Virus record (IMG/VR): IMGVR_UViG_2563366979_000001 | Location: 1-18,357 of that record | Source of the DNA: a virus | Taxonomy: Duplodnaviria > Heunggongvirae > Uroviricota > Caudoviricetes | DNA length: 18,357 bases | Direction: 5' to 3' (one strand) | Shown here: positions 1 through 18,357 of the stretch, piece by piece | How positions within the stretch are numbered: the first letter of the stretch is position 1 | How the letters are laid out: every line of letters begins with the position of its first letter | Made by a program: the position numbers and the translations under genes | The notes under the pieces: model-generated | What the model was told of the DNA's origin: nothing | The model's input: the letters and a program-made list of their open reading frames with translations, nothing else | Database searches by the model: none

Positions 1-9378: not shown

Positions 9379-9515
9379 TGTTTGAGTTTTATATGGCAGA
9401 ACTTCTTCGCCACCGCTGGAGGCGTCTGCGATTATATCGTTTCCCCGGTTCTGTTTTGACCGATTACCGAATACTGAAGAATTACGCCAAAACCCTGACA
9501 GGAGCAGGAGTATGA
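9378..9515 (+). CDS. ylcG: YlcG small protein (45 aa), not in ORF track
   Basis: Manually translated: [48 protein letters not shown] overlaps the rusA stop (TGATG); same position as ylcG in K-12 DLP12. Confidence 0.65.
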   Translation: MFEFYMAELLRHRWRRLRLYRFPGSVLTDYRILKNYAKTLTGAGV

Positions 9516-9600
9516 AGTCAGAGATAACAATCAACTAATACTGTTTTGTTGATTTTTGCTTGTAATTGGCGTTCTGGTCTGATTTTTGTGGAGTAAGTTG

Positions 9601-9978
9601 ATGCGTGATATTCAGATGGTTCTTGAGCGTTGGGGAGCGTGGGCGGCTAATAATCATGAAGATGTGACCTGGTCGTCCATTGCCGCCGGTTTTAAGGGAT
9701 TAATTCCTTCAAAAGTAAAATCTCGCCCACAATGTTGTGACGATGACGCGATGATCATTTGCGGGTGCATGGCCCGTCTGAAAAAGAACAACAGCGATTT
9801 GCATGATTTATTGGTGGACTATTATGTCGGCGGCATGACTTTTATGGCGCTTGCACGTAAGCATGGGCGATCTGATTGTTGGGTTGGCAGGATGCTCCAG
9901 AAAGCTGAGGGCGTAGTGGAGGGTATGCTGATGGTGTTGGATCTCCGATTGGAGATGGATGCTGATTGTTCGAAATAA
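9601..9978 (+). CDS. quuD: Late-gene antiterminator Q (QuuD-like)
   Basis: ATG at 9601 with GGAG 7 nt upstream (ORF-track start at 9586 is a TTG); product [24 protein letters not shown]...[16 protein letters not shown] resembles DLP12 QuuD; position between ylcG and the lysis genes. Confidence 0.85.
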
Positions 9979-10076
9979 TTAAAGGAAAAGTTGCTGTCTG
10001 ATTGTCATTAGTCTAACATTTTAAATGTTGGAATCGCAACGTAGTTATTATCATATAACAGCTTGTTTCCTGATTT

Positions 10077-10105
10077 AGCCAGCCTCCCCAAAGGCTGGTT
10101 TTTTT
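10077..10105 (+). terminator. Intrinsic terminator downstream of Q (candidate tR')
   Basis: Stem CCAGCC (10079-10084) / GGCTGG (10093-10098), 8-nt loop, followed by seven T (10099-10105); oriented for plus-strand transcripts only. Confidence 0.6.
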
Positions 10106-10133
10106 CTAATAAGTATTATTTCGGGTAGGGATT

Positions 10134-10658
10134 TTATTGTTTAACCCATAATAATTCATTGACATTGAATCCCAACTTTTGAGCGGTTCGCGCATAGTCT
10201 GCTTTTACTTTATCTGGAATAGTTGGGGTCCTTGCCAGAATCCATAGGTATTCTCTGTTCGGACCACTGACAAGAGCATACTTATACTCATCATCCAGTT
10301 TGATTACATTATAGCCACCATAGAAGGGGCCAAAAAACGAAACCTTCAACGCTGCAGTTTTAGTATCTCCAGTAAAGTATGCTTTACCTTCGCTCTCGCT
10401 CCATTTATTTTTCGTTGGATCGTATCCACGGTTAAGTACACGAATCCCTCCGTCGTTCCGTTTTCCATAAGTAGCGCTGACCTGTTCCAGACCACGTTCG
10501 AACCGGTTCTCGAGGCGAGCTATTTCATACCATTTTCCGAGGTAGCGGTTGGCGTCAAAATTTGTAATCGGCTGCACACCTTTAGGTGGTGTCGGGGCCT
10601 TACATGCTATAAGAGTGAAAGAGAGTGCAATGCCAGTCAACACAGGCCATAACTTCAT
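10134..10658 (-). CDS. Bacterial lipocalin (Blc-like outer-membrane lipoprotein), divergent paralog
   Basis: 174-aa ORF; lipobox LIAC in signal peptide; lipocalin signature GKWYEIAR plus conserved SEGKAYFTG...LKVSFFGPFYGGYNVI...YLWILARTP blocks that match E. coli Blc as recalled. Confidence 0.85.
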   Translation of the reverse strand: MKLWPVLTGIALSFTLIACKAPTPPKGVQPITNFDANRYLGKWYEIARLENRFERGLEQVSATYGKRNDGGIRVLNRGYDPTKNKWSESEGKAYFTGDTKTAALKVSFFGPFYGGYNVIKLDDEYKYALVSGPNREYLWILARTPTIPDKVKADYARTAQKLGFNVNELLWVKQ

Positions 10659-10690
10659 AATAAATCCTGTACTTTTGATAGTTGAGAGTA

Positions 10691-10740
10691 AGTATGAAAG
10701 ATAGATGATTACGACCGATCACTTAAAGAACTTTCATACT
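10691..10740. promoter_or_regulatory. Perfect 10-bp inverted repeat AGTATGAAAG / CTTTCATACT separated by 30 bp, in the divergent promoter region between the lipocalin and YbgA-like genes
   Basis: Read directly: 10691-10700 and 10731-10740 are exact reverse complements. Confidence 0.4.
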
Positions 10741-10850
10741 ATATTAGGAATAGTCCATAACAGAAAAATTGTCAGTGATGACGCCAGAAAGGCAATTTAT
10801 TCCGTGCACTACACAGTTTATGTGTTAATGAATTAGTCAAGGGGGAGAAT

Positions 10851-11810
10851 ATGATAAAAAAACCTGTGATTGGAATCAGCGGTTGTTTGGCCGGTTCTGC
10901 TGTTCGTTTTGATGGTGGTCACAAAAGAGCTGACTTTTTAATGGACAAATTAGTGGAATGGGTAACATTCAGACCAGTATGTCCGGAAATGGCTATAGGG
11001 CTGCCAGTTCCGCGTCCTGCTCTACGTCTTGTGCGCTCGACGCAAGGAAATATACGGATGTGTTTCAGCTACGACCAGAATGAGGATGTGACAGAGAGAA
11101 TGACAGAGTTTAGTCGTTCTTATATGGACAAATTAAAGGATGTATCGGGGTTTGTGGTTTGTGCTAAATCTCCCAGCTGTGGCATGGAGCGCGTGCGTGT
11201 CTATGATGAAAATGGTAATCGAGGTCGTAAAGATGGAGTGGGACTATTTACGAGCACTTTGATGGAAAAGTTTTCCTGGCTACCGGTTGAAGAGGATGGG
11301 CGATTACATGATCCAGTGCTTCGTGAGAATTTTGTTGAAAGAGTTTTTGCTTTGCATGAGCTCAATCACCTTTACAAGGAGAAATTATCAAGAAGAGAGT
11401 TATTAGCTTTTCATAGTCGTTATAAGCTTCAGTTGTTGGCGCATAGTCAGGCAGGCTATAAAGATATGGGACCATTTGTGGCTGCAATACACGAGTGGGC
11501 GGACCTTGAATCATACTTTGAGGTGTATCGTGATAAGCTGATGGCGATTCTCAGAAAACCTGCATCACGTAAAAATCACACGAATGTGCTGATGCATATA
11601 CAGGGGTATTTTAGTAACTACTTAAGTACACGCCAGCGTAAAGAGTTGAGAGAGGTTATACTTAACTATCGTTCTGGCACATTGCCTCTTCTTGCGCCGT
11701 TGACTCTGCTGAAGCATTATCTGGGTGAGTATCCTAATGATTACTTGCTTACACAGAATTACTTCGATCCCTATCCGGACGAACTGGCTCTAAGACTGAT
11801 GGTAAATTAA
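10851..11810 (+). CDS. DUF523-DUF1722 protein, YbgA/RudS-family putative [4Fe-4S] thiouridine desulfidase
   Basis: 319-aa ORF with strong SD GGGGGAG; N-terminal block GISGCLAGSAVRFDGGHK...RPVCPEMAIGLPVPRPALRL...VVCAKSPSCGMERVRV with Cys12/Cys44/Cys104 spaced like the cluster ligands of TudS-type desulfidases; C-terminal half resembles the DUF1722 part of E. coli YbgA. Confidence 0.8.
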   Translation: MIKKPVIGISGCLAGSAVRFDGGHKRADFLMDKLVEWVTFRPVCPEMAIGLPVPRPALRLVRSTQGNIRMCFSYDQNEDVTERMTEFSRSYMDKLKDVSGFVVCAKSPSCGMERVRVYDENGNRGRKDGVGLFTSTLMEKFSWLPVEEDGRLHDPVLRENFVERVFALHELNHLYKEKLSRRELLAFHSRYKLQLLAHSQAGYKDMGPFVAAIHEWADLESYFEVYRDKLMAILRKPASRKNHTNVLMHIQGYFSNYLSTRQRKELREVILNYRSGTLPLLAPLTLLKHYLGEYPNDYLLTQNYFDPYPDELALRLMVN

Positions 11811-12161
11811 TTGTATGCGATATCATCCAAAAGGATGAGTTCCTGCATGCAGGATATTTACAATCGTAAAAACTACACTATGATACCCAGAGTGTCAGTT
11901 TGTATAAAAACTCTGTTTACGCTGAAGAAACCATTGAGATGCAACTTAAAGTTGGTAAACATGTCAGTCAAAATATATAATATTATGATTCCACGCAGCT
12001 ATATATAATATAACAGATTGGTTTAATAATTTGTCTTTGTGAGTTAAATACATAATTTTATACTTGTGATGCAATGAGATTTTCCTTATTGTTGAACTGG
12101 CGAATATTGATTTTCCACCTATACTTACCTGGTGTAACCCCAATGATATCAGGTGGATAAT

Positions 12162-12893
12162 ATGCCATACATATGTTCTATCATTTTGGTGTTGAACTCG
12201 TTTGATGTCCGAATTGGTAAAGAAGATATTTTGTTTAAAAAAGGAAGTGCTGTTCTCATTGATTACAATTTAAAAGATTTTTTTTCACCAAATATAGATC
12301 ATGTAATGATCGTAGATGTTGAAGAGAAAACAGTTAATGATTTCTTTAAAAGCAACACACTCTCACCTTTTTCTGTAAGAAGGTTTTATCCGGCATACTT
12401 GATGGTGGAATGTGAAGATTTTTCATTGTTAAAGAACTTGATTGCATGCTTGAATTGTGATGGCAGAACTGTGGATGTTGTTAGAAATCAAATATCACTT
12501 GCATGTCTTGCTATCTTATCTTCAGAGAAAATAGTGCAAAGTTTTTTATTTGGATGTCTTAATAGTTTAGGAAGTAAAGTTAAGGCTATTATTCACACGG
12601 ATATATCTGCAGCATGGAGACTTTGTGATATATCTTCAAGGCTGTATCTGAGTGAAAGTCTGTTAAAAAGAAAATTAAAGCACGAAGGCTTATCATTTAG
12701 TAAATTAATTCTTGAAGAGCGAATGGTGATGGCGGAAAGGTTATTAAGCTACAATTTATATTCTGTTGGAAAAGTTGCTGAGATATGCGGTTATGAAAAC
12801 ACGTCATATTTTGTAAGTGTTTTCAGAAGATATTTTGGTGTTCCTCCCCATCAATATTCATCAAGATTTTTTTTAGAAAAAGAAATGATGTAA
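12162..12893 (+). CDS. AraC/XylS-family transcriptional regulator, AppY-like paralog
   Basis: C-terminal AraC-type HTH (LKRKLKHEGLSFSKLILEERMVMAERLL...VAEICGYENTSYFVSVFRRYFGVPP); N-terminus alignable with AppY (YICS.., FKK); ATG 12162 preceded by AGGTGG (ORF-track start 12153 is a GTG inside the SD). Confidence 0.8.
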   Translation: MPYICSIILVLNSFDVRIGKEDILFKKGSAVLIDYNLKDFFSPNIDHVMIVDVEEKTVNDFFKSNTLSPFSVRRFYPAYLMVECEDFSLLKNLIACLNCDGRTVDVVRNQISLACLAILSSEKIVQSFLFGCLNSLGSKVKAIIHTDISAAWRLCDISSRLYLSESLLKRKLKHEGLSFSKLILEERMVMAERLLSYNLYSVGKVAEICGYENTSYFVSVFRRYFGVPPHQYSSRFFLEKEMM

Positions 12894-12954
12894 CGTGATG
12901 CGTTTTAATGATTTTGTGATTTTCGTATTTGATAATTGTATGATGCTTTCAGCT

Positions 12955-12986
12955 ACGCCAGAATAATCGCTGGCGTTTTTCTTTTT
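12955..12986 (+). terminator. Intrinsic terminator between the AraC gene and the holin
   Basis: Stem ACGCCAG (12955-12961) / CTGGCGT (12970-12976), 8-nt loop, followed by TTTTTCTTTTT (to 12986). Confidence 0.65.
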
Positions 12987-13082
12987 GAATAGATGTTCAA
13001 GCCTTACGCTAATGTAACTTCTATACCTTTCCCTCTTCGTTCCGAACCGTGTACACCATCCGTTATTTGCGGAGGTGAGACT

Positions 13083-13298
13083 ATGAAATCCATGGACAAG
13101 TTAACAACGGGCATTGCCTACGGCACCTCCGCAGGCAGTGCTGGCTACTGGTTTTTACAGTGGCTTGATCAGGTCAGTCCATCACAGTGGGCTGCTATTG
13201 GTGTGCTGGGAAGTCTGGTTCTGGGCTTCCTGACTTATCTGACAAATCTGTACTTCAAAATCAGAGAAGACAAGCGTAAGGCTGCGAGAGGTGAATAA
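13083..13298 (+). CDS. essD: Class II pinholin, phage 21 S-type (S21 71/68) with dual-start motif
   Basis: 71-aa product [71 protein letters not shown] is near-identical to phage 21 S / K-12 EssD as recalled; Met1-Lys-Ser-Met4 dual start; SD GGAGGTGA; the ORF-track upstream start at 12993 is rejected. Confidence 0.9.
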
Positions 13299-13504
13299 TG
13301 TCGCCATCATTACGCAAGGCTGTTGCAGCTGCTATTGGTGGTGGGGCTGTTGCCATAGCGTCTGTGCTTATCACTGGTCCGAGTGGTGACGATGGTCTGG
13401 AAGGTGTCAGCTACATACCATATAAAGATATCGTTGGCGTATGGACTGTATGTTACGGGCACACCGGAAAAGACATTATGCTCGGTAAAACGTATGCTGG
13501 TTGA
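13298..13504 (+). pseudogene. rrrD: SAR endolysin (R21/RrrD-type lysozyme) truncated after about codon 66 by a deletion
   Basis: 68-aa [69 protein letters not shown] then AG-stop; matches the SAR domain and E35/D44/T50 region of RrrD/R21 but lacks the remaining roughly 100 residues; start overlaps the essD stop (TAATG). Confidence 0.8.
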
Positions 13505-15665
13505 AGGTTTTCCGCCTTCACATGCCGGGACCATTACCGTCTATGAAGGCTCCAGACCAGGTACGCTGAATGATTTTCTCGGTGCCATGACGGAAGATGA
13601 TGTCATGCCGGAGGCATTGCGTCGTTTTGAGGAAATGGTGGAAGAAGCGGCACGCAACGCTGAAGCCGCCTCTCAGAGCGCAGCGGCGGCAAAGAAATCC
13701 GAAACTGCAGCGGCATCATCGAAGAATGCGGCGAAAACCTCAGAAACGAATGCAGCTAACAGCGCACAGGCGGCAGCGGCCTCGCAGACTGCATCGGCAA
13801 ATTCCGCGACAGCAGCTAAAAAATCAGAAACCAACGCGAAAAATAGCGAGACAGCAGCAAAGACGAGCGAAACCAACGCAAAGTCCAGCCAGACGGCAGC
13901 GAAAACCAGCGAAACGAATGCCAAAGCCAGTGAAACTGCGGCGAAAAACAGCCAGGTTGCAGCAGCTGAAAGCGAGAGCGCAGCAGCCGGTTCTGCGACT
14001 TCAGCAGCTGGATCAGCAACTGCTGCGGCTAACAGCCAGAAAGCTGCGAAGACGAGTGAAACTAACGCAAAGTCCAGCCAGACGGCAGCGAAGACCAGCG
14101 AAACGAATGCCAAAGCCAGCGAAACTGCGGCAAAAAACAGTCAGGATGCAGCGGCCCAAAGCGAGAGTGCCGCAGCTGGTTCTGCAAGTGCGGCAGCTAA
14201 TAGCCAAAAAGCTGCAAAAACCAGTGAAACTAACGCAAAGACGAGTGAAACAAAAGCAGCAGCCAGCGAGACAGAAGCAACGTCAGCCGCAACAAGAGCA
14301 GAGAATGCAGCCCGGATTGCAGAAGATGTCGCTGATCCTGCTTCAGTCCCTCCGCTTCCTGATATCTGGCTACCCTTGAATGATTCTCTGGAAGCGATAA
14401 CAGGGTATGCGCCGGGGTATAAAACAATAACCATCGGTAGTGATGAAATCACTGTGCCAGTTAATGGAATATGTCAGTTTAGCCGGGCTTCATCAGCAAC
14501 GTATATTGATAAGTCCGGGCATATTACCGTGGCAGGTAATAACGTTCCTCGTTTTGAAAAATATGGTTTACTGATAGAGAATCAGCGAACAAACATGTTC
14601 GTAAATAGTTTTAATCCTGATGCCTGGAATAAAAGCGGTGGTATATCTGTAACATCATCAACAGATGAATTTGAGTTTAAATATGGACGTTTCACAGTAG
14701 GAAGCGACATAGCAGGAACGACAACAGGGAGAAATATATGCACAGTTGCTGGTAATAAAGGCATAGATGTGACTGGCGATGATCAGTACAGTAAAGGTCC
14801 GTATGTTACCGCGTCGTTCAGGGTAAGAAGTGATCTCAATGTTCGCGCACGTATCCGTTTTGAACGGTATAACTCGGAAGGATACACTTTTCTTTGTGAC
14901 GCCTATTTGTCATTACAGACCCGTGAACTACAAATTACTGGTGGCAATGCCCAGCTATTAACAGCAAACTTTGAAATCGACCCTGGAAGTGGATGGATAT
15001 ATTTTCAGGCAACACTGAAATGTCTGCCAGAATGGGGAATGGTTGGTACGCAGCTGCAAATTGCAGCCGACAGAGCTGTGGGGTCTTTTGCAACAGGTGA
15101 CTGGATAGAAGTAACCACCCCGCAATTCGAGTATGGTGCCTGTGCAACTTCCTTCATCATAACTACAACAGAGCCAGCGACTCGTGCATCAGATTTATGT
15201 AAATTTCCGCTGATGAAAAATATGTATACCATGCCTTTTACGTTCATGGTGGAAGTCCATAAAAACTGGTTTATTTCTCATAATGCTGCACCGCGCGTAA
15301 TTGATACAGAAAACCATCAGTCAGGTGCTCCATTTATCATGGGATTTGGCTCTTCTGGAACTATCAGTCAGGACGGTTATCCCTATTGTGATATAGGCGG
15401 GGCTAACCGGCGTGTATATGAGTCATGCGGAGTAAGAGATCTCGTTATGGGATTCAGGGTTAAGGCTGACGGCATGACATGCTCATTTGCAAATAAGCAT
15501 ATAAGCACAGAAACAAAAACAGTATGGAAATATATTCGTGAAGCTGCTGTGATTCGTATCGGGGGGCAAACGACGACAGGATTGCGACACCTTAATGGTC
15601 ATATAAAAAATCTCCGTTTCTGGAACAGAGCATTGTCAGATACGCAGCTTAAGGAATACGTATAA
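13494..15665 (+). CDS. Side tail fibre protein (lambda Stf-like), N-terminally truncated, with a LamG/concanavalin-like C-terminal domain; possibly a non-expressed remnant
   Basis: From about 13497 the frame reads [34 protein letters not shown]..., matching lambda Stf from about residue 38; Ala/Ser/Thr-rich SETNAK repeats; C-terminus ends [17 protein letters not shown] (LamG-like motif); upstream part of the 760-aa ORF is the rrrD region in another frame; first in-frame ATG at 13494 has no SD. Confidence 0.7.
13867..14223 (+). repeat. Two imperfect tandem repeats of about 170-190 bp inside stf, encoding the Ala-rich shaft
   Basis: Unit ...[42 protein letters not shown]...AANSQKAAK occurs twice (nt about 13867-14055 and 14056-14223), one copy with a 21-nt indel. 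Confidence 0.6.
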
Positions 15666-15934
15666 TGCGGGATATAACATTACGATTCGATAACAGAGAA
15701 CAGTTTAACGCAATTGTATATGACAGTGGCCTGTTCAGTCTTGAAGAAGAAAATGGGGTTCTTGTTGATGTTATTGGCTGCATTATCGATTACGAGGAGC
15801 CAGAAAACGAAGGATGTACAGGCATTGAGCGCGGTGGTTTTTTCGTAAACATGAGGATTGTTGATGGCAGTAAAAACATATCTTCTTTAATGCCTTTCAT
15901 TACGACAGATCAGCATGTAAGGACATGGGCTTAA
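15665..15934 (+). CDS. Hypothetical protein (89 aa), translationally coupled to stf; possibly a tail-fibre accessory protein
   Basis: ATG overlaps the stf stop (TAATG); no recognisable motif. Confidence 0.45.
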   Translation: MRDITLRFDNREQFNAIVYDSGLFSLEEENGVLVDVIGCIIDYEEPENEGCTGIERGGFFVNMRIVDGSKNISSLMPFITTDQHVRTWA

Positions 15935-15946
15935 TGGAGTAAGACA

Positions 15947-16630
15947 ATGGTTACAAAAACAGTAATTCCGGGAGACATCACCACGCTAAAGGGAGATATT
16001 TCCTCAATTAACGGAAAAGTATCAACGCTTCAGACTGAGATGACCAGTGCAAAGCAGGATATCAGCTCCAGATACACAAAAACTGAAGTTGATAATAAGC
16101 TGAAAAACAAAGTGGAAGTGAACGATCTGGAAAGTGGTCGTTATGGCGGAGATTTTTACCCGCTGACTGGCCGTGAAGCGTTTTATTTATGGGGATTGGG
16201 CACAACTACAGCGGCGGCAAATCTTTATCTTAATCCTGACCCTGCAATTTCGTCTGTGCTGCGGTCAACATCGTCTATCCGCTATAAACATTCAGTAGAG
16301 ACGATAGATTCAGAGCACGCCGATCTCATTTTCAGGATGCGCCCTGTGTGGTACAGGTCGCAATGCGAAAATGACAGGCGTGACTGGGGATTCTATGGAT
16401 TGATTGCCGAGGAAGTAGGAGAAATTGCCCCTCAGTTTGTTCACTGGCGACCAGCCAACGAAGATGATGCACCGGAAACCATTTCCAGCAATGGCCTTGT
16501 TGCCGAAGGTGTAATGTACGAACGTCTGGTTGTTCCACTGATTCACCATATCCAGAAACTGACTGAAAGAGTTGATGAACTTGAGTCAGAATTGAAGTTG
16601 TTATCAACTTCCCAAAGCGATATCGGATAA
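15947..16630 (+). CDS. Small tail-fibre/tailspike-like protein with C-terminal peptidase-S74 intramolecular chaperone domain
   Basis: 227-aa ORF, GGAG 7 nt upstream; C-terminal SSIRYKHSVETIDSEHADLIFRMRPVWYR...GFYGLIAEEVGEIAPQFV...GVMYERLVVPLIHHIQKLTERVDELESELKLL fits the S74 chaperone-domain pattern (S-x-R-x-K ... GLIAQEV ... Y..L.PLLIEA.KEL); N-terminal about 110 aa looks coiled-coil-like. Confidence 0.7.
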   Translation: MVTKTVIPGDITTLKGDISSINGKVSTLQTEMTSAKQDISSRYTKTEVDNKLKNKVEVNDLESGRYGGDFYPLTGREAFYLWGLGTTTAAANLYLNPDPAISSVLRSTSSIRYKHSVETIDSEHADLIFRMRPVWYRSQCENDRRDWGFYGLIAEEVGEIAPQFVHWRPANEDDAPETISSNGLVAEGVMYERLVVPLIHHIQKLTERVDELESELKLLSTSQSDIG

Positions 16631-16640
16631 AGGAGGAGTA

Positions 16641-16934
16641 ATGGATATAACACCTTTTCTTCATGCGCTTTGTGCTGTGGCTGCGCAGGTACTGATTGGC
16701 CTTTTTACCGGAAACTGGGCTTACGGGGCGATAGCCGGTTGTACGTTCTTCATTGCGCGTGAACACACCCAGGCAGAATATCGCTGGATTGAAATGTTCG
16801 GGCATGGCAAGCGAATGAATATGCCGTGGTGGGGCGGTTTTGATCCGCGCGCATGGGATGTGGCAAGCCTGATGGATTTTGCTGTGCCGGTGGTGGCGTG
16901 TCTGCTGGTCTGGCTGTTGGTTAATCGTGGGTGA
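16641..16934 (+). CDS. Small integral membrane protein (97 aa, about 3 predicted TM segments), function unknown
   Basis: Strong SD AGGAGG 6 nt before ATG; hydrophobic stretches at residues about 6-22, 26-39 and 77-94. Confidence 0.55.
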   Translation: MDITPFLHALCAVAAQVLIGLFTGNWAYGAIAGCTFFIAREHTQAEYRWIEMFGHGKRMNMPWWGGFDPRAWDVASLMDFAVPVVACLLVWLLVNRG

Positions 16935-16944
16935 AAAAAGGTGA

Positions 16945-17064
16945 GCTGTATATGCAACGGAGGAAGAAAACTCGTTGCTGGAAGCCTGGAAGAAGTATCG
17001 GGTGTTGCTGAACCGTGTGGACACTTCCGTAGCACCAGATATCGAGTGGCTTATTCAACCATAA
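16945..17064 (+). pseudogene. tfaX: 3' fragment of a tail-fibre assembly (Tfa) gene
   Basis: Open frame [40 protein letters not shown] matches the conserved C-terminus of lambdoid Tfa proteins ([30 protein letters not shown] as recalled for TfaE); no start codon or N-terminal region present. Confidence 0.55.
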
Positions 17065-17607
17065 TAAACAGTATGTATATCATAGGTTATTAATTGTGAG
17101 TTTTTTCGGTGTGTTATTTGTTTGTTTGATGTTATGCTTTTGCGCCCCAAAAGGTTGTTTAGATGTATTTTATCAATTGATTTTCAATATCGTTTAATAA
17201 AGAAAAATTAAGCAAGTTGGATGTTGATTTTTTGTTAATTGAATGGTTCTAATAATGTTTTTTTACTGTTGTTGAATGTGACTTGATAAGAAATGCAAGT
17301 AAAAATGATGCTCTTTTTATTTTAAATTCAAACGGTTGATATATATAGCAAGAGGTTTCAGGTGCGTTGTAGTGAGTTTATGTTAATAAAAAGCATAGTA
17401 AGCGTTGAAAAATGTAACTTTGAAATACGTTAGAATAAAAAACAATATACATATAATAATTTAATCTTAAATGAAATTTATTAAAATTTGCAAACTATAA
17501 TTTTGTGTATAAAAATATAAATGCACATCATCCTGATTATGATTGTGTATTTAATTGGTTGTTATTTGACTACTATCAACTTGCTTTAATTTTATGATAG
17601 GTGCAAG

Positions 17608-18357
17608 ATGGATTATGTTTGCTCCGTAGTTTTCATCTGTCAATCATTTGATTTAATTATAAACAGGAGAGTTATCTCGTTCAAAAAAAATTCATTGTTT
17701 ATTGTAAACGACAAAATTAGAAGGGAGTTACCAGTATGCCCCTCTAAACTAAGAATTGTTGATATAGATAAGAAAACATGTTTATCCTTTTTTATCGACG
17801 TGAATAATGATCTGCCTGGCAAATTTACTCTTGATAAGAATGGCTATATTGCTGAAGAGGAACCTCCATTATCGCTTGTTTTTTCTCTGTTTGAAGGGAT
17901 TAAAATAGCAGACTCACACTCCCTTTGGTTAAAAGAAAGACTATGTATATCCTTACTTGCCATGTTCAAAAAACGCGAAAGTGTAAATTCATTTATACTA
18001 ACAAATATAAATACATTTACCTGTAAAATTACTGGAATAATCAGTTTTAATATTGAGCGGCAATGGCATTTAAAAGATATTGCGGAATTGATTTATACGA
18101 GTGAAAGTTTAATAAAAAAAAGATTAAGAGATGAAGGAACGTCATTTACTGAAATATTGAGAGATACTAGGATGAGGTATGCAAAAAAACTCATAACTTC
18201 AAACTCTTATTCTATTAATGTCGTAGCCCAGAAATGTGGCTATAACAGTACTTCATATTTCATATGTGCATTTAAAGATTATTATGGTGTCACGCCATCT
18301 CATTATTTTGAGAAAATAATCGGCGTCACAGATGGAATAAACAAAACAATTGACTGA
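17608..18357 (+). CDS. appY: AraC-family regulator AppY; the TGA stop is the last three bases of the window
   Basis: 249-aa [36 protein letters not shown]... near-identical to K-12 AppY as recalled; preceded by about 540 bp of very AT-rich DNA. Confidence 0.9.

Follow-up and report, generated by a model that had tools for sequence, protein, structure and literature searches.

The 3.1-kb Q-to-S interval of a defective E. coli prophage contains a three-gene cargo block, here called the cassette. It lies in a window of 18,357 nucleotides (the whole stretch of DNA analysed), where the order is Q, lipocalin on the minus strand, DUF523+DUF1722 protein, AraC-type regulator and P21-type holin. An earlier, sequence-only reading had placed lipocalin, DUF523-DUF1722 and AraC genes between Q and the holin, and the ORFs and Pfam domains are as it claimed. 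The features of the interval are:

9601-9978, plus strand: Q antiterminator of the Q21/QuuD type, 125 aa (PF06530, E=2.5e-51; ORF 9586-9978, annotated start 9601)
9950-10076, plus strand: presumed late promoter PR' and leader, by analogy with lambda PR'-tR'
10077-10107, plus strand: intrinsic terminator, probably tR' (9-bp stem with 5 GC pairs, then T7)
10134-10658, minus strand: Blc-type outer-membrane lipocalin lipoprotein, 174 aa (PF08212, E=1.9e-43)
10659-10850: divergent lipocalin/rudS intergenic region, 192 bp, with putative promoters
10851-11810, plus strand: RudS, a TudS desulfidase fused to DUF1722, 319 aa (PF04463, DUF523/2-thiouracil desulfurase, and PF08349)
11811-11900, plus strand: structured region 3' of rudS (fold -27.9 kcal/mol, z -5.3)
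11947-12032, plus strand: apparent relic of the Q-proximal leader at 9986-10076 (local alignment score 53)
12120-12125, plus strand: TATACT, proximal -10 of the regulator's putative own promoter
12162-12893, plus strand: AraC/XylS regulator of the PatE/Psr/AppY/YdeO group, 243 aa (PF12833 and PF00165)
12278-12285, plus strand: T8 tract in regulator codons 39-42, of varying length between copies
12955-12986, plus strand: intrinsic terminator closing the regulator moron, 5' of the holin (7-bp stem with 5 GC pairs, T-run)
13083-13298, plus strand: P21-type holin essD, 71 aa, Met1/Met4 dual start (PF04971), the right cargo boundary

Q is weakly homologous to two solved structures of Q protein/antiterminator Q, 6P18 and 6JNX, and the holin is annotated essD in relatives. 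From rusA through quuD the window is about 94% identical in nucleotides to K-12 DLP12. This homology ends at 9960 and is back at 13072. The placing of moron cargo in the classic Q-S site is borne out. The same Q-to-essD slot in K-12 DLP12 is occupied, as had been stated, by nmpC, which is interrupted by IS5. The nmpC moron resembles the cassette in that flanking homology stops in 3' Q and resumes 11 nt before essD, and in that its first gene is a minus-strand gene for an outer-membrane protein, as is the lipocalin gene of the cassette. Other Q-S cargo, such as cspB/cspF in Qin and stx in Stx phages, uses this insertion slot too. The genes of nmpC and these other cargoes are, however, unrelated to those of the cassette, which comprises three genes in two transcription units rather than one. 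The window prophage is a remnant. Its endolysin breaks off after 68 codons and continues into a tail-fibre ORF, and no cI, cro, O or P gene is present in the window. Intact appY, a DLP12 prophage gene, also lies within it.

The lipocalin clears the cut-off of the NCBIfam Blc subfamily (313.8 vs 267), and its top PDB matches are the Blc structures 3MBT, 1QWD and 2ACO. The lipobox L-I-A-C19 is readable in its sequence. It has the fold family, length and lipoprotein signal of E. coli Blc (b4149) but is only 60% identical to the K-12 protein, against 78-82% to the RudS-linked lipocalins of Enterobacter, Leclercia and C. sedlakii, and it represents a second lineage, whose linkage partner is rudS and not ampC/gdx. 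Work published in 2020 reported the lipocalin as a common lambda moron, carried by over half of 19 lambda-like gut phages (PMC6969025).

The window RudS and RudS_vir (gp66 of Escherichia phage 1H12, NC_049947) share 92.8% identity, the Q-lipocalin-rudS-regulator-holin cassette, a length of 319 aa and a two-domain architecture. All three cysteines listed for RudS_vir (Cys12, Cys44, Cys110) are present, E46, R55, S107 and S109 correspond by offset to the catalytic positions of RudS_KT, and the N-terminus aligns to the TudS structure 6Z92. Judged by these residues and domains, the window RudS is a tRNA 4-thiouridine (s4U) de-modifying enzyme. It differs from RudS_vir by 23 substitutions, and the activity is predicted for the window allele. 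RudS_vir expressed in E. coli lowered tRNA s4U (Jamontas et al., NAR 2024, PMC11417400). The near-UV growth delay is mediated by s4U and relieved by RudS, and the UVA-induced delay was shortened by Pseudomonas RudS (PMC11417400). RudS_vir was the weakest tRNA eraser tested, good solubility notwithstanding, with the lowest tRNA de-thiolation per protein level; on 4-thiouracil in a uracil auxotroph its lag was the shortest of the RudS proteins tested, so that its preferred substrate may differ, although none of these proteins gave TudS-like growth support (PMC11417400). That paper describes E. coli as lacking RudS, takes the gene singly and mentions neither the neighbouring lipocalin and regulator nor prophage prevalence (PMC11417400).

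The regulator ORF spans 12153-12893, and its start is placed at 12162 as annotated in relatives. Its closest named relatives are PatE and PsrA, far nearer than AppY. Identity is 54% to Sakai ECs_0287 (taken as PatE, Z0321, from its position), 48% to PsrA (ECs_1087) and 32% to AppY. In the DNA-binding domain these values rise to 72%, 56% and 41%, respectively, whereas the N-terminal domain is only 40% identical to PatE and no closer to PsrA or AppY. The best NCBIfam match is YdeO, below cut-off, the best PDB match is the GadX DNA-binding domain, and similarity to ToxT and Rns reaches into the N-terminal domain. The gene shares architecture, size, the N-terminal motif M..CS[VI]I and an AT-rich, prophage-borne character with PatE, PsrA and PsrB, the GAD activators of E. 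coli O157:H7, and with AppY of DLP12. PsrA lies, like the window regulator, within the Q-to-lysis interval of its prophage (Sakai Sp4); PatE and AppY are found at the far right end of theirs. PatE, PsrA, PsrB and AppY are all activators of gadE/AR2 genes (PMC10877973; PMC10057817), and the targets of the window regulator are predicted. Among the 61 IMG/VR loci of this allele class the T-tract is T8 in 50, T7 in eight, T6 in two and T9 in one, every length other than T8 being a frameshift. N-terminally shortened forms make up a separate database cluster. A frameshift in the tract or an IS element inactivates the regulator in about a quarter of 85 loci checked, which argues for weak or conditional selection, and copies that have lost it retain intact lipocalin and rudS.

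The cassette had been described as bounded by terminators at 10077-10105 and 12955-12986. Both hairpins were found, each followed by a T-run, and the second does close the regulator moron. The first is probably not a cargo boundary but part of the late-promoter leader, the tR' that Q overrides, because it lies about 100 nt past Q, the expected place of a Q-antiterminated tR'. It folds at -14.9 kcal/mol (z -3.5; scan position 10077-10100), lacks a U-tract when read on the minus strand and is kept in phage 1H12 and strain SRY206. Upstream of it, a promoter-like TGGAGA-18-AATAAT at 9950-9979 matches the consensus at 9/12 positions, and short blocks of the presumed leader downstream of quuD are conserved with K-12 DLP12. 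The 12955 hairpin folds at -11.3 kcal/mol (z -2.6; scan position 12955-12976). Promoter-like and terminator-like sites found by scan show no excess over shuffled sequence, and the cassette promoters were called from consensus matches only. The lipocalin/rudS intergenic region holds a single weak plus-strand promoter-like site (10682-10709) and the motif TATATTAGGAAT at 10741-10752, which is kept across all cassette copies compared and in the equivalent Phytobacter region; the rest of this DNA cannot be aligned with chromosomal loci. Two candidate promoter elements precede the regulator. The distal one, TTTACA-16-TATGAT at 11857-11884 (10/12), has hexamers conserved in the window, a Qin-type variant and 1H12. 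The proximal TATACT and the RBS CAGGTGG are invariant in these three and in two loci with a lone post-Q homologue; in one of these, L162, TATACT belongs to TTGGCA-18-TATACT (10/12). The relic at 11947-12032 scores 53 against 31.7 +/- 4.5 (maximum 45) for 300 shuffles. It is found in the Qin-type variant, is mostly absent from 1H12 and may be the scar of a recombination that joined two Q-S cargo modules.

The cassette is widespread, matching 1156 of 5426 complete E. coli genomes. Co-inheritance of the three genes is the rule: 992 of the 1156 have 80% or more of the cassette, Q, cassette and S follow one another directly in about 980 genomes, and all five genes are full-length with near-fixed spacing in 61 of 80 IMG/VR loci, Q always lying about 1250 nt 5' of rudS. 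The partial copies inspected were all truncated by IS1 or IS3. Twelve isolated phages carry the cassette. It occurs on at least three prophage backbones, namely the argU/DLP12 type (the window and L001, with DLP12-type genes), lambda att beside bio (L010) and the Qin type (L009, L011, L077). Purifying selection acts on all three genes, with dN/dS of 0.08-0.28 for the lipocalin, 0.11-0.35 for rudS and 0.21-0.26 for the regulator among alleles differing by at most 0.6 synonymous substitutions per site.

The origin of the genes departs from the proposal that they are diverged paralogs of E. coli blc, ybgA and appY rather than phage genes. Each matches an existing PHROG phage family. K-12 YbgA is a 169-aa protein that consists of the DUF1722 half only and lacks the catalytic domain. 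AppY is itself a DLP12 product, and its genuine gene is found in the window besides the regulator. Outside phages, the lipocalin and RudS have their nearest relatives in a linked gene pair of other Enterobacteriaceae, conserved on the chromosomes of Enterobacter, Leclercia and Citrobacter. Among 62 chromosomal RudS loci from other Enterobacteriaceae, 41 have a divergent lipocalin upstream, and most of these lipocalins share 77-82% identity with that of the phage (69% and 72% in two outliers). Two loci, in C. sedlakii and Citrobacter sp., have the exact phage geometry, with a spacer of 187 bp in C. sedlakii and 192 bp in the phage cassette. The chromosomal island usually also holds an MlrA-like MerR regulator and a transthyretin-like gene, and in Enterobacter, Leclercia and Lelliottia it reads lipocalin-MerR-transthyretin-RudS. 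RudS of these islands and of the C. sedlakii pair is 67-77% identical to the phage protein. The phage copy lacks these two additional genes, has intergenic DNA that does not align with theirs and lies in a late operon beside an AraC-type regulator. The pair was probably captured as one unit from such an island. The regulator is a separate moron of independent origin, because its GC content is about 31%, compared with some 43-45% in the pair, and because homologues (64% and 57% identity) occur unaccompanied in other prophages, flanked by a different Q family and by the same type of holin. Both come with their own promoter-like site and terminator, the latter at the equivalent place downstream in L162. 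What had been proposed as a single module is thus better described as two joined morons.

The reading that we favour, with somewhat better than even confidence, is a composite lysogenic-conversion cassette of two independent morons co-travelling in lambdoid (DLP12-, Qin- and lambda-type) E. coli phages. Its likely role is lysogenic conversion to near-UV and acid stress tolerance. Moron 1 would be the divergent pair of outer-membrane Blc-type lipocalin and RudS, a [4Fe-4S] desulfidase predicted to turn the near-UV-sensitive tRNA base 4-thiouridine back into uridine. Moron 2 would be the AT-rich AraC/XylS gene of the PatE/PsrA/PsrB/AppY group with its putative promoter and terminator, and by analogy its product may switch on the host acid-resistance genes gadE and hdeAB. 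The activity of RudS_vir and the targets of PatE, PsrA, PsrB and AppY are taken from the literature (PMC11417400; PMC10877973; PMC10057817). During lysogeny, transcription of the genes would start at their own candidate promoters, and the 12955-12986 terminator would shield the lysis genes from it. In intact phages, Q-modified polymerase may in addition transcribe through rudS and the regulator in the late stage of lytic growth; such read-through, proposed earlier for both plus-strand genes, is plausible in those relatives and doubtful in the window because its prophage is a remnant. For E. coli the net gain would be a tRNA-s4U eraser (its own ybgA lacking the catalytic domain), an additional lipocalin in the envelope and a further input into acid resistance. 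The view of the cassette as an uncharacterised conversion module with no described function is not supported, and the cassette, real and well supported as it is, is only moderately new because RudS and the lipocalin are already in the literature. No paper found by literature search describes the trio as a unit.

Alternatively, the cassette could mainly benefit the lytic cycle of the phage, as auxiliary metabolic genes do. Besides inducing the prophage, UV crosslinks s4U8-C13 in tRNA and stalls translation in this way; late Q-dependent RudS would erase s4U and sustain host translation during particle production. The position of rudS and the regulator on the late-transcript strand directly past Q and tR', the retention of the cassette by plaque-forming phages and the relief of growth delay by RudS (PMC11417400) are all compatible with this. 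It is unlikely, however, since the lipocalin lies on the opposite strand, a short lytic cycle leaves little time for late bulk tRNA de-modification, and defective prophages incapable of lytic growth (the window, L077) keep the cassette at low dN/dS. The chromosomal pair of many Enterobacteriaceae, moreover, implies a role in host physiology without phage. It is also rather improbable that phage RudS chiefly acts on free thiolated pyrimidines or nucleotides, in a TudS-like salvage or detoxification of 4-thiouracil or 4-thio-UMP. The short 4-thiouracil lag and low tRNA de-thiolation of RudS_vir would fit, but that enzyme still lowered tRNA s4U without supporting TudS-like growth (PMC11417400), and the full DUF1722 tRNA-binding domain is kept under purifying selection.

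The three genes might instead form one regulon, the regulator controlling the divergent lipocalin/rudS promoters in place of the MerR/MlrA-like protein. The islands have this dedicated regulator between lipocalin and rudS and the phage version does not; in E. coli the AraC-type gene at 85% nucleotide identity or more occurs only alongside the pair; and ToxT and Rns sense fatty acids, which lipocalins bind. Such local control is nonetheless doubtful: close homologues stand after Q with no lipocalin or rudS nearby, the characterised relatives all act on host genes, no repeat or operator-like motif is common to the lipocalin-rudS intergenic and regulator upstream regions, and the pair stays intact where the regulator is lost. 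A role of the lipocalin at the phage-host surface (superinfection exclusion, envelope remodelling or capture of hydrophobic antibiotics) would match the outer-membrane cargo nmpC, bor and lom of other late regions, the minus-strand porin in the K-12 slot and the predominance of membrane proteins among lambda morons noted by Mathieu et al. (PMC6969025), and lipobox and Blc homology do mark an outer-membrane lipoprotein. Yet the closest relatives are found on chromosomes, where their linkage is to rudS and not to phage receptors, PADLOC gave no match for the lipocalin, and Blc has no known exclusion phenotype, which makes this role improbable as well. That the cargo is selectively neutral, decaying hitch-hiking DNA is very improbable indeed. 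Frequent IS insertions and truncations and the regulator frameshifts might suggest decay, but dN/dS is 0.08-0.35 across alleles, gene geometry is fixed on different backbones, and the cassette is found in roughly one in five complete E. coli genomes.

The Q-to-holin interval of the window carries a composite late-region moron (cargo in a phage genome) that is real and biologically coherent. It combines a lipocalin gene and rudS, here called the pair, with an AraC-type regulator. All the genes that the sequence-only reading had placed here (Q, lipocalin, DUF523-DUF1722 protein, AraC regulator and holin) were located by ORF and Pfam domain search. In the window lies the argU-type DLP12 locus, from an E. 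coli other than K-12, with the following features.

1-1164, minus strand: intD, at the left end of the window
2672-6583, plus strand: inverse autotransporter of 1303 aa, an intimin/invasin-like adhesin with Big_1/Invasin_D3 repeats, in the early region
6620-7663, minus strand: BD-FAE/alpha-beta-hydrolase esterase of 347 aa, in the early region
9601-9978, plus strand: Q antiterminator, Q21/QuuD-type, the left flank of the cargo
10077-10100, plus strand: terminator-like hairpin with a T-run 3′, about 100 nt past Q
10134-10658, minus strand: lipocalin (Lipocalin_2, PF08212, 148 bits)
10851-11810, plus strand: rudS, with PF04463 (TudS/DUF523) at residues 7-149 and PF08349 (DUF1722) at residues 192-309
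12162-12893, plus strand: AraC-type regulator (PF12833, PF00165)
12955-12976, plus strand: terminator-like hairpin with a T-run 3′, terminator span 12955-12986
13083-13298, plus strand: holin, P21-type essD, the right flank of the cargo
13298-15665: SAR-type endolysin gene with a stop after codon 68; the 760-aa ORF that overlaps it has the N-terminal domain of a prophage tail fibre
17608-18357: appY, at the right end of the window, 99% identical to K-12 appY

The nin-region genes, rusA and Q share about 94% DNA identity with K-12 as far as 9960, and K-12 homology restarts at 13072, only 11 nt upstream of essD. Between these sharp breakpoints K-12 DLP12 carries the porin gene nmpC, disrupted by IS5, as the sequence-only reading had stated, whereas the window carries three other genes. 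The cargo (10134-12893) lies between Q/tR′ and the holin in identical order in the phages and prophages inspected; otherwise homologous phages hold different cargo, namely nmpC in K-12 DLP12 and a porin version in other genomes (e.g., match H115). GC content is 0.30-0.34 over the regulator and 0.38-0.46 over the pair, against 0.49-0.53 for the nin and lysis regions on either side. The three cargo proteins had zero PADLOC matches. Of the two intrinsic terminators proposed as cargo boundaries, both exist as hairpins with T-runs and fold better than shuffled sequences, but the first, at 10077-10100, is by analogy with lambda probably tR′, the terminator overridden by Q, and not a cargo boundary. 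An Rfam scan of the entire window returned no RNA families.

The middle gene encodes a RudS protein, with an N-terminal TudS/DUF523 domain fused to a C-terminal DUF1722 domain. According to Jamontas et al. (PMC11417400), the RudS family consists of TudS-DUF1722 fusions that turn tRNA 4-thiouridine (s4U) into uridine, and the RudS_vir tested there is gp66 of Escherichia phage 1H12. RudS_vir and the protein encoded in the window share 92.8% identity, and the 1H12 genome carries the same cassette. The [4Fe-4S] cysteines Cys12, Cys44 and Cys110 are kept at the same positions as in RudS_vir, and E46, R55, S107 and S109 match Glu51, Arg60, Ser111 and Ser113 of RudS_KT, a RudS with known catalytic residues, by sequence offset. 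The cluster ligands and catalytic residues of a RudS thus appear to be in place. The cargo had been described as diverged paralogs of blc, ybgA and appY, a description that was not supported. K-12 YbgA is a 169-aa single domain, whereas the window protein is 49% identical to it over the DUF1722 half, has an extra catalytic domain and scores 189.4 against the YbgA equivalog model NF007549, below its cut-off of 237. 'YbgA family protein', its name in RefSeq, is thus only loosely apt. K-12 ybgA adjoins phr; a photolyase linkage of rudS was rejected, with zero phr homologues within 7 kb of rudS in 64 related loci.

The lipocalin belongs to the Blc subfamily (NF007786 score 313.8, cut-off 267) with full-length matches to Blc structures, and it is 60% identical to K-12 Blc. 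Its translation, read directly by the established lipobox and +2 rule, begins with the lipoprotein signal MKLWPVLTGIALSFTLIAC19-K, with lipobox LIAC19 and no inner-membrane retention residue at +2. In other Enterobacteriaceae, scanned at one genome per species, 62 chromosomal RudS loci were found at 67-77% identity, and in 41 of them a divergent lipocalin gene lies upstream. These linked lipocalins are mostly 77-82% identical to the phage protein, with outliers at 69% and 72%. By domain search the commonest layout, at 36 loci, is lipocalin (minus), MlrA-like MerR regulator (plus), transthyretin-like protein (plus) and rudS (plus). This four-gene island, whose transthyretin-like protein is periplasmic, spans Enterobacter, Leclercia, Lelliottia and relatives; an example is 5021-7960 of an Enterobacter hormaechei locus (L024), with 35 similar loci. 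In Citrobacter sedlakii and one other Citrobacter, lipocalin (minus) is followed directly by rudS (plus) with a spacer of 187-228 bp, as compared with 192 bp in the phage pair. The pair is of chromosomal origin. From the chromosomal lipocalin-RudS linkage we conclude that phages took up both genes together from an island of this kind, with loss of the MerR regulator. No donor could be named among the loci compared, and the phage and chromosomal lipocalin-rudS intergenic DNA could not be aligned save for a 12-nt motif common with Phytobacter. The E. cloacae MerR-RudS locus has been linked to UVA-induced s4U loss (PMC11417400), and the portion of that paper available makes no mention of the island's lipocalin and transthyretin-like members, a search for the term 'lipocalin' included.

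The regulator is a moron independent of the pair. Its GC content is about 31% versus about 43-45% for the pair, and its database relatives are nearly all E. coli proteins without functional names. Relatives at 64% and 57% stand alone between Q proteins from different families (PF03589, PF06323) and the same holin type, and one lone relative shares the window's adhesin-esterase-nin backbone. At a lone-regulator locus (L162) the order is Q, tR′, TTGGCA-18-TATACT, regulator homologue, terminator and holin; because tR′ precedes this homologue and a distinct promoter-like site follows tR′, a regulator placed inside the PR′-tR′ leader was rejected. The putative -10 element TATACT (12120-12125 in the window) and the ribosome-binding site are invariant in five of five aligned contexts. 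A more distal promoter-like site, TTTACA-16-TATGAT (11857-11884), lies just 3′ of rudS and is kept in three cassette variants, and the lipocalin and rudS genes themselves showed only weak promoter-like sites in a consensus-match scan. The segment 11947-12032 resembles the Q-tR′ leader at 9986-10076 (alignment score 53 versus 31.7 ± 4.5 for shuffles) and is likely the scar of a recombination that joined two Q-S cargo modules. A functional role of this relic is unlikely because it is largely absent from 1H12. Operator-like repeats within the cassette were limited to short two-copy matches, and the leader relic was the sole one above chance.

The RNA directly 3′ of the rudS stop (11811-11900) folds at -27.9 kcal/mol (z -5.3), overlaps TTTACA-16-TATGAT and has no Rfam match. 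This structure may act as a weak terminator, form a long 5′ leader on the regulator mRNA or belong to a small RNA.

The regulator is 54% identical to ECs_0287 of E. coli O157:H7 Sakai, 48% to PsrA (ECs_1087) and 32% to AppY. ECs_0287 is taken here to be PatE, solely from its annotation and its place in the prophage (Sp1 = CP-933H). Identity to PatE is 72% in the DNA-binding domain, with the same first recognition helix region, but only 40% in the N-terminal domain. A C-terminal double helix-turn-helix, an alignable N-terminal domain of about 135 aa and a full-length alignment with PatE, a Psr-like protein, AppY, YdeO and GadW place the protein in the PatE/Psr/AppY/YdeO/GadX group. An AppY or YdeO orthologue was rejected: the true appY lies at 17608-18357, and the YdeO model scores 131 (cut-off 348). 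PsrA lies in the Q-to-lysis interval of Sakai Sp4, so an AraC-like regulator at such a site is a known arrangement. PatE, PsrA, PsrB and AppY are all activators of gadE/AR2 genes that make cells more acid-resistant (PMC10877973; PMC10057817). The cassette regulator, found mostly in non-O157 commensal and clinical strains, probably targets the gadE/AR2 acid-resistance genes like PatE and would be a further member of the prophage AraC-like activators that plug into acid resistance.

An uninterrupted T8 tract at codons 39-42 (12278-12285) of the regulator gene is length-variable between copies. In 61 IMG/VR loci of the window allele class it is T8 in 50, T7 in eight, T6 in two and T9 in one; every length other than T8 is a frameshift, and the T7 copies stand on at least four flanking haplotypes. 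In the 94% allele class the tract is interrupted and none of 17 loci is frameshifted. A separate protein cluster of N-terminally shortened regulators, one starting at Met49, has 623 members as compared with 1131 full-length proteins. Length variation often disables the regulator. The tract could be a slippage hot spot, an on/off switch or a sign of decay, and sequencing error is not fully excluded. The functionally studied PsrA (ECs_1087; 13803-14390 of L012) is itself short as annotated, at 195 aa without about 47 first residues of a Psr-like protein of 242 aa (P0025), and mirrors the N-terminally shortened forms of the cassette regulator.

The 3.1-kb interval has a match in 1156 of 5426 complete E. 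coli genomes, with at least 80% covered in 992. When the query is extended by Q and the holin, about 980 genomes still have at least 80% covered, and most sampled rows comprise the whole query. The cassette occurs in a prophage with DLP12-type genes (L001), at the lambda site adjoining bio (L010) and in Qin-type prophages (L009, L011, L077). In 12 isolated phages it is always in the Q-to-holin position, with 99.3% nucleotide identity in phage IdasGreatGrand and about 90% in the infant-gut 'Lambda_' phages including 1H12. In the 80 IMG/VR loci that match best, the distance from Q to rudS downstream is about 1250 nt (1249-1251 nt in 77), and the lipocalin HSP starts 714 nt upstream in 79. The proposal of a three-gene module holds for co-inheritance, as 61 of these 80 loci carry the five genes at full length, but not for a single unit, the regulator being a separate moron. 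Among complete E. coli genomes about 18-21% have a prophage-borne RudS, invariably accompanied by this lipocalin. E. coli is said to have only the stand-alone DUF1722 protein YbgA and no RudS (PMC11417400), which is true for K-12 but not for the fifth of strains with this prophage cargo.

Every gene-lacking copy inspected is an IS1 or IS3 truncation, and each inspected case of a natural two-gene form without the regulator is an IS1 or IS3 deletion; this form was therefore rejected. For example, in BL21(DE3) IS3 has left nothing but the lipocalin gene and the first 49 codons of rudS; this strain was the host of the published RudS UVA test (PMC11417400). Insertion sequences (IS1, IS2, IS3, IS911, IS200/IS605) often land in 9979-13082, as in E. 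coli genome matches H1, H10, H11, H18-H21, H45, H54, H55, H80 and H86. Two short contigs (L065, L070) in a 'Candidatus Nanosynbacter sp.' MAG (Saccharibacteria) also carry the cassette, at 93-100% protein identity, almost certainly through a binning error.

In a lysogen the three genes would be expressed from their own promoters, and the terminator at 12955-12986 would shield the lysis genes. The expected gain would be acid resistance, tolerance of near-UV-induced translation arrest and some role of the lipocalin in the envelope. In E. coli given a Pseudomonas RudS, growth after UVA was delayed by about 60 min instead of about 105 min (PMC11417400). In intact phages Q-modified polymerase may also transcribe rudS and the regulator late in infection. 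Less likely alternatives are that RudS serves the lytic cycle after UV induction or has a salvage role. Overexpressed RudS_vir reduced tRNA s4U, more weakly than the other RudS proteins tested, and had the shortest lag on free 4-thiouracil (PMC11417400). The lipocalin could instead have a surface role, and neutral decay of the cargo as a whole is improbable. Pairwise dN/dS between the three allele classes ranges over 0.08-0.28 (lipocalin), 0.11-0.35 (rudS) and 0.21-0.26 (regulator); all three genes are maintained.

The regulator could also act locally on the pair. A broader and improbable reading is that temperate coliphages disseminate a coordinated 'sunlight, envelope and acid' hardening package, made up of a tRNA-epitranscriptome eraser, the lipocalin that was its ancestral partner, and a GAD-type regulator. 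If it were true, control of the lipocalin and rudS promoters would have passed from the chromosomal MerR to the AraC regulator, with the T8 tract as an on/off switch, and this prophage cargo would set about one fifth of E. coli strains apart from K-12 in stringent response and in growth delay under near-UV. The sequence similarity of the regulator to the fatty-acid-sensing ToxT reaches into the N-terminal domain.

The sequence-only reading knew of no described function for the combination. Much was in fact known: the enzyme has been assayed, as RudS_vir, the regulator family has been studied, and Mathieu et al. (PMC6969025) catalogued the moron blc in over 50% of their 19 lambda-like phages. 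As far as the literature searched shows, four points are added: lipocalin and RudS form a conserved chromosomal pairing that phages captured, RudS on prophages is prevalent in E. coli, the cassette is built from two morons, and its T8 tract varies in length. These points extend current concepts and overturn none. Given this prevalence, strain differences in tRNA s4U, near-UV/UVA growth delay and solar/UV disinfection may be prophage-dependent, and the pairing across genera offers a testable lead on what bacterial lipocalins do.

The window prophage itself is a remnant. Its immunity and replication regions are missing, and the endolysin stop and overlap with the tail-fibre ORF mean that the spanin, terminase, head and tail-shaft genes are deleted, leaving neither lysis nor packaging. 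The adhesin and esterase upstream of the cassette, which had no defence-system match in a PADLOC search, sit where K-12 DLP12 carries emrE-ybcK-ybcL-ybcM, and the same adhesin-esterase pair is also on the backbone of another locus (L161). The remnant holds two regulators of one AraC subgroup, the true appY and the PatE-like gene (12162-12893). A related intact prophage in L001 adds ybcM, giving up to three AraC-type regulators per prophage.

Follow-up and report, generated by a model that had tools for sequence, protein, structure and literature searches.

Gene and domain architecture of the rudS locus

The window, that is the whole 18,357-nucleotide stretch of DNA that was analysed, contained at positions 10851-11810 (plus strand) an intact open reading frame of 319 amino acids with an ATG start and a GGGGGAG ribosome-binding site immediately 5' of that start. 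This gene, here called rudS, was accompanied by a divergent blc-like lipocalin gene and an AraC-family regulator gene, and the three were bounded by the antiterminator gene Q and a holin gene of a lambdoid prophage. The features of this segment and the evidence for them were as follows.

9586-9978, plus strand: late-gene antiterminator Q of the lambda/434 QuuD type, upstream boundary of the slot (PHROG 79; RefSeq annotation in L001/L004; 88% nucleotide identity to 434 Q)
10077-10100, plus strand: candidate tR'-type terminator, a hairpin with a T-run in the interval from Q to the blc 3' end (consensus scan; putative function)
10134-10658, minus strand: blc-like outer-membrane lipocalin, divergent from rudS, first cassette gene (Pfam Lipocalin_2; NCBIfam Blc)
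10851-11810, plus strand: rudS, encoding a 319-residue TudS-DUF1722 fusion (open reading frame and translation, Pfam, tblastn identity)
10869-11297, plus strand: TudS/DUF523 catalytic domain, residues 7-149 (Pfam; profile alignment to 6Z92; residue mapping)
11424-11777, plus strand: DUF1722 domain, residues 192-309, tRNA-binding module (Pfam; NF007549 match; residue mapping)
12153-12893, plus strand: YdeO/GadX-like AraC-family regulator, third cassette gene (Pfam HTH_18/HTH_AraC)
12955-12976, plus strand: terminator-like hairpin with a T-run that ends the cassette just 5' of the holin gene (consensus scan)
12993-13298, plus strand: holin of the EssD type, downstream boundary of the slot (PHROGs holin families; RefSeq essD in L001/L004)

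Two Pfam domains were detected in the rudS product. PF04463 (2-thiouracil desulfurase, TudS/DUF523) matched residues 7-149 over the full length of the model (E = 7.5e-40; positions 1-141 of 141; 136.6 bits against a cut-off of 34.7), and PF08349 (DUF1722) matched residues 192-309, likewise over the complete model (1-117 of 117; E = 2.3e-40). The order TudS then DUF1722 is the architecture of RudS, as the first-pass annotation had recognised when it described a TudS-like N-terminal half fused to a DUF1722-like half. With 319 amino acids and a DUF1722 domain, the protein lay outside the definition of a stand-alone TudS (a single domain of approximately 150-170 amino acids without DUF1722). It also lay outside that of a YbgA equivalog, a stand-alone DUF1722 protein scoring above the model cut-off: the NCBIfam YbgA model NF007549 matched residues 160-315 only, with 189.4 bits, below the cut-off of 237. 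The RefSeq name of the product, 'YbgA family protein' (WP_000592548-like), conceals the catalytic TudS domain. A single-sequence AlphaFold2 model of the protein had a mean pLDDT of 40 and a pTM of 0.28 and was unusable for superposition.

Cluster ligands, catalytic residues and tRNA-binding residues

In a search with a five-sequence profile, the sequence of the TudS structure 6Z92 was aligned over residues 2-124 (E = 1.1e-6). The S-x-S-C motif was reached only with this profile, as a direct phmmer search against the PDB aligned residues 6-67 alone to TudS. In the profile alignment, C10, C43 and C104 of TudS corresponded to C12, C44 and C110 of the rudS product, and E45, S101 and S103 to E46, S107 and S109. 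The codons concerned, all on the plus strand, were located as follows.

10884-10886, 10980-10982 and 11178-11180, plus strand: predicted cluster ligands C12, C44 and C110 (alignment to 6Z92; PMC11417400 Table 1)
10986-10988, 11013-11015, 11169-11171 and 11175-11177, plus strand: predicted catalytic residues E46, R55, S107 and S109 (alignment, residue mapping)

Three cysteines had been proposed as cluster ligands in the first-pass annotation. Two of them, C12 in GISGCLAG and C44 in RPVCPEM, were retained, but the third, C104, was replaced by C110 of the same VVCAKSPSCG segment. C104 aligned with K98 of TudS, and in an alignment of 11 sequences its column was occupied by Met in the three orthologues from Pseudomonas and by Lys in the one from Thermus. 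The columns of C12, C44, C110, E46, R55, S107 and S109 were invariant in the same alignment, and Cys12/Cys44/Cys110 are the ligands given for the phage and Salmonella RudS enzymes (PMC11417400 Table 1). The alignment to TudS and RudS that had been suggested as a check therefore brought the ligand cysteines, the catalytic glutamate and the two serines into register once C110 was taken for C104. Judged from this ligand set, the rudS product is predicted to bind an oxygen-labile [4Fe-4S] cluster.

The numbering of RudS_KT was transferred via three Pseudomonas orthologues (L078, L081 and L088; Cys17/49/114, R24-Y25-N26). Residues C17, C49, C114, E51, S111, S113, R60, R24, S243 and R244 of RudS_KT were identical in the rudS product, with R24 corresponding to R19 and S243/R244 to S239/R240. 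Y25 and N26 were replaced by F20 and D21; the same replacements occurred in the active RudS_vir and in all enterobacterial sequences aligned, among them a Salmonella diarizonae orthologue.

Relationship to published RudS enzymes

In a tblastn search of phage genomes, the rudS product was 92.8% identical over 319 amino acids to gp66 of Escherichia phage 1H12, with the same identity in ten sibling lambda-like phages of 1H12, and 99.1% identical to the copy in Escherichia phage IdasGreatGrand. Its identity to E. coli prophage copies was 99.7%. The 1H12 gene (H3V29_gp66, YP_009909557) is the one that was synthesised and named RudS_vir by Jamontas et al., NAR 2024 (PMC11417400). None of the 23 differences between the two proteins, which were mostly conservative, was located at a mapped functional site.

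All six RudS proteins tested in E. coli decreased tRNA s4U, by 4.7- to 26-fold (PMC11417400). RudS_vir was active, although its tRNA desulfidation was weaker than that of RudS_ST at comparable protein levels, and it conferred the shortest lag among the RudS proteins on a uracil auxotroph given 4-thiouracil (PMC11417400). Stand-alone TudS caused no drop in tRNA s4U in vivo, and overexpression of stand-alone YbgA, unlike that of the fusions, left s4U unaffected (PMC11417400).

The rudS product exhibited every RudS character that can be tested on a sequence, since the domains, ligands, catalytic residues and tRNA-binding residues were all conserved. We consider it very probable that positions 10851-11810 encode a RudS-type tRNA 4-thiouridine desulfidase, an allele of the published RudS_vir residing in a fixed lambdoid cassette, with the activity of this allele presumed. 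By analogy with the activity published for the 92.8%-identical RudS_vir (PMC11417400), the window allele would be expected to lower s4U in tRNA. The first-pass annotation had presented such an enzyme as an unusual, and by implication unexplored, cargo function. This did not hold, because 1H12 gp66 has already been cloned as RudS_vir and lowers tRNA s4U (PMC11417400). Since the family, the mechanism of the enzyme and a nearly identical member from a phage have all been published, the locus adds no new biology. A role of RudS in the phage life cycle was not found in the literature searched.

The window protein and RudS_vir shared their length of 319 amino acids, Cys12/Cys44/Cys110, the catalytic and tRNA-binding residues and the arrangement Q - blc - rudS - AraC - holin in a lambdoid phage. 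They could be distinguished by the intergenic region 3' of rudS, which differed, and by the AraC-like neighbour, which was just 82.5% identical; moreover, RudS_vir originates from a complete phage genome, whereas the window copy is located in a deleted prophage. RudS_KT (Pseudomonas putida PP_0741) and RudS_ST (Salmonella STM1389 / ORF319) are TudS-DUF1722 fusions as well, and the catalytic and cluster residues that have been mutagenised were conserved in the window protein, which had the same length (319 amino acids) and Cys numbering as RudS_ST. Its identity was approximately 43% to the three Pseudomonas orthologues and approximately 70% to Salmonella-type proteins. While the enterobacterial chromosomal and plasmid rudS copies examined were found in MerR-type or CFA-synthase/DUF3833 clusters, the phage copy was without such a regulator. 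TudS (PDB 6Z92) has a homologous catalytic domain, whose three cysteines, CPE glutamate and S-x-S-C motif are matched in the window protein. In contrast to the window protein with its additional DUF1722, it is a 166-residue, one-domain protein that does not de-modify tRNA in vivo. E. coli K-12 YbgA (b0707, ybgA-phr operon) is homologous to residues 160-315 of the window protein, but it is without a TudS domain and without an s4U effect, and the window protein scored under the equivalog cut-off.

A moron cassette between Q and the lysis genes

The gene order Q - blc (minus strand) - rudS - AraC - holin - endolysin - spanin was observed in two phage genomes and in the intact prophage of strain WP4-S18-ESBL-07, and the order from Q to holin likewise in E. 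coli strains KOr019, F1140 and JKHS004. In phages and prophages alike, rudS was invariably followed by the AraC-like gene. Sequenced lambdoid phage records also carry rudS in the Q-to-lysis interval, which supports the earlier view of the gene as prophage cargo. The lipocalin scored 311.5 bits with the NCBIfam Blc subfamily model, above its cut-off of 267. The AraC-like regulator (RefSeq start corresponding to position 12162; GC content 31-33%) had YdeO as its best NCBIfam match and scored under both the YdeO and GadX cut-offs.

The GC content of the cassette was 31-44%, and that of the phage genes on either side 49-55%. In many phages that have this type of Q, among them 434, ev243 and mEp332, only the Q gene matched and the cassette was absent. 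The cassette is a lambdoid moron in the Q-to-lysis slot: it is present in some and absent from other related phages, deviates in composition and has terminator-like sites at both ends. Known lambdoid morons of this slot are stx in Stx phages and nmpC in DLP12. The window cassette resembled these in its position between Q and holin, its deviant GC content and its bracketing terminator-like sites. Where the known morons encode a toxin or a porin, however, it encodes a tRNA de-modification enzyme together with a lipocalin and an AraC-family regulator.

State of the prophage in the window

Only positions 2342-13495 of the window were collinear (99.5%) with the intact prophage, and none of the complete E. 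coli genomes in the collection had the entire window at a single location (best, 61%). To the left of the collinear part were an integrase gene on the minus strand (1-1164), two short phage genes and a fragment representing the C-terminal part of a gene. At the right end, the endolysin gene was cut to 68 amino acids and abutted an N-terminally truncated tail-fibre gene. Recombination, immunity, packaging, head and tail-shaft genes and most replication genes were missing. The window prophage is a deleted remnant. Its retained cargo comprised a 1303-residue inverse autotransporter, an esterase and the blc-rudS-AraC cassette. Since immunity, replication and structural genes are gone, a role in the late operon does not apply to the window copy as a phage. 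No Rfam family matched anywhere in the window at gathering thresholds.

Distribution, selection and origin of the cassette

Of 5426 complete E. coli genomes, 1140 contained the rudS region and 980 the whole Q-to-holin module, which was also found in 12 phage records. A comparison of the rudS alleles of the window and of 1H12 gave a dN/dS of 0.11 at a dS of 0.30, which indicates that rudS is maintained by selection within phage lineages. Insertion sequences were encountered in some cassettes, with an IS1 inside rudS in strain MINF_9A and an IS3 at blc in some strains.

E. coli has been said to lack RudS (PMC11417400; also a 2026 review), its core genome encoding a stand-alone DUF1722 protein, YbgA, only (PMC11417400). 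The statement is true of K-12-type genomes but not of about one fifth of the complete genomes (1140/5426), and no recognition of this fraction was found in the literature searched. With so many genomes carrying rudS, near-UV growth delay, s4U levels and the outcome of s4U-based RNA labelling may differ between natural and laboratory strains.

Outside phages, the divergent blc/rudS pair was directly adjacent in Kluyvera chromosomes and separated by approximately 0.9-1.5 kb in Enterobacter, Buttiauxella, Raoultella, Kosakonia, Lelliottia and Huaxiibacter. In one Enterobacter locus (L017) and in a Salmonella IncF plasmid, this gap was occupied by a MerR/MlrA-type regulator gene and a transthyretin-like gene. 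In Citrobacter, rudS was the last gene of a DUF1365 - CFA synthase - DUF2878 - DUF3833 cluster, and in Pseudoalteromonas it was located 3' of an ECF sigma/ChrR pair and 5' of a photolyase gene. Light-responsive or photo-oxidative-stress settings of such rudS loci have been described (PMC11417400). The phage cassette has kept blc and rudS but is without a MerR/LitR-type regulator, having a low-GC AraC-type regulator in its stead, so that light control of the phage rudS is not to be assumed. Further RudS homologues were observed on conjugative plasmids.

The nearest non-phage RudS (Citrobacter) was just 76-77% identical, with saturated synonymous divergence. The capture into phage was therefore not recent, and a recent chromosomal donor of rudS, sought among the homologues, was not found. 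An alignment of the blc-rudS intergenic region with the same-pair loci of Kluyvera showed no meaningful similarity that would reveal a conserved operator.

Proposed mechanism and role

Based on the established chemistry of TudS and RudS (PMC11417400; TudS structures), C12, C44 and C110 of the window allele would hold a [4Fe-4S] cluster, whose free fourth iron would bind the thione sulfur of s4U8. S107 and S109 would orient E46, which, assisted by R55, would deprotonate a water molecule, and the sulfur would be abstracted, converting s4U to U. The DUF1722 domain would dock the tRNA and may contact it through S239 and R240.

Lambdoid late transcription begins just 3' of Q and crosses the slot before reaching the lysis genes. 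From this biology of lambda, plus-strand genes in the slot are expected to be co-transcribed after induction. In this manner rudS would be read through during late transcription, and it is possibly expressed in the lysogen as well. UV induces lambdoid prophages via the SOS response and also cross-links s4U8 to C13 in host tRNA. The cross-link stalls translation and triggers the stringent response. RudS could be of benefit by relieving this s4U-dependent arrest of translation under near-UV, in a host species that has YbgA alone in its core genome; overexpression of RudS_KT relieved the near-UV, s4U-dependent growth delay of E. coli (PMC11417400). We tentatively suggest, as a possibility on the less likely side, that the Q-to-lysis site of rudS is not incidental, and that a late s4U eraser keeps translation going while virions are made in sunlit water or on surfaces, or else that rudS provides the lysogen with near-UV tolerance. 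That the cassette has survived in this prophage after the loss of the structural genes would agree with selection on the host side. If rudS is expressed in lysogens, about one fifth of E. coli strains would gain a near-UV tolerance that K-12-based work and reviews have denied to the species.

Other roles of the gene product were considered. The main substrate might be free 4-thiouracil or 4-thio-UMP, in TudS-like salvage or detoxification, with the effect on tRNA being a side activity of overexpression. The short lag of RudS_vir on 4-thiouracil, its tRNA desulfidation below that of RudS_ST at similar protein levels and the recycling of 4-thio-UMP by TudS enzymes (PMC10611767) are consistent with salvage. 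We nevertheless regard it as very unlikely, as no RudS matched TudS in supporting growth, and stand-alone TudS left tRNA s4U undiminished (PMC11417400). In addition, DUF1722 has been under purifying selection along with the rest of the gene, and S239 and R240 are conserved. Still less credible is a protein of the YbgA family that merely carries DUF1722, without desulfidase chemistry, to which we assign practically no chance. The RefSeq name and the NF007549 match point in this direction, yet the match is sub-threshold and confined to the C-terminal half, a complete TudS domain, equipped with every ligand and catalytic residue, makes up the N-terminal half, and the fusions are effective on s4U where YbgA by itself is not.

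The heavy deletion of the window prophage and the insertion sequences that break the cassette in some strains could be taken to mean that rudS is inert, carried along as a passenger and subject to decay in a cryptic prophage, with no function for phage or host. This is extremely improbable in view of the intact reading frame in the window and in five other E. coli or phage copies examined closely, the dN/dS between the diverged phage alleles and the retention of all catalytic residues. Moreover, lambdoid phages whose sequenced genomes have complete lysis and packaging modules also carried rudS. A desulfidase acting on tRNA s4U remains the preferred reading of the gene.

Sequence downstream of rudS

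Two dyads and a promoter-like site were located between rudS and the AraC-like gene.

11824-11854, plus strand: two dyads, a 5-4-5 hairpin (11824-11837) and a 14-bp palindrome (11841-11854), 14-44 nucleotides 3' of the rudS stop codon
11857-11884, plus strand: candidate promoter of the AraC-like gene, TTTACA-16 nt-TATGAT (10/12 consensus positions; scan and conservation; putative function)

The first-pass annotation had drawn attention to both dyads, CATCC-AAAA-GGATG at 11824-11837 and TCCTGCATGCAGGA at 11841-11854. Their positions were correct, but their frequency was at chance level and they were not conserved in 1H12. The window contained one perfect 14-bp palindrome against 1.4 expected (at least one occurred in 75% of Markov shuffles) and 24 hairpins of the 5-4-5 type against approximately 18 expected. 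In the 1H12 allele the first hairpin was lost, while the second dyad kept only five outer pairs, via two double changes. This preservation is suggestive, in a single diverged comparison. The window RNA 11811-11870 was predicted to fold at -20.5 kcal/mol, with a z-score of -4.3 relative to shuffled sequences, whereas the 1H12 counterpart, with a z-score of -0.3, was no more stable than its shuffles.

The dyads might constitute a functional element, namely a terminator of rudS, a 3' stabiliser or an operator of the adjacent promoter-like site. The predicted stability of the window RNA, the paired changes in the second dyad and the location of the dyads, which end 3 nucleotides before the -35-like hexamer of a conserved promoter-like site, would be in line with this. 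We consider such a function rather unlikely, since the dyads are no more frequent than chance predicts, no T-run follows the stem and the terminator scan made no call, and the first hairpin and the fold are lost in 1H12, in a comparison of just two truly diverged variants. The lambdoid prophage sRNA svsR was considered as a conserved element 3' of rudS and rejected, svsR being located at the 3' end of cI. Promoter-like matches were not enriched across positions 9500-13400 (13, compared with 11.8 in shuffled sequences). Both hexamers of the candidate promoter at 11857-11884 were identical in all five aligned cassette copies, and one spacer base differed in 1H12.

Deletion and additional cargo in the prophage

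The prophage in the window is a remnant left after deletion. Only positions 2342-13495 were homologous to an intact prophage. At approximately position 2342, the left-end genes meet a P-like replication gene region at its 3' end, and towards the right a shortened endolysin adjoins a tail-fibre gene lacking its N-terminus.

Genes at the ends of the homologous part
1-1164, minus strand: integrase, left end of the prophage
within 1-2341: two small phage genes, left part
2061-2321: gene fragment, left part
13298-13504: endolysin, shortened to 68 aa
13383-15665: tail-fibre gene without N-terminus

The prophage carried two additional, convergently oriented cargo genes.

Additional cargo
2672-6583, plus strand: inverse autotransporter, 1303 aa
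6620-7663, minus strand: BD-FAE-type alpha/beta hydrolase

The autotransporter combines an intimin/invasin-like beta domain with Big_1/Invasin_D3 repeats, and it scored under the cut-off for all NCBIfam equivalogs. The pair was also present in E. coli WP4-S18-ESBL-07, with replication gene P on one side and the nin region on the other. A 185-aa ORF (8365-8922, minus strand), antisense to the ybcN/ninB, ninE and DUF1364 genes, had zero matches in Pfam and NCBIfam and probably represents a shadow ORF, not a genuine gene.

Noncoding sites of the rudS cassette and AraC-family regulators

Two intergenic sites stood out around rudS.

Noncoding sites
10659-10850, 192 bp: divergent blc-rudS intergenic region
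11857-11884, plus strand: candidate promoter, TTTACA-16 nt-TATGAT

The blc-rudS spacer was nearly identical to that of Escherichia phage 1H12, despite an 8% nucleotide difference between the two rudS alleles; no meaningful similarity was detected to the equivalent Kluyvera spacer. The spacer may be a conserved regulatory region. Both hexamers of the candidate promoter were unchanged in all five aligned cassette copies, with divergent flanking intergenic sequence. This candidate would provide the AraC-like gene with an AT-rich leader of approximately 265 nt.

The window encoded two YdeO/GadX/AppY-like AraC-family regulators, sharing approximately 32% identity.

AraC-family regulators
12153-12893, plus strand: rudS cassette member, GC 31-33%
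17608-18357, plus strand: second regulator, continuing past the window end

E. coli regulators of the YdeO/GadX/AppY type govern acid resistance. The placement of the second regulator, 3' of the tail-fibre genes, resembles that of appY/envY at the end of DLP12.

The cassette was broken by IS elements in some E. coli strains. In MINF_9A (genome match H8), IS1 split rudS into a DUF523 part and a YbgA part, annotated separately; blc was interrupted or replaced by IS3 in Br_167_kylling (H78), OZ547614 (H80) and EF7-18-51 (H84).

Annotation of RudS and its plasmid homologues

The window rudS product is named 'YbgA family protein' in RefSeq (WP_000592548 / WP_000592549) and 'hypothetical protein' or 'COG1683' in phage records. 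Since neither set of labels names the TudS domain or RudS, annotation-based searches would miss the gene.

Plasmid-borne RudS homologues with 70-73% identity were common in Klebsiella, E. coli, Shigella, Salmonella and Enterobacter, amounting to 297 plasmid records (174 predicted conjugative). Neighbouring genes were examined on Salmonella pCVM19633_110 (locus L008) and a Klebsiella IncFIB plasmid (locus L006). The plasmid gene orders were MerR - transthyretin-like - RudS - AAA_21 ATPase and DUF3833 - RudS. A single E. coli plasmid record (CP061260.1) carried the phage-type rudS allele (99.4%).

Follow-up and report, generated by a model that had tools for sequence, protein, structure and literature searches.

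AraC2, the second AraC-type regulator gene of a decayed Escherichia coli prophage, probably encodes a functional phage-borne AraC/XylS factor of the PatE clade that activates AT-rich H-NS-repressed host promoters in trans, a reading to which we assign a probability of about 0.6 by analogy with characterized relatives. By its sequence, AraC2 belongs to the PatE clade within the GadW/AppY/YdeO/PatE subgroup, a small group of enterobacterial regulators, and is no AppY copy.

The prophage and its two regulator genes

The window, that is, the whole stretch of 18,357 nucleotides that was analyzed, is 100% identical at positions 4162-18357 to scaffold KB733040.1 of GCA_000352345.1. Both regulator genes reside in a single E. 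coli prophage, which has decayed: it lacks an early region as well as the majority of the late genes, with deletion junctions at 2342 and 13495. Similarity to intact relatives ends at 13495, where the similarity of the tail-fibre gene and appY starts, and a further locus (L027) encodes a 68-residue Phage_lysozyme fragment and, after it, a phage_tail_N protein. In strain Br_167_kylling, a prophage at argU that is apparently full length contains both AraC2 and appY. Rfam and tRNA scans across the window gave no matches. The features considered here are as follows.

9586..9978, + strand: Q antiterminator of the QuuD type (Pfam Phage_antitermQ, 173 bits), left edge of the cargo slot
10077..10100, + strand: terminator-like hairpin and T run 3' of Q (9-pair stem with 5 G-C pairs, then TTTTTTTCT)
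10134..10658, - strand: Blc-type outer-membrane lipocalin, cargo (NCBIfam Blc, 313.8 bits against a cut-off of 267; Pfam Lipocalin_2)
10851..11810, + strand: RudS-type gene, a TudS desulfidase-DUF1722 fusion annotated as 'YbgA family' (Pfam 2-thiour_desulf and DUF1722)
11811..12161, + strand: AT-rich region upstream of AraC2, 32.2% GC
12162..12893, + strand: AraC2, intact open reading frame for a 243-residue AraC/XylS regulator of the PatE clade
12955..12976, + strand: terminator-like hairpin and T run in the AraC2-holin gap (7-pair stem with 5 G-C pairs, then TTTTCTTTTT)
13083..13298, + strand: essD holin of the phage 21 S type (Pfam Phage_holin_2_1, 118.8 bits), right edge of the slot
13298..13504, + strand: rrrD lysozyme remnant of 68 codons, fused at the deletion junction at about 13495 to the tail-fibre gene
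17065..17607, + strand: AT-rich region upstream of appY, 25.0% GC
17608..18357, + strand: appY, 249 residues, 99.2% protein identity to K-12 AppY (b0564); its stop codon ends at the last base of the window

The segment from 16954 to the end of appY is 98.7% identical to K-12, and the encoded AppY passes the Pfam HTH_18 and HTH_AraC cut-offs. In the source genome, ompT and then envY follow immediately after appY. AppY has gadE as a direct target and also controls hya and app (PMC10057817). The K-12 DLP12 prophage already has two AraC regulators, ybcM and appY, with envY adjoining; two such regulators are the norm in this DLP12-type prophage family, and the arrangement is an ordinary one.

Integrity and structure of AraC2

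The start of AraC2 was taken as the ATG at 12162, as in RefSeq and in all homologues, while the open-reading-frame list reaches a GTG at 12153. The product exceeds the Pfam cut-offs for HTH_18 (54.9 bits, cut-off 33.6, residues 158-234) and HTH_AraC (44.1 bits, cut-off 26.6), and its C-terminal domain, of about 100 residues, has the two helix-turn-helix motifs that place a protein in the AraC/XylS family. Every invariant residue and column of the DNA-binding domain is kept in the alignment, no internal stop was found in the reading frame, and dN/dS amounts to 0.21-0.26 for the whole gene and 0.07-0.17 for the DNA-binding domain, values that indicate purifying selection. The original prediction of a second AraC regulator at 12162-12893 in the same element is borne out: the gene is intact, AT-rich and horizontally acquired, its product shares a narrow subgroup with AppY, and it is neither a degraded pseudogene nor broken in its helix-turn-helix region. 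The exact protein is present on 196 contigs, and truncated copies occur in some genomes.

An AlphaFold2 model of AraC2 (mean pLDDT 79.5) has two domains, the N-terminal one of beta/alpha type and the C-terminal one with a double helix-turn-helix. The modelled DNA-binding domain superposes on that of GadX (3mkl) with an rmsd of 1.2-1.6 A, and those of MarA and AraC match as well. The best full-length structural matches are Rns, CsvR and ToxT, at an E value of about 1e-11.

Family placement

AraC2 and AppY are homologous over their full length, with 32% identity (31.8%) over 233 residues and an E value of 1e-41, and they share PHROG 1450. The more specific claim that AraC2 is a diverged AppY-like paralog does not hold, since in full-length protein identity AppY (31.8%) is no nearer to AraC2 than GadW (33.8%) or YdeO (32.1%) is. 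Its identity to PatE, here represented by ECs_0287 on the basis of its position in Sp1/OI-8 rather than of a published sequence, is 53.6%, and this alignment spans 235 residues of proteins 247 (PatE) and 243 residues long. In the tree, the AraC2 and PatE clades are split from all other members with 100% bootstrap support and AppY is joined to GadW with 99%, both values being computed on unrooted splits; AraC2 does not group with AppY to the exclusion of the others. PsrA and PsrB were left out of the identity comparison and the tree. They were sought through the locus tags given in PMC10877973 (z1789 in OI-50 and z2104 in OI-57), and no AraC homologue was detected by tblastn in Sakai Sp6 (L010) or EDL933 CP-933N (L011).

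Membership of the GadW/AppY/YdeO/PatE subgroup is indicated by homology that runs through the N-terminal domain: BLASTP alignments cover 233-237 residues for GadW, AppY, YdeO and PatE and only about 100-117 for GadX and AdiY. The NCBIfam YdeO model NF007407 is the best match (residues 1-236) but scores below threshold, at 131.3 bits (cut-off 348), as does the GadX model, at 86 bits (cut-off 500). Among 1.84 billion proteins, only ten clusters, formed at 50% identity, match AraC2 with E <= 1e-30, and the subgroup is therefore narrow. The first recognition-helix region, SESLLKRKLK, is the same in AraC2 and PatE, whereas the second is not (NTSYFVSVFRRYFG in AraC2 and SVSYFTYVFRRYFG in PatE), and at 53.6% identity the DNA specificity need not be the same.

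The Q-holin slot

The gene at 9586..9978 carries the RefSeq label 'antiterminator Q family protein' in a 99.5%-identical relative, and the essD coordinates agree with RefSeq at another locus (L001) with an offset of 6659 bases. The hairpin at 10077-10100 is probably the late-leader terminator (tR'); it also lies just beyond the end of the convergent blc, and an equivalent hairpin follows Q at the locus of the 57% homologue (L018). RudS retains Cys12, Cys44 and Cys110 and is 92.8% identical to the copy in phage Lambda_2G7a. RudS_vir (gp66) is encoded at the equivalent position in 1H12, a closely related phage, and its overexpression lowered tRNA 4-thiouridine (PMC11417400).

The slot between Q and the holin in lambda-like phages is a recurrent site of non-phage cargo, such as nmpC in K-12 and stx2 in an Stx2k phage, in which a 38.8% homologue of AraC2 lies between Q and stx2. 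Units of the AraC2 type were found behind three Q families (PF06530, PF03589 and PF06323), and the homologues that share 64% and 57% identity with AraC2 have Q directly on one side and the holin on the other, with different Q families and neither blc nor rudS. PatE-type copies are located after tail-fibre genes. A link between AraC2 and an inverse autotransporter, found together in the window and again in the case of the 64% homologue, was considered and rejected, as other carriers have no autotransporter.

Expression signals and base composition

AraC2 looks like a self-contained insert in this slot, equipped with a -10-like box, a ribosome-binding site and a terminator of its own. The conserved -10-like TATACT is at 12120-12125, a weak -35-like CTGGCG is at 12097-12102 and the ribosome-binding site AGGTGG is at 12151-12156. 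Five homologues, down to 57% protein identity, all have TATACTT and CAGGTGG unchanged, and the sequences farther upstream are unrelated. As a sigma-70 promoter, the same -10-like box reaches a score of 9-10 out of 12 at two loci (L017 and L018), and an equivalent terminator is found 3' of the 57% homologue. A sigma-70 consensus scan of the region gave matches no commoner than in shuffled sequence, and promoter-like matches at 11857-11884 and 11952-11981 were at chance level; the predicted promoter accordingly draws on conservation across homologues. The Q-holin position, the conserved TATACT, the terminator at 12955-12976 and a GC content of 32% versus 43% agree with the features of a phage moron, the promoter among them being predicted.

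The AT-rich DNA that had been noted upstream of both genes was confirmed, at 32.2% GC (11811-12161) and 25.0% (17065-17607) compared with 43.3% for the window, and the AraC2 and appY genes themselves have 31-32%. The H-NS nucleation motif TCGATAAATT was not enriched, with 19 matches in the window versus 26 expected and none in 11811-12161. Control of appY by H-NS has been described (PMC10057817); for AraC2, silencing by H-NS is putative, as suggested by AT-richness.

Proposed role and alternatives

By analogy with PatE, PsrB and AppY, AraC2 would act in trans and activate AT-rich host promoters that are repressed by H-NS. Activation of gadE and hdeA with a gain in acid resistance is known only for PatE and PsrB (PMC10877973), and the leading candidate targets of AraC2 would be gadE and hdeAB in the acid fitness island. 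AraC2 would then be a second, independently acquired prophage input to the network into which AppY feeds from the opposite end of the element. Since the early region and most of the late genes have been lost, phage late transcription cannot account for AraC2 expression, which must depend on the gene's own promoter or on read-through out of rudS. Searches of databases and the literature returned neither a target gene nor a binding site nor any expression data for AraC2.

A local role, in which AraC2 turns on the divergent blc and rudS, for example under near-UV or envelope stress, with little effect on the host, is the best of the alternatives but is rather unlikely. The clade at 82-100% identity always has the order Q - blc(-) - rudS - AraC2 - holin, in DLP12-type prophages, the E. 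coli B Qin prophage and free phages alike, and this constant adjacency keeps the role in consideration. No terminator is predicted in the gap between rudS and AraC2, so that co-transcription is possible, and chromosomal rudS genes reportedly adjoin a regulator of the MerR family (PMC11417400). However, blc and rudS are absent beside the 64% and 57% homologues in the same slot, which argues against dedicated control of that cargo and weakens the earlier suggestion that the regulator acts on the adjacent lipocalin and YbgA-like genes. PatE-type relatives likewise have no blc or rudS neighbours, and in E. coli B an IS3 interrupts rudS but the regulator is intact. Furthermore, divergence between the window and Lambda_2G7a is uneven (Blc 96.6%, RudS 92.8% and AraC2 82.7% identity), which points to a mosaic rather than one co-evolving unit, and a repeat search for operator-like sequences common to the blc-rudS and AraC2 upstream regions gave only short chance-level matches.

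A broader scheme is speculative and improbable: AraC2 might serve a phage stress module of three genes as sensor and regulator, receiving a lipid or fatty-acid signal at an N-terminal domain like those of Rns and ToxT and co-ordinating Blc (envelope lipids) and RudS (tRNA 4-thiouridine removal, near-UV) with the host acid and stationary-phase regulons, with AppY cross-talk at gadE giving two inputs from one prophage remnant.

It is very doubtful that AraC2 is a diverged duplicate of AppY, a redundant second copy with the same regulon (hya, app/cbd and gadE). The full-length homology, the shared PHROG and the location in one prophage would suit such an origin, but AraC2 is equally far from GadW, YdeO and AppY and much nearer to PatE, the tree parts AppY and GadW from AraC2 and PatE, and the two genes occupy separate cargo slots whose contents vary independently: AraC2 is accompanied in strain WP4-S18-ESBL-07 by a methyltransferase in the place of appY, and K-12 has appY with nmpC in the Q-holin slot.

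Equally doubtful is a service to the phage itself, in which AraC2, placed immediately before the lysis genes, would tune late or lysis genes or lysogeny in intact phages and be a leftover in this remnant. The Q-holin position is kept behind three Q families, the 38.8% homologue lies between Q and stx2 in the Stx2k phage, and Q-modified late transcription would traverse AraC2 in an intact phage. Against this, AraC2 has its own promoter-like box and terminator, it is intact and under purifying selection in decayed prophages incapable of a lytic cycle, the slot repeatedly holds non-phage cargo (nmpC and stx2), and the characterized relatives PatE, PsrB and AppY work on host genes. That AraC2 is a decaying, non-functional remnant is hardly credible, for although its host prophage is heavily deleted and some genomes have truncated copies, it combines a full-length reading frame and an intact double helix-turn-helix with a dN/dS of about 0.2, and beyond the 196 contigs with the exact protein a 99.6% copy is found in an active phage.

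Distribution and significance

The AraC2 gene type was present in 996 of 5,426 complete E. coli genomes and appY in 828 of the same 5,426; the type is at least as common as appY in such genomes. The active phage with the 99.6% copy is IdasGreatGrand, phages of the Lambda_ev/1H12 type have copies at 82.7%, and E. coli B has the same cassette in its Qin prophage. Databases give the gene generic names only, and literature searches on the gene and the cassette found no characterization.

AraC2 is thus a common, unnamed and unstudied relative of PatE, and prophage AraC regulators (AppY, PatE and PsrB) in the acid-resistance and stationary-phase network are already known. It adds nothing conceptually new, DLP12-type elements with several AraC regulators having been described. 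If AraC2 behaves like PatE, it would be a widespread and overlooked source of strain differences in acid tolerance and in the expression of silenced genes. In addition, it adjoins a phage rudS whose 1H12 counterpart has been tested experimentally, and the regulator could help to explain the timing of this enzyme.

Comparison with known systems

The closest characterized homologue of AraC2 is PatE (z0321/ECs_0287; CP-933H/Sp1 of E. coli O157:H7), which activates gadB, gadC, gadE and hdeAB (PMC10877973). Both genes are AT-rich and carried by lambda-like prophages. However, PatE is at the tail-fibre and attachment end of its prophage, beside an IS3 fragment, whereas AraC2 lies between Q and the holin, and nearly half of the residues differ, some of them in the second recognition-helix region. 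AppY resembles AraC2 in its subgroup, full-length homology, PHROG 1450, prophage location and AT-rich upstream DNA, but it is a sister of GadW, and its slot is at the right end of the prophage by ompT.

GadW, YdeO and GadX are chromosomal acid-resistance AraC regulators of E. coli, whereas AraC2 is phage-borne. YbcM (b0546), the other AraC regulator of K-12 DLP12, is a precedent for two in one DLP12 element, and some DLP12 variants have ybcM together with AraC2 (confirmed by tblastn at L024); the two proteins are unrelated outside the DNA-binding domain (22% over 125 residues), and the YbcM slot is upstream of ybcN. Finally, the virulence regulators Rns, CsvR and ToxT, for which full-length structures have been solved, have the two-domain plan in common with AraC2, but their identity to it is 17-20% and their domain orientation differs from that of the model (TM about 0.4).

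The two regulator genes

The product of 17608-18357 is AppY (99.2% identity to K-12 b0564), and a further AraC/XylS regulator of 243 aa, referred to here as AraC2, is encoded at 12162-12893. The RefSeq start of AraC2 is identical in 99.5%-identical genomes, where the product is named only 'helix-turn-helix domain-containing protein'. Both proteins score above the Pfam thresholds for HTH_18 and HTH_AraC, belong to the phage protein family PHROG 1450 and align with each other at 32% identity over 233 residues (E 1e-41), which bears out the original prediction of a second AraC regulator besides appY in one prophage. A check for a broken AraC helix-turn-helix or a degraded copy found every invariant position kept in the DNA-binding domain of AraC2, with dN/dS against homologues of 0.21-0.26 overall and 0.07-0.17 within that domain, which argues against a pseudogene. 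The AT-rich DNA described upstream of both genes was also recovered: the GC content is 32% in 11811-12161 and 25% in 17065-17607, compared with 31-32% in both genes and 43% in the whole window. A motif scan of the window showed no enrichment of the H-NS nucleation motif, and silencing of AraC2 by H-NS may be proposed only from this AT-richness.

Relationships and structure of AraC2

AraC2 had been described as an AppY-like paralog. Homology within the same subgroup stands, but the kinship was stated too specifically, as the closest characterised relative is PatE, the AraC-like acid-resistance regulator of prophage CP-933H/Sp1 of E. coli O157:H7. ECs_0287 was taken as PatE (z0321, OI-8) because it is the sole AraC gene annotated in prophage Sp1.

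Identity of AraC2 to other AraC-family regulators
PatE (Sakai ECs_0287): 53.6%, full length
GadW: 33.8%, full length
YdeO: 32.1%, full length
AppY: 31.8%, full length
GadX and AdiY: about 40%, confined to the DNA-binding domain
EnvY: 29.6%, 216 residues
YbcM: 22%, 125 residues

In a bootstrapped neighbour-joining tree with support scored on unrooted splits, the AraC2 clade joins the PatE clade (100%), whereas AppY joins GadW (99%); GadX, AdiY and EnvY group together (97%). AraC2 is not a derivative of AppY. The top NCBIfam model for AraC2 is YdeO, matched over the full length but at 131 bits, below its cut-off of 348, and the subgroup is narrow, only 10 clusters (50% identity) among 1.84 billion proteins reaching E <= 1e-30. 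The AlphaFold2 model (mean pLDDT 79.5) predicts an N-terminal beta/alpha domain followed by a double helix-turn-helix domain; the modelled DNA-binding domain fits that of GadX (3mkl) with an rmsd of 1.2-1.6 A, and the closest full-length structural matches are Rns, CsvR and ToxT (E about 1e-11).

Locus anatomy and linkage to blc and rudS

The genes and signals around AraC2 are arranged as follows.

9586-9978, plus strand, Q antiterminator
10077-10100, plus strand, terminator-like hairpin
10134-10658, minus strand, blc lipocalin
10851-11810, plus strand, RudS-type gene
11811-12161, plus strand, AT-rich spacer
12162-12893, plus strand, AraC2
12955-12976, plus strand, second terminator-like hairpin
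13083-13298, plus strand, holin essD

When the upstream regions of AraC2 and four homologues (83% down to 57% protein identity) were aligned, only the last ~80 bases were conserved, with an invariant TATACTT (12120-12126) and an invariant CAGGTGG followed by ATG at the start. The box lies within a 9-10/12 sigma-70 match in two distant homologues, and the -35 element in the window, CTGGCG, is weak. AraC2 therefore brings along a -10-like box, a ribosome-binding site and a terminator of its own, a classic moron layout in which the promoter is predicted.

Within the 82-100% identity clade, the gene order Q - blc - rudS - AraC2 - holin does not vary; it is found in DLP12-type prophages, in active phages (AraC2 copies of 99.6% in IdasGreatGrand and 82.7% in Lambda_ev/1H12-type phages) and in E. 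coli B within the Qin prophage. In the latter (ATCC 11303, locus L020, 8124-13120), an IS3 element splits rudS and the regulator is intact (237 aa). However, homologues of 64% and 57% identity stand directly between Q and holin without blc or rudS, behind different Q families; PatE-type copies are located after tail-fibre genes; and a 38.8% homologue in phage phiSTEC1575-Stx2k (L016, 3501-4214) has the Q antiterminator on one side and the tRNA-stx2 genes on the other. The linkage is thus recent rather than conserved, and this pattern appears to argue against a dedicated local-regulator role, weakening the proposal that AraC2 regulates the adjacent cargo. The Stx2k-phage homologue occupies the same transcription-unit position as the toxin genes.

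The gene at 10851-11810, annotated as 'YbgA family', encodes a fusion of TudS desulfidase and DUF1722 of the RudS type, with Cys12, Cys44 and Cys110 present and 92.8% identity to the phage Lambda_2G7a copy. Overexpression of the equivalent RudS_vir (gp66) of the closely related phage 1H12 reduced tRNA 4-thiouridine (PMC11417400). The same paper states that RudS is absent from E. coli (PMC11417400); contrary to this, prophages of E. coli commonly carry the RudS cassette.

The prophage element and its variants

The window represents the decayed remains of a lambda-like prophage of DLP12 type, located at argU. Identity to K-12 DLP12 is 99.5% for intD, 95% for the ybcN-to-Q block, 85% for the essD-rrrD fragment and 98.7% for the tfaX-appY stretch. 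Two blocks present in full-length relatives are missing: the early region with cI, O and P has been deleted at junction 2342, and at junction 13495 a deletion begins within the lysozyme gene rrrD and ends within a tail-fibre gene, leaving rrrD shortened to 68 codons and fused to the latter. The genes for lysis, packaging, head and tail have consequently been lost, and the element cannot undergo a lytic cycle.

The slot that holds ybcL-ybcM in K-12 DLP12 is filled by an inverse autotransporter gene of intimin/invasin type (2672-6583, 1303 aa), with a 357-bp tandem duplication at 3983-4686 (two copies, 98% identity), and a convergent alpha/beta hydrolase gene (6620-7663). The tail-fibre gene (13383-15665) carries 42-bp and 189-bp repeats at 13808-14258, which encode an Ala/Ser/Thr/Lys-rich tract and have 53-56% GC with strong AT skew.

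Over 4162-18357 the window matches scaffold KB733040.1 of E. coli assembly GCA_000352345.1 at 100% identity, and immediately beyond the last base of the window this source genome continues with ompT and envY (L027, 14446-16673). A third AraC-family regulator, EnvY, thus lies ~1.7 kb past the window end; it is 99.6% identical to that of K-12.

The presence of two AraC regulators in one prophage is nothing out of the ordinary. In K-12, DLP12 contains both ybcM and appY, and envY lies just beyond its annotated border; these several AraC regulators are reported in the AppY paper itself (PMC10057817). In strain Br_167_kylling, a prophage at argU that is apparently full-length carries appY together with AraC2 (100% nucleotide identity), and strain WP4-S18-ESBL-07 has AraC2 with a methyltransferase in the appY position. 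Some other E. coli DLP12 variants (L024 and L026) combine ybcL-ybcM upstream of ybcN with the Blc-RudS-AraC2 cassette (ybcM confirmed in L024 by tblastn), giving at least two AraC-family regulators per element. Among 5,426 complete E. coli genomes, 996 contain AraC2-type genes at coverage >= 80%, and 828 contain appY. The Q-holin slot and the appY slot vary independently.

Proposed function and comparison with known regulators

GadW and YdeO work on the acid fitness island, to which gadE and hdeAB belong. PatE and PsrB are activators of gadE and hdeAB and increase acid resistance (PMC10877973), and the direct targets of AppY include gadE besides hya and app (PMC10057817). A review puts PsrA at z1789 in OI-50 (CP-933N) (PMC10877973); tblastn found no AraC-family homologue in the first ~42 kb of EDL933 CP-933N (L011) or in Sakai Sp6 (L010), which spans the equivalent prophage, and either the locus tag or the island given for PsrA may be incorrect.

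In the window remnant, AraC2 would be expressed only from its own putative promoter or by transcription continuing from rudS, to which an intact phage would add Q-modified late transcription. A literature search found no paper characterising AraC2, database names being generic. AraC2 is an easy and probably worthwhile object for regulon mapping, though no surprise. The first recognition-helix region of AraC2 is identical to that of PatE and, together with the subgroup fold, leads us to expect an activator in trans, probably of host promoters that are AT-rich and repressed by H-NS; the foremost candidate target is the acid fitness island. AraC2 is a widespread, uncharacterised member of the PatE clade among a known kind of prophage-borne regulators.

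Follow-up and report, generated by a model that had tools for sequence, protein, structure and literature searches.

The 18,357-nt stretch of DNA analysed here (the window) is 100% identical to an NCBI scaffold of E. coli KTE54, a strain on which we found no literature, and it represents a lambdoid prophage of that strain, most probably at the argU/DLP12 site. At the left end lies the integrase gene intD (1–1164, minus strand), which is adjacent to argU in relatives, and positions 1–2041 are 98.6% identical to the region of E. coli WP4-S18-ESBL-07 that begins at intD beside tRNA-Arg. The argU gene itself is located outside the window and was observed only in relatives, while both intD and appY are inside. 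The latter gene (17608–18357, plus strand) encodes the AraC-family regulator found at the right end of DLP12-type prophages, and in the KTE54 source contig it is followed by ompT, envY, ybcH and nfrA. Since appY is at the right end, the stf side of the junction described below belongs to the same locus; from intD at the left end to appY-ompT-envY-nfrA at the right, the orientation is kept as in K-12, WP4-S18-ESBL-07 and THO-008. The gene for the late antiterminator Q is intact (9586–9978, plus strand; Pfam PF06530, E 2.5e-51), and a terminator scan indicated a terminator-like hairpin 3' of it, at 10077–10100. Any late transcription through essD-rrrD'-stf' presumably originates in the Q region. 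No structured RNAs or tRNAs were found in the window.

The holin gene essD (13083–13298, plus strand) encodes an intact class II holin of the phage 21 S type (71 aa; Pfam PF04971, E 3.5e-35); its DNA is 99.8% identical to annotated essD and its stop codon overlaps the start of the next gene (TAATG). That gene, rrrD' (13298–13504, plus strand), is a truncated form of the SAR endolysin gene, with 68 aa instead of the normal 165, as indicated by alignment, Pfam and a PDB match. Its translation reads MSPSLRK...GKTYAG*, where codons 1–66 are authentic and the following Ala-Gly-stop is read from stf DNA. The first-pass annotation had described an RrrD-like match through codon 66 (GKTY) with a stop two codons later, and this was borne out: residues 1–66 are identical to the 165-aa RrrD of WP4-S18-ESBL-07. 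Residues 1–67 match PDB chains 3HDE and 4ZPU ('Lysozyme RrrD') with E ~1e-37, whereas Pfam PF00959 is covered only at profile positions 3–35 of 125. The N-terminal SAR segment and the catalytic-triad region are present, but the ~165-aa lysozyme domain is not complete. Judged by its sequence, rrrD' is thus a pseudogene fragment and not a functional member of the SAR endolysins, although GenBank labels it 'lysozyme [E. coli KTE54]' (ELG08480.1). An ORF of 74 aa on the minus strand (13310–13534) also crosses the junction and was treated as a mechanical ORF.

The sequence that follows is stf' (13494–15665, plus strand), a side-tail-fibre gene devoid of its first 62 codons, as defined by alignments and Pfam PF08400. 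The cut lies within codon 63 of the 785-codon gene, at a position corresponding to residue 62 of lambda Stf (orf-401). Against residues 63–785 of the Stf of THO-008 the alignment is ungapped, with 711 of 723 residues identical, and against lambda orf-401 it starts from residue 62, with 50% identity over the shaft. The Ala/Ser/Thr-rich repeat shaft and the C-terminal distal part are collinear with full-length Stf, while the N-terminal tail-attachment domain is incomplete: PF08400 is matched at profile positions 63–131 of 134 and residues 1–62 are missing in comparison to the 785-aa homologues. The match had originally been placed near residue 38 of Stf; this position has to be corrected to residue 62 (lambda) or 63 (785-aa prophage Stf), in agreement with PF08400, since the junction codon is number 38 of a mechanical ORF (13383–15665) starting at a GTG. 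That GTG at 13383 was rejected as the start of stf' (760-aa ORF), the first 37 codons being out-of-frame rrrD.

The junction converts stf codon 63 from CTG to ATG at 13494, in frame, and a 723-codon ORF results. It is because of this junction-made in-frame ATG that GenBank annotates a 723-aa 'phage tail fiber protein' (ELG08481.1). No Shine-Dalgarno sequence was found upstream of the junction ATG, while native stf has GGAG. In comparison to THO-008, stf' has 56 codons with synonymous and 11 with non-synonymous differences, and its frame is not interrupted by any frameshift or nonsense change; this pattern fits a divergence which, as far as the codon differences can tell, pre-dates a recent deletion. 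Three ORFs located 3' of stf' are intact (89, 227 and 97 aa; 15665–16934, plus strand), in the same order as in THO-008, and the 227-aa ORF carries a Peptidase_S74 chaperone domain.

By three-way alignment and BLAST coordinates, the deletion junction was placed at 13495|13496 (13495–13496, no strand), which confirms at base resolution the single junction previously located at about 13495–13500. The A at 13494 is derived from rrrD and the G at 13496 is stf sequence; the T between them (13495) occurs in both parents and represents the sole microhomology. Nucleotide 198 of rrrD is thus joined to nucleotide 188/189 of stf. Window positions 13000–13495 show 99.8% DNA identity to intact essD-rrrD, and positions 13495–14000 are 98.4% identical to genes annotated as 'prophage tail fiber N-terminal domain', with intact stf genes ranging from 97 to 98.4%. 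The BLAST segments (12978–13495 and 13495–14198) abut at one base, with E = 0 on either side and therefore far beyond chance, and the break falls on the same base in all of the ~30 genomes among the matches listed. Both Pfam domains, lysozyme and tail-fibre N, are cut in the middle at one nucleotide. The proposed alignment to full-length rrrD and stf therefore mapped the breakpoint exactly, with 1 nt of microhomology.

Intact prophages at the argU site (argU ... appY-ompT), with complete rrrD and stf, are present in WP4-S18-ESBL-07 and THO-008. Here, the two breakpoints are 21,578 bp apart in WP4-S18-ESBL-07 and ~21,724 bp apart in THO-008. The interval lost from KTE54 contains, in these relatives, Rz/Rz1, a variable block of small accessory genes, nohD, and the terminase, portal, head, tail, J and lom genes, as well as the 5' end of stf. 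The earlier statement that endolysin and stf are normally separated by Rz/Rz1, terminase, portal, head and tail genes thus holds in both intact relatives, and the comparison suggested at that stage found both genes complete, 21.6–21.7 kb apart and at the same chromosomal site. WP4-S18-ESBL-07 is the closest relative on the left side (99.5% identity over window positions 2342–13495), and THO-008 or APEC O1 on the right side (97.5–98.4%; 97.5% for THO-008 over 13495–18357). A near-identical undeleted ancestor was not found, the best complete-genome matches being mosaic (99.5% left, 97.5% right), so the length and content of the deleted segment are inferred from mosaic relatives.

The same element carries another deletion scar, independent of the first. 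At 2061–2342 (minus strand) a DGQHR-domain gene persists only as its 3' fragment, which at 2342 is fused to the last 81 nt of the replication gene P, with one A shared. This scar removes the recombination, immunity and replication region and is private, like the rrrD-stf junction. Both WP4-S18-ESBL-07 and THO-008 keep the early region missing at 2342 in addition to the 21.6–21.7 kb.

Taken together, the abutting homologies, the intact relatives, the truncated domains and the one-locus synteny support the deletion-scar interpretation put forward in the first-pass annotation. We are highly confident that KTE54 carries a strain-private internal deletion of ~21.6 kb in its argU-site lambdoid prophage, in which illegitimate joining of rrrD to stf left a cryptic remnant. 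The rrrD'-stf' junction is an ordinary, routine scar of prophage decay.

In order to characterize the surroundings of the breakpoints, 150 nt on either side of both were scanned in an intact relative, and no direct or inverted repeats beyond chance were found: the longest direct match was 7 nt and the longest inverted one 10 nt, while shuffled sequences gave a mean of 7.8 and a maximum of 11. No insertion sequence or nearby transposase ORF was found at the breakpoints either. Since there is neither a repeat nor an insertion sequence at these positions, the deletion was homology-independent, and an illegitimate end-joining or replication-slippage type of event joined rrrD to stf, either in one step or as the final one of several nested steps. 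A role of Chi was considered and rejected. The octamer GCTGGTTG (13496–13503), one mismatch from Chi, starts at the stf side of the junction, but as many as 24 one-mismatch Chi sites occur in the window; moreover, we assume that in this orientation it would protect the deleted, and not the retained, side from RecBCD entering in the lost region. The match was therefore treated as a coincidence.

The junction was searched for in other genomes and was found in 0 of 5,426 complete E. coli genomes, and the exact junction 34-mer was present in 0 GTDB species representatives and 0 JGI metagenome contigs. Exact-protein look-ups with rrrD' and stf' returned only KTE54 and Logan runs, with one NCBI contig per protein. 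This absence from any other genome would be in line with an assembly artefact, in which a short-read assembler misjoined the rrrD of one prophage to an stf belonging either to that prophage or to a different lambdoid one, e.g., at a collapsed repeat. KTE54 is indeed a scaffold-level short-read assembly, and similar rrrD and stf sequences occur in several lambdoid prophages (matching places per genome: median 3, up to 16). However, the Logan assembly of SRA run SRR640074 contains a 15.4-kb contig which is 100% identical across the junction, although its reads may be KTE54's own, in which case it is an independent assembly and not an independent isolate. A misjoin by repeat collapse requires shared sequence of at least k-mer length, which the parents do not offer: they share only 1 nt at the join and have no repeat in the 150 nt on either side. 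The presence of a second clean scar within the same element also fits real decay, and we regard a misassembly as very improbable. The multiple lambdoid prophages per genome could, on the other hand, have supplied copies of rrrD and stf for recombination between two prophages at separate chromosomal sites, with a large chromosomal deletion or inversion as the outcome, and the two sides of the junction do differ in their closest relatives. Lambdoid mosaicism explains these differing best matches, however, and single-locus markers are found on both flanks, in the order and orientation of THO-008, WP4-S18-ESBL-07 and K-12; exchange between two sites is thus exceedingly improbable.

The deletion within one prophage has evident effects on its genes. 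Of the 165 residues of the SAR endolysin only 66 remain, ahead of an early stop, and the tail-attachment domain of Stf has lost residues 1–62. The prophage would no longer be able to lyse the cell or to build particles, and the toxicity of the remaining holin EssD is probably blunted by the loss of both endolysin and spanin. It seems that stf' is a dead remnant, which would still be open only because the event is recent, and that the junction ATG is a chance by-product, from which there would be at most a low level of translation, coupled to the rrrD' stop located 8 nt further 3'. Along with the scar at 2342, the rrrD-stf junction grounds the prophage as a cryptic remnant.

The same features may be read as a selected exaptation, in which an expressed 723-aa truncated Stf and/or a host-beneficial 68-aa SAR peptide caused the scar to be retained. 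The ATG, exactly in frame and located 8 nt before the rrrD' stop, could permit translational coupling, and neither the 723-codon ORF nor the tail-fibre ORFs 3' of it are disrupted. In K-12, the essD-rrrD-rz lysis module of DLP12 is transcribed, affects vesicle production, biofilm and the cell wall, and has been proposed to be domesticated (PMC7918800). However, the scar is private to one strain, with no sign of spread or retention, the junction ATG is devoid of a Shine-Dalgarno sequence, and Stf' lacks about half of its tail-attaching domain in an element where no tail genes remain. Intactness of the ORFs is expected anyway for a recent event, and the synonymous excess (56 vs 11 codons) reflects pre-deletion divergence between functional phage genes. 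Retention by selection is therefore extremely improbable. There is a slim chance that a late transcript led by the holin gene, with the junction ATG in it, lets KTE54 make a free 723-aa Stf fragment without a tail and/or a SAR membrane peptide of 68 aa, with a new host role. Such a role might be binding to surfaces, masking of receptors, an effect on holin or vesicle activity, or supply of a fibre part to co-resident lambdoid phages; if true, a deletion scar would here have given rise to a gene start de novo.

The junction, read as a scar of decay, has little importance beyond annotation. ELG08480.1 (68 aa) and ELG08481.1 (723 aa) represent the two halves of a single scar, and both entries should be marked as pseudogene fragments. 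The element also provides a clean example of prophage grounding at base-pair resolution, with two independent deletions, neither of which shows more than 1 nt of microhomology. KTE54 is, moreover, a natural knockout, which shows that at least one natural isolate can do without the essD-rrrD-rz lysis module.

Compared with the phage 21 endolysin R/RrrD (PDB 3HDE, 3HDF, 4ZPU), rrrD' matches residues 1–66 with E ~1e-37. In R21 we take these residues to comprise the signal-anchor-release segment and the positions of catalytic Glu35, Asp44 and Thr50. Residues 67–165, ~60% of the lysozyme fold, are lacking, and rrrD' is thus not a plausible enzyme.

DLP12 of K-12 has the same locus and backbone (intD ... 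ybcN-ninE-ybcO-rusA-ylcG-Q ... essD-rrrD ... appY-ompT), and both it and the KTE54 element are lambdoid prophages which lost morphogenesis genes by internal deletion. The accessory genes differ, with emrE, ybcK/L/M and nmpC in DLP12 and an inverse autotransporter, a hydrolase, a lipocalin, a YbgA-like gene and an AraC-type gene in KTE54. While DLP12 keeps essD, full rrrD, rzpD/rzoD, borD and nohD, the lysis module of KTE54 is destroyed. In the late region of DLP12 the scar fuses the terminase fragment aaaD' to tfaD, whereas in KTE54 rrrD codon 66 is joined to stf codon 63; the view that this deletion differs from the one in K-12, where rzpD, borD and nohD are retained, was therefore correct. 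The same class of outcome is observed in the pig E. coli isolates Res13-Lact and Res13-Sevr (e.g., NZ_CP062895.1), in which an rrrD to lom' scar places the lysis cassette next to the tail-fibre region and everything from just past rrrD to within lom is missing. However, their breakpoints are independent, since rrrD is complete and its partner is the 3' part of lom and not stf codon 63, and the DNA is only ~85–86% identical to the window.

Comparison of window positions 13000-14000 with 5,426 complete E. coli genomes by megablast split the query at one base: positions 13000-13495 (query 1-496) matched annotated essD-rrrD at up to 99.8% identity, and positions 13495-14000 (query 496-1001) matched genes for a 'prophage tail fiber N-terminal domain-containing protein' at up to 98.4%. 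None of these genomes covered at least 80% of the query. In a three-way alignment with an intact relative, rrrD identity ends and stf identity begins at the same T (13495), the only base at the join common to both parents. The first-pass annotation had read 13298-13520 as a deletion scar joining an RrrD-like SAR endolysin gene to a Stf-like side-tail-fibre gene; we consider the scar real and that interpretation correct.

The truncated endolysin gene, rrrD' (68 codons, 13298-13504, translation MSPSLRK...GKTYAG*), overlaps with its start the stop (TAATG) of an intact holin gene, essD (13083-13298; 71 aa; Pfam Phage_holin_2_1, E 3.5e-35). As had been noticed from the sequence, the RrrD match extends through codon 66 and the frame stops two codons later; these 66 residues are identical to the first 66 of a 165-aa RrrD. 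Residues 1-67 matched PDB entries 3HDE and 4ZPU ('Lysozyme RrrD'; E ~1e-37), and only positions 3-35 of 125 in the Pfam Phage_lysozyme profile are spanned. The second frame is open from a mechanically called GTG at 13383 to 15665, and from 13497 it reads as Stf. The first-pass annotation had placed the start of Stf similarity near residue 38, which is the place of the junction codon in this GTG frame; the true start is residue 62/63. The alignment with the 785-aa Stf of strain THO-008 is ungapped over residues 63-785 (711 of 723 identical), three other full-length or partial homologues also align from residue 63 and lambda orf-401 from residue 62, and positions 63-131 of 134 of Pfam phage_tail_N are spanned. 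The fibre shaft contains internal direct repeats (13842-14009 vs 14031-14198, ~87% identical) which encode Ala/Ser/Thr-rich 'KTSETNAK' units.

The remnant, stf', differs from the THO-008 gene by 56 synonymous and 11 non-synonymous codons and has no frameshift or nonsense mutation relative to it; the ORFs downstream of it and appY are intact too. This pattern is what remains when functional phage genes have diverged and a deletion has then struck recently. Neither the synonymous excess nor the open frame speaks for selection acting on the remnant.

The same chromosomal site, flanked by argU-intD on one side and appY-ompT-envY-nfrA on the other, is occupied in two strains by lambdoid prophages that appear complete. 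Window positions 2342-13495 match WP4-S18-ESBL-07 at 99.5% identity, and 13495-18357 match THO-008 at 97.5%. Both flanks of the junction belong to one locus, which disfavours a rearrangement between prophages. The distance between the breakpoints is 21,578 bp in WP4-S18-ESBL-07 and ~21,724 bp in THO-008, and the loss of Rz/Rz1, terminase, portal, head and tail genes, proposed at first reading, holds against both. The interval comprises the 3' 60% of rrrD, Rz/Rz1, an accessory block that differs between the two strains (Rha in one, iss and ylcI in the other), nohD, the genes for the large terminase subunit, portal, protease, decoration, capsid and head-tail joining, the whole tail module, J, lom and stf codons 1-62.

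In the intact relative, no repeat in the 150 nt flanking each breakpoint on either side exceeded the shuffled controls: the longest common words were 7 nt (direct) and 10 nt (inverted), as against a mean of 7.8 and a maximum of 11 in shuffles. No insertion sequence or transposase was found near the junction. Because the parents overlap by a single T, no repeat rises above shuffles and no mobile element is present, the junction bears the signature of a homology-independent deletion, which may have occurred in one step or in several nested steps, both being compatible with the sequence. A Chi-like octamer, GCTGGTTG (13496-13503), one mismatch from GCTGGTGG, has the first base of the stf side as its own first base. 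A role for Chi was rejected, and the octamer is probably a coincidence, since such one-mismatch sites are frequent in the window (24 vs ~10.7 expected from shuffles) and its polarity is wrong for protecting the retained DNA.

An assembly artefact was also weighed. The 68-aa and 723-aa proteins have exact counterparts in E. coli KTE54, ELG08480.1 and ELG08481.1; positions 3298-18357 are 100% identical to a 20.2-kb stretch of NCBI scaffold KB733040.1 (GCA_000352345.1), and 4615-18357 to a 15.4-kb Logan contig assembled independently from SRR640074, possibly the same isolate. The 1-nt overlap of the parents leaves no substrate for a repeat-collapse misassembly, and we consider the junction real. 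It is absent from the 5,426 complete genomes, and its exact 34-mer is absent from GTDB species representatives and from JGI metagenome contigs; in the protein collection, each protein occurs on a single NCBI contig. The junction is a private, young event.

Only 66 residues of the endolysin are left, no spanin or morphogenesis gene remains, and about half of the Stf N-terminal attachment domain is missing; the element would be incapable of host lysis or particle production. As both the holin gene and that for the late antiterminator Q (9586-9978) are retained, a late transcript, if made, would read essD-rrrD'-stf'. The join converts stf codon 63 from CTG to ATG (13494-13496: A from rrrD, the common T, G from stf), 8 nt upstream of the rrrD' stop. 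Being in frame with stf', this ATG leads gene callers to a 723-aa 'tail fiber protein', as annotated in GenBank. It lacks a Shine-Dalgarno sequence, which native stf (GGAG) and rrrD (GAGAGG) both have, and we regard this ATG as a by-product.

The same prophage has a second private deletion scar, at 2342. Positions 1850-2342 are 100% identical to a TraR/DksA gene and the 3' end of a DGQHR-domain gene (2061-2342, minus strand) in other strains, and the sequence from 2342 on matches the final 81 nt of replication gene P of WP4-S18-ESBL-07, with one A common to both. This join was found in none of the 5,426 complete genomes. It removes the early region (recombination, immunity, replication), whose WP4-S18-ESBL-07 counterpart holds exo, bet, gam, kil, repressor, cro-like and O genes and most of P.

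DLP12, the cryptic prophage of E. coli K-12, occupies the same site and has a backbone in common with the KTE54 prophage. At the position of its emrE-ybcK-ybcL-ybcM, the window (2672-7663) carries accessory cargo: a 1,303-aa inverse autotransporter (intimin/invasin-like), whose gene has a near-identical 347-bp internal repeat (3983-4329 vs 4340-4686, 98%), and, on the opposite strand, a 347-aa alpha/beta hydrolase. Between Q and the holin (10134-12893) lie a lipocalin (minus strand), a YbgA-like gene (2-thiouracil desulfurase plus DUF1722) and an AraC-type regulator; this interval holds nmpC in K-12 and a gene annotated as porin OmpC in THO-008. Terminator-like hairpins stand just upstream of essD (12955-12976) and just downstream of Q (10077-10100), the latter fitting a putative pR'/tR' arrangement.

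Unlike the KTE54 prophage, DLP12 keeps full rrrD, rzpD, rzoD, borD, ybcV/W, ylcI and nohD, and in its late scar aaaD' is fused to tfaD; the KTE54 deletion is therefore independent, as the first-pass annotation had supposed. The pig E. coli strains Res13-Lact and Res13-Sevr carry a third scar of this class, again independent, in which full rrrD is joined to the 3' part of lom; in locus L003 (NZ_CP062895.1, 6217-9222) complete rrrD is followed by an 18-nt gap, the lom 3' fragment and then stf, annotated as an incomplete pseudogene without its C-terminus. Prophage 'grounding' and domestication proceed as a rule by internal deletion of structural genes (reviewed in PMC6379469). The rrrD'-stf' scar is a routine case of prophage decay, confined to one strain; its worth is in annotation, with two pseudogene fragments recognised, and in illustrating such decay at base-pair resolution. 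The DLP12 lysis module of K-12 has been reported as conserved and transcribed, with activity in vesicle and cell-wall physiology (PMC7918800); KTE54 represents a natural loss of that module.

Follow-up and report, generated by a model that had tools for sequence, protein, structure and literature searches.

The solitary pinholin gene in positions 13083-13504 of the window (the whole stretch of DNA analysed, 18,357 nucleotides long) is very probably the outcome of ordinary, recent and strain-private prophage decay, in which one illegitimate deletion of about 21 kb stranded essD without any sign of selection for its persistence. This region would represent the promoter-proximal end of a lambdoid late lysis cassette, in which an intact essD is followed by a stub of the endolysin gene rrrD and then, across a deletion junction, by a side-tail-fibre gene.

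The window covers a lambdoid prophage at the argU/DLP12 site of Escherichia coli KTE54, with intD marking its left end and appY its right, a location that fits the gene names essD and rrrD. Its ends and the first of its private junctions are placed as follows:

1..1164, minus strand: intD integrase gene, left end of the prophage (Pfam Phage_integrase, E=5.5e-47)
2342..2343: first private deletion junction, where a fragment of a DGQHR-domain gene is joined to the 3' end of the replication gene P (blastn against intact prophages)
17608..18357, plus strand: appY, host-side marker at the right end of the DLP12 locus (97.8% match to the Br_167 appY region)

The intD region is 98.7% identical to the intD region beside tRNA-Arg in E. 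coli Br_167. The intact prophage at the same site in that strain runs, in its left part, through early genes, O, P, an inverse autotransporter, a hydrolase and ybcN-ninE-ybcO-rusA-ylcG-Q, and in its right part through lipocalin, YbgA, AraC-type, essD, rrrD, Rz, Rha, nohD, terminase, head and tail genes, J and stf to appY. The 2342/2343 junction has cost the prophage exo/bet/gam, repressor/cro, YdaT, O and most of P, and this loss of recombination, immunity and replication genes implies that the prophage is not inducible and has no replication of its own. No genome among 5,426 complete E. coli genomes spans the junction at a query cover of at least 80%. The immunity and replication region would have been taken out by a deletion separate from that affecting the lysis genes. 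Between the P remnant and the nin genes (2672-7663) the window encodes a 1,303-aa inverse autotransporter of intimin/invasin-like type, in which Big_1/Invasin_D3 domains are repeated, and a divergent alpha/beta hydrolase; the same interval holds a 353-bp tandem duplication (3983-4335 / 4340-4692). Rfam and tRNA scans of the whole window returned nothing.

The pinholin gene and its alternative starts are located thus:

13083..13298, plus strand: essD, S21-type pinholin gene (open reading frame, Pfam, alignment to phage 21, hydropathy)
13083, plus strand: Met1 start, giving the 71-aa antiholin form
13092, plus strand: Met4 start, giving the 68-aa holin form

The essD reading frame is complete at 71 aa, and its product matches Pfam PF04971 'Bacteriophage P21 holin S' (Phage_holin_2_1) over profile positions 1-63 of 64 with E=3.5e-35, scoring 120.2 bits where the curated cut-off is 26. 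Profile and alignment together identify EssD as an S21-type pinholin of the class II holin family. The N-terminus, MKSMDK, is that of S21 and contains the dual start M1-K2-S3-M4; hence, the preliminary description was right both in calling the gene full length, the match extending over nearly the whole profile, and in reading a Met1-Lys-Ser-Met4 dual start, which is identical to that of S21. The Met1-Lys2-(Ser3)-Met4 motif has been described as yielding an antiholin with an extra N-terminal positive charge (PMC9636201), and the phage 21 genome (OL657228) is annotated with both products, the S21-71 antiholin and the S21-68 holin. Further, the Shine-Dalgarno sequence GGAGG at 13071-13075 agrees with that of phage 21 in sequence and spacing. 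RNA folding places a small hairpin over the Shine-Dalgarno sequence of the dual-start leader, a feature common to phage 21, and the folding energies of the leader are no better than those of shuffled sequences (z = -0.9 to -1.4). At position 13080, between the Shine-Dalgarno sequence and the ATG, the window has an A where the Br_167 prophage and phage IdasGreatGrand have a G, which slightly alters the predicted minimum-energy fold of the leader.

Aligned with S21 of phage 21 (OL657228), EssD is identical at 68 of 71 residues, the differences being I7L, S8T and R64K, all of them conservative and all outside TMD2. The preliminary description had named inactivating substitutions relative to S21 as the finding that would speak against a functional pinholin, and none was found across the 71-aa alignment. 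TMD2 (residues 36-57) is strongly hydrophobic, with a hydropathy peak at 36-53 (mean 2.1), and on its G40xxxS44xxxG48 face G40, S44 and G48 are invariant in the alignment. These residues form a functionally important motif of the S21 pinholin. TMD1 is weakly hydrophobic, residues 9-28 being 55% G/A/S/T, and the C-terminal tail is charged. The exact 71-aa sequence has been recorded from 660 contigs (exact-protein look-up), and it is 100% identical to the holins of the intact prophage of E. coli Br_167 and of the isolated phage IdasGreatGrand (PP925829). The latter identity lends indirect support to pinhole formation and depolarisation by EssD, a putative activity.

Immediately downstream lies the endolysin remnant:

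13298..13504, plus strand: rrrD', stub of the SAR endolysin gene (open reading frame, alignment to R21/RrrD, Pfam)

Its start overlaps the essD stop (TAATG) in the same manner as in phage 21. The reading frame has 68 codons for amino acids, of which codons 1-66 are authentic, followed by Ala-Gly-stop contributed by tail-fibre DNA. Residues 1-66 align with residues 1-66 of R21 (PDB 3HDE) and of K-12 RrrD (4ZPU) with E about 1e-37, and the stub is 91% identical to R21 over that stretch. The SAR domain is kept, residues 1-30 aligning to R21/RrrD with three substitutions, residues 8-26 being 63% G/A/S/T, and the hydropathy peak falling at 11-25. E35, D44 and T50, given as the catalytic residues of the P21 and DLP12 endolysins (PMC8228626, Table 3), are likewise retained in the alignment. 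The Pfam lysozyme model PF00959 is covered only at positions 3-35 of 125, and the two-lobed lysozyme fold of about 165 residues is incomplete, residues 67-165 (99 of 165) being absent. The proposal that the C-terminal lobe had been lost is thus confirmed, and the proposal that only the SAR anchor and the E35/D44/T50 region are kept stands with the correction that the protein ends in a foreign Ala-Gly and stop. On this alignment evidence RrrD' is a gene remnant that cannot fold as a lysozyme and is non-functional as a GH24 T4-lysozyme-like SAR endolysin.

The boundary between rrrD and the tail-fibre gene comprises two features:

13495..13496: second private deletion junction, at which rrrD codon 66 meets stf codon about 63 (breakpoint sequences, blastn)
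13494..15665, plus strand: stf', side-tail-fibre gene without its first ~62 codons (Pfam phage_tail_N, gene call, ELG08481.1)

The breakpoint sequences read ...AAAACGTAT/ACCGAAG in rrrD, ...GTCATCCT/GCTGGTTG in stf and ...AAAACGTAT/GCTGGTTG in the window, so that the two sides share a microhomology of 1 nt (T), which points to illegitimate recombination. To the left, window positions 10355-13495 are 99.94% identical to the intact Br_167 prophage up to the point inside rrrD (local blastn), and from Q through rrrD codon 66 the DNA identity to IdasGreatGrand and the Br_167 prophage is 99.3-99.9%. From 13495 on, the window is a side-tail-fibre gene, 83% identical to Br_167 and up to 97.7% identical to other genomes, and the first residues past the join fall at positions 64-131 of the 134 in the Pfam phage_tail_N profile. 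Relative to the Br_167 prophage, in which essD leads into a full-length rrrD and on to Rz, Rha, nohD, terminase, head and tail genes, about 20.9 kb is absent at this junction, comprising the rest of rrrD, the Rz/Rz1 spanins and all packaging, head and tail genes. A single illegitimate recombination with 1 nt of microhomology would have removed these roughly 21 kb, from rrrD codon 66 to stf codon about 63. In view of the identity of only 83-97.7% between the tail-fibre side and known genomes, the event could also have been a recombination between two different prophages as opposed to a simple internal deletion. The intactness of essD follows from the left breakpoint having fallen 197 bp downstream of its stop.

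The join itself makes the ATG at 13494, the A and T coming from rrrD and the G from stf, in the stf frame. The resulting stf' reading frame of 723 aa starts exactly at the join, overlaps the stop of the rrrD' stub by 11 nt, and carries the KTE54 annotation 'phage tail fiber protein' (ELG08481.1). No convincing Shine-Dalgarno sequence can be seen ahead of this ATG, and its creation by the join is probably a coincidence. Within the tail-fibre gene, 13842-14240 has direct repeats of about 170-250 bp that have diverged to 87% identity and encode 12-residue protein repeats typical of lambdoid side tail fibres.

The distribution of this junction bears on both its reality and its age. Queries spanning 13495/13496 found no place with at least 80% cover in the 5,426 complete E. 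coli genomes (BLAST), and the 30-nt junction string had no exact match in 185,579 GTDB species-representative genomes or in metagenome contigs. An exact-protein look-up recovered the 68-aa RrrD' from two assemblies only, GCA_000352345.1, whose protein record ELG08480.1 names E. coli KTE54, and the Logan assembly of SRR640074. Each matches the window at 100% identity over 13.7-15 kb; the Logan assembly is separate from GCA_000352345.1, but its reads may be from the same strain. In each of the five complete genomes that match the essD region at 99.6% identity or more, the annotated rrrD is full-length. In the databases searched, the rrrD/stf junction is hence private to one strain or clone, KTE54. 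It is conceivable in principle that the join is a chimera of repeated prophage sequences in a draft assembly, as E. coli genomes tend to carry rrrD and stf in several copies (a median of 2-3 places per genome) and many 'partial' RrrD entries are contig ends or gaps. However, the same junction recurs in the Logan assembly of SRR640074, which matches the window at 100% identity across 13.7 kb; with just 1 nt in common at the join, its two sides offer no repeat to mislead an assembler; and the sequences on either flank are those expected next to the DLP12 site in the chromosome, making an artefact scarcely credible.

Decay of the prophage by a genuine deletion also has consequences for how the intact essD should be read. 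The near-identity of the left flank to intact prophages marks the deletion as recent; and with a deletion both recent and strain-private, an intact essD is the neutral expectation and says nothing about selection. The sequences carrying the deletion are all identical and as such offer no evolutionary signal of essD retention. The preliminary description had suggested that essD was 'retained', possibly kept for a non-lytic role; a junction private to KTE54, with a flank 99.94% identical to an intact prophage, leaves that suggestion unsupported.

A domesticated pinholin is nevertheless the alternative with the most to recommend it. It holds that the host keeps essD for a non-lytic role, such as vesicle formation, release of envelope material or stress-induced depolarisation, in the way that has been proposed for the K-12 DLP12 lysis module, and we regard it as unlikely. 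One observation in its favour is an independent instance of an intact pinholin beside a dead endolysin, namely an rrrD pseudogene (positions 4001-4495 of contig L017, from a human gut metagenome) in which Gln85 is changed to a stop and which adjoins an intact 71-aa pinholin gene and an intact Rz gene. The 84-aa product of this allele has been recorded from 14 contigs, with the stop verified in L017; the contigs of two NCBI assemblies with the 84-aa product (L018, L019) break off at the Q85 point or shortly after it. Most 'partial' members of the RrrD cluster were rejected as true truncations, as they coincide with contig ends (L012-L016, L018, L019) or a gap of Ns (L011). Against domestication, rrrD is 2.3 times the length of essD and random hits are expected to disable it first; an intact pinholin beside a dead endolysin is thus expected from random decay, rrrD being the larger target. 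The occurrence of the junction in a single strain, with flanks about 99.9% identical to an intact prophage, also weighs against it.

Whether essD could be expressed at all hinges on the region upstream, which is organised as follows:

9601..9978, plus strand: late antiterminator gene Q, intact, 125 aa (Pfam PF06530, E=2.5e-51)
10077..10110, plus strand: terminator-like hairpin with T-run, about 100 nt past Q (consensus scan, sequence read)
10134..12893: accessory ('moron') block between Q and the lysis genes (Pfam)
10134-10658, minus strand: lipocalin, Blc-like (Pfam)
10851-11810: YbgA-family protein with 2-thiouracil desulfurase domain and DUF1722 (Pfam)
12153/12162-12893: AraC-type regulator with its own terminator-like hairpin (Pfam)
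12955..12986, plus strand: terminator-like hairpin (ACGCCAG/CTGGCGT) with T-run, between the AraC-type gene and essD (consensus scan)

This arrangement would be compatible with a lambdoid late operon, in that an intact Q lies upstream, a terminator-like hairpin follows about 100 nt past Q, and the lysis genes come after it, and the hairpin at 10077..10110 is a candidate tR' of the late operon. Without their T-runs the two hairpins span 10077-10100 and 12955-12976. The lipocalin/YbgA/AraC block lies upstream of the holin in IdasGreatGrand and the Br_167 prophage as well, both of which conserve the hairpin at 12955..12986, and it is present in about 1,000 complete E. coli genomes. A consensus scan of the plus strand from 12065 to 13600 found no sigma-70-like site. 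The window Q is 88% identical to K-12 QuuD, and the K-12 DLP12 region downstream of Q aligns poorly with the window, being too divergent for the position of the late promoter to be transferred. The two terminator-like hairpins and the lack of a promoter-like site nearby in these scans suggest that essD depends on Q, by way of read-through from a late promoter just past Q as in the intact phage. Further, the normal early promoter for Q would have been deleted, which implies low essD expression unless Q is supplied by read-through, stress regulation or another prophage; with no such promoter for Q, the cassette should be silent or only weakly active.

For a domesticated essD, the intact Q counts as favourable, as does the report that the K-12 DLP12 lysis module is transcribed and controlled by Q, RpoE and Hha (PMC7918800). 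By analogy with that cassette, some basal expression of essD with a physiological effect is possible. However, the lack of a sigma-70-like site next to essD and the terminator-like hairpin just upstream of it argue against such a role. The same native order of Q, terminator-like hairpin and essD could alternatively be viewed as a trap for other phages, in that the Q of a superinfecting or co-resident lambdoid phage would recognise the late promoter and turn on the resident essD, which we consider very improbable. The extra pinholin might then advance triggering, giving a shorter latent period and a lower burst, an outcome to which equally little weight is assigned, even though holin dose and the holin:antiholin ratio are documented to set lysis timing (PMC9636201). 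Against a phage with a canonical holin, the result might be a depolarised cell without productive lysis, and this too has a very low probability. The case for these effects is purely inferential, and it is countered by the fact that the sequence looks like that of any decaying late operon and comes from a single strain.

Comparison with well-studied systems helps to delimit what has been lost in the decayed KTE54 prophage. With phage 21 the window has in common an EssD matching S21 at 68 of 71 residues, the MKSM dual start, the Shine-Dalgarno spacing and the overlap of holin stop and endolysin start, and RrrD' shares with R21 (PDB 3HDE/3HDF) the SAR domain and E35/D44/T50. Unlike phage 21, the window has an endolysin that ends after residue 66, lacks Rz/Rz1 and the two tRNA genes found upstream of S21, and interposes the lipocalin/YbgA/AraC block and an extra terminator-like hairpin before essD. 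The K-12 DLP12 prophage, with its essD-rrrD(ybcS)-rzpD/rzoD cassette, occupies the same chromosomal site between intD and appY, possesses the same nin-region genes (ybcN, ninE, ybcO, rusA, ylcG and Q), encodes an EssD 90% and a Q 88% identical to those of the window, and similarly has neither immunity nor replication genes. However, all four lysis genes are intact in K-12 whereas the window keeps only essD, and between Q and essD K-12 has nmpC::IS5 in place of lipocalin/YbgA/AraC. IdasGreatGrand (PP925829) and the Br_167 prophage (NZ_CP182378) carry an identical EssD and the same accessory block, but in contrast to the window they have full rrrD, Rz, terminase, head and tail genes.

The nearest experimental parallel is the K-12 ULS153 deltaR deltaRz double mutant, which is reported to be viable and to produce 2.4-fold more outer-membrane vesicles (Pasqua et al. 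2021, PMC7918800). It is an engineered equivalent of the KTE54 genotype, with essD present and endolysin and spanins absent, but it differs in being a laboratory construct with another essD allele and promoter context. Its vesicle phenotype, which favours domestication, constitutes the sole support for a non-lytic role, and would have to be carried over from another strain and another allele.

If the stranded cassette were to be expressed, its action may be reconstructed from phage 21. Q-modified RNA polymerase, having started downstream of Q, would read through both terminator-like hairpins into essD, whose translation from Met1 and Met4 would produce the 71-aa antiholin and the 68-aa holin. 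The EssD holin would accumulate in the inner membrane, trigger, form small heptameric pinholes and collapse the proton motive force, in line with the heptameric channels of about 2 nm and the proton motive force collapse described for the S21 pinholin (review PMC9636201). At most, the 68-aa RrrD' stub would amount to a SAR peptide, either tethered to the membrane or released, that is devoid of muralytic activity because the lysozyme fold has lost 99 of its 165 residues. Non-lytic killing by a pinholin on its own and SAR refolding belong to the known biology of such systems. With neither endolysin nor spanin, essD would, if transcribed, probably depolarise the membrane and kill the cell but not lyse it. 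Depolarisation by a transcribed essD, which the preliminary description had suggested, is plausible from what is established for S21.

A still bolder proposition, that the orphan pinholin has remained under an intact Q and a late-operon leader and is a working host asset in KTE54, appears a shade less likely even than domestication in general. If it were true, loss of the endolysin would have turned a lysis cassette into a non-lytic membrane-permeabilising module, and the locus would act as a Q- or stress-triggered depolarisation switch leading to vesicle release, dormancy or interference with superinfecting lambdoid phages. Under the preferred reading of recent decay, the gene, the protein, the locus and the mechanism are all already well described and the orphan state bears no sign of selection, such that the significance of the finding is small and it opens no new question. 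What the KTE54 locus provides is a natural counterpart of the engineered K-12 mutant that keeps essD without endolysin and spanins, and a clean, datable example of lambdoid prophage decay, which shows how the gene for a lethal membrane protein can be stranded without its lytic partners.

Follow-up and report, generated by a model that had tools for sequence, protein, structure and literature searches.

The window, that is, the whole 18,357-nt stretch of DNA analysed here, contains a DLP12-type prophage remnant adjoining appY. Within this remnant, the essD holin gene (12993-13298) adjoins rrrD' (13298-13504, + strand), which appears in the ORF list as a 68-codon N-terminal fragment of a prophage lysozyme gene, cut by a deletion. 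The intact essD-rrrD genes of E. coli WP4-S18-ESBL-07 are 99.5% identical to the window in an alignment that stops at position 13495, and at this junction (~13495) homology to rrrD ends and homology to codon 62 of stf begins. Thus, the deletion that had been proposed from the sequence is real. It leaves 'stf (13494-15665, + strand), a proximal side tail fibre gene without its first 61 codons, whose ORF is out of frame with rrrD. On the same strand follow ORFs of 89 aa (15665-15934), 227 aa (15947-16630), and 97 aa (16641-16934), exactly as given in the original prediction, and then tfa' (16954-17064, + strand), a tfaX-like pseudogene that was read directly from the sequence as the C-terminal part of what was once a tail fibre assembly gene. 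At the equivalent position in NZ_CP145099.1, an incomplete tail fibre assembly protein is annotated. The tfa' piece is the leftover of an earlier replacement of the fibre cassette, and as a genuine piece of tfa, it is separate from the 89-aa gene. It had also been remarked that the 89-aa and 97-aa genes survived the deletion; this is true but carries no weight because both lie outside the deletion end-points.

The two fibre genes define the setting. The product of 'stf, which has Ala/Ser/Thr-rich repeats and a distal region of the GTA_spike_fiber type, matches Pfam phage_tail_N (E=1.6e-29), NCBIfam GTA_spike_fiber (E=2.1e-12), and phrog_1419 (tail protein). Residues 38-760 of the ORF and residues 62-784 of PhiR11_1 Stf share 97.8% identity, and the window Stf is 40-47% identical over ~500 residues to the fibres of phage 21, IrisVonRoten, and tonn (47% in the case of IrisVonRoten Gp22, a homologous fibre with a galectin-like C-terminal domain [PMC11990801]). 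The 227-aa protein (+ strand) is a distal mini-fibre in which a conserved N-terminal motif and a coiled coil are followed by a Peptidase_S74 intramolecular chaperone domain at the C-terminus (PF13884; residues 109-165, E=7.5e-6, 26.6 bits where the gathering cut-off is 22). Its PHROG match is to the C-terminal part of phrog_3299 (E=1e-132), and its identity with tonn gp60 is 56%. If it were cut at the conventional S74 site, as placed by motif, ~108 aa would be left. Its N-terminal motif, M[VA]T.T.IP.DI..LK, is common to distal fibres of 224, 234, 346, and 574 aa, and the likeness among these fibres of 224-574 aa is limited to the first ~16 residues. In IrisVonRoten, the distal fibre Gp24 has been modelled as attached to the proximal fibre Gp22 [PMC11990801].

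Neither small protein had been assigned to a recognised family, and the searches agree. The 89-aa protein belongs to phrog_1361 (E=7.5e-30, protein residues 1-89 against profile positions 1-92 of 92) and the 97-aa protein to phrog_1443 (E=3.7e-59, residues 1-96 against positions 1-96 of 97), both of them families to which no function is assigned; for neither protein was there a significant match in Pfam, NCBIfam, or PADLOC, where the small-protein family searches returned only sub-threshold noise such as PhoR N-terminal (E=0.053) and Herpeto_peptide (E=0.12). Literature text searches by accession number or PHROG id, including searches on phage 21, retrieved no papers. The database names of the homologues of both proteins are all "hypothetical protein", whereas the BASEL annotation labels a T5-like homologue of the 89-aa protein "tail fiber protein", a name that comes from annotation. 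On sequence grounds, both ORFs are real genes rather than chance reading frames, and they should be treated separately.

The 89-aa gene (+ strand) encodes a predicted soluble alpha/beta protein, the structural model of which reaches only moderate confidence (pLDDT 68). In the sequence TAATG (15663-15667), its ATG overlaps the stop codon of stf, TAA, in keeping with the tight packing that had been described for the fibre operon. An overlap of this kind, by 1 or 4 nt, was found at all five loci examined, which belong to three phage families; in each of the lineages covered (lambdoid, T5-like, and T1-like), the upstream gene is a homologous proximal side-fibre gene. The family comprises 261 homologues, which were recovered by a profile search; a word-indexed query gave only 4 fragments, and a five-sequence profile was needed. 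The order Stf, ~90-aa gene, and optional distal fibre holds in approximately 70 of 80 E. coli proviruses, and the gene usually precedes a distal fibre gene bearing the conserved N-terminal motif. Since the 89-aa gene is tied to one particular fibre type, which it accompanies in virulent as well as temperate phages, it is better regarded as a fibre accessory than as an exclusion factor. Linkage to the fibre is thus an observation, from which we infer a molecular role: most likely, judging from gene context, the protein is a fibre chaperone or a joint protein and not a defence gene. It would be a dedicated partner of the proximal fibre, made by translational coupling to the fibre gene, and it might serve either as a chaperone for the distal region of that fibre or as a small joint subunit at which the distal fibre docks through its N-terminal motif. 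Phage 21 keeps the 89-aa gene and has no distal fibre, which counts against a pure joint role. The coupling to stf that was originally proposed is supported by the TAATG overlap and by the linkage elsewhere; however, it may fail in this particular remnant because 'stf lacks its initial 61 codons and is not in the rrrD frame.

The 97-aa gene (+ strand) starts 10 nt after the 227-aa fibre gene, and its ATG is preceded by AGGAGG with a spacer of 4 nt, so that both the close packing and the strong Shine-Dalgarno sequence noted earlier are present. The predicted product is an inner-membrane protein with three helices (residues 4-23, 26-53, and 74-96), on which hydropathy and an AlphaFold2 model with a mean pLDDT of 95 concur with the first reading. 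K and R average 5.7 on the side of the N-terminus and loop against 0.5 on the other side. By the positive-inside rule, the conserved 34-residue loop is therefore predicted to face the cytoplasm, with almost nothing in the periplasm (a turn of 3-5 residues and approximately 3 C-terminal residues); the protein ends in ...LLVNRG. Conserved positions are H8, Q16, R40-E41-x-[TA]-Q-A-E-Y-R48, R58, P62, W72, D79, and P83. C11 is not conserved and is preceded by H-A-L, which is not a lipobox. The family contains 577 homologues in 445 clusters at 50% identity, and the Escherichia and Comamonas proteins are ~60% identical with invariant charged residues. An exhaustive profile search found the relatives to be stand-alone proteins of ~90-110 aa in every case, so there is no informative domain fusion, and a profile search of PDB sequences returned nothing. 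The gene is intact in 79 of 84 sampled E. coli copies with a median dN/dS of 0.11 and, by this measure, is under purifying selection. A crude consensus scan found no sigma-70-like promoter on the + strand between 15000 and 17700, and no promoter or terminator that would separate the 97-aa gene from the late fibre operon. Expression in the lysogen is a requirement for exclusion, and no promoter of its own was found for the gene in this crude scan.

Of 5426 complete E. coli genomes, 1900 (35%) carry the 97-aa gene, in up to seven copies, and BL21 also has it. The cassette formed by Stf, the ~90-aa gene, and the distal fibre nearly always ends with this gene in E. coli proviruses. Two virulent phages with this fibre cassette were checked, IrisVonRoten and tonn, and in neither is there space for the gene; HC6, a T1-like phage of a virulent lineage, retains a frameshifted remnant after the fibre gene. 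Temperate phages of gamma-, beta-, and delta-proteobacteria carry the gene after unrelated receptor-binding genes; intact copies lie after unrelated tail fibre or tailspike genes in prophages of Leclercia, Pantoea, Comamonas, and Desulfovibrio, and in phiHAP-1 the gene is flanked by those for tail fibre assembly and for the sheath. The slot after the fibre genes is a recurrent site for accessory genes in temperate phages. There are also lone chromosomal copies: four Aeromonas species carry the gene at one shared locus, between the pirin and RIO1 genes, those of Leclercia adjoin a peptidase M3 gene, and those of sphingomonads adjoin ligA, pnp, or aroG-type genes. A role related to LPS was suggested by two genes for lipid A acyltransferases in the vicinity of the Aeromonas copy but was dropped because the acyltransferase genes are convergent rather than co-oriented and because the family is present in sphingomonads, which have no LPS.

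Taken together, these features suggest, with about an even chance of being right, that the region is the distal portion of a composite side-tail-fibre cassette, including the 89-aa fibre partner, to which one accessory membrane-protein gene has been joined. The 97-aa gene is most likely an add-on that temperate phages place just after their receptor-binding genes. Because it is missing or decayed in the virulent phages examined, has unrelated receptor-binding genes as neighbours, and occurs in lone chromosomal copies, its product is probably a host-acting accessory protein and not a component of the virion or of its assembly. What it would do in the host is far more tentative. An exclusion role fits the comparative sequence data and is our best guess, and a block to genome entry of superinfecting phages at the host inner membrane is possible, although we would not expect it to prove correct. 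In this model, temperate phages would have taken the gene from a cellular family of small membrane proteins, and the protein would act on the host inner membrane to the benefit of the prophage. Still more doubtful is the extension in which phrog_1443 would represent an unrecognised, very widespread, phage-borne class of inner-membrane proteins, derived from a cellular family, whose invariant cytoplasm-facing loop would stop phage genome entry at a conserved inner-membrane step and give broad, receptor-independent exclusion. No similarity to exclusion or defence families was found in PHROGs or PADLOC. The original prediction of exclusion or receptor-masking factors is partly supported: the 97-aa gene does lie in a post-fibre accessory slot, the 89-aa gene looks like a fibre accessory instead, and masking is disfavoured by the predicted topology.

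The stable chromosomal copies outside phages weigh against exclusion and suggest a general role in the cell, such as envelope or ion homeostasis, in which case the phage copies would be a lysogen fitness trait unrelated to exclusion. The housekeeping neighbourhoods of the Aeromonas, Leclercia, and sphingomonad copies and the very high conservation are consistent with such a role. However, the neighbour surveys revealed no conserved operon partner or cross-taxon synteny that would point to a pathway, and the repeated placement of the gene right after the receptor-binding genes of unrelated temperate phages is left unexplained, so this reading is also a doubtful one. A protein of ~100 aa with three membrane helices resembles a class I holin of the lambda S105 type, and in some distant prophages (those of Comamonas thiooxydans, Acidovorax, and Pantoea), the next gene downstream encodes a lysozyme or GH108 endolysin, as would be expected for a holin, antiholin, or lysis regulator. 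Nevertheless, a separate holin lies between the 97-aa gene and the lysozyme gene in Comamonas terrae, both the window (through essD) and phage 21 carry a lysis cassette of their own elsewhere, and in E. coli phages generally the gene is separate from that cassette. The protein also lacks a charged C-terminal domain, matches no holin family in Pfam or PHROGs, and is far more conserved than holins, for which stable chromosomal copies would likewise be atypical. A lysis function is thus unlikely.

Masking or modification of a surface receptor, by blocking in the manner of Cor or Llp or by modification of LPS, is quite unlikely. The genes for Cor and Llp and the epsilon15 conversion genes do adjoin receptor-binding genes, as the 97-aa gene does, and the Aeromonas acyltransferase genes could be read in the same sense. 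However, placement of the conserved loop in the cytoplasm leaves minimal predicted periplasmic exposure, and there is no lipobox cysteine of the kind found in Cor/Llp-type lipoproteins. Furthermore, the protein hardly varies between loci whose receptor-binding proteins are unrelated, and the occurrence of the family in sphingomonads is at odds with modification of LPS. Finally, the position at the end of the fibre cassette, the 10-nt gap, and the lack of a separate promoter in the scan would suit a membrane-bound factor needed for assembly or maturation of the upstream fibres. This is the most improbable of these functions, given that the virulent phages IrisVonRoten and tonn make homologous fibres without the gene, that it has decayed in HC6, and that it follows unrelated fibres or tailspikes elsewhere and is found outside prophages as well.

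Few unannotated prophage genes in E. coli are as common as the 97-aa gene. If its product does exclude phages at the inner membrane, it would bear on the prediction of host range and on the design of phage therapy and would constitute an exclusion module that is compact and easy to test. In the fibre cassette, which moves among lambdoid, T5-like, and T1-like phages, the ~90-aa protein is a conserved but unstudied component, and the engineering of chimeric side fibres would gain from knowing whether it works as a chaperone or as a joint subunit. Neither finding overturns current understanding.

The fibre part of the region resembles the branched or composite lateral fibres described for the T5-like phage DT57C (LtfA/LtfB) and for IrisVonRoten (Gp22/Gp24) [PMC4728585, PMC11990801], which likewise combine a tail-anchored proximal fibre with a separately encoded distal fibre carrying a C-terminal Peptidase_S74 intramolecular chaperone. 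IrisVonRoten Gp24 and the window 227-aa protein have the N-terminal motif in common, although the window distal fibre is very short. DT57C LtfA has a chaperone domain of its own with no small companion gene described, and a ~90-aa gene between two fibre genes is not discussed in either paper [PMC4728585, PMC11990801]. In being coupled directly 3' of a fibre gene and in co-varying with the distal part of the fibre, the 89-aa gene is like those for lambda Tfa, P2 G, and T4 gp38/gp57A. However, the protein has no match to Tfa-type family profiles in Pfam or NCBIfam, is only about half as large as these chaperones, and is predicted to adopt a different fold. The 97-aa gene is small and non-structural and comes directly after the tail fibre genes in temperate phages, and in this respect it resembles the morons P2 fun(Z), HK97 gp15, P22 sieA, phi80/N15 cor, T5 llp, and the EHEC lambdoid effector loci. 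It differs from these in having no sequence similarity to them, no promoter or terminator of its own that was detected, and stable chromosomal relatives outside phages. Compared with the exclusion membrane proteins T4 Imm, HK97 gp15, and P22 SieA, it matched no exclusion-annotated PHROG and no PADLOC model, but HK97 gp15 and P22 SieA are inner-membrane proteins, and the 97-aa protein is predicted to share the location of all three. In P2, fun(Z) sits between the fibre assembly and sheath genes, and the 97-aa gene of phiHAP-1 occupies the equivalent slot.

The window covers what remains of a DLP12-type lambdoid prophage in an Escherichia chromosome. Its left part holds phage replication genes, an inverse autotransporter, ybcN-ninE-rusA, the Q antiterminator, three inserted genes, the holin gene essD, and the beginning of the lysozyme gene rrrD. 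This part aligns with some E. coli genomes at 99.5% identity, which ends at position 13495; from about there on, homology is to a side tail fibre gene, beginning at codon 62. The coincidence of these two boundaries indicates a single deletion from inside rrrD to inside stf, which fused rrrD at codon ~66 (the rrrD piece spans 13298-13504) out of frame to stf codon 62 and removed Rz, the terminase, the head and tail genes, J, and lom. This junction was found in no complete E. coli genome of the collection. The order left 3' of the deletion is the stf remnant (to 15665), a gene for an 89-aa protein (15665-15934, plus strand), a distal mini-fibre gene of 227 aa (15947-16630), a gene for a 97-aa three-helix membrane protein (16641-16934), tfa', which is a C-terminal remnant of a tfaX-like tail fibre assembly gene (16954-17064, directly 3' of the 97-aa gene), and appY (17608-18357), beyond which related genomes carry ompT, envY, and nfrAB at the same locus. 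An intact prophage at this locus in strain PS_131_S11 reads J, lom, stf, 89-aa, 227-aa, 97-aa, tfa', appY. The tfa remnant suggests that an earlier stf-tfa pair gave way to the four-gene fibre cassette by recombination with an endpoint inside tfa.

Other features of the remnant may be recorded here. Within the stf remnant, long near-perfect repeats rich in Ala, Ser, Thr, and Lys lie at about window positions 13700-14300 and give rise to extended spurious ORFs, both in the other frames of this strand and on the opposite one. Between the Q antiterminator and essD (~10134-12893), the three inserted genes, which do not look like phage genes (a lipocalin on the minus strand, a YbgA family member, and an AraC-like HTH regulator), mark a second site of accessory genes within this prophage. 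In the early region, a 1303-aa inverse autotransporter of the intimin/invasin type followed by an opposite-strand alpha/beta hydrolase gene (2672-6583) lies with replication gene P on one side and ybcN on the other. The fibre region reaches no more than 97.3% identity with any complete E. coli genome, yet Escherichia ruysiae and some IMG/VR proviruses have copies that match the 97-aa protein at 99-100% identity; the host may be other than a typical E. coli.

The original prediction placed both small genes outside any recognised family, with the first translationally coupled to stf and the second preceded by a strong ribosome binding site. Their coordinates and start codons are correct, stf and the 89-aa gene overlap at TAATG, and AGGAGG lies ahead of the 97-aa gene. 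Neither protein matched Pfam, NCBIfam, or PADLOC; each is a full-length member of a PHROG family of unassigned function (phrog_1361, E=7.5e-30, for the 89-aa protein and phrog_1443, E=3.7e-59, for the 97-aa protein), and many E. coli assemblies contain identical copies of both, named 'hypothetical protein'. Both families are already catalogued and uncharacterised. The observation stands, and its interpretation, a possible part in superinfection exclusion or receptor masking, has support in part. Comparative analysis separates a probable fibre accessory from a probable membrane accessory acting on the host.

Homologues of the 89-aa protein (30-36% identity) are encoded directly 3' of a lateral or side fibre gene at four further loci, in the temperate phages 21 (CPT_21_23) and PhiR11_1 and the virulent phages IrisVonRoten (T5-like; bas32_0023, annotated 'tail fiber protein') and tonn (T1-like; gp59). 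At every locus examined, the small gene and the stop codon of the fibre gene share 1 or 4 nt. The fibres encoded 5' of it are 40-47% identical across their distal ~500 residues, within which the NCBIfam GTA_spike_fiber domain is located. In IrisVonRoten, the C-terminus of the proximal fibre Gp22 is described as having a galectin-like domain, and the BASEL authors modelled Gp24 as a distal receptor-binding fibre joined to the proximal fibre, with no discussion of the 92-aa Gp23 (PMC11990801). About 70 of 80 E. coli proviruses in IMG/VR have the order Stf (~690-800 aa), 89-93-aa gene, and an optional third gene, whose products (227, 224, 234, 346, or 574 aa) resemble one another only in a short motif at the N-terminus, M[VA]T.T.IP.DI..LK; those of 227, 346, and 574 aa were checked, and each has a Peptidase_S74 intramolecular chaperone at its C-terminal end or matches that region. 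In phage 21, the small gene occurs with no distal fibre, and consequently the small protein goes with the proximal one. The linkage to the fibre is established, and the 89-aa protein is probably an accessory to the fibre, acting as a chaperone or as a joint subunit.

The 97-aa gene is present in 1900 of 5426 complete E. coli genomes, including BL21, at a median of two copies and a maximum of seven; 79 of 84 sampled copies are intact, with a median dN/dS of 0.11. The E. coli cassette of Stf, ~90-aa gene, and distal fibre nearly always ends with it. The homologous cassettes of the virulent IrisVonRoten and tonn leave no room for it, and the T1-like virulent Escherichia phage HC6 retains only a frameshifted fragment ending in ANIPWWGGFDWRAWDLPSLLD (2965-3120 of the examined locus), just 3' of an 859-aa fibre gene; the fragment seems to be a passenger that came with a transferred fibre cassette and is now decaying. 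Four more phage records have the same partial match, and a 42-aa fragment occurs in one other virulent phage. Leclercia, Pantoea, Comamonas, and Desulfovibrio prophages carry intact homologues directly 3' of unrelated tail fibre, tailspike, or J genes. Temperate phages thus keep the gene intact, the virulent E. coli phages examined lack it or have it in decayed form, and it is repeatedly found just 3' of unrelated receptor-binding genes; its distribution is that of an accessory gene benefiting the lysogen or temperate phage. In phage 21 (6386-9835 of the examined locus), a complete opposite-strand sitABCD iron/manganese transporter operon follows it, so that the region past the fibre genes also carries cargo. 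In Comamonas nitrativorans and Pigmentiphaga humi (beta-proteobacterial loci, 4785-8054), the homologue has an unannotated 370-383-aa gene on one side and, on the other, the bAvd and reverse-transcriptase genes of a diversity-generating retroelement, an unusual placement, since these genes are contiguous in canonical cassettes.

A word-indexed search gave 577 homologues and an exhaustive search 445 clusters at 50% identity, every member being a stand-alone protein of about 90-110 aa. Conservation is unusually high for a small phage protein, with ~60% identity between Escherichia and Comamonas or Aeromonas members; H8, R40, E41, Q44, A45, E46, W72, and P83 are kept across the most distant members, and closer relatives have the motif AREHTQAEYRWI...GKR.NMPWWGGFD.R.W in common. 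AlphaFold2 models the protein with very high confidence (pLDDT 95), placing three helices at 4-23, 26-53, and 74-96; fold searches returned nothing beyond generic helical matches. Lys and Arg average 5.7 on the membrane side that has the N-terminus and the 40-73 loop vs 0.5 on the opposite side. The positive-inside rule predicts a cytoplasmic location for the conserved loop, with exposure to the periplasm confined to a short turn and a few residues at the C-terminal end.

A need for the 97-aa protein in fibre assembly would agree with its place in the cassette, but is less likely, because the fibre machinery functions without it, and it is therefore probably not a structural or assembly component. 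Receptor masking is also less likely: the protein hardly varies, whereas the receptor-binding proteins encoded next to it do, and so a conserved component of the inner membrane or of its cytoplasmic face is expected as the target rather than a surface receptor. In some prophages a holin or lysozyme gene comes after the homologue, as a lysis-related role would have it; this role is less likely as well. No conserved partner gene was seen among the contexts surveyed. A general cellular function is indicated by stable chromosomal copies without phage neighbours in Aeromonas (four species, one shared site, with pirin and RIO1 genes either side), Leclercia (adjoining a peptidase M3 gene), and sphingomonads (adjoining ligA, pnp, or other housekeeping genes).

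The 97-aa protein is probably a host-acting accessory membrane protein, and the known role that fits best is a putative one in keeping the genomes of incoming phages out at the inner membrane. This reading is weakened by the chromosomal copies, by the lack of similarity to any known exclusion protein, and by the finding of no promoter or terminator setting the gene apart from the late operon, whereas exclusion would call for expression in lysogens. In the temperate P2-like phage phiHAP-1, the homologue is flanked by a tail fibre assembly gene and a sheath gene, a slot that in P2 belongs to the conversion gene fun(Z).

Follow-up and report, generated by a model that had tools for sequence, protein, structure and literature searches.

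What does a Peptidase_S74 intramolecular-chaperone domain do in a phage protein of only 227 amino acids? In the K1F endosialidase, in T5 pb1 and the IMC of DT57C LtfA, and in the ICA of MyRF, this domain comes after a spike, fibre, or transcription-factor portion hundreds of residues long, whereas the predicted mature product of the gene considered here has only 108 residues. The gene (hereafter the S74 gene; positions 15947-16630, plus strand, with an ATG start and the stop codon inside this range) lies in a prophage sequence of 18,357 nucleotides, the whole of which we call the window. A preliminary description of this sequence had already remarked on the unusual smallness of the protein, which our analysis bears out, and had proposed either a truncated remnant of a second fibre gene or a short fibre tip or adaptor.

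The presence of the domain, which the preliminary description had also claimed, is confirmed by several comparisons. The HMMER check against Peptidase_S74 that it had suggested gives a match to residues 109-165 (Pfam PF13884; E=7.5e-6, 26.6 bits, against a curated cut-off of 22 bits). Among PDB sequences, phmmer finds the S74 end of DT57C LtfA (8hqz_d, E=6e-6, query residues 102-217) and the MyRF ICA domain (7dc3, E=0.02). The AF2 model of the protein reaches a pLDDT >90 for residues ~120-220 and shows a helix from 191 to 226, and Foldseek aligns this model with MyRF ICA 7dc3 (E=1e-5, probability 1.0), with 186 viral S74 models at E<=0.001, and, more weakly, with the endosialidase IMC entries 3gw6/3gud (E 0.025-0.24). 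The window domain thus shares with the K1F, T5 pb1/LtfA, and MyRF domains the family, the predicted fold, the Ser-x4-Lys spacing, and the long C-terminal helix, although identity in the fold alignments is only 11-26%, and autocleavage of the window protein is a prediction.

The catalytic residues are conserved as well. Among 76 homologues, R106, T108, and K114 are invariant (K114 in 76/76), and S107, S109, S110, and Y113 are kept in 74-75 (S109 in 75/76). Overall, the cleavage motif R-S-T-S-S-x-(R/K)-Y-K shows almost no variation. In the alignment, S109 corresponds to the Ser of 'SGIEYK' in DT57C LtfA and to the residue that was changed from Ser to Ala in the crystallized MyRF ICA construct, which places the Ser nucleophile (S109) and the Lys general base (K114) at a distance of five residues where the domain begins. 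These comparisons indicate that residues 109-227 (16271-16630, plus strand; this range takes in the stop codon and, at the C-terminus, helix 191-226) form a Peptidase_S74 domain with an intact Ser109/Lys114 pair. The S-x-R-x-K cleavage site named in the preliminary description is, in essence, correctly positioned, but the aligned nucleophile is Ser109, five residues before Lys114, and not Ser110. From the alignment and a codon check of the motif S109-S-I-R-Y-K114 (16271-16288, plus strand), autoproteolytic release of the domain is predicted between T108 and S109, and, because the aligned nucleophile is Ser109, the mature product would consist of residues 1-108, with a mass of 11.7 kDa.

These 108 residues can be divided into three parts, all on the plus strand. 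Codons 1-16 (15947-15994), encoding MVTKTVIPGDITTLKG, carry a conserved N-terminal motif and putative docking element that was recognized by alignments, codon comparison, and tblastn. Residues 11-55 (15977-16111) form a heptad coiled-coil segment in which AF2 predicts helices at 12-42 and 45-55, and hydrophobic residues at positions 11, 14, 18, 21, 25, 28, 32, 39, and 43 show a 3-4-3-4 spacing. Among the E. coli alleles, lengths vary by seven residues (227 vs 234 aa), and indels are multiples of seven. Residues 56-108 (16112-16270) constitute a short, non-helical end-module, the C-terminus of the predicted mature product, delimited by homology and by the low pLDDT of the AF2 monomer model. Here G64, T86, T87, A91, and N92 are nearly invariant among the homologues, and the lambdoid and Drexlerviridae copies are 59% identical. 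The ~110 coiled-coil-like residues noted earlier are therefore correct for residues ~11-55 only, since residues 56-108 are non-helical.

The surroundings of the S74 gene are those of a prophage remnant: head and tail genes are all missing from the window, and the fibre genes are orphaned within it. Upstream is a chimeric ORF, rrrD'::'stf (13383-15665, plus strand), which from ~13495 encodes a proximal side tail fibre (Stf) without its first ~62 codons. The Pfam phage_tail_N match begins at profile position 62, the blastn homology to intact stf genes begins at window position 13495, and the sequence upstream of that position is essD and the 5' end of rrrD, at 99.8% identity. What is left of Stf is a coiled-coil shaft rich in Ala, Ser, and Thr, with a GTA-spike/galectin-like head at its C-terminus (NCBIfam GTA_spike_fiber, aa 397-602). 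It should be mentioned that the truncated gene in the window is this neighbouring stf, not the S74 gene, a point that the preliminary description overlooked. The stf stop codon overlaps (TAATG) the start of the gene for an 89-aa protein (phrog_1361; 15665-15934, plus strand), which could be a connector or an assembly factor. The S74 gene follows with its own ribosome-binding site, read directly from the sequence as GGAG (15936-15939, plus strand), 7 nt 5' of the ATG. Because the 89-aa and S74 ORFs share a frame in the window, we considered read-through of the stop codon between them; by the gene coordinates, the spacer is 9-12 nt and three of 11 loci are out of frame, and this candidate was rejected. 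A promoter scan found no dedicated promoter upstream of the S74 gene, which appears to belong to the late operon.

Downstream of the S74 gene are the gene for a 97-aa predicted membrane protein (phrog_1443, E=3.7e-59; 16641-16934, plus strand) and a 3'-end remnant of tfa, the tail fibre assembly gene (16954-17064, plus strand); at the corresponding position of three other loci (L001, L012, and L013), the PGAP label is 'tail fiber assembly protein, incomplete'. The 97-aa gene is fourth in line in lambdoid copies only (L001, L002, L010, L011, and L014) and is absent downstream of the S74 gene in Drexlerviridae, and its product is probably outside the fibre. A search for a defence or moron role gave no PADLOC matches for the 227-, 89-, or 97-aa proteins. 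Because stf has no tail-attachment end and there are no tail genes, the window copy of the S74 gene most likely lies idle, unless a further prophage resident in the cell makes use of it.

The decay of the prophage around the gene is also in keeping with a quite different view, in which the S74 gene is a functionless leftover, namely the 3' terminus of a long Stf-type fibre gene, displaced by a recombined distal module and kept open by chance. The long Stf-type side tail fibres P0113, P0115, P0119, P0121, and P0122 of E. coli prophages are also S74-terminated, and their last ~190 residues are 52-61% identical to residues ~20/40-227 of the S74 protein. Common to both are the 'YTKTEV' segment, an end-module (in the long fibres, the final ~65 residues ahead of the cleavage site), the motif RSTSS.RYK, and the S74 domain; the P0115 fibre ends ...ELESELKLLSTSRSDIG. 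The profile phrog_3299 likewise aligns the S74 protein to positions 1147-1384 of its 1385 columns. Because the long fibres end in a homologous ~190-aa module, the S74 gene is evolutionarily related to fibre 3' ends, and because residues ~40-227 match these ends, it is a mosaic. In the long fibres, however, the module is covalently attached to a fibre of 540-1240 aa whose N-terminus serves for attachment to the tail (Pfam phage_tail_N in P0113), whereas the S74 gene is a separate gene in which the putative docking motif and heptad coil stand in the fibre's place. The N-terminal motif is absent from the long fibres.

Intact prophages, the free lambdoid phage PhiR55_1, and virulent Drexlerviridae all carry a gene of the same size (227-235 aa) that has a start and a ribosome-binding site of its own. 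It occurs in about 45 Drexlerviridae genomes (SECphi27 and ~45 further phage records) and, annotated as intact, in 746 of 5,426 complete E. coli genomes. Its dN/dS is 0.09-0.30 for the pairs with measurable divergence, and, when the halves are taken separately, 0.07-0.37 for the N-terminal half and <=0.22 for the S74 half; both halves are under purifying selection. With orthologues of 227-235 aa in intact phages, GGAG in place, and these dN/dS values, the gene does not look like a pseudogene. Retention in more than 740 genomes and in virulent phages with compact genomes, dN/dS of about 0.1-0.3, the ribosome-binding site and a motif that the long fibres do not have, and 57% identity between lambdoid phages and Drexlerviridae all argue against a chance leftover, which is already largely refuted for the gene family and which we regard as very improbable. 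Local truncation of the S74 gene was rejected on the grounds of the same-sized genes in intact prophages and free phages. The earlier suggestion of a truncated remnant fails on these genes and on the purifying selection, and that of the 3' end of a larger deleted gene is not sustained either, since the homologues in intact phages are 227-235 aa and the relationship to long-fibre ends is not one of local deletion.

If the gene is not a remnant, its position is informative. The S74 gene is the third gene of a cassette at every locus compared (the window, L001-L004, and L007-L017), in the order proximal side/lateral fibre with a galectin/GTA-spike-like head, protein of 85-93 aa, and S74-bearing protein. 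This cassette is found in five phage groups: lambdoid phages, Drexlerviridae, T5-like phages, Queuovirinae, and Dhillonvirus. The same gene order is seen in the T5-like phages IrisVonRoten, AKFV33, and HMD-P4, in the Seuratvirus phages SA126VB and KurtStettler, and in the Dhillonvirus KarlBarth, where the third genes span 98 to 586 aa, the large alleles being 333-586 aa. Between the window and SECphi27, the identity is 41% for the proximal fibre, 30% for the small protein, and 57% for the S74 protein. The sibling lambdoid phages PhiR11_1 and PhiR47_1 have the same stf and 89-aa genes as the window cassette, followed by a third gene for a 346-aa S74 protein that starts MVTKTVIPDDIKTLK, shortened to 294 aa in the PhiR47_1 copy.

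The products of the third genes share an N-terminal motif, M-x-T-x-T-x-I-P-x-D-I-T-x-L-K. Across 10 other loci, 10-14 of the 16 residues are kept with a nucleotide identity of only 25-42/48, a pattern which indicates that the amino-acid sequence of the motif is maintained despite many synonymous changes. The motif is 72% identical when lambdoid copies are compared with those of Drexlerviridae, equal to the S74 core. A tblastn search with the first 25 aa of the S74 protein found 115 phage records, ~108 of them of coliphage type, and every listed match that could be cross-checked sits at the start of a third gene. The motif is not the published docking domain of LtfB/phiEco32 gp15, a candidate that we rejected because the N-terminus of DT57C LtfB differs.

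The closest counterparts are the 'T-shaped' distal fibres of T5-like phages and Seuratvirus, namely IrisVonRoten (Bas32) Gp24, AKFV33 orf135, and SA126VB gp24. Like the window gene, these are third genes that follow homologues of the proximal fibre and of the small protein (here 88-92 aa), and their products have the N-terminus MVTKTVIP.DIT.LK (MVTKTVIPTDITKLK in Gp24) and a C-terminal S74 domain with the Ser/Lys pair. They differ in being 557-586 aa long, with two receptor-binding domains between the N-terminus and S74. In the alignment, the window protein lacks the insert of 400+ residues seen in Gp24, AKFV33, and SA126VB, and the ~90 residues that it has there are helix 12-55 and a non-helical segment (coil and end-module), without a recognizable binding domain. 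Humolli et al. 2025 (PMC11990801) model IrisVonRoten Gp24 attached to Gp22, the proximal fibre, whose C-terminal domain is galectin-like. What comes after the motif in the AKFV33 and IrisVonRoten third genes lies, in DT57C LtfA, within one long fibre, an arrangement that fits the third gene as a distal continuation of the fibre.

From the distal slot of the cassette and the N-terminal motif of that slot, we consider it fairly probable that the S74 gene encodes the minimal distal subunit of a two-part side (lateral) tail fibre, which trimerizes, cleaves itself before Ser109, and leaves an 11.7 kDa stub; the short fibre tip or adaptor of the preliminary description is thus the option that we favour. 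By analogy with the K1F endosialidase, T5 pb1, and MyRF, three chains would associate through the S74 domain, the trimer would template the folding of the upstream heptad coil and short end-module, and the domain would then cut itself off before Ser109 to yield three copies of the stub. The conserved motif, together with the published AlphaFold-Multimer models, which concern the much larger homologue Gp24 of IrisVonRoten, suggests that the stub would dock by its N-terminus on the proximal fibre, possibly aided by the 89-aa protein. It would then consist of a docking motif, a heptad coil, and a short end-module, with no receptor-binding domain. Because only ~90 residues separate the docking motif from the cleavage site, there is no room for the receptor-binding domains of the 333-586 aa alleles, and the stub therefore probably serves as a minimal tip or as a structural cap. 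It would then be the lectin-like head of the proximal fibre that recognizes the receptor; alternatively, the stub might bind a conserved rather than a variable ligand.

There is a precedent for building a lateral fibre from two separately encoded S74-bearing proteins, namely the branched LtfA/LtfB fibre of DT57C, in which the second protein is attached via the first (Golomidova 2016, PMC4728585). DT57C LtfB begins MSRPLMPKSG..., without the third-gene motif, there is no 89-aa gene between ltfA and ltfB, and the proximal fibre is of another type. Because LtfB starts differently, this work offers only an analogy.

In the one proteome that we found for a carrier of the small gene, that of swan01, which is shallow, none of the five proteins listed comes from the fibre locus; the SH6 paper concerns a different, large S74 fibre. 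The main objections to a distal subunit are that it is not obvious what advantage a conserved stub lacking a receptor-binding domain would bring, that some homologues are labelled as chaperones in GenBank, and that, in these phages without a tfa gene, something else must help Stf to fold. These points lead to the view that the protein acts in trans as an assembly chaperone, with either its S74 trimer or the entire protein helping Stf to trimerize and fold in place of Tfa, and does not enter the virion. Intact lambdoid versions do carry only a tfa remnant and no tfa gene, and the S74 protein is more conserved than the preceding fibre (57% vs 41%), with a mature part too small for a receptor-binding domain. 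The S74 gene also resembles those for lambda Tfa, Mu U, and T4 gp38, which are likewise small and lie downstream of a fibre gene, and such a role is suggested by what some homologues are called in GenBank ('putative lateral tail fiber chaperone', 'chaperone of endosialidase'). The chaperone name is, however, also given to a 510-aa homologue and so appears to have been copied from the name of the Pfam family. The Tfa, U, and gp38 proteins have no self-cleaving domain, and no matches of the S74 protein to their families were found in Pfam, PHROGs, or NCBIfam. To our knowledge, S74 domains have been shown to act only on their own polypeptide. A near-invariant cleavage motif would be pointless unless the protein's own N-terminal part were released, this part is under purifying selection, and its first 16 residues are common to fibres of 333-586 aa that clearly bear receptor-binding domains. 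If a chaperone is needed, the translationally coupled 89-aa protein is the better candidate. For these reasons, we think a trans-acting chaperone improbable.

A broader form of this thought is that the small S74 protein is not a fibre tip but the first S74 protein to work between molecules, and it comes in two versions. In one, the S74 trimer would nucleate the folding of Stf, the product of another gene, or of any fibre that happens to be there. In the other, the self-cleaved 11.7 kDa coiled-coil stub would sit on the proximal fibre's docking site as a cap or plug that can be removed. We give this proposal a low probability.

The same S74 allele occurs with proximal fibres and small proteins that share only ~28-50% identity, and these divergent partners imply that its true partner may be something more conserved. 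The protein could then be an independent short fibre or whisker, a trimeric, self-cleaving structural protein attached away from the Stf tip, for instance at the tail tip, at the collar, or to the 89-aa protein alone. A trimeric coiled coil with a removable trimerization domain recalls the fibritin of T4. Yet the gene is strictly linked to the pair of proximal-fibre and small-protein genes across five groups whose tail-tip proteins differ, and the published models put the large homologue on the proximal fibre. A separate whisker is therefore unlikely, and the minimal distal subunit is the reading that we retain.

So read, the S74 gene is a fairly ordinary case of the modularity of phage tail fibres and overturns nothing known. 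The 227-aa form is the smallest natural S74 substrate found in this analysis, and, because only 108 residues are left after the predicted cleavage, it could serve as a convenient model of chaperone-domain folding and cutting. If the plug version were true, it would be a 'blank' cartridge in a plug-and-play receptor-binding slot, controlling the exposure of the lectin-like head. A widespread but vaguely annotated E. coli prophage gene, whose record labels also include 'tail fiber domain-containing protein', is now assigned to a defined slot of a modular lateral-fibre cassette. The conserved 16-residue N-terminal motif marks the exchangeable distal subunits of this slot; by pointing to a natural junction for the swapping of receptor-binding modules, this assignment is useful for annotation and for host-range engineering.

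The S74 gene (15947-16630, + strand) opens with ATG, has a GGAG ribosome-binding site, read from the sequence, 7 nt upstream of it, and encodes 227 residues. Pfam Peptidase_S74 matches residues 109-165 with a modest score (26.6 bits, E=7.5e-6) that lies above the curated cut-off of 22 bits, which supports the domain named in the preliminary description. The assignment is also backed by independent lines. Sequence searches of PDB chains found the S74 end of DT57C LtfA (8hqz_d; E=6e-6, query residues 102-217) and the ICA domain of MyRF (7dc3; E=0.02). An AlphaFold2 model, with 76 homologues as its input alignment, has pLDDT >90 across approximately residues 120-220, and Foldseek matched it to MyRF ICA (E=1e-5, probability 1.0), to 186 predicted viral S74 domains (E<=0.001), and more weakly to the endosialidase chaperone structures 3gw6 and 3gud (E 0.025-0.24).

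S74 domains, such as those of K1F endosialidase, T5 pb1, and MyRF, form trimers that template folding of the trimeric region before them, after which they cut themselves off. Among the 76 aligned homologues, R106, T108, and K114 are invariant, and S107, S109, S110, and Y113 are each kept in 74-75. The cleavage motif had been read as S-x-R-x-K; the region is right, but because Ser109 corresponds, by alignment, to the Ser of LtfA 'SGIEYK' and to the Ser position mutated in the MyRF crystal construct, and lies five residues before Lys114, we place the predicted cut one residue earlier, between T108 and S109. The computed products would be 11.7 kDa (residues 1-108) and 13.8 kDa (residues 109-227). 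The approximately 110 coiled-coil-like residues once described upstream of the domain shrink to residues ~11-55, which show 3-4-3-4 hydrophobic spacing and modelled helices (12-42 and 45-55), whereas residues 56-108 are non-helical, at low confidence, in the monomer model.

The preliminary description had also suggested a truncated remnant of a second fibre gene. Matches of the 1.5 kb around the S74 gene to E. coli chromosomes reach 97.3%. In E. coli JSWP006, the matching region closes a lambdoid prophage that seems complete (capsid to J, lom, stf), with the order stf (785 aa), 89-aa gene, 227-aa 'tail fiber domain-containing protein', 97-aa gene, tfa remnant, and appY. The free phage PhiR55_1 also has the four genes from stf to the 97-aa gene; dinI and the integrase come next, and tfa is absent. 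The gene is thus of the same size in intact prophages and in a free phage, which speaks against a local deletion. Among 5,426 complete E. coli genomes, 746 carry it at ~95% nucleotide identity or better, and each of the 30 matches sampled bears an annotation as intact; alleles of 227 and 234 aa differ by one heptad. The dN/dS ratios between alleles (Nei-Gojobori, pairs with measurable divergence) are 0.09-0.30, with 0.07-0.37 in the N-terminal half and at most 0.22 in the S74 half. We therefore rejected truncation of this gene.

The truncated gene in the window is the neighbouring stf. Homology to stf starts at 13495, at about codon 63, and is preceded by essD and the first part of the lysozyme gene rrrD (99.8% identity); the 760-aa 'tail fibre' ORF is thus an rrrD'::'stf deletion chimera, whose junction, judged from homology boundaries, is spanned by 13383-13600. 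The deletion has removed all lysis-distal, head, and tail genes from the window, and this junction was not found in any complete E. coli genome of the collection. The window is a DLP12-locus cryptic prophage, containing an integrase, an inverse-autotransporter adhesin, RusA, antiterminator Q, a lipocalin, AraC-type regulators, a holin, the fibre cassette, and appY. Because this prophage is defective, its copy of the S74 gene is likely idle, which lends something to the reading of the gene as a functionless leftover, for the window copy only; for the family, its intactness in JSWP006, PhiR55_1, and the 746 genomes, together with the low dN/dS, makes that reading very improbable. A terminator-like hairpin (12955-12976) occupies the place of lambdoid tR', just ahead of the holin gene. 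As Q is intact (9586-9978), read-through that depends on it might still bring about transcription of the orphaned cassette. Two direct repeats of ~168 bp, 88-90% identical (13842-14009 and 14031-14198), lie in the Ala/Ser/Thr-rich shaft of stf and are a likely source of shaft length variation. The 1,303-aa inverse autotransporter (2672-6583), between integrase and the RusA/Q region, has an intimin/invasin-type beta-domain and Big_1/Invasin_D3 repeats.

The S74 gene is the third of a cassette. The distal 441 residues of the window Stf form a GTA-spike/lectin-like head (NCBIfam NF048003); its relatives occur in 218 phage records, among them T5-like, rV5-like, Queuovirinae, Dhillonvirus, and lambda-like phages. 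The 89-aa gene (15665-15934, + strand) overlaps stf at TAATG and is translationally coupled to it; a profile search found 363 relatives, in a family of >360 proteins of 85-93 aa, and in 45 records they lie directly downstream of a fibre of the Stf-head type. Every copy examined has ...R-x-W-A at its C-terminus (W-M in EC958), and the AlphaFold2 model, at low confidence (pLDDT 65), has its elements in ferredoxin-like order. Homologues of the S74 protein (220-270 aa) occur in ~45 Drexlerviridae genomes of ~50 kb; in SECphi27, for example, a 664-aa tail protein is followed by a 92-aa gene and then by a 235-aa 'chaperone of endosialidase', with 41%, 30%, and 57% identity, respectively, to the window proteins. 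The order is the same in T5-like IrisVonRoten, AKFV33, and HMD-P4, in Seuratvirus SA126VB and KurtStettler, and in Dhillonvirus KarlBarth, where third genes encode 333, 510, or 557-586 aa, or 98+196 aa in KarlBarth; all except the KarlBarth pair have an S74 domain. The lambdoid siblings PhiR11_1 and PhiR47_1 have 89-aa genes 93-98% identical to that of the window, and the Stf head of PhiR47_1 is 99% identical, and their third genes encode a 346-aa S74 protein and a version cut short at 294 aa, respectively. The varied third genes thus occupy an exchangeable slot, with the 227-aa gene as its shortest S74-bearing allele.

Some other arrangements should be mentioned. In the 510-aa third gene of KurtStettler (L015 3501-5033), S74, normally terminal, lies mid-protein (residues 208-259, Pfam), followed by ~180 residues whose end is a Pro/Thr-rich, Cys-Cys tail. 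KarlBarth gp30/gp31 (L017 3501-4380), a 98-aa motif protein and an overlapping 196-aa Phage_tail_C_2 protein without S74, represent either one gene that has been split or frameshifted or a distal subunit made in two pieces. On a metagenomic contig (L006 5343-7140), a 379-aa S74 protein related to the window S74 domain adjoins a Pin/Gin-type invertase gene, with an oppositely oriented tail-assembly-chaperone gene beside it, which suggests an invertible fibre-tip segment. Downstream of the S74 gene, the 97-aa protein (phrog_1443; 16641-16934) has three hydrophobic segments, a strong AAGGAGG ribosome-binding site, and no match in Pfam, NCBIfam, or PADLOC; its gene is present in all lambdoid copies and absent from Drexlerviridae, and it could be a moron or superinfection-exclusion membrane protein.

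Third-gene products all start with M-(V/T/A)-T-x-T-x-I-P-x-D-I-T-x-L-K: MVTKTVIPGDITTLKG in the window, MVTKTVIPTDITKLKN in IrisVonRoten Gp24, MTTYTNIPQDITKLKD in AKFV33, and MVTKTNIPADITALKN in KarlBarth gp30. In comparisons with 10 other loci, the protein keeps 10-14 of 16 residues at a nucleotide identity of only 25-42 of 48, many differences being synonymous third-position changes, so it is the protein that is conserved and not a DNA recombination site. Searching by tblastn with the first 25 residues matched 115 phage records (~108 coliphage-type; seven Aeromonas jumbo-phage matches were set aside as coiled-coil noise), and every listed match open to cross-check against the Stf-head and 89-aa searches lies at a third-gene start. 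Between lambdoid and Drexlerviridae proteins, identity is 72% in the motif, 36% in the coiled coil, 59% in the pre-cleavage end-module, and 72% in the S74 core.

Searched exhaustively with phmmer, 1.84 billion representatives yielded 3,554 relatives (E<=0.001), and PHROG 3299 aligned the protein to columns 1147-1384 of 1385. The closest long relatives, Stf-type side tail fibres of 735-1,243 aa (P0113, P0115, P0119, P0121, and P0122), match residues ~20/40-217 of the window protein, at their extreme C-termini (51-64% identity); P0113 carries the N-terminal domain of lambdoid Stf, and the end of P0115 is nearly identical to that of the window protein. By alignment, the gene is thus a mosaic: the putative docking motif of the slot is joined through a few heptads to the terminal module of long Stf-type fibres, with its chaperone domain.

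Lateral fibres made of two proteins, with S74 domains, are already known (PMC4728585, PMC10713586, PMC11990801), and hundreds of genomes already have the small gene annotated. In the literature searched, we did not find the protein assigned to the distal-subunit slot or recognised as a minimal allele, nor the shared 16-residue motif described. IrisVonRoten Gp24 has been modelled as attached to proximal fibre Gp22, with a galectin-like C-terminal domain (PMC11990801). In DT57C LtfA, the segment 'NNLSDLADRAAAWLNVRPIGSTP' lies inside one polypeptide, whereas in AKFV33 and IrisVonRoten it follows the motif at the third-gene start, which fits the third gene as a distal continuation of the fibre.

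The missing tfa, and the GenBank names of homologues, could point to a trans-acting chaperone, a small S74 protein that helps assembly; however, such naming is also found on the 510-aa homologue, and release of a product is favoured by the invariance of the cleavage site and by an N-terminal half that is under selection and bears the motif, so this role is quite unlikely. An independent whisker, attached elsewhere than the Stf tip, is also unlikely. The distal-slot position and the motif favour the 'short fibre tip or adaptor' proposed earlier. Domain identity, the intact catalytic pair, gene position, motif, and purifying selection are shown directly. On the favoured reading, which is moderately probable, the 227-aa protein would trimerise and cleave itself, and the 3 x 108-residue stub would dock on the proximal fibre, perhaps aided by the 89-aa protein. 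Too short to hold a receptor-binding domain, and with an end-module that is fairly well conserved and not hypervariable, the stub is probably a structural cap or minimal tip, not an O-antigen-specific adhesin.
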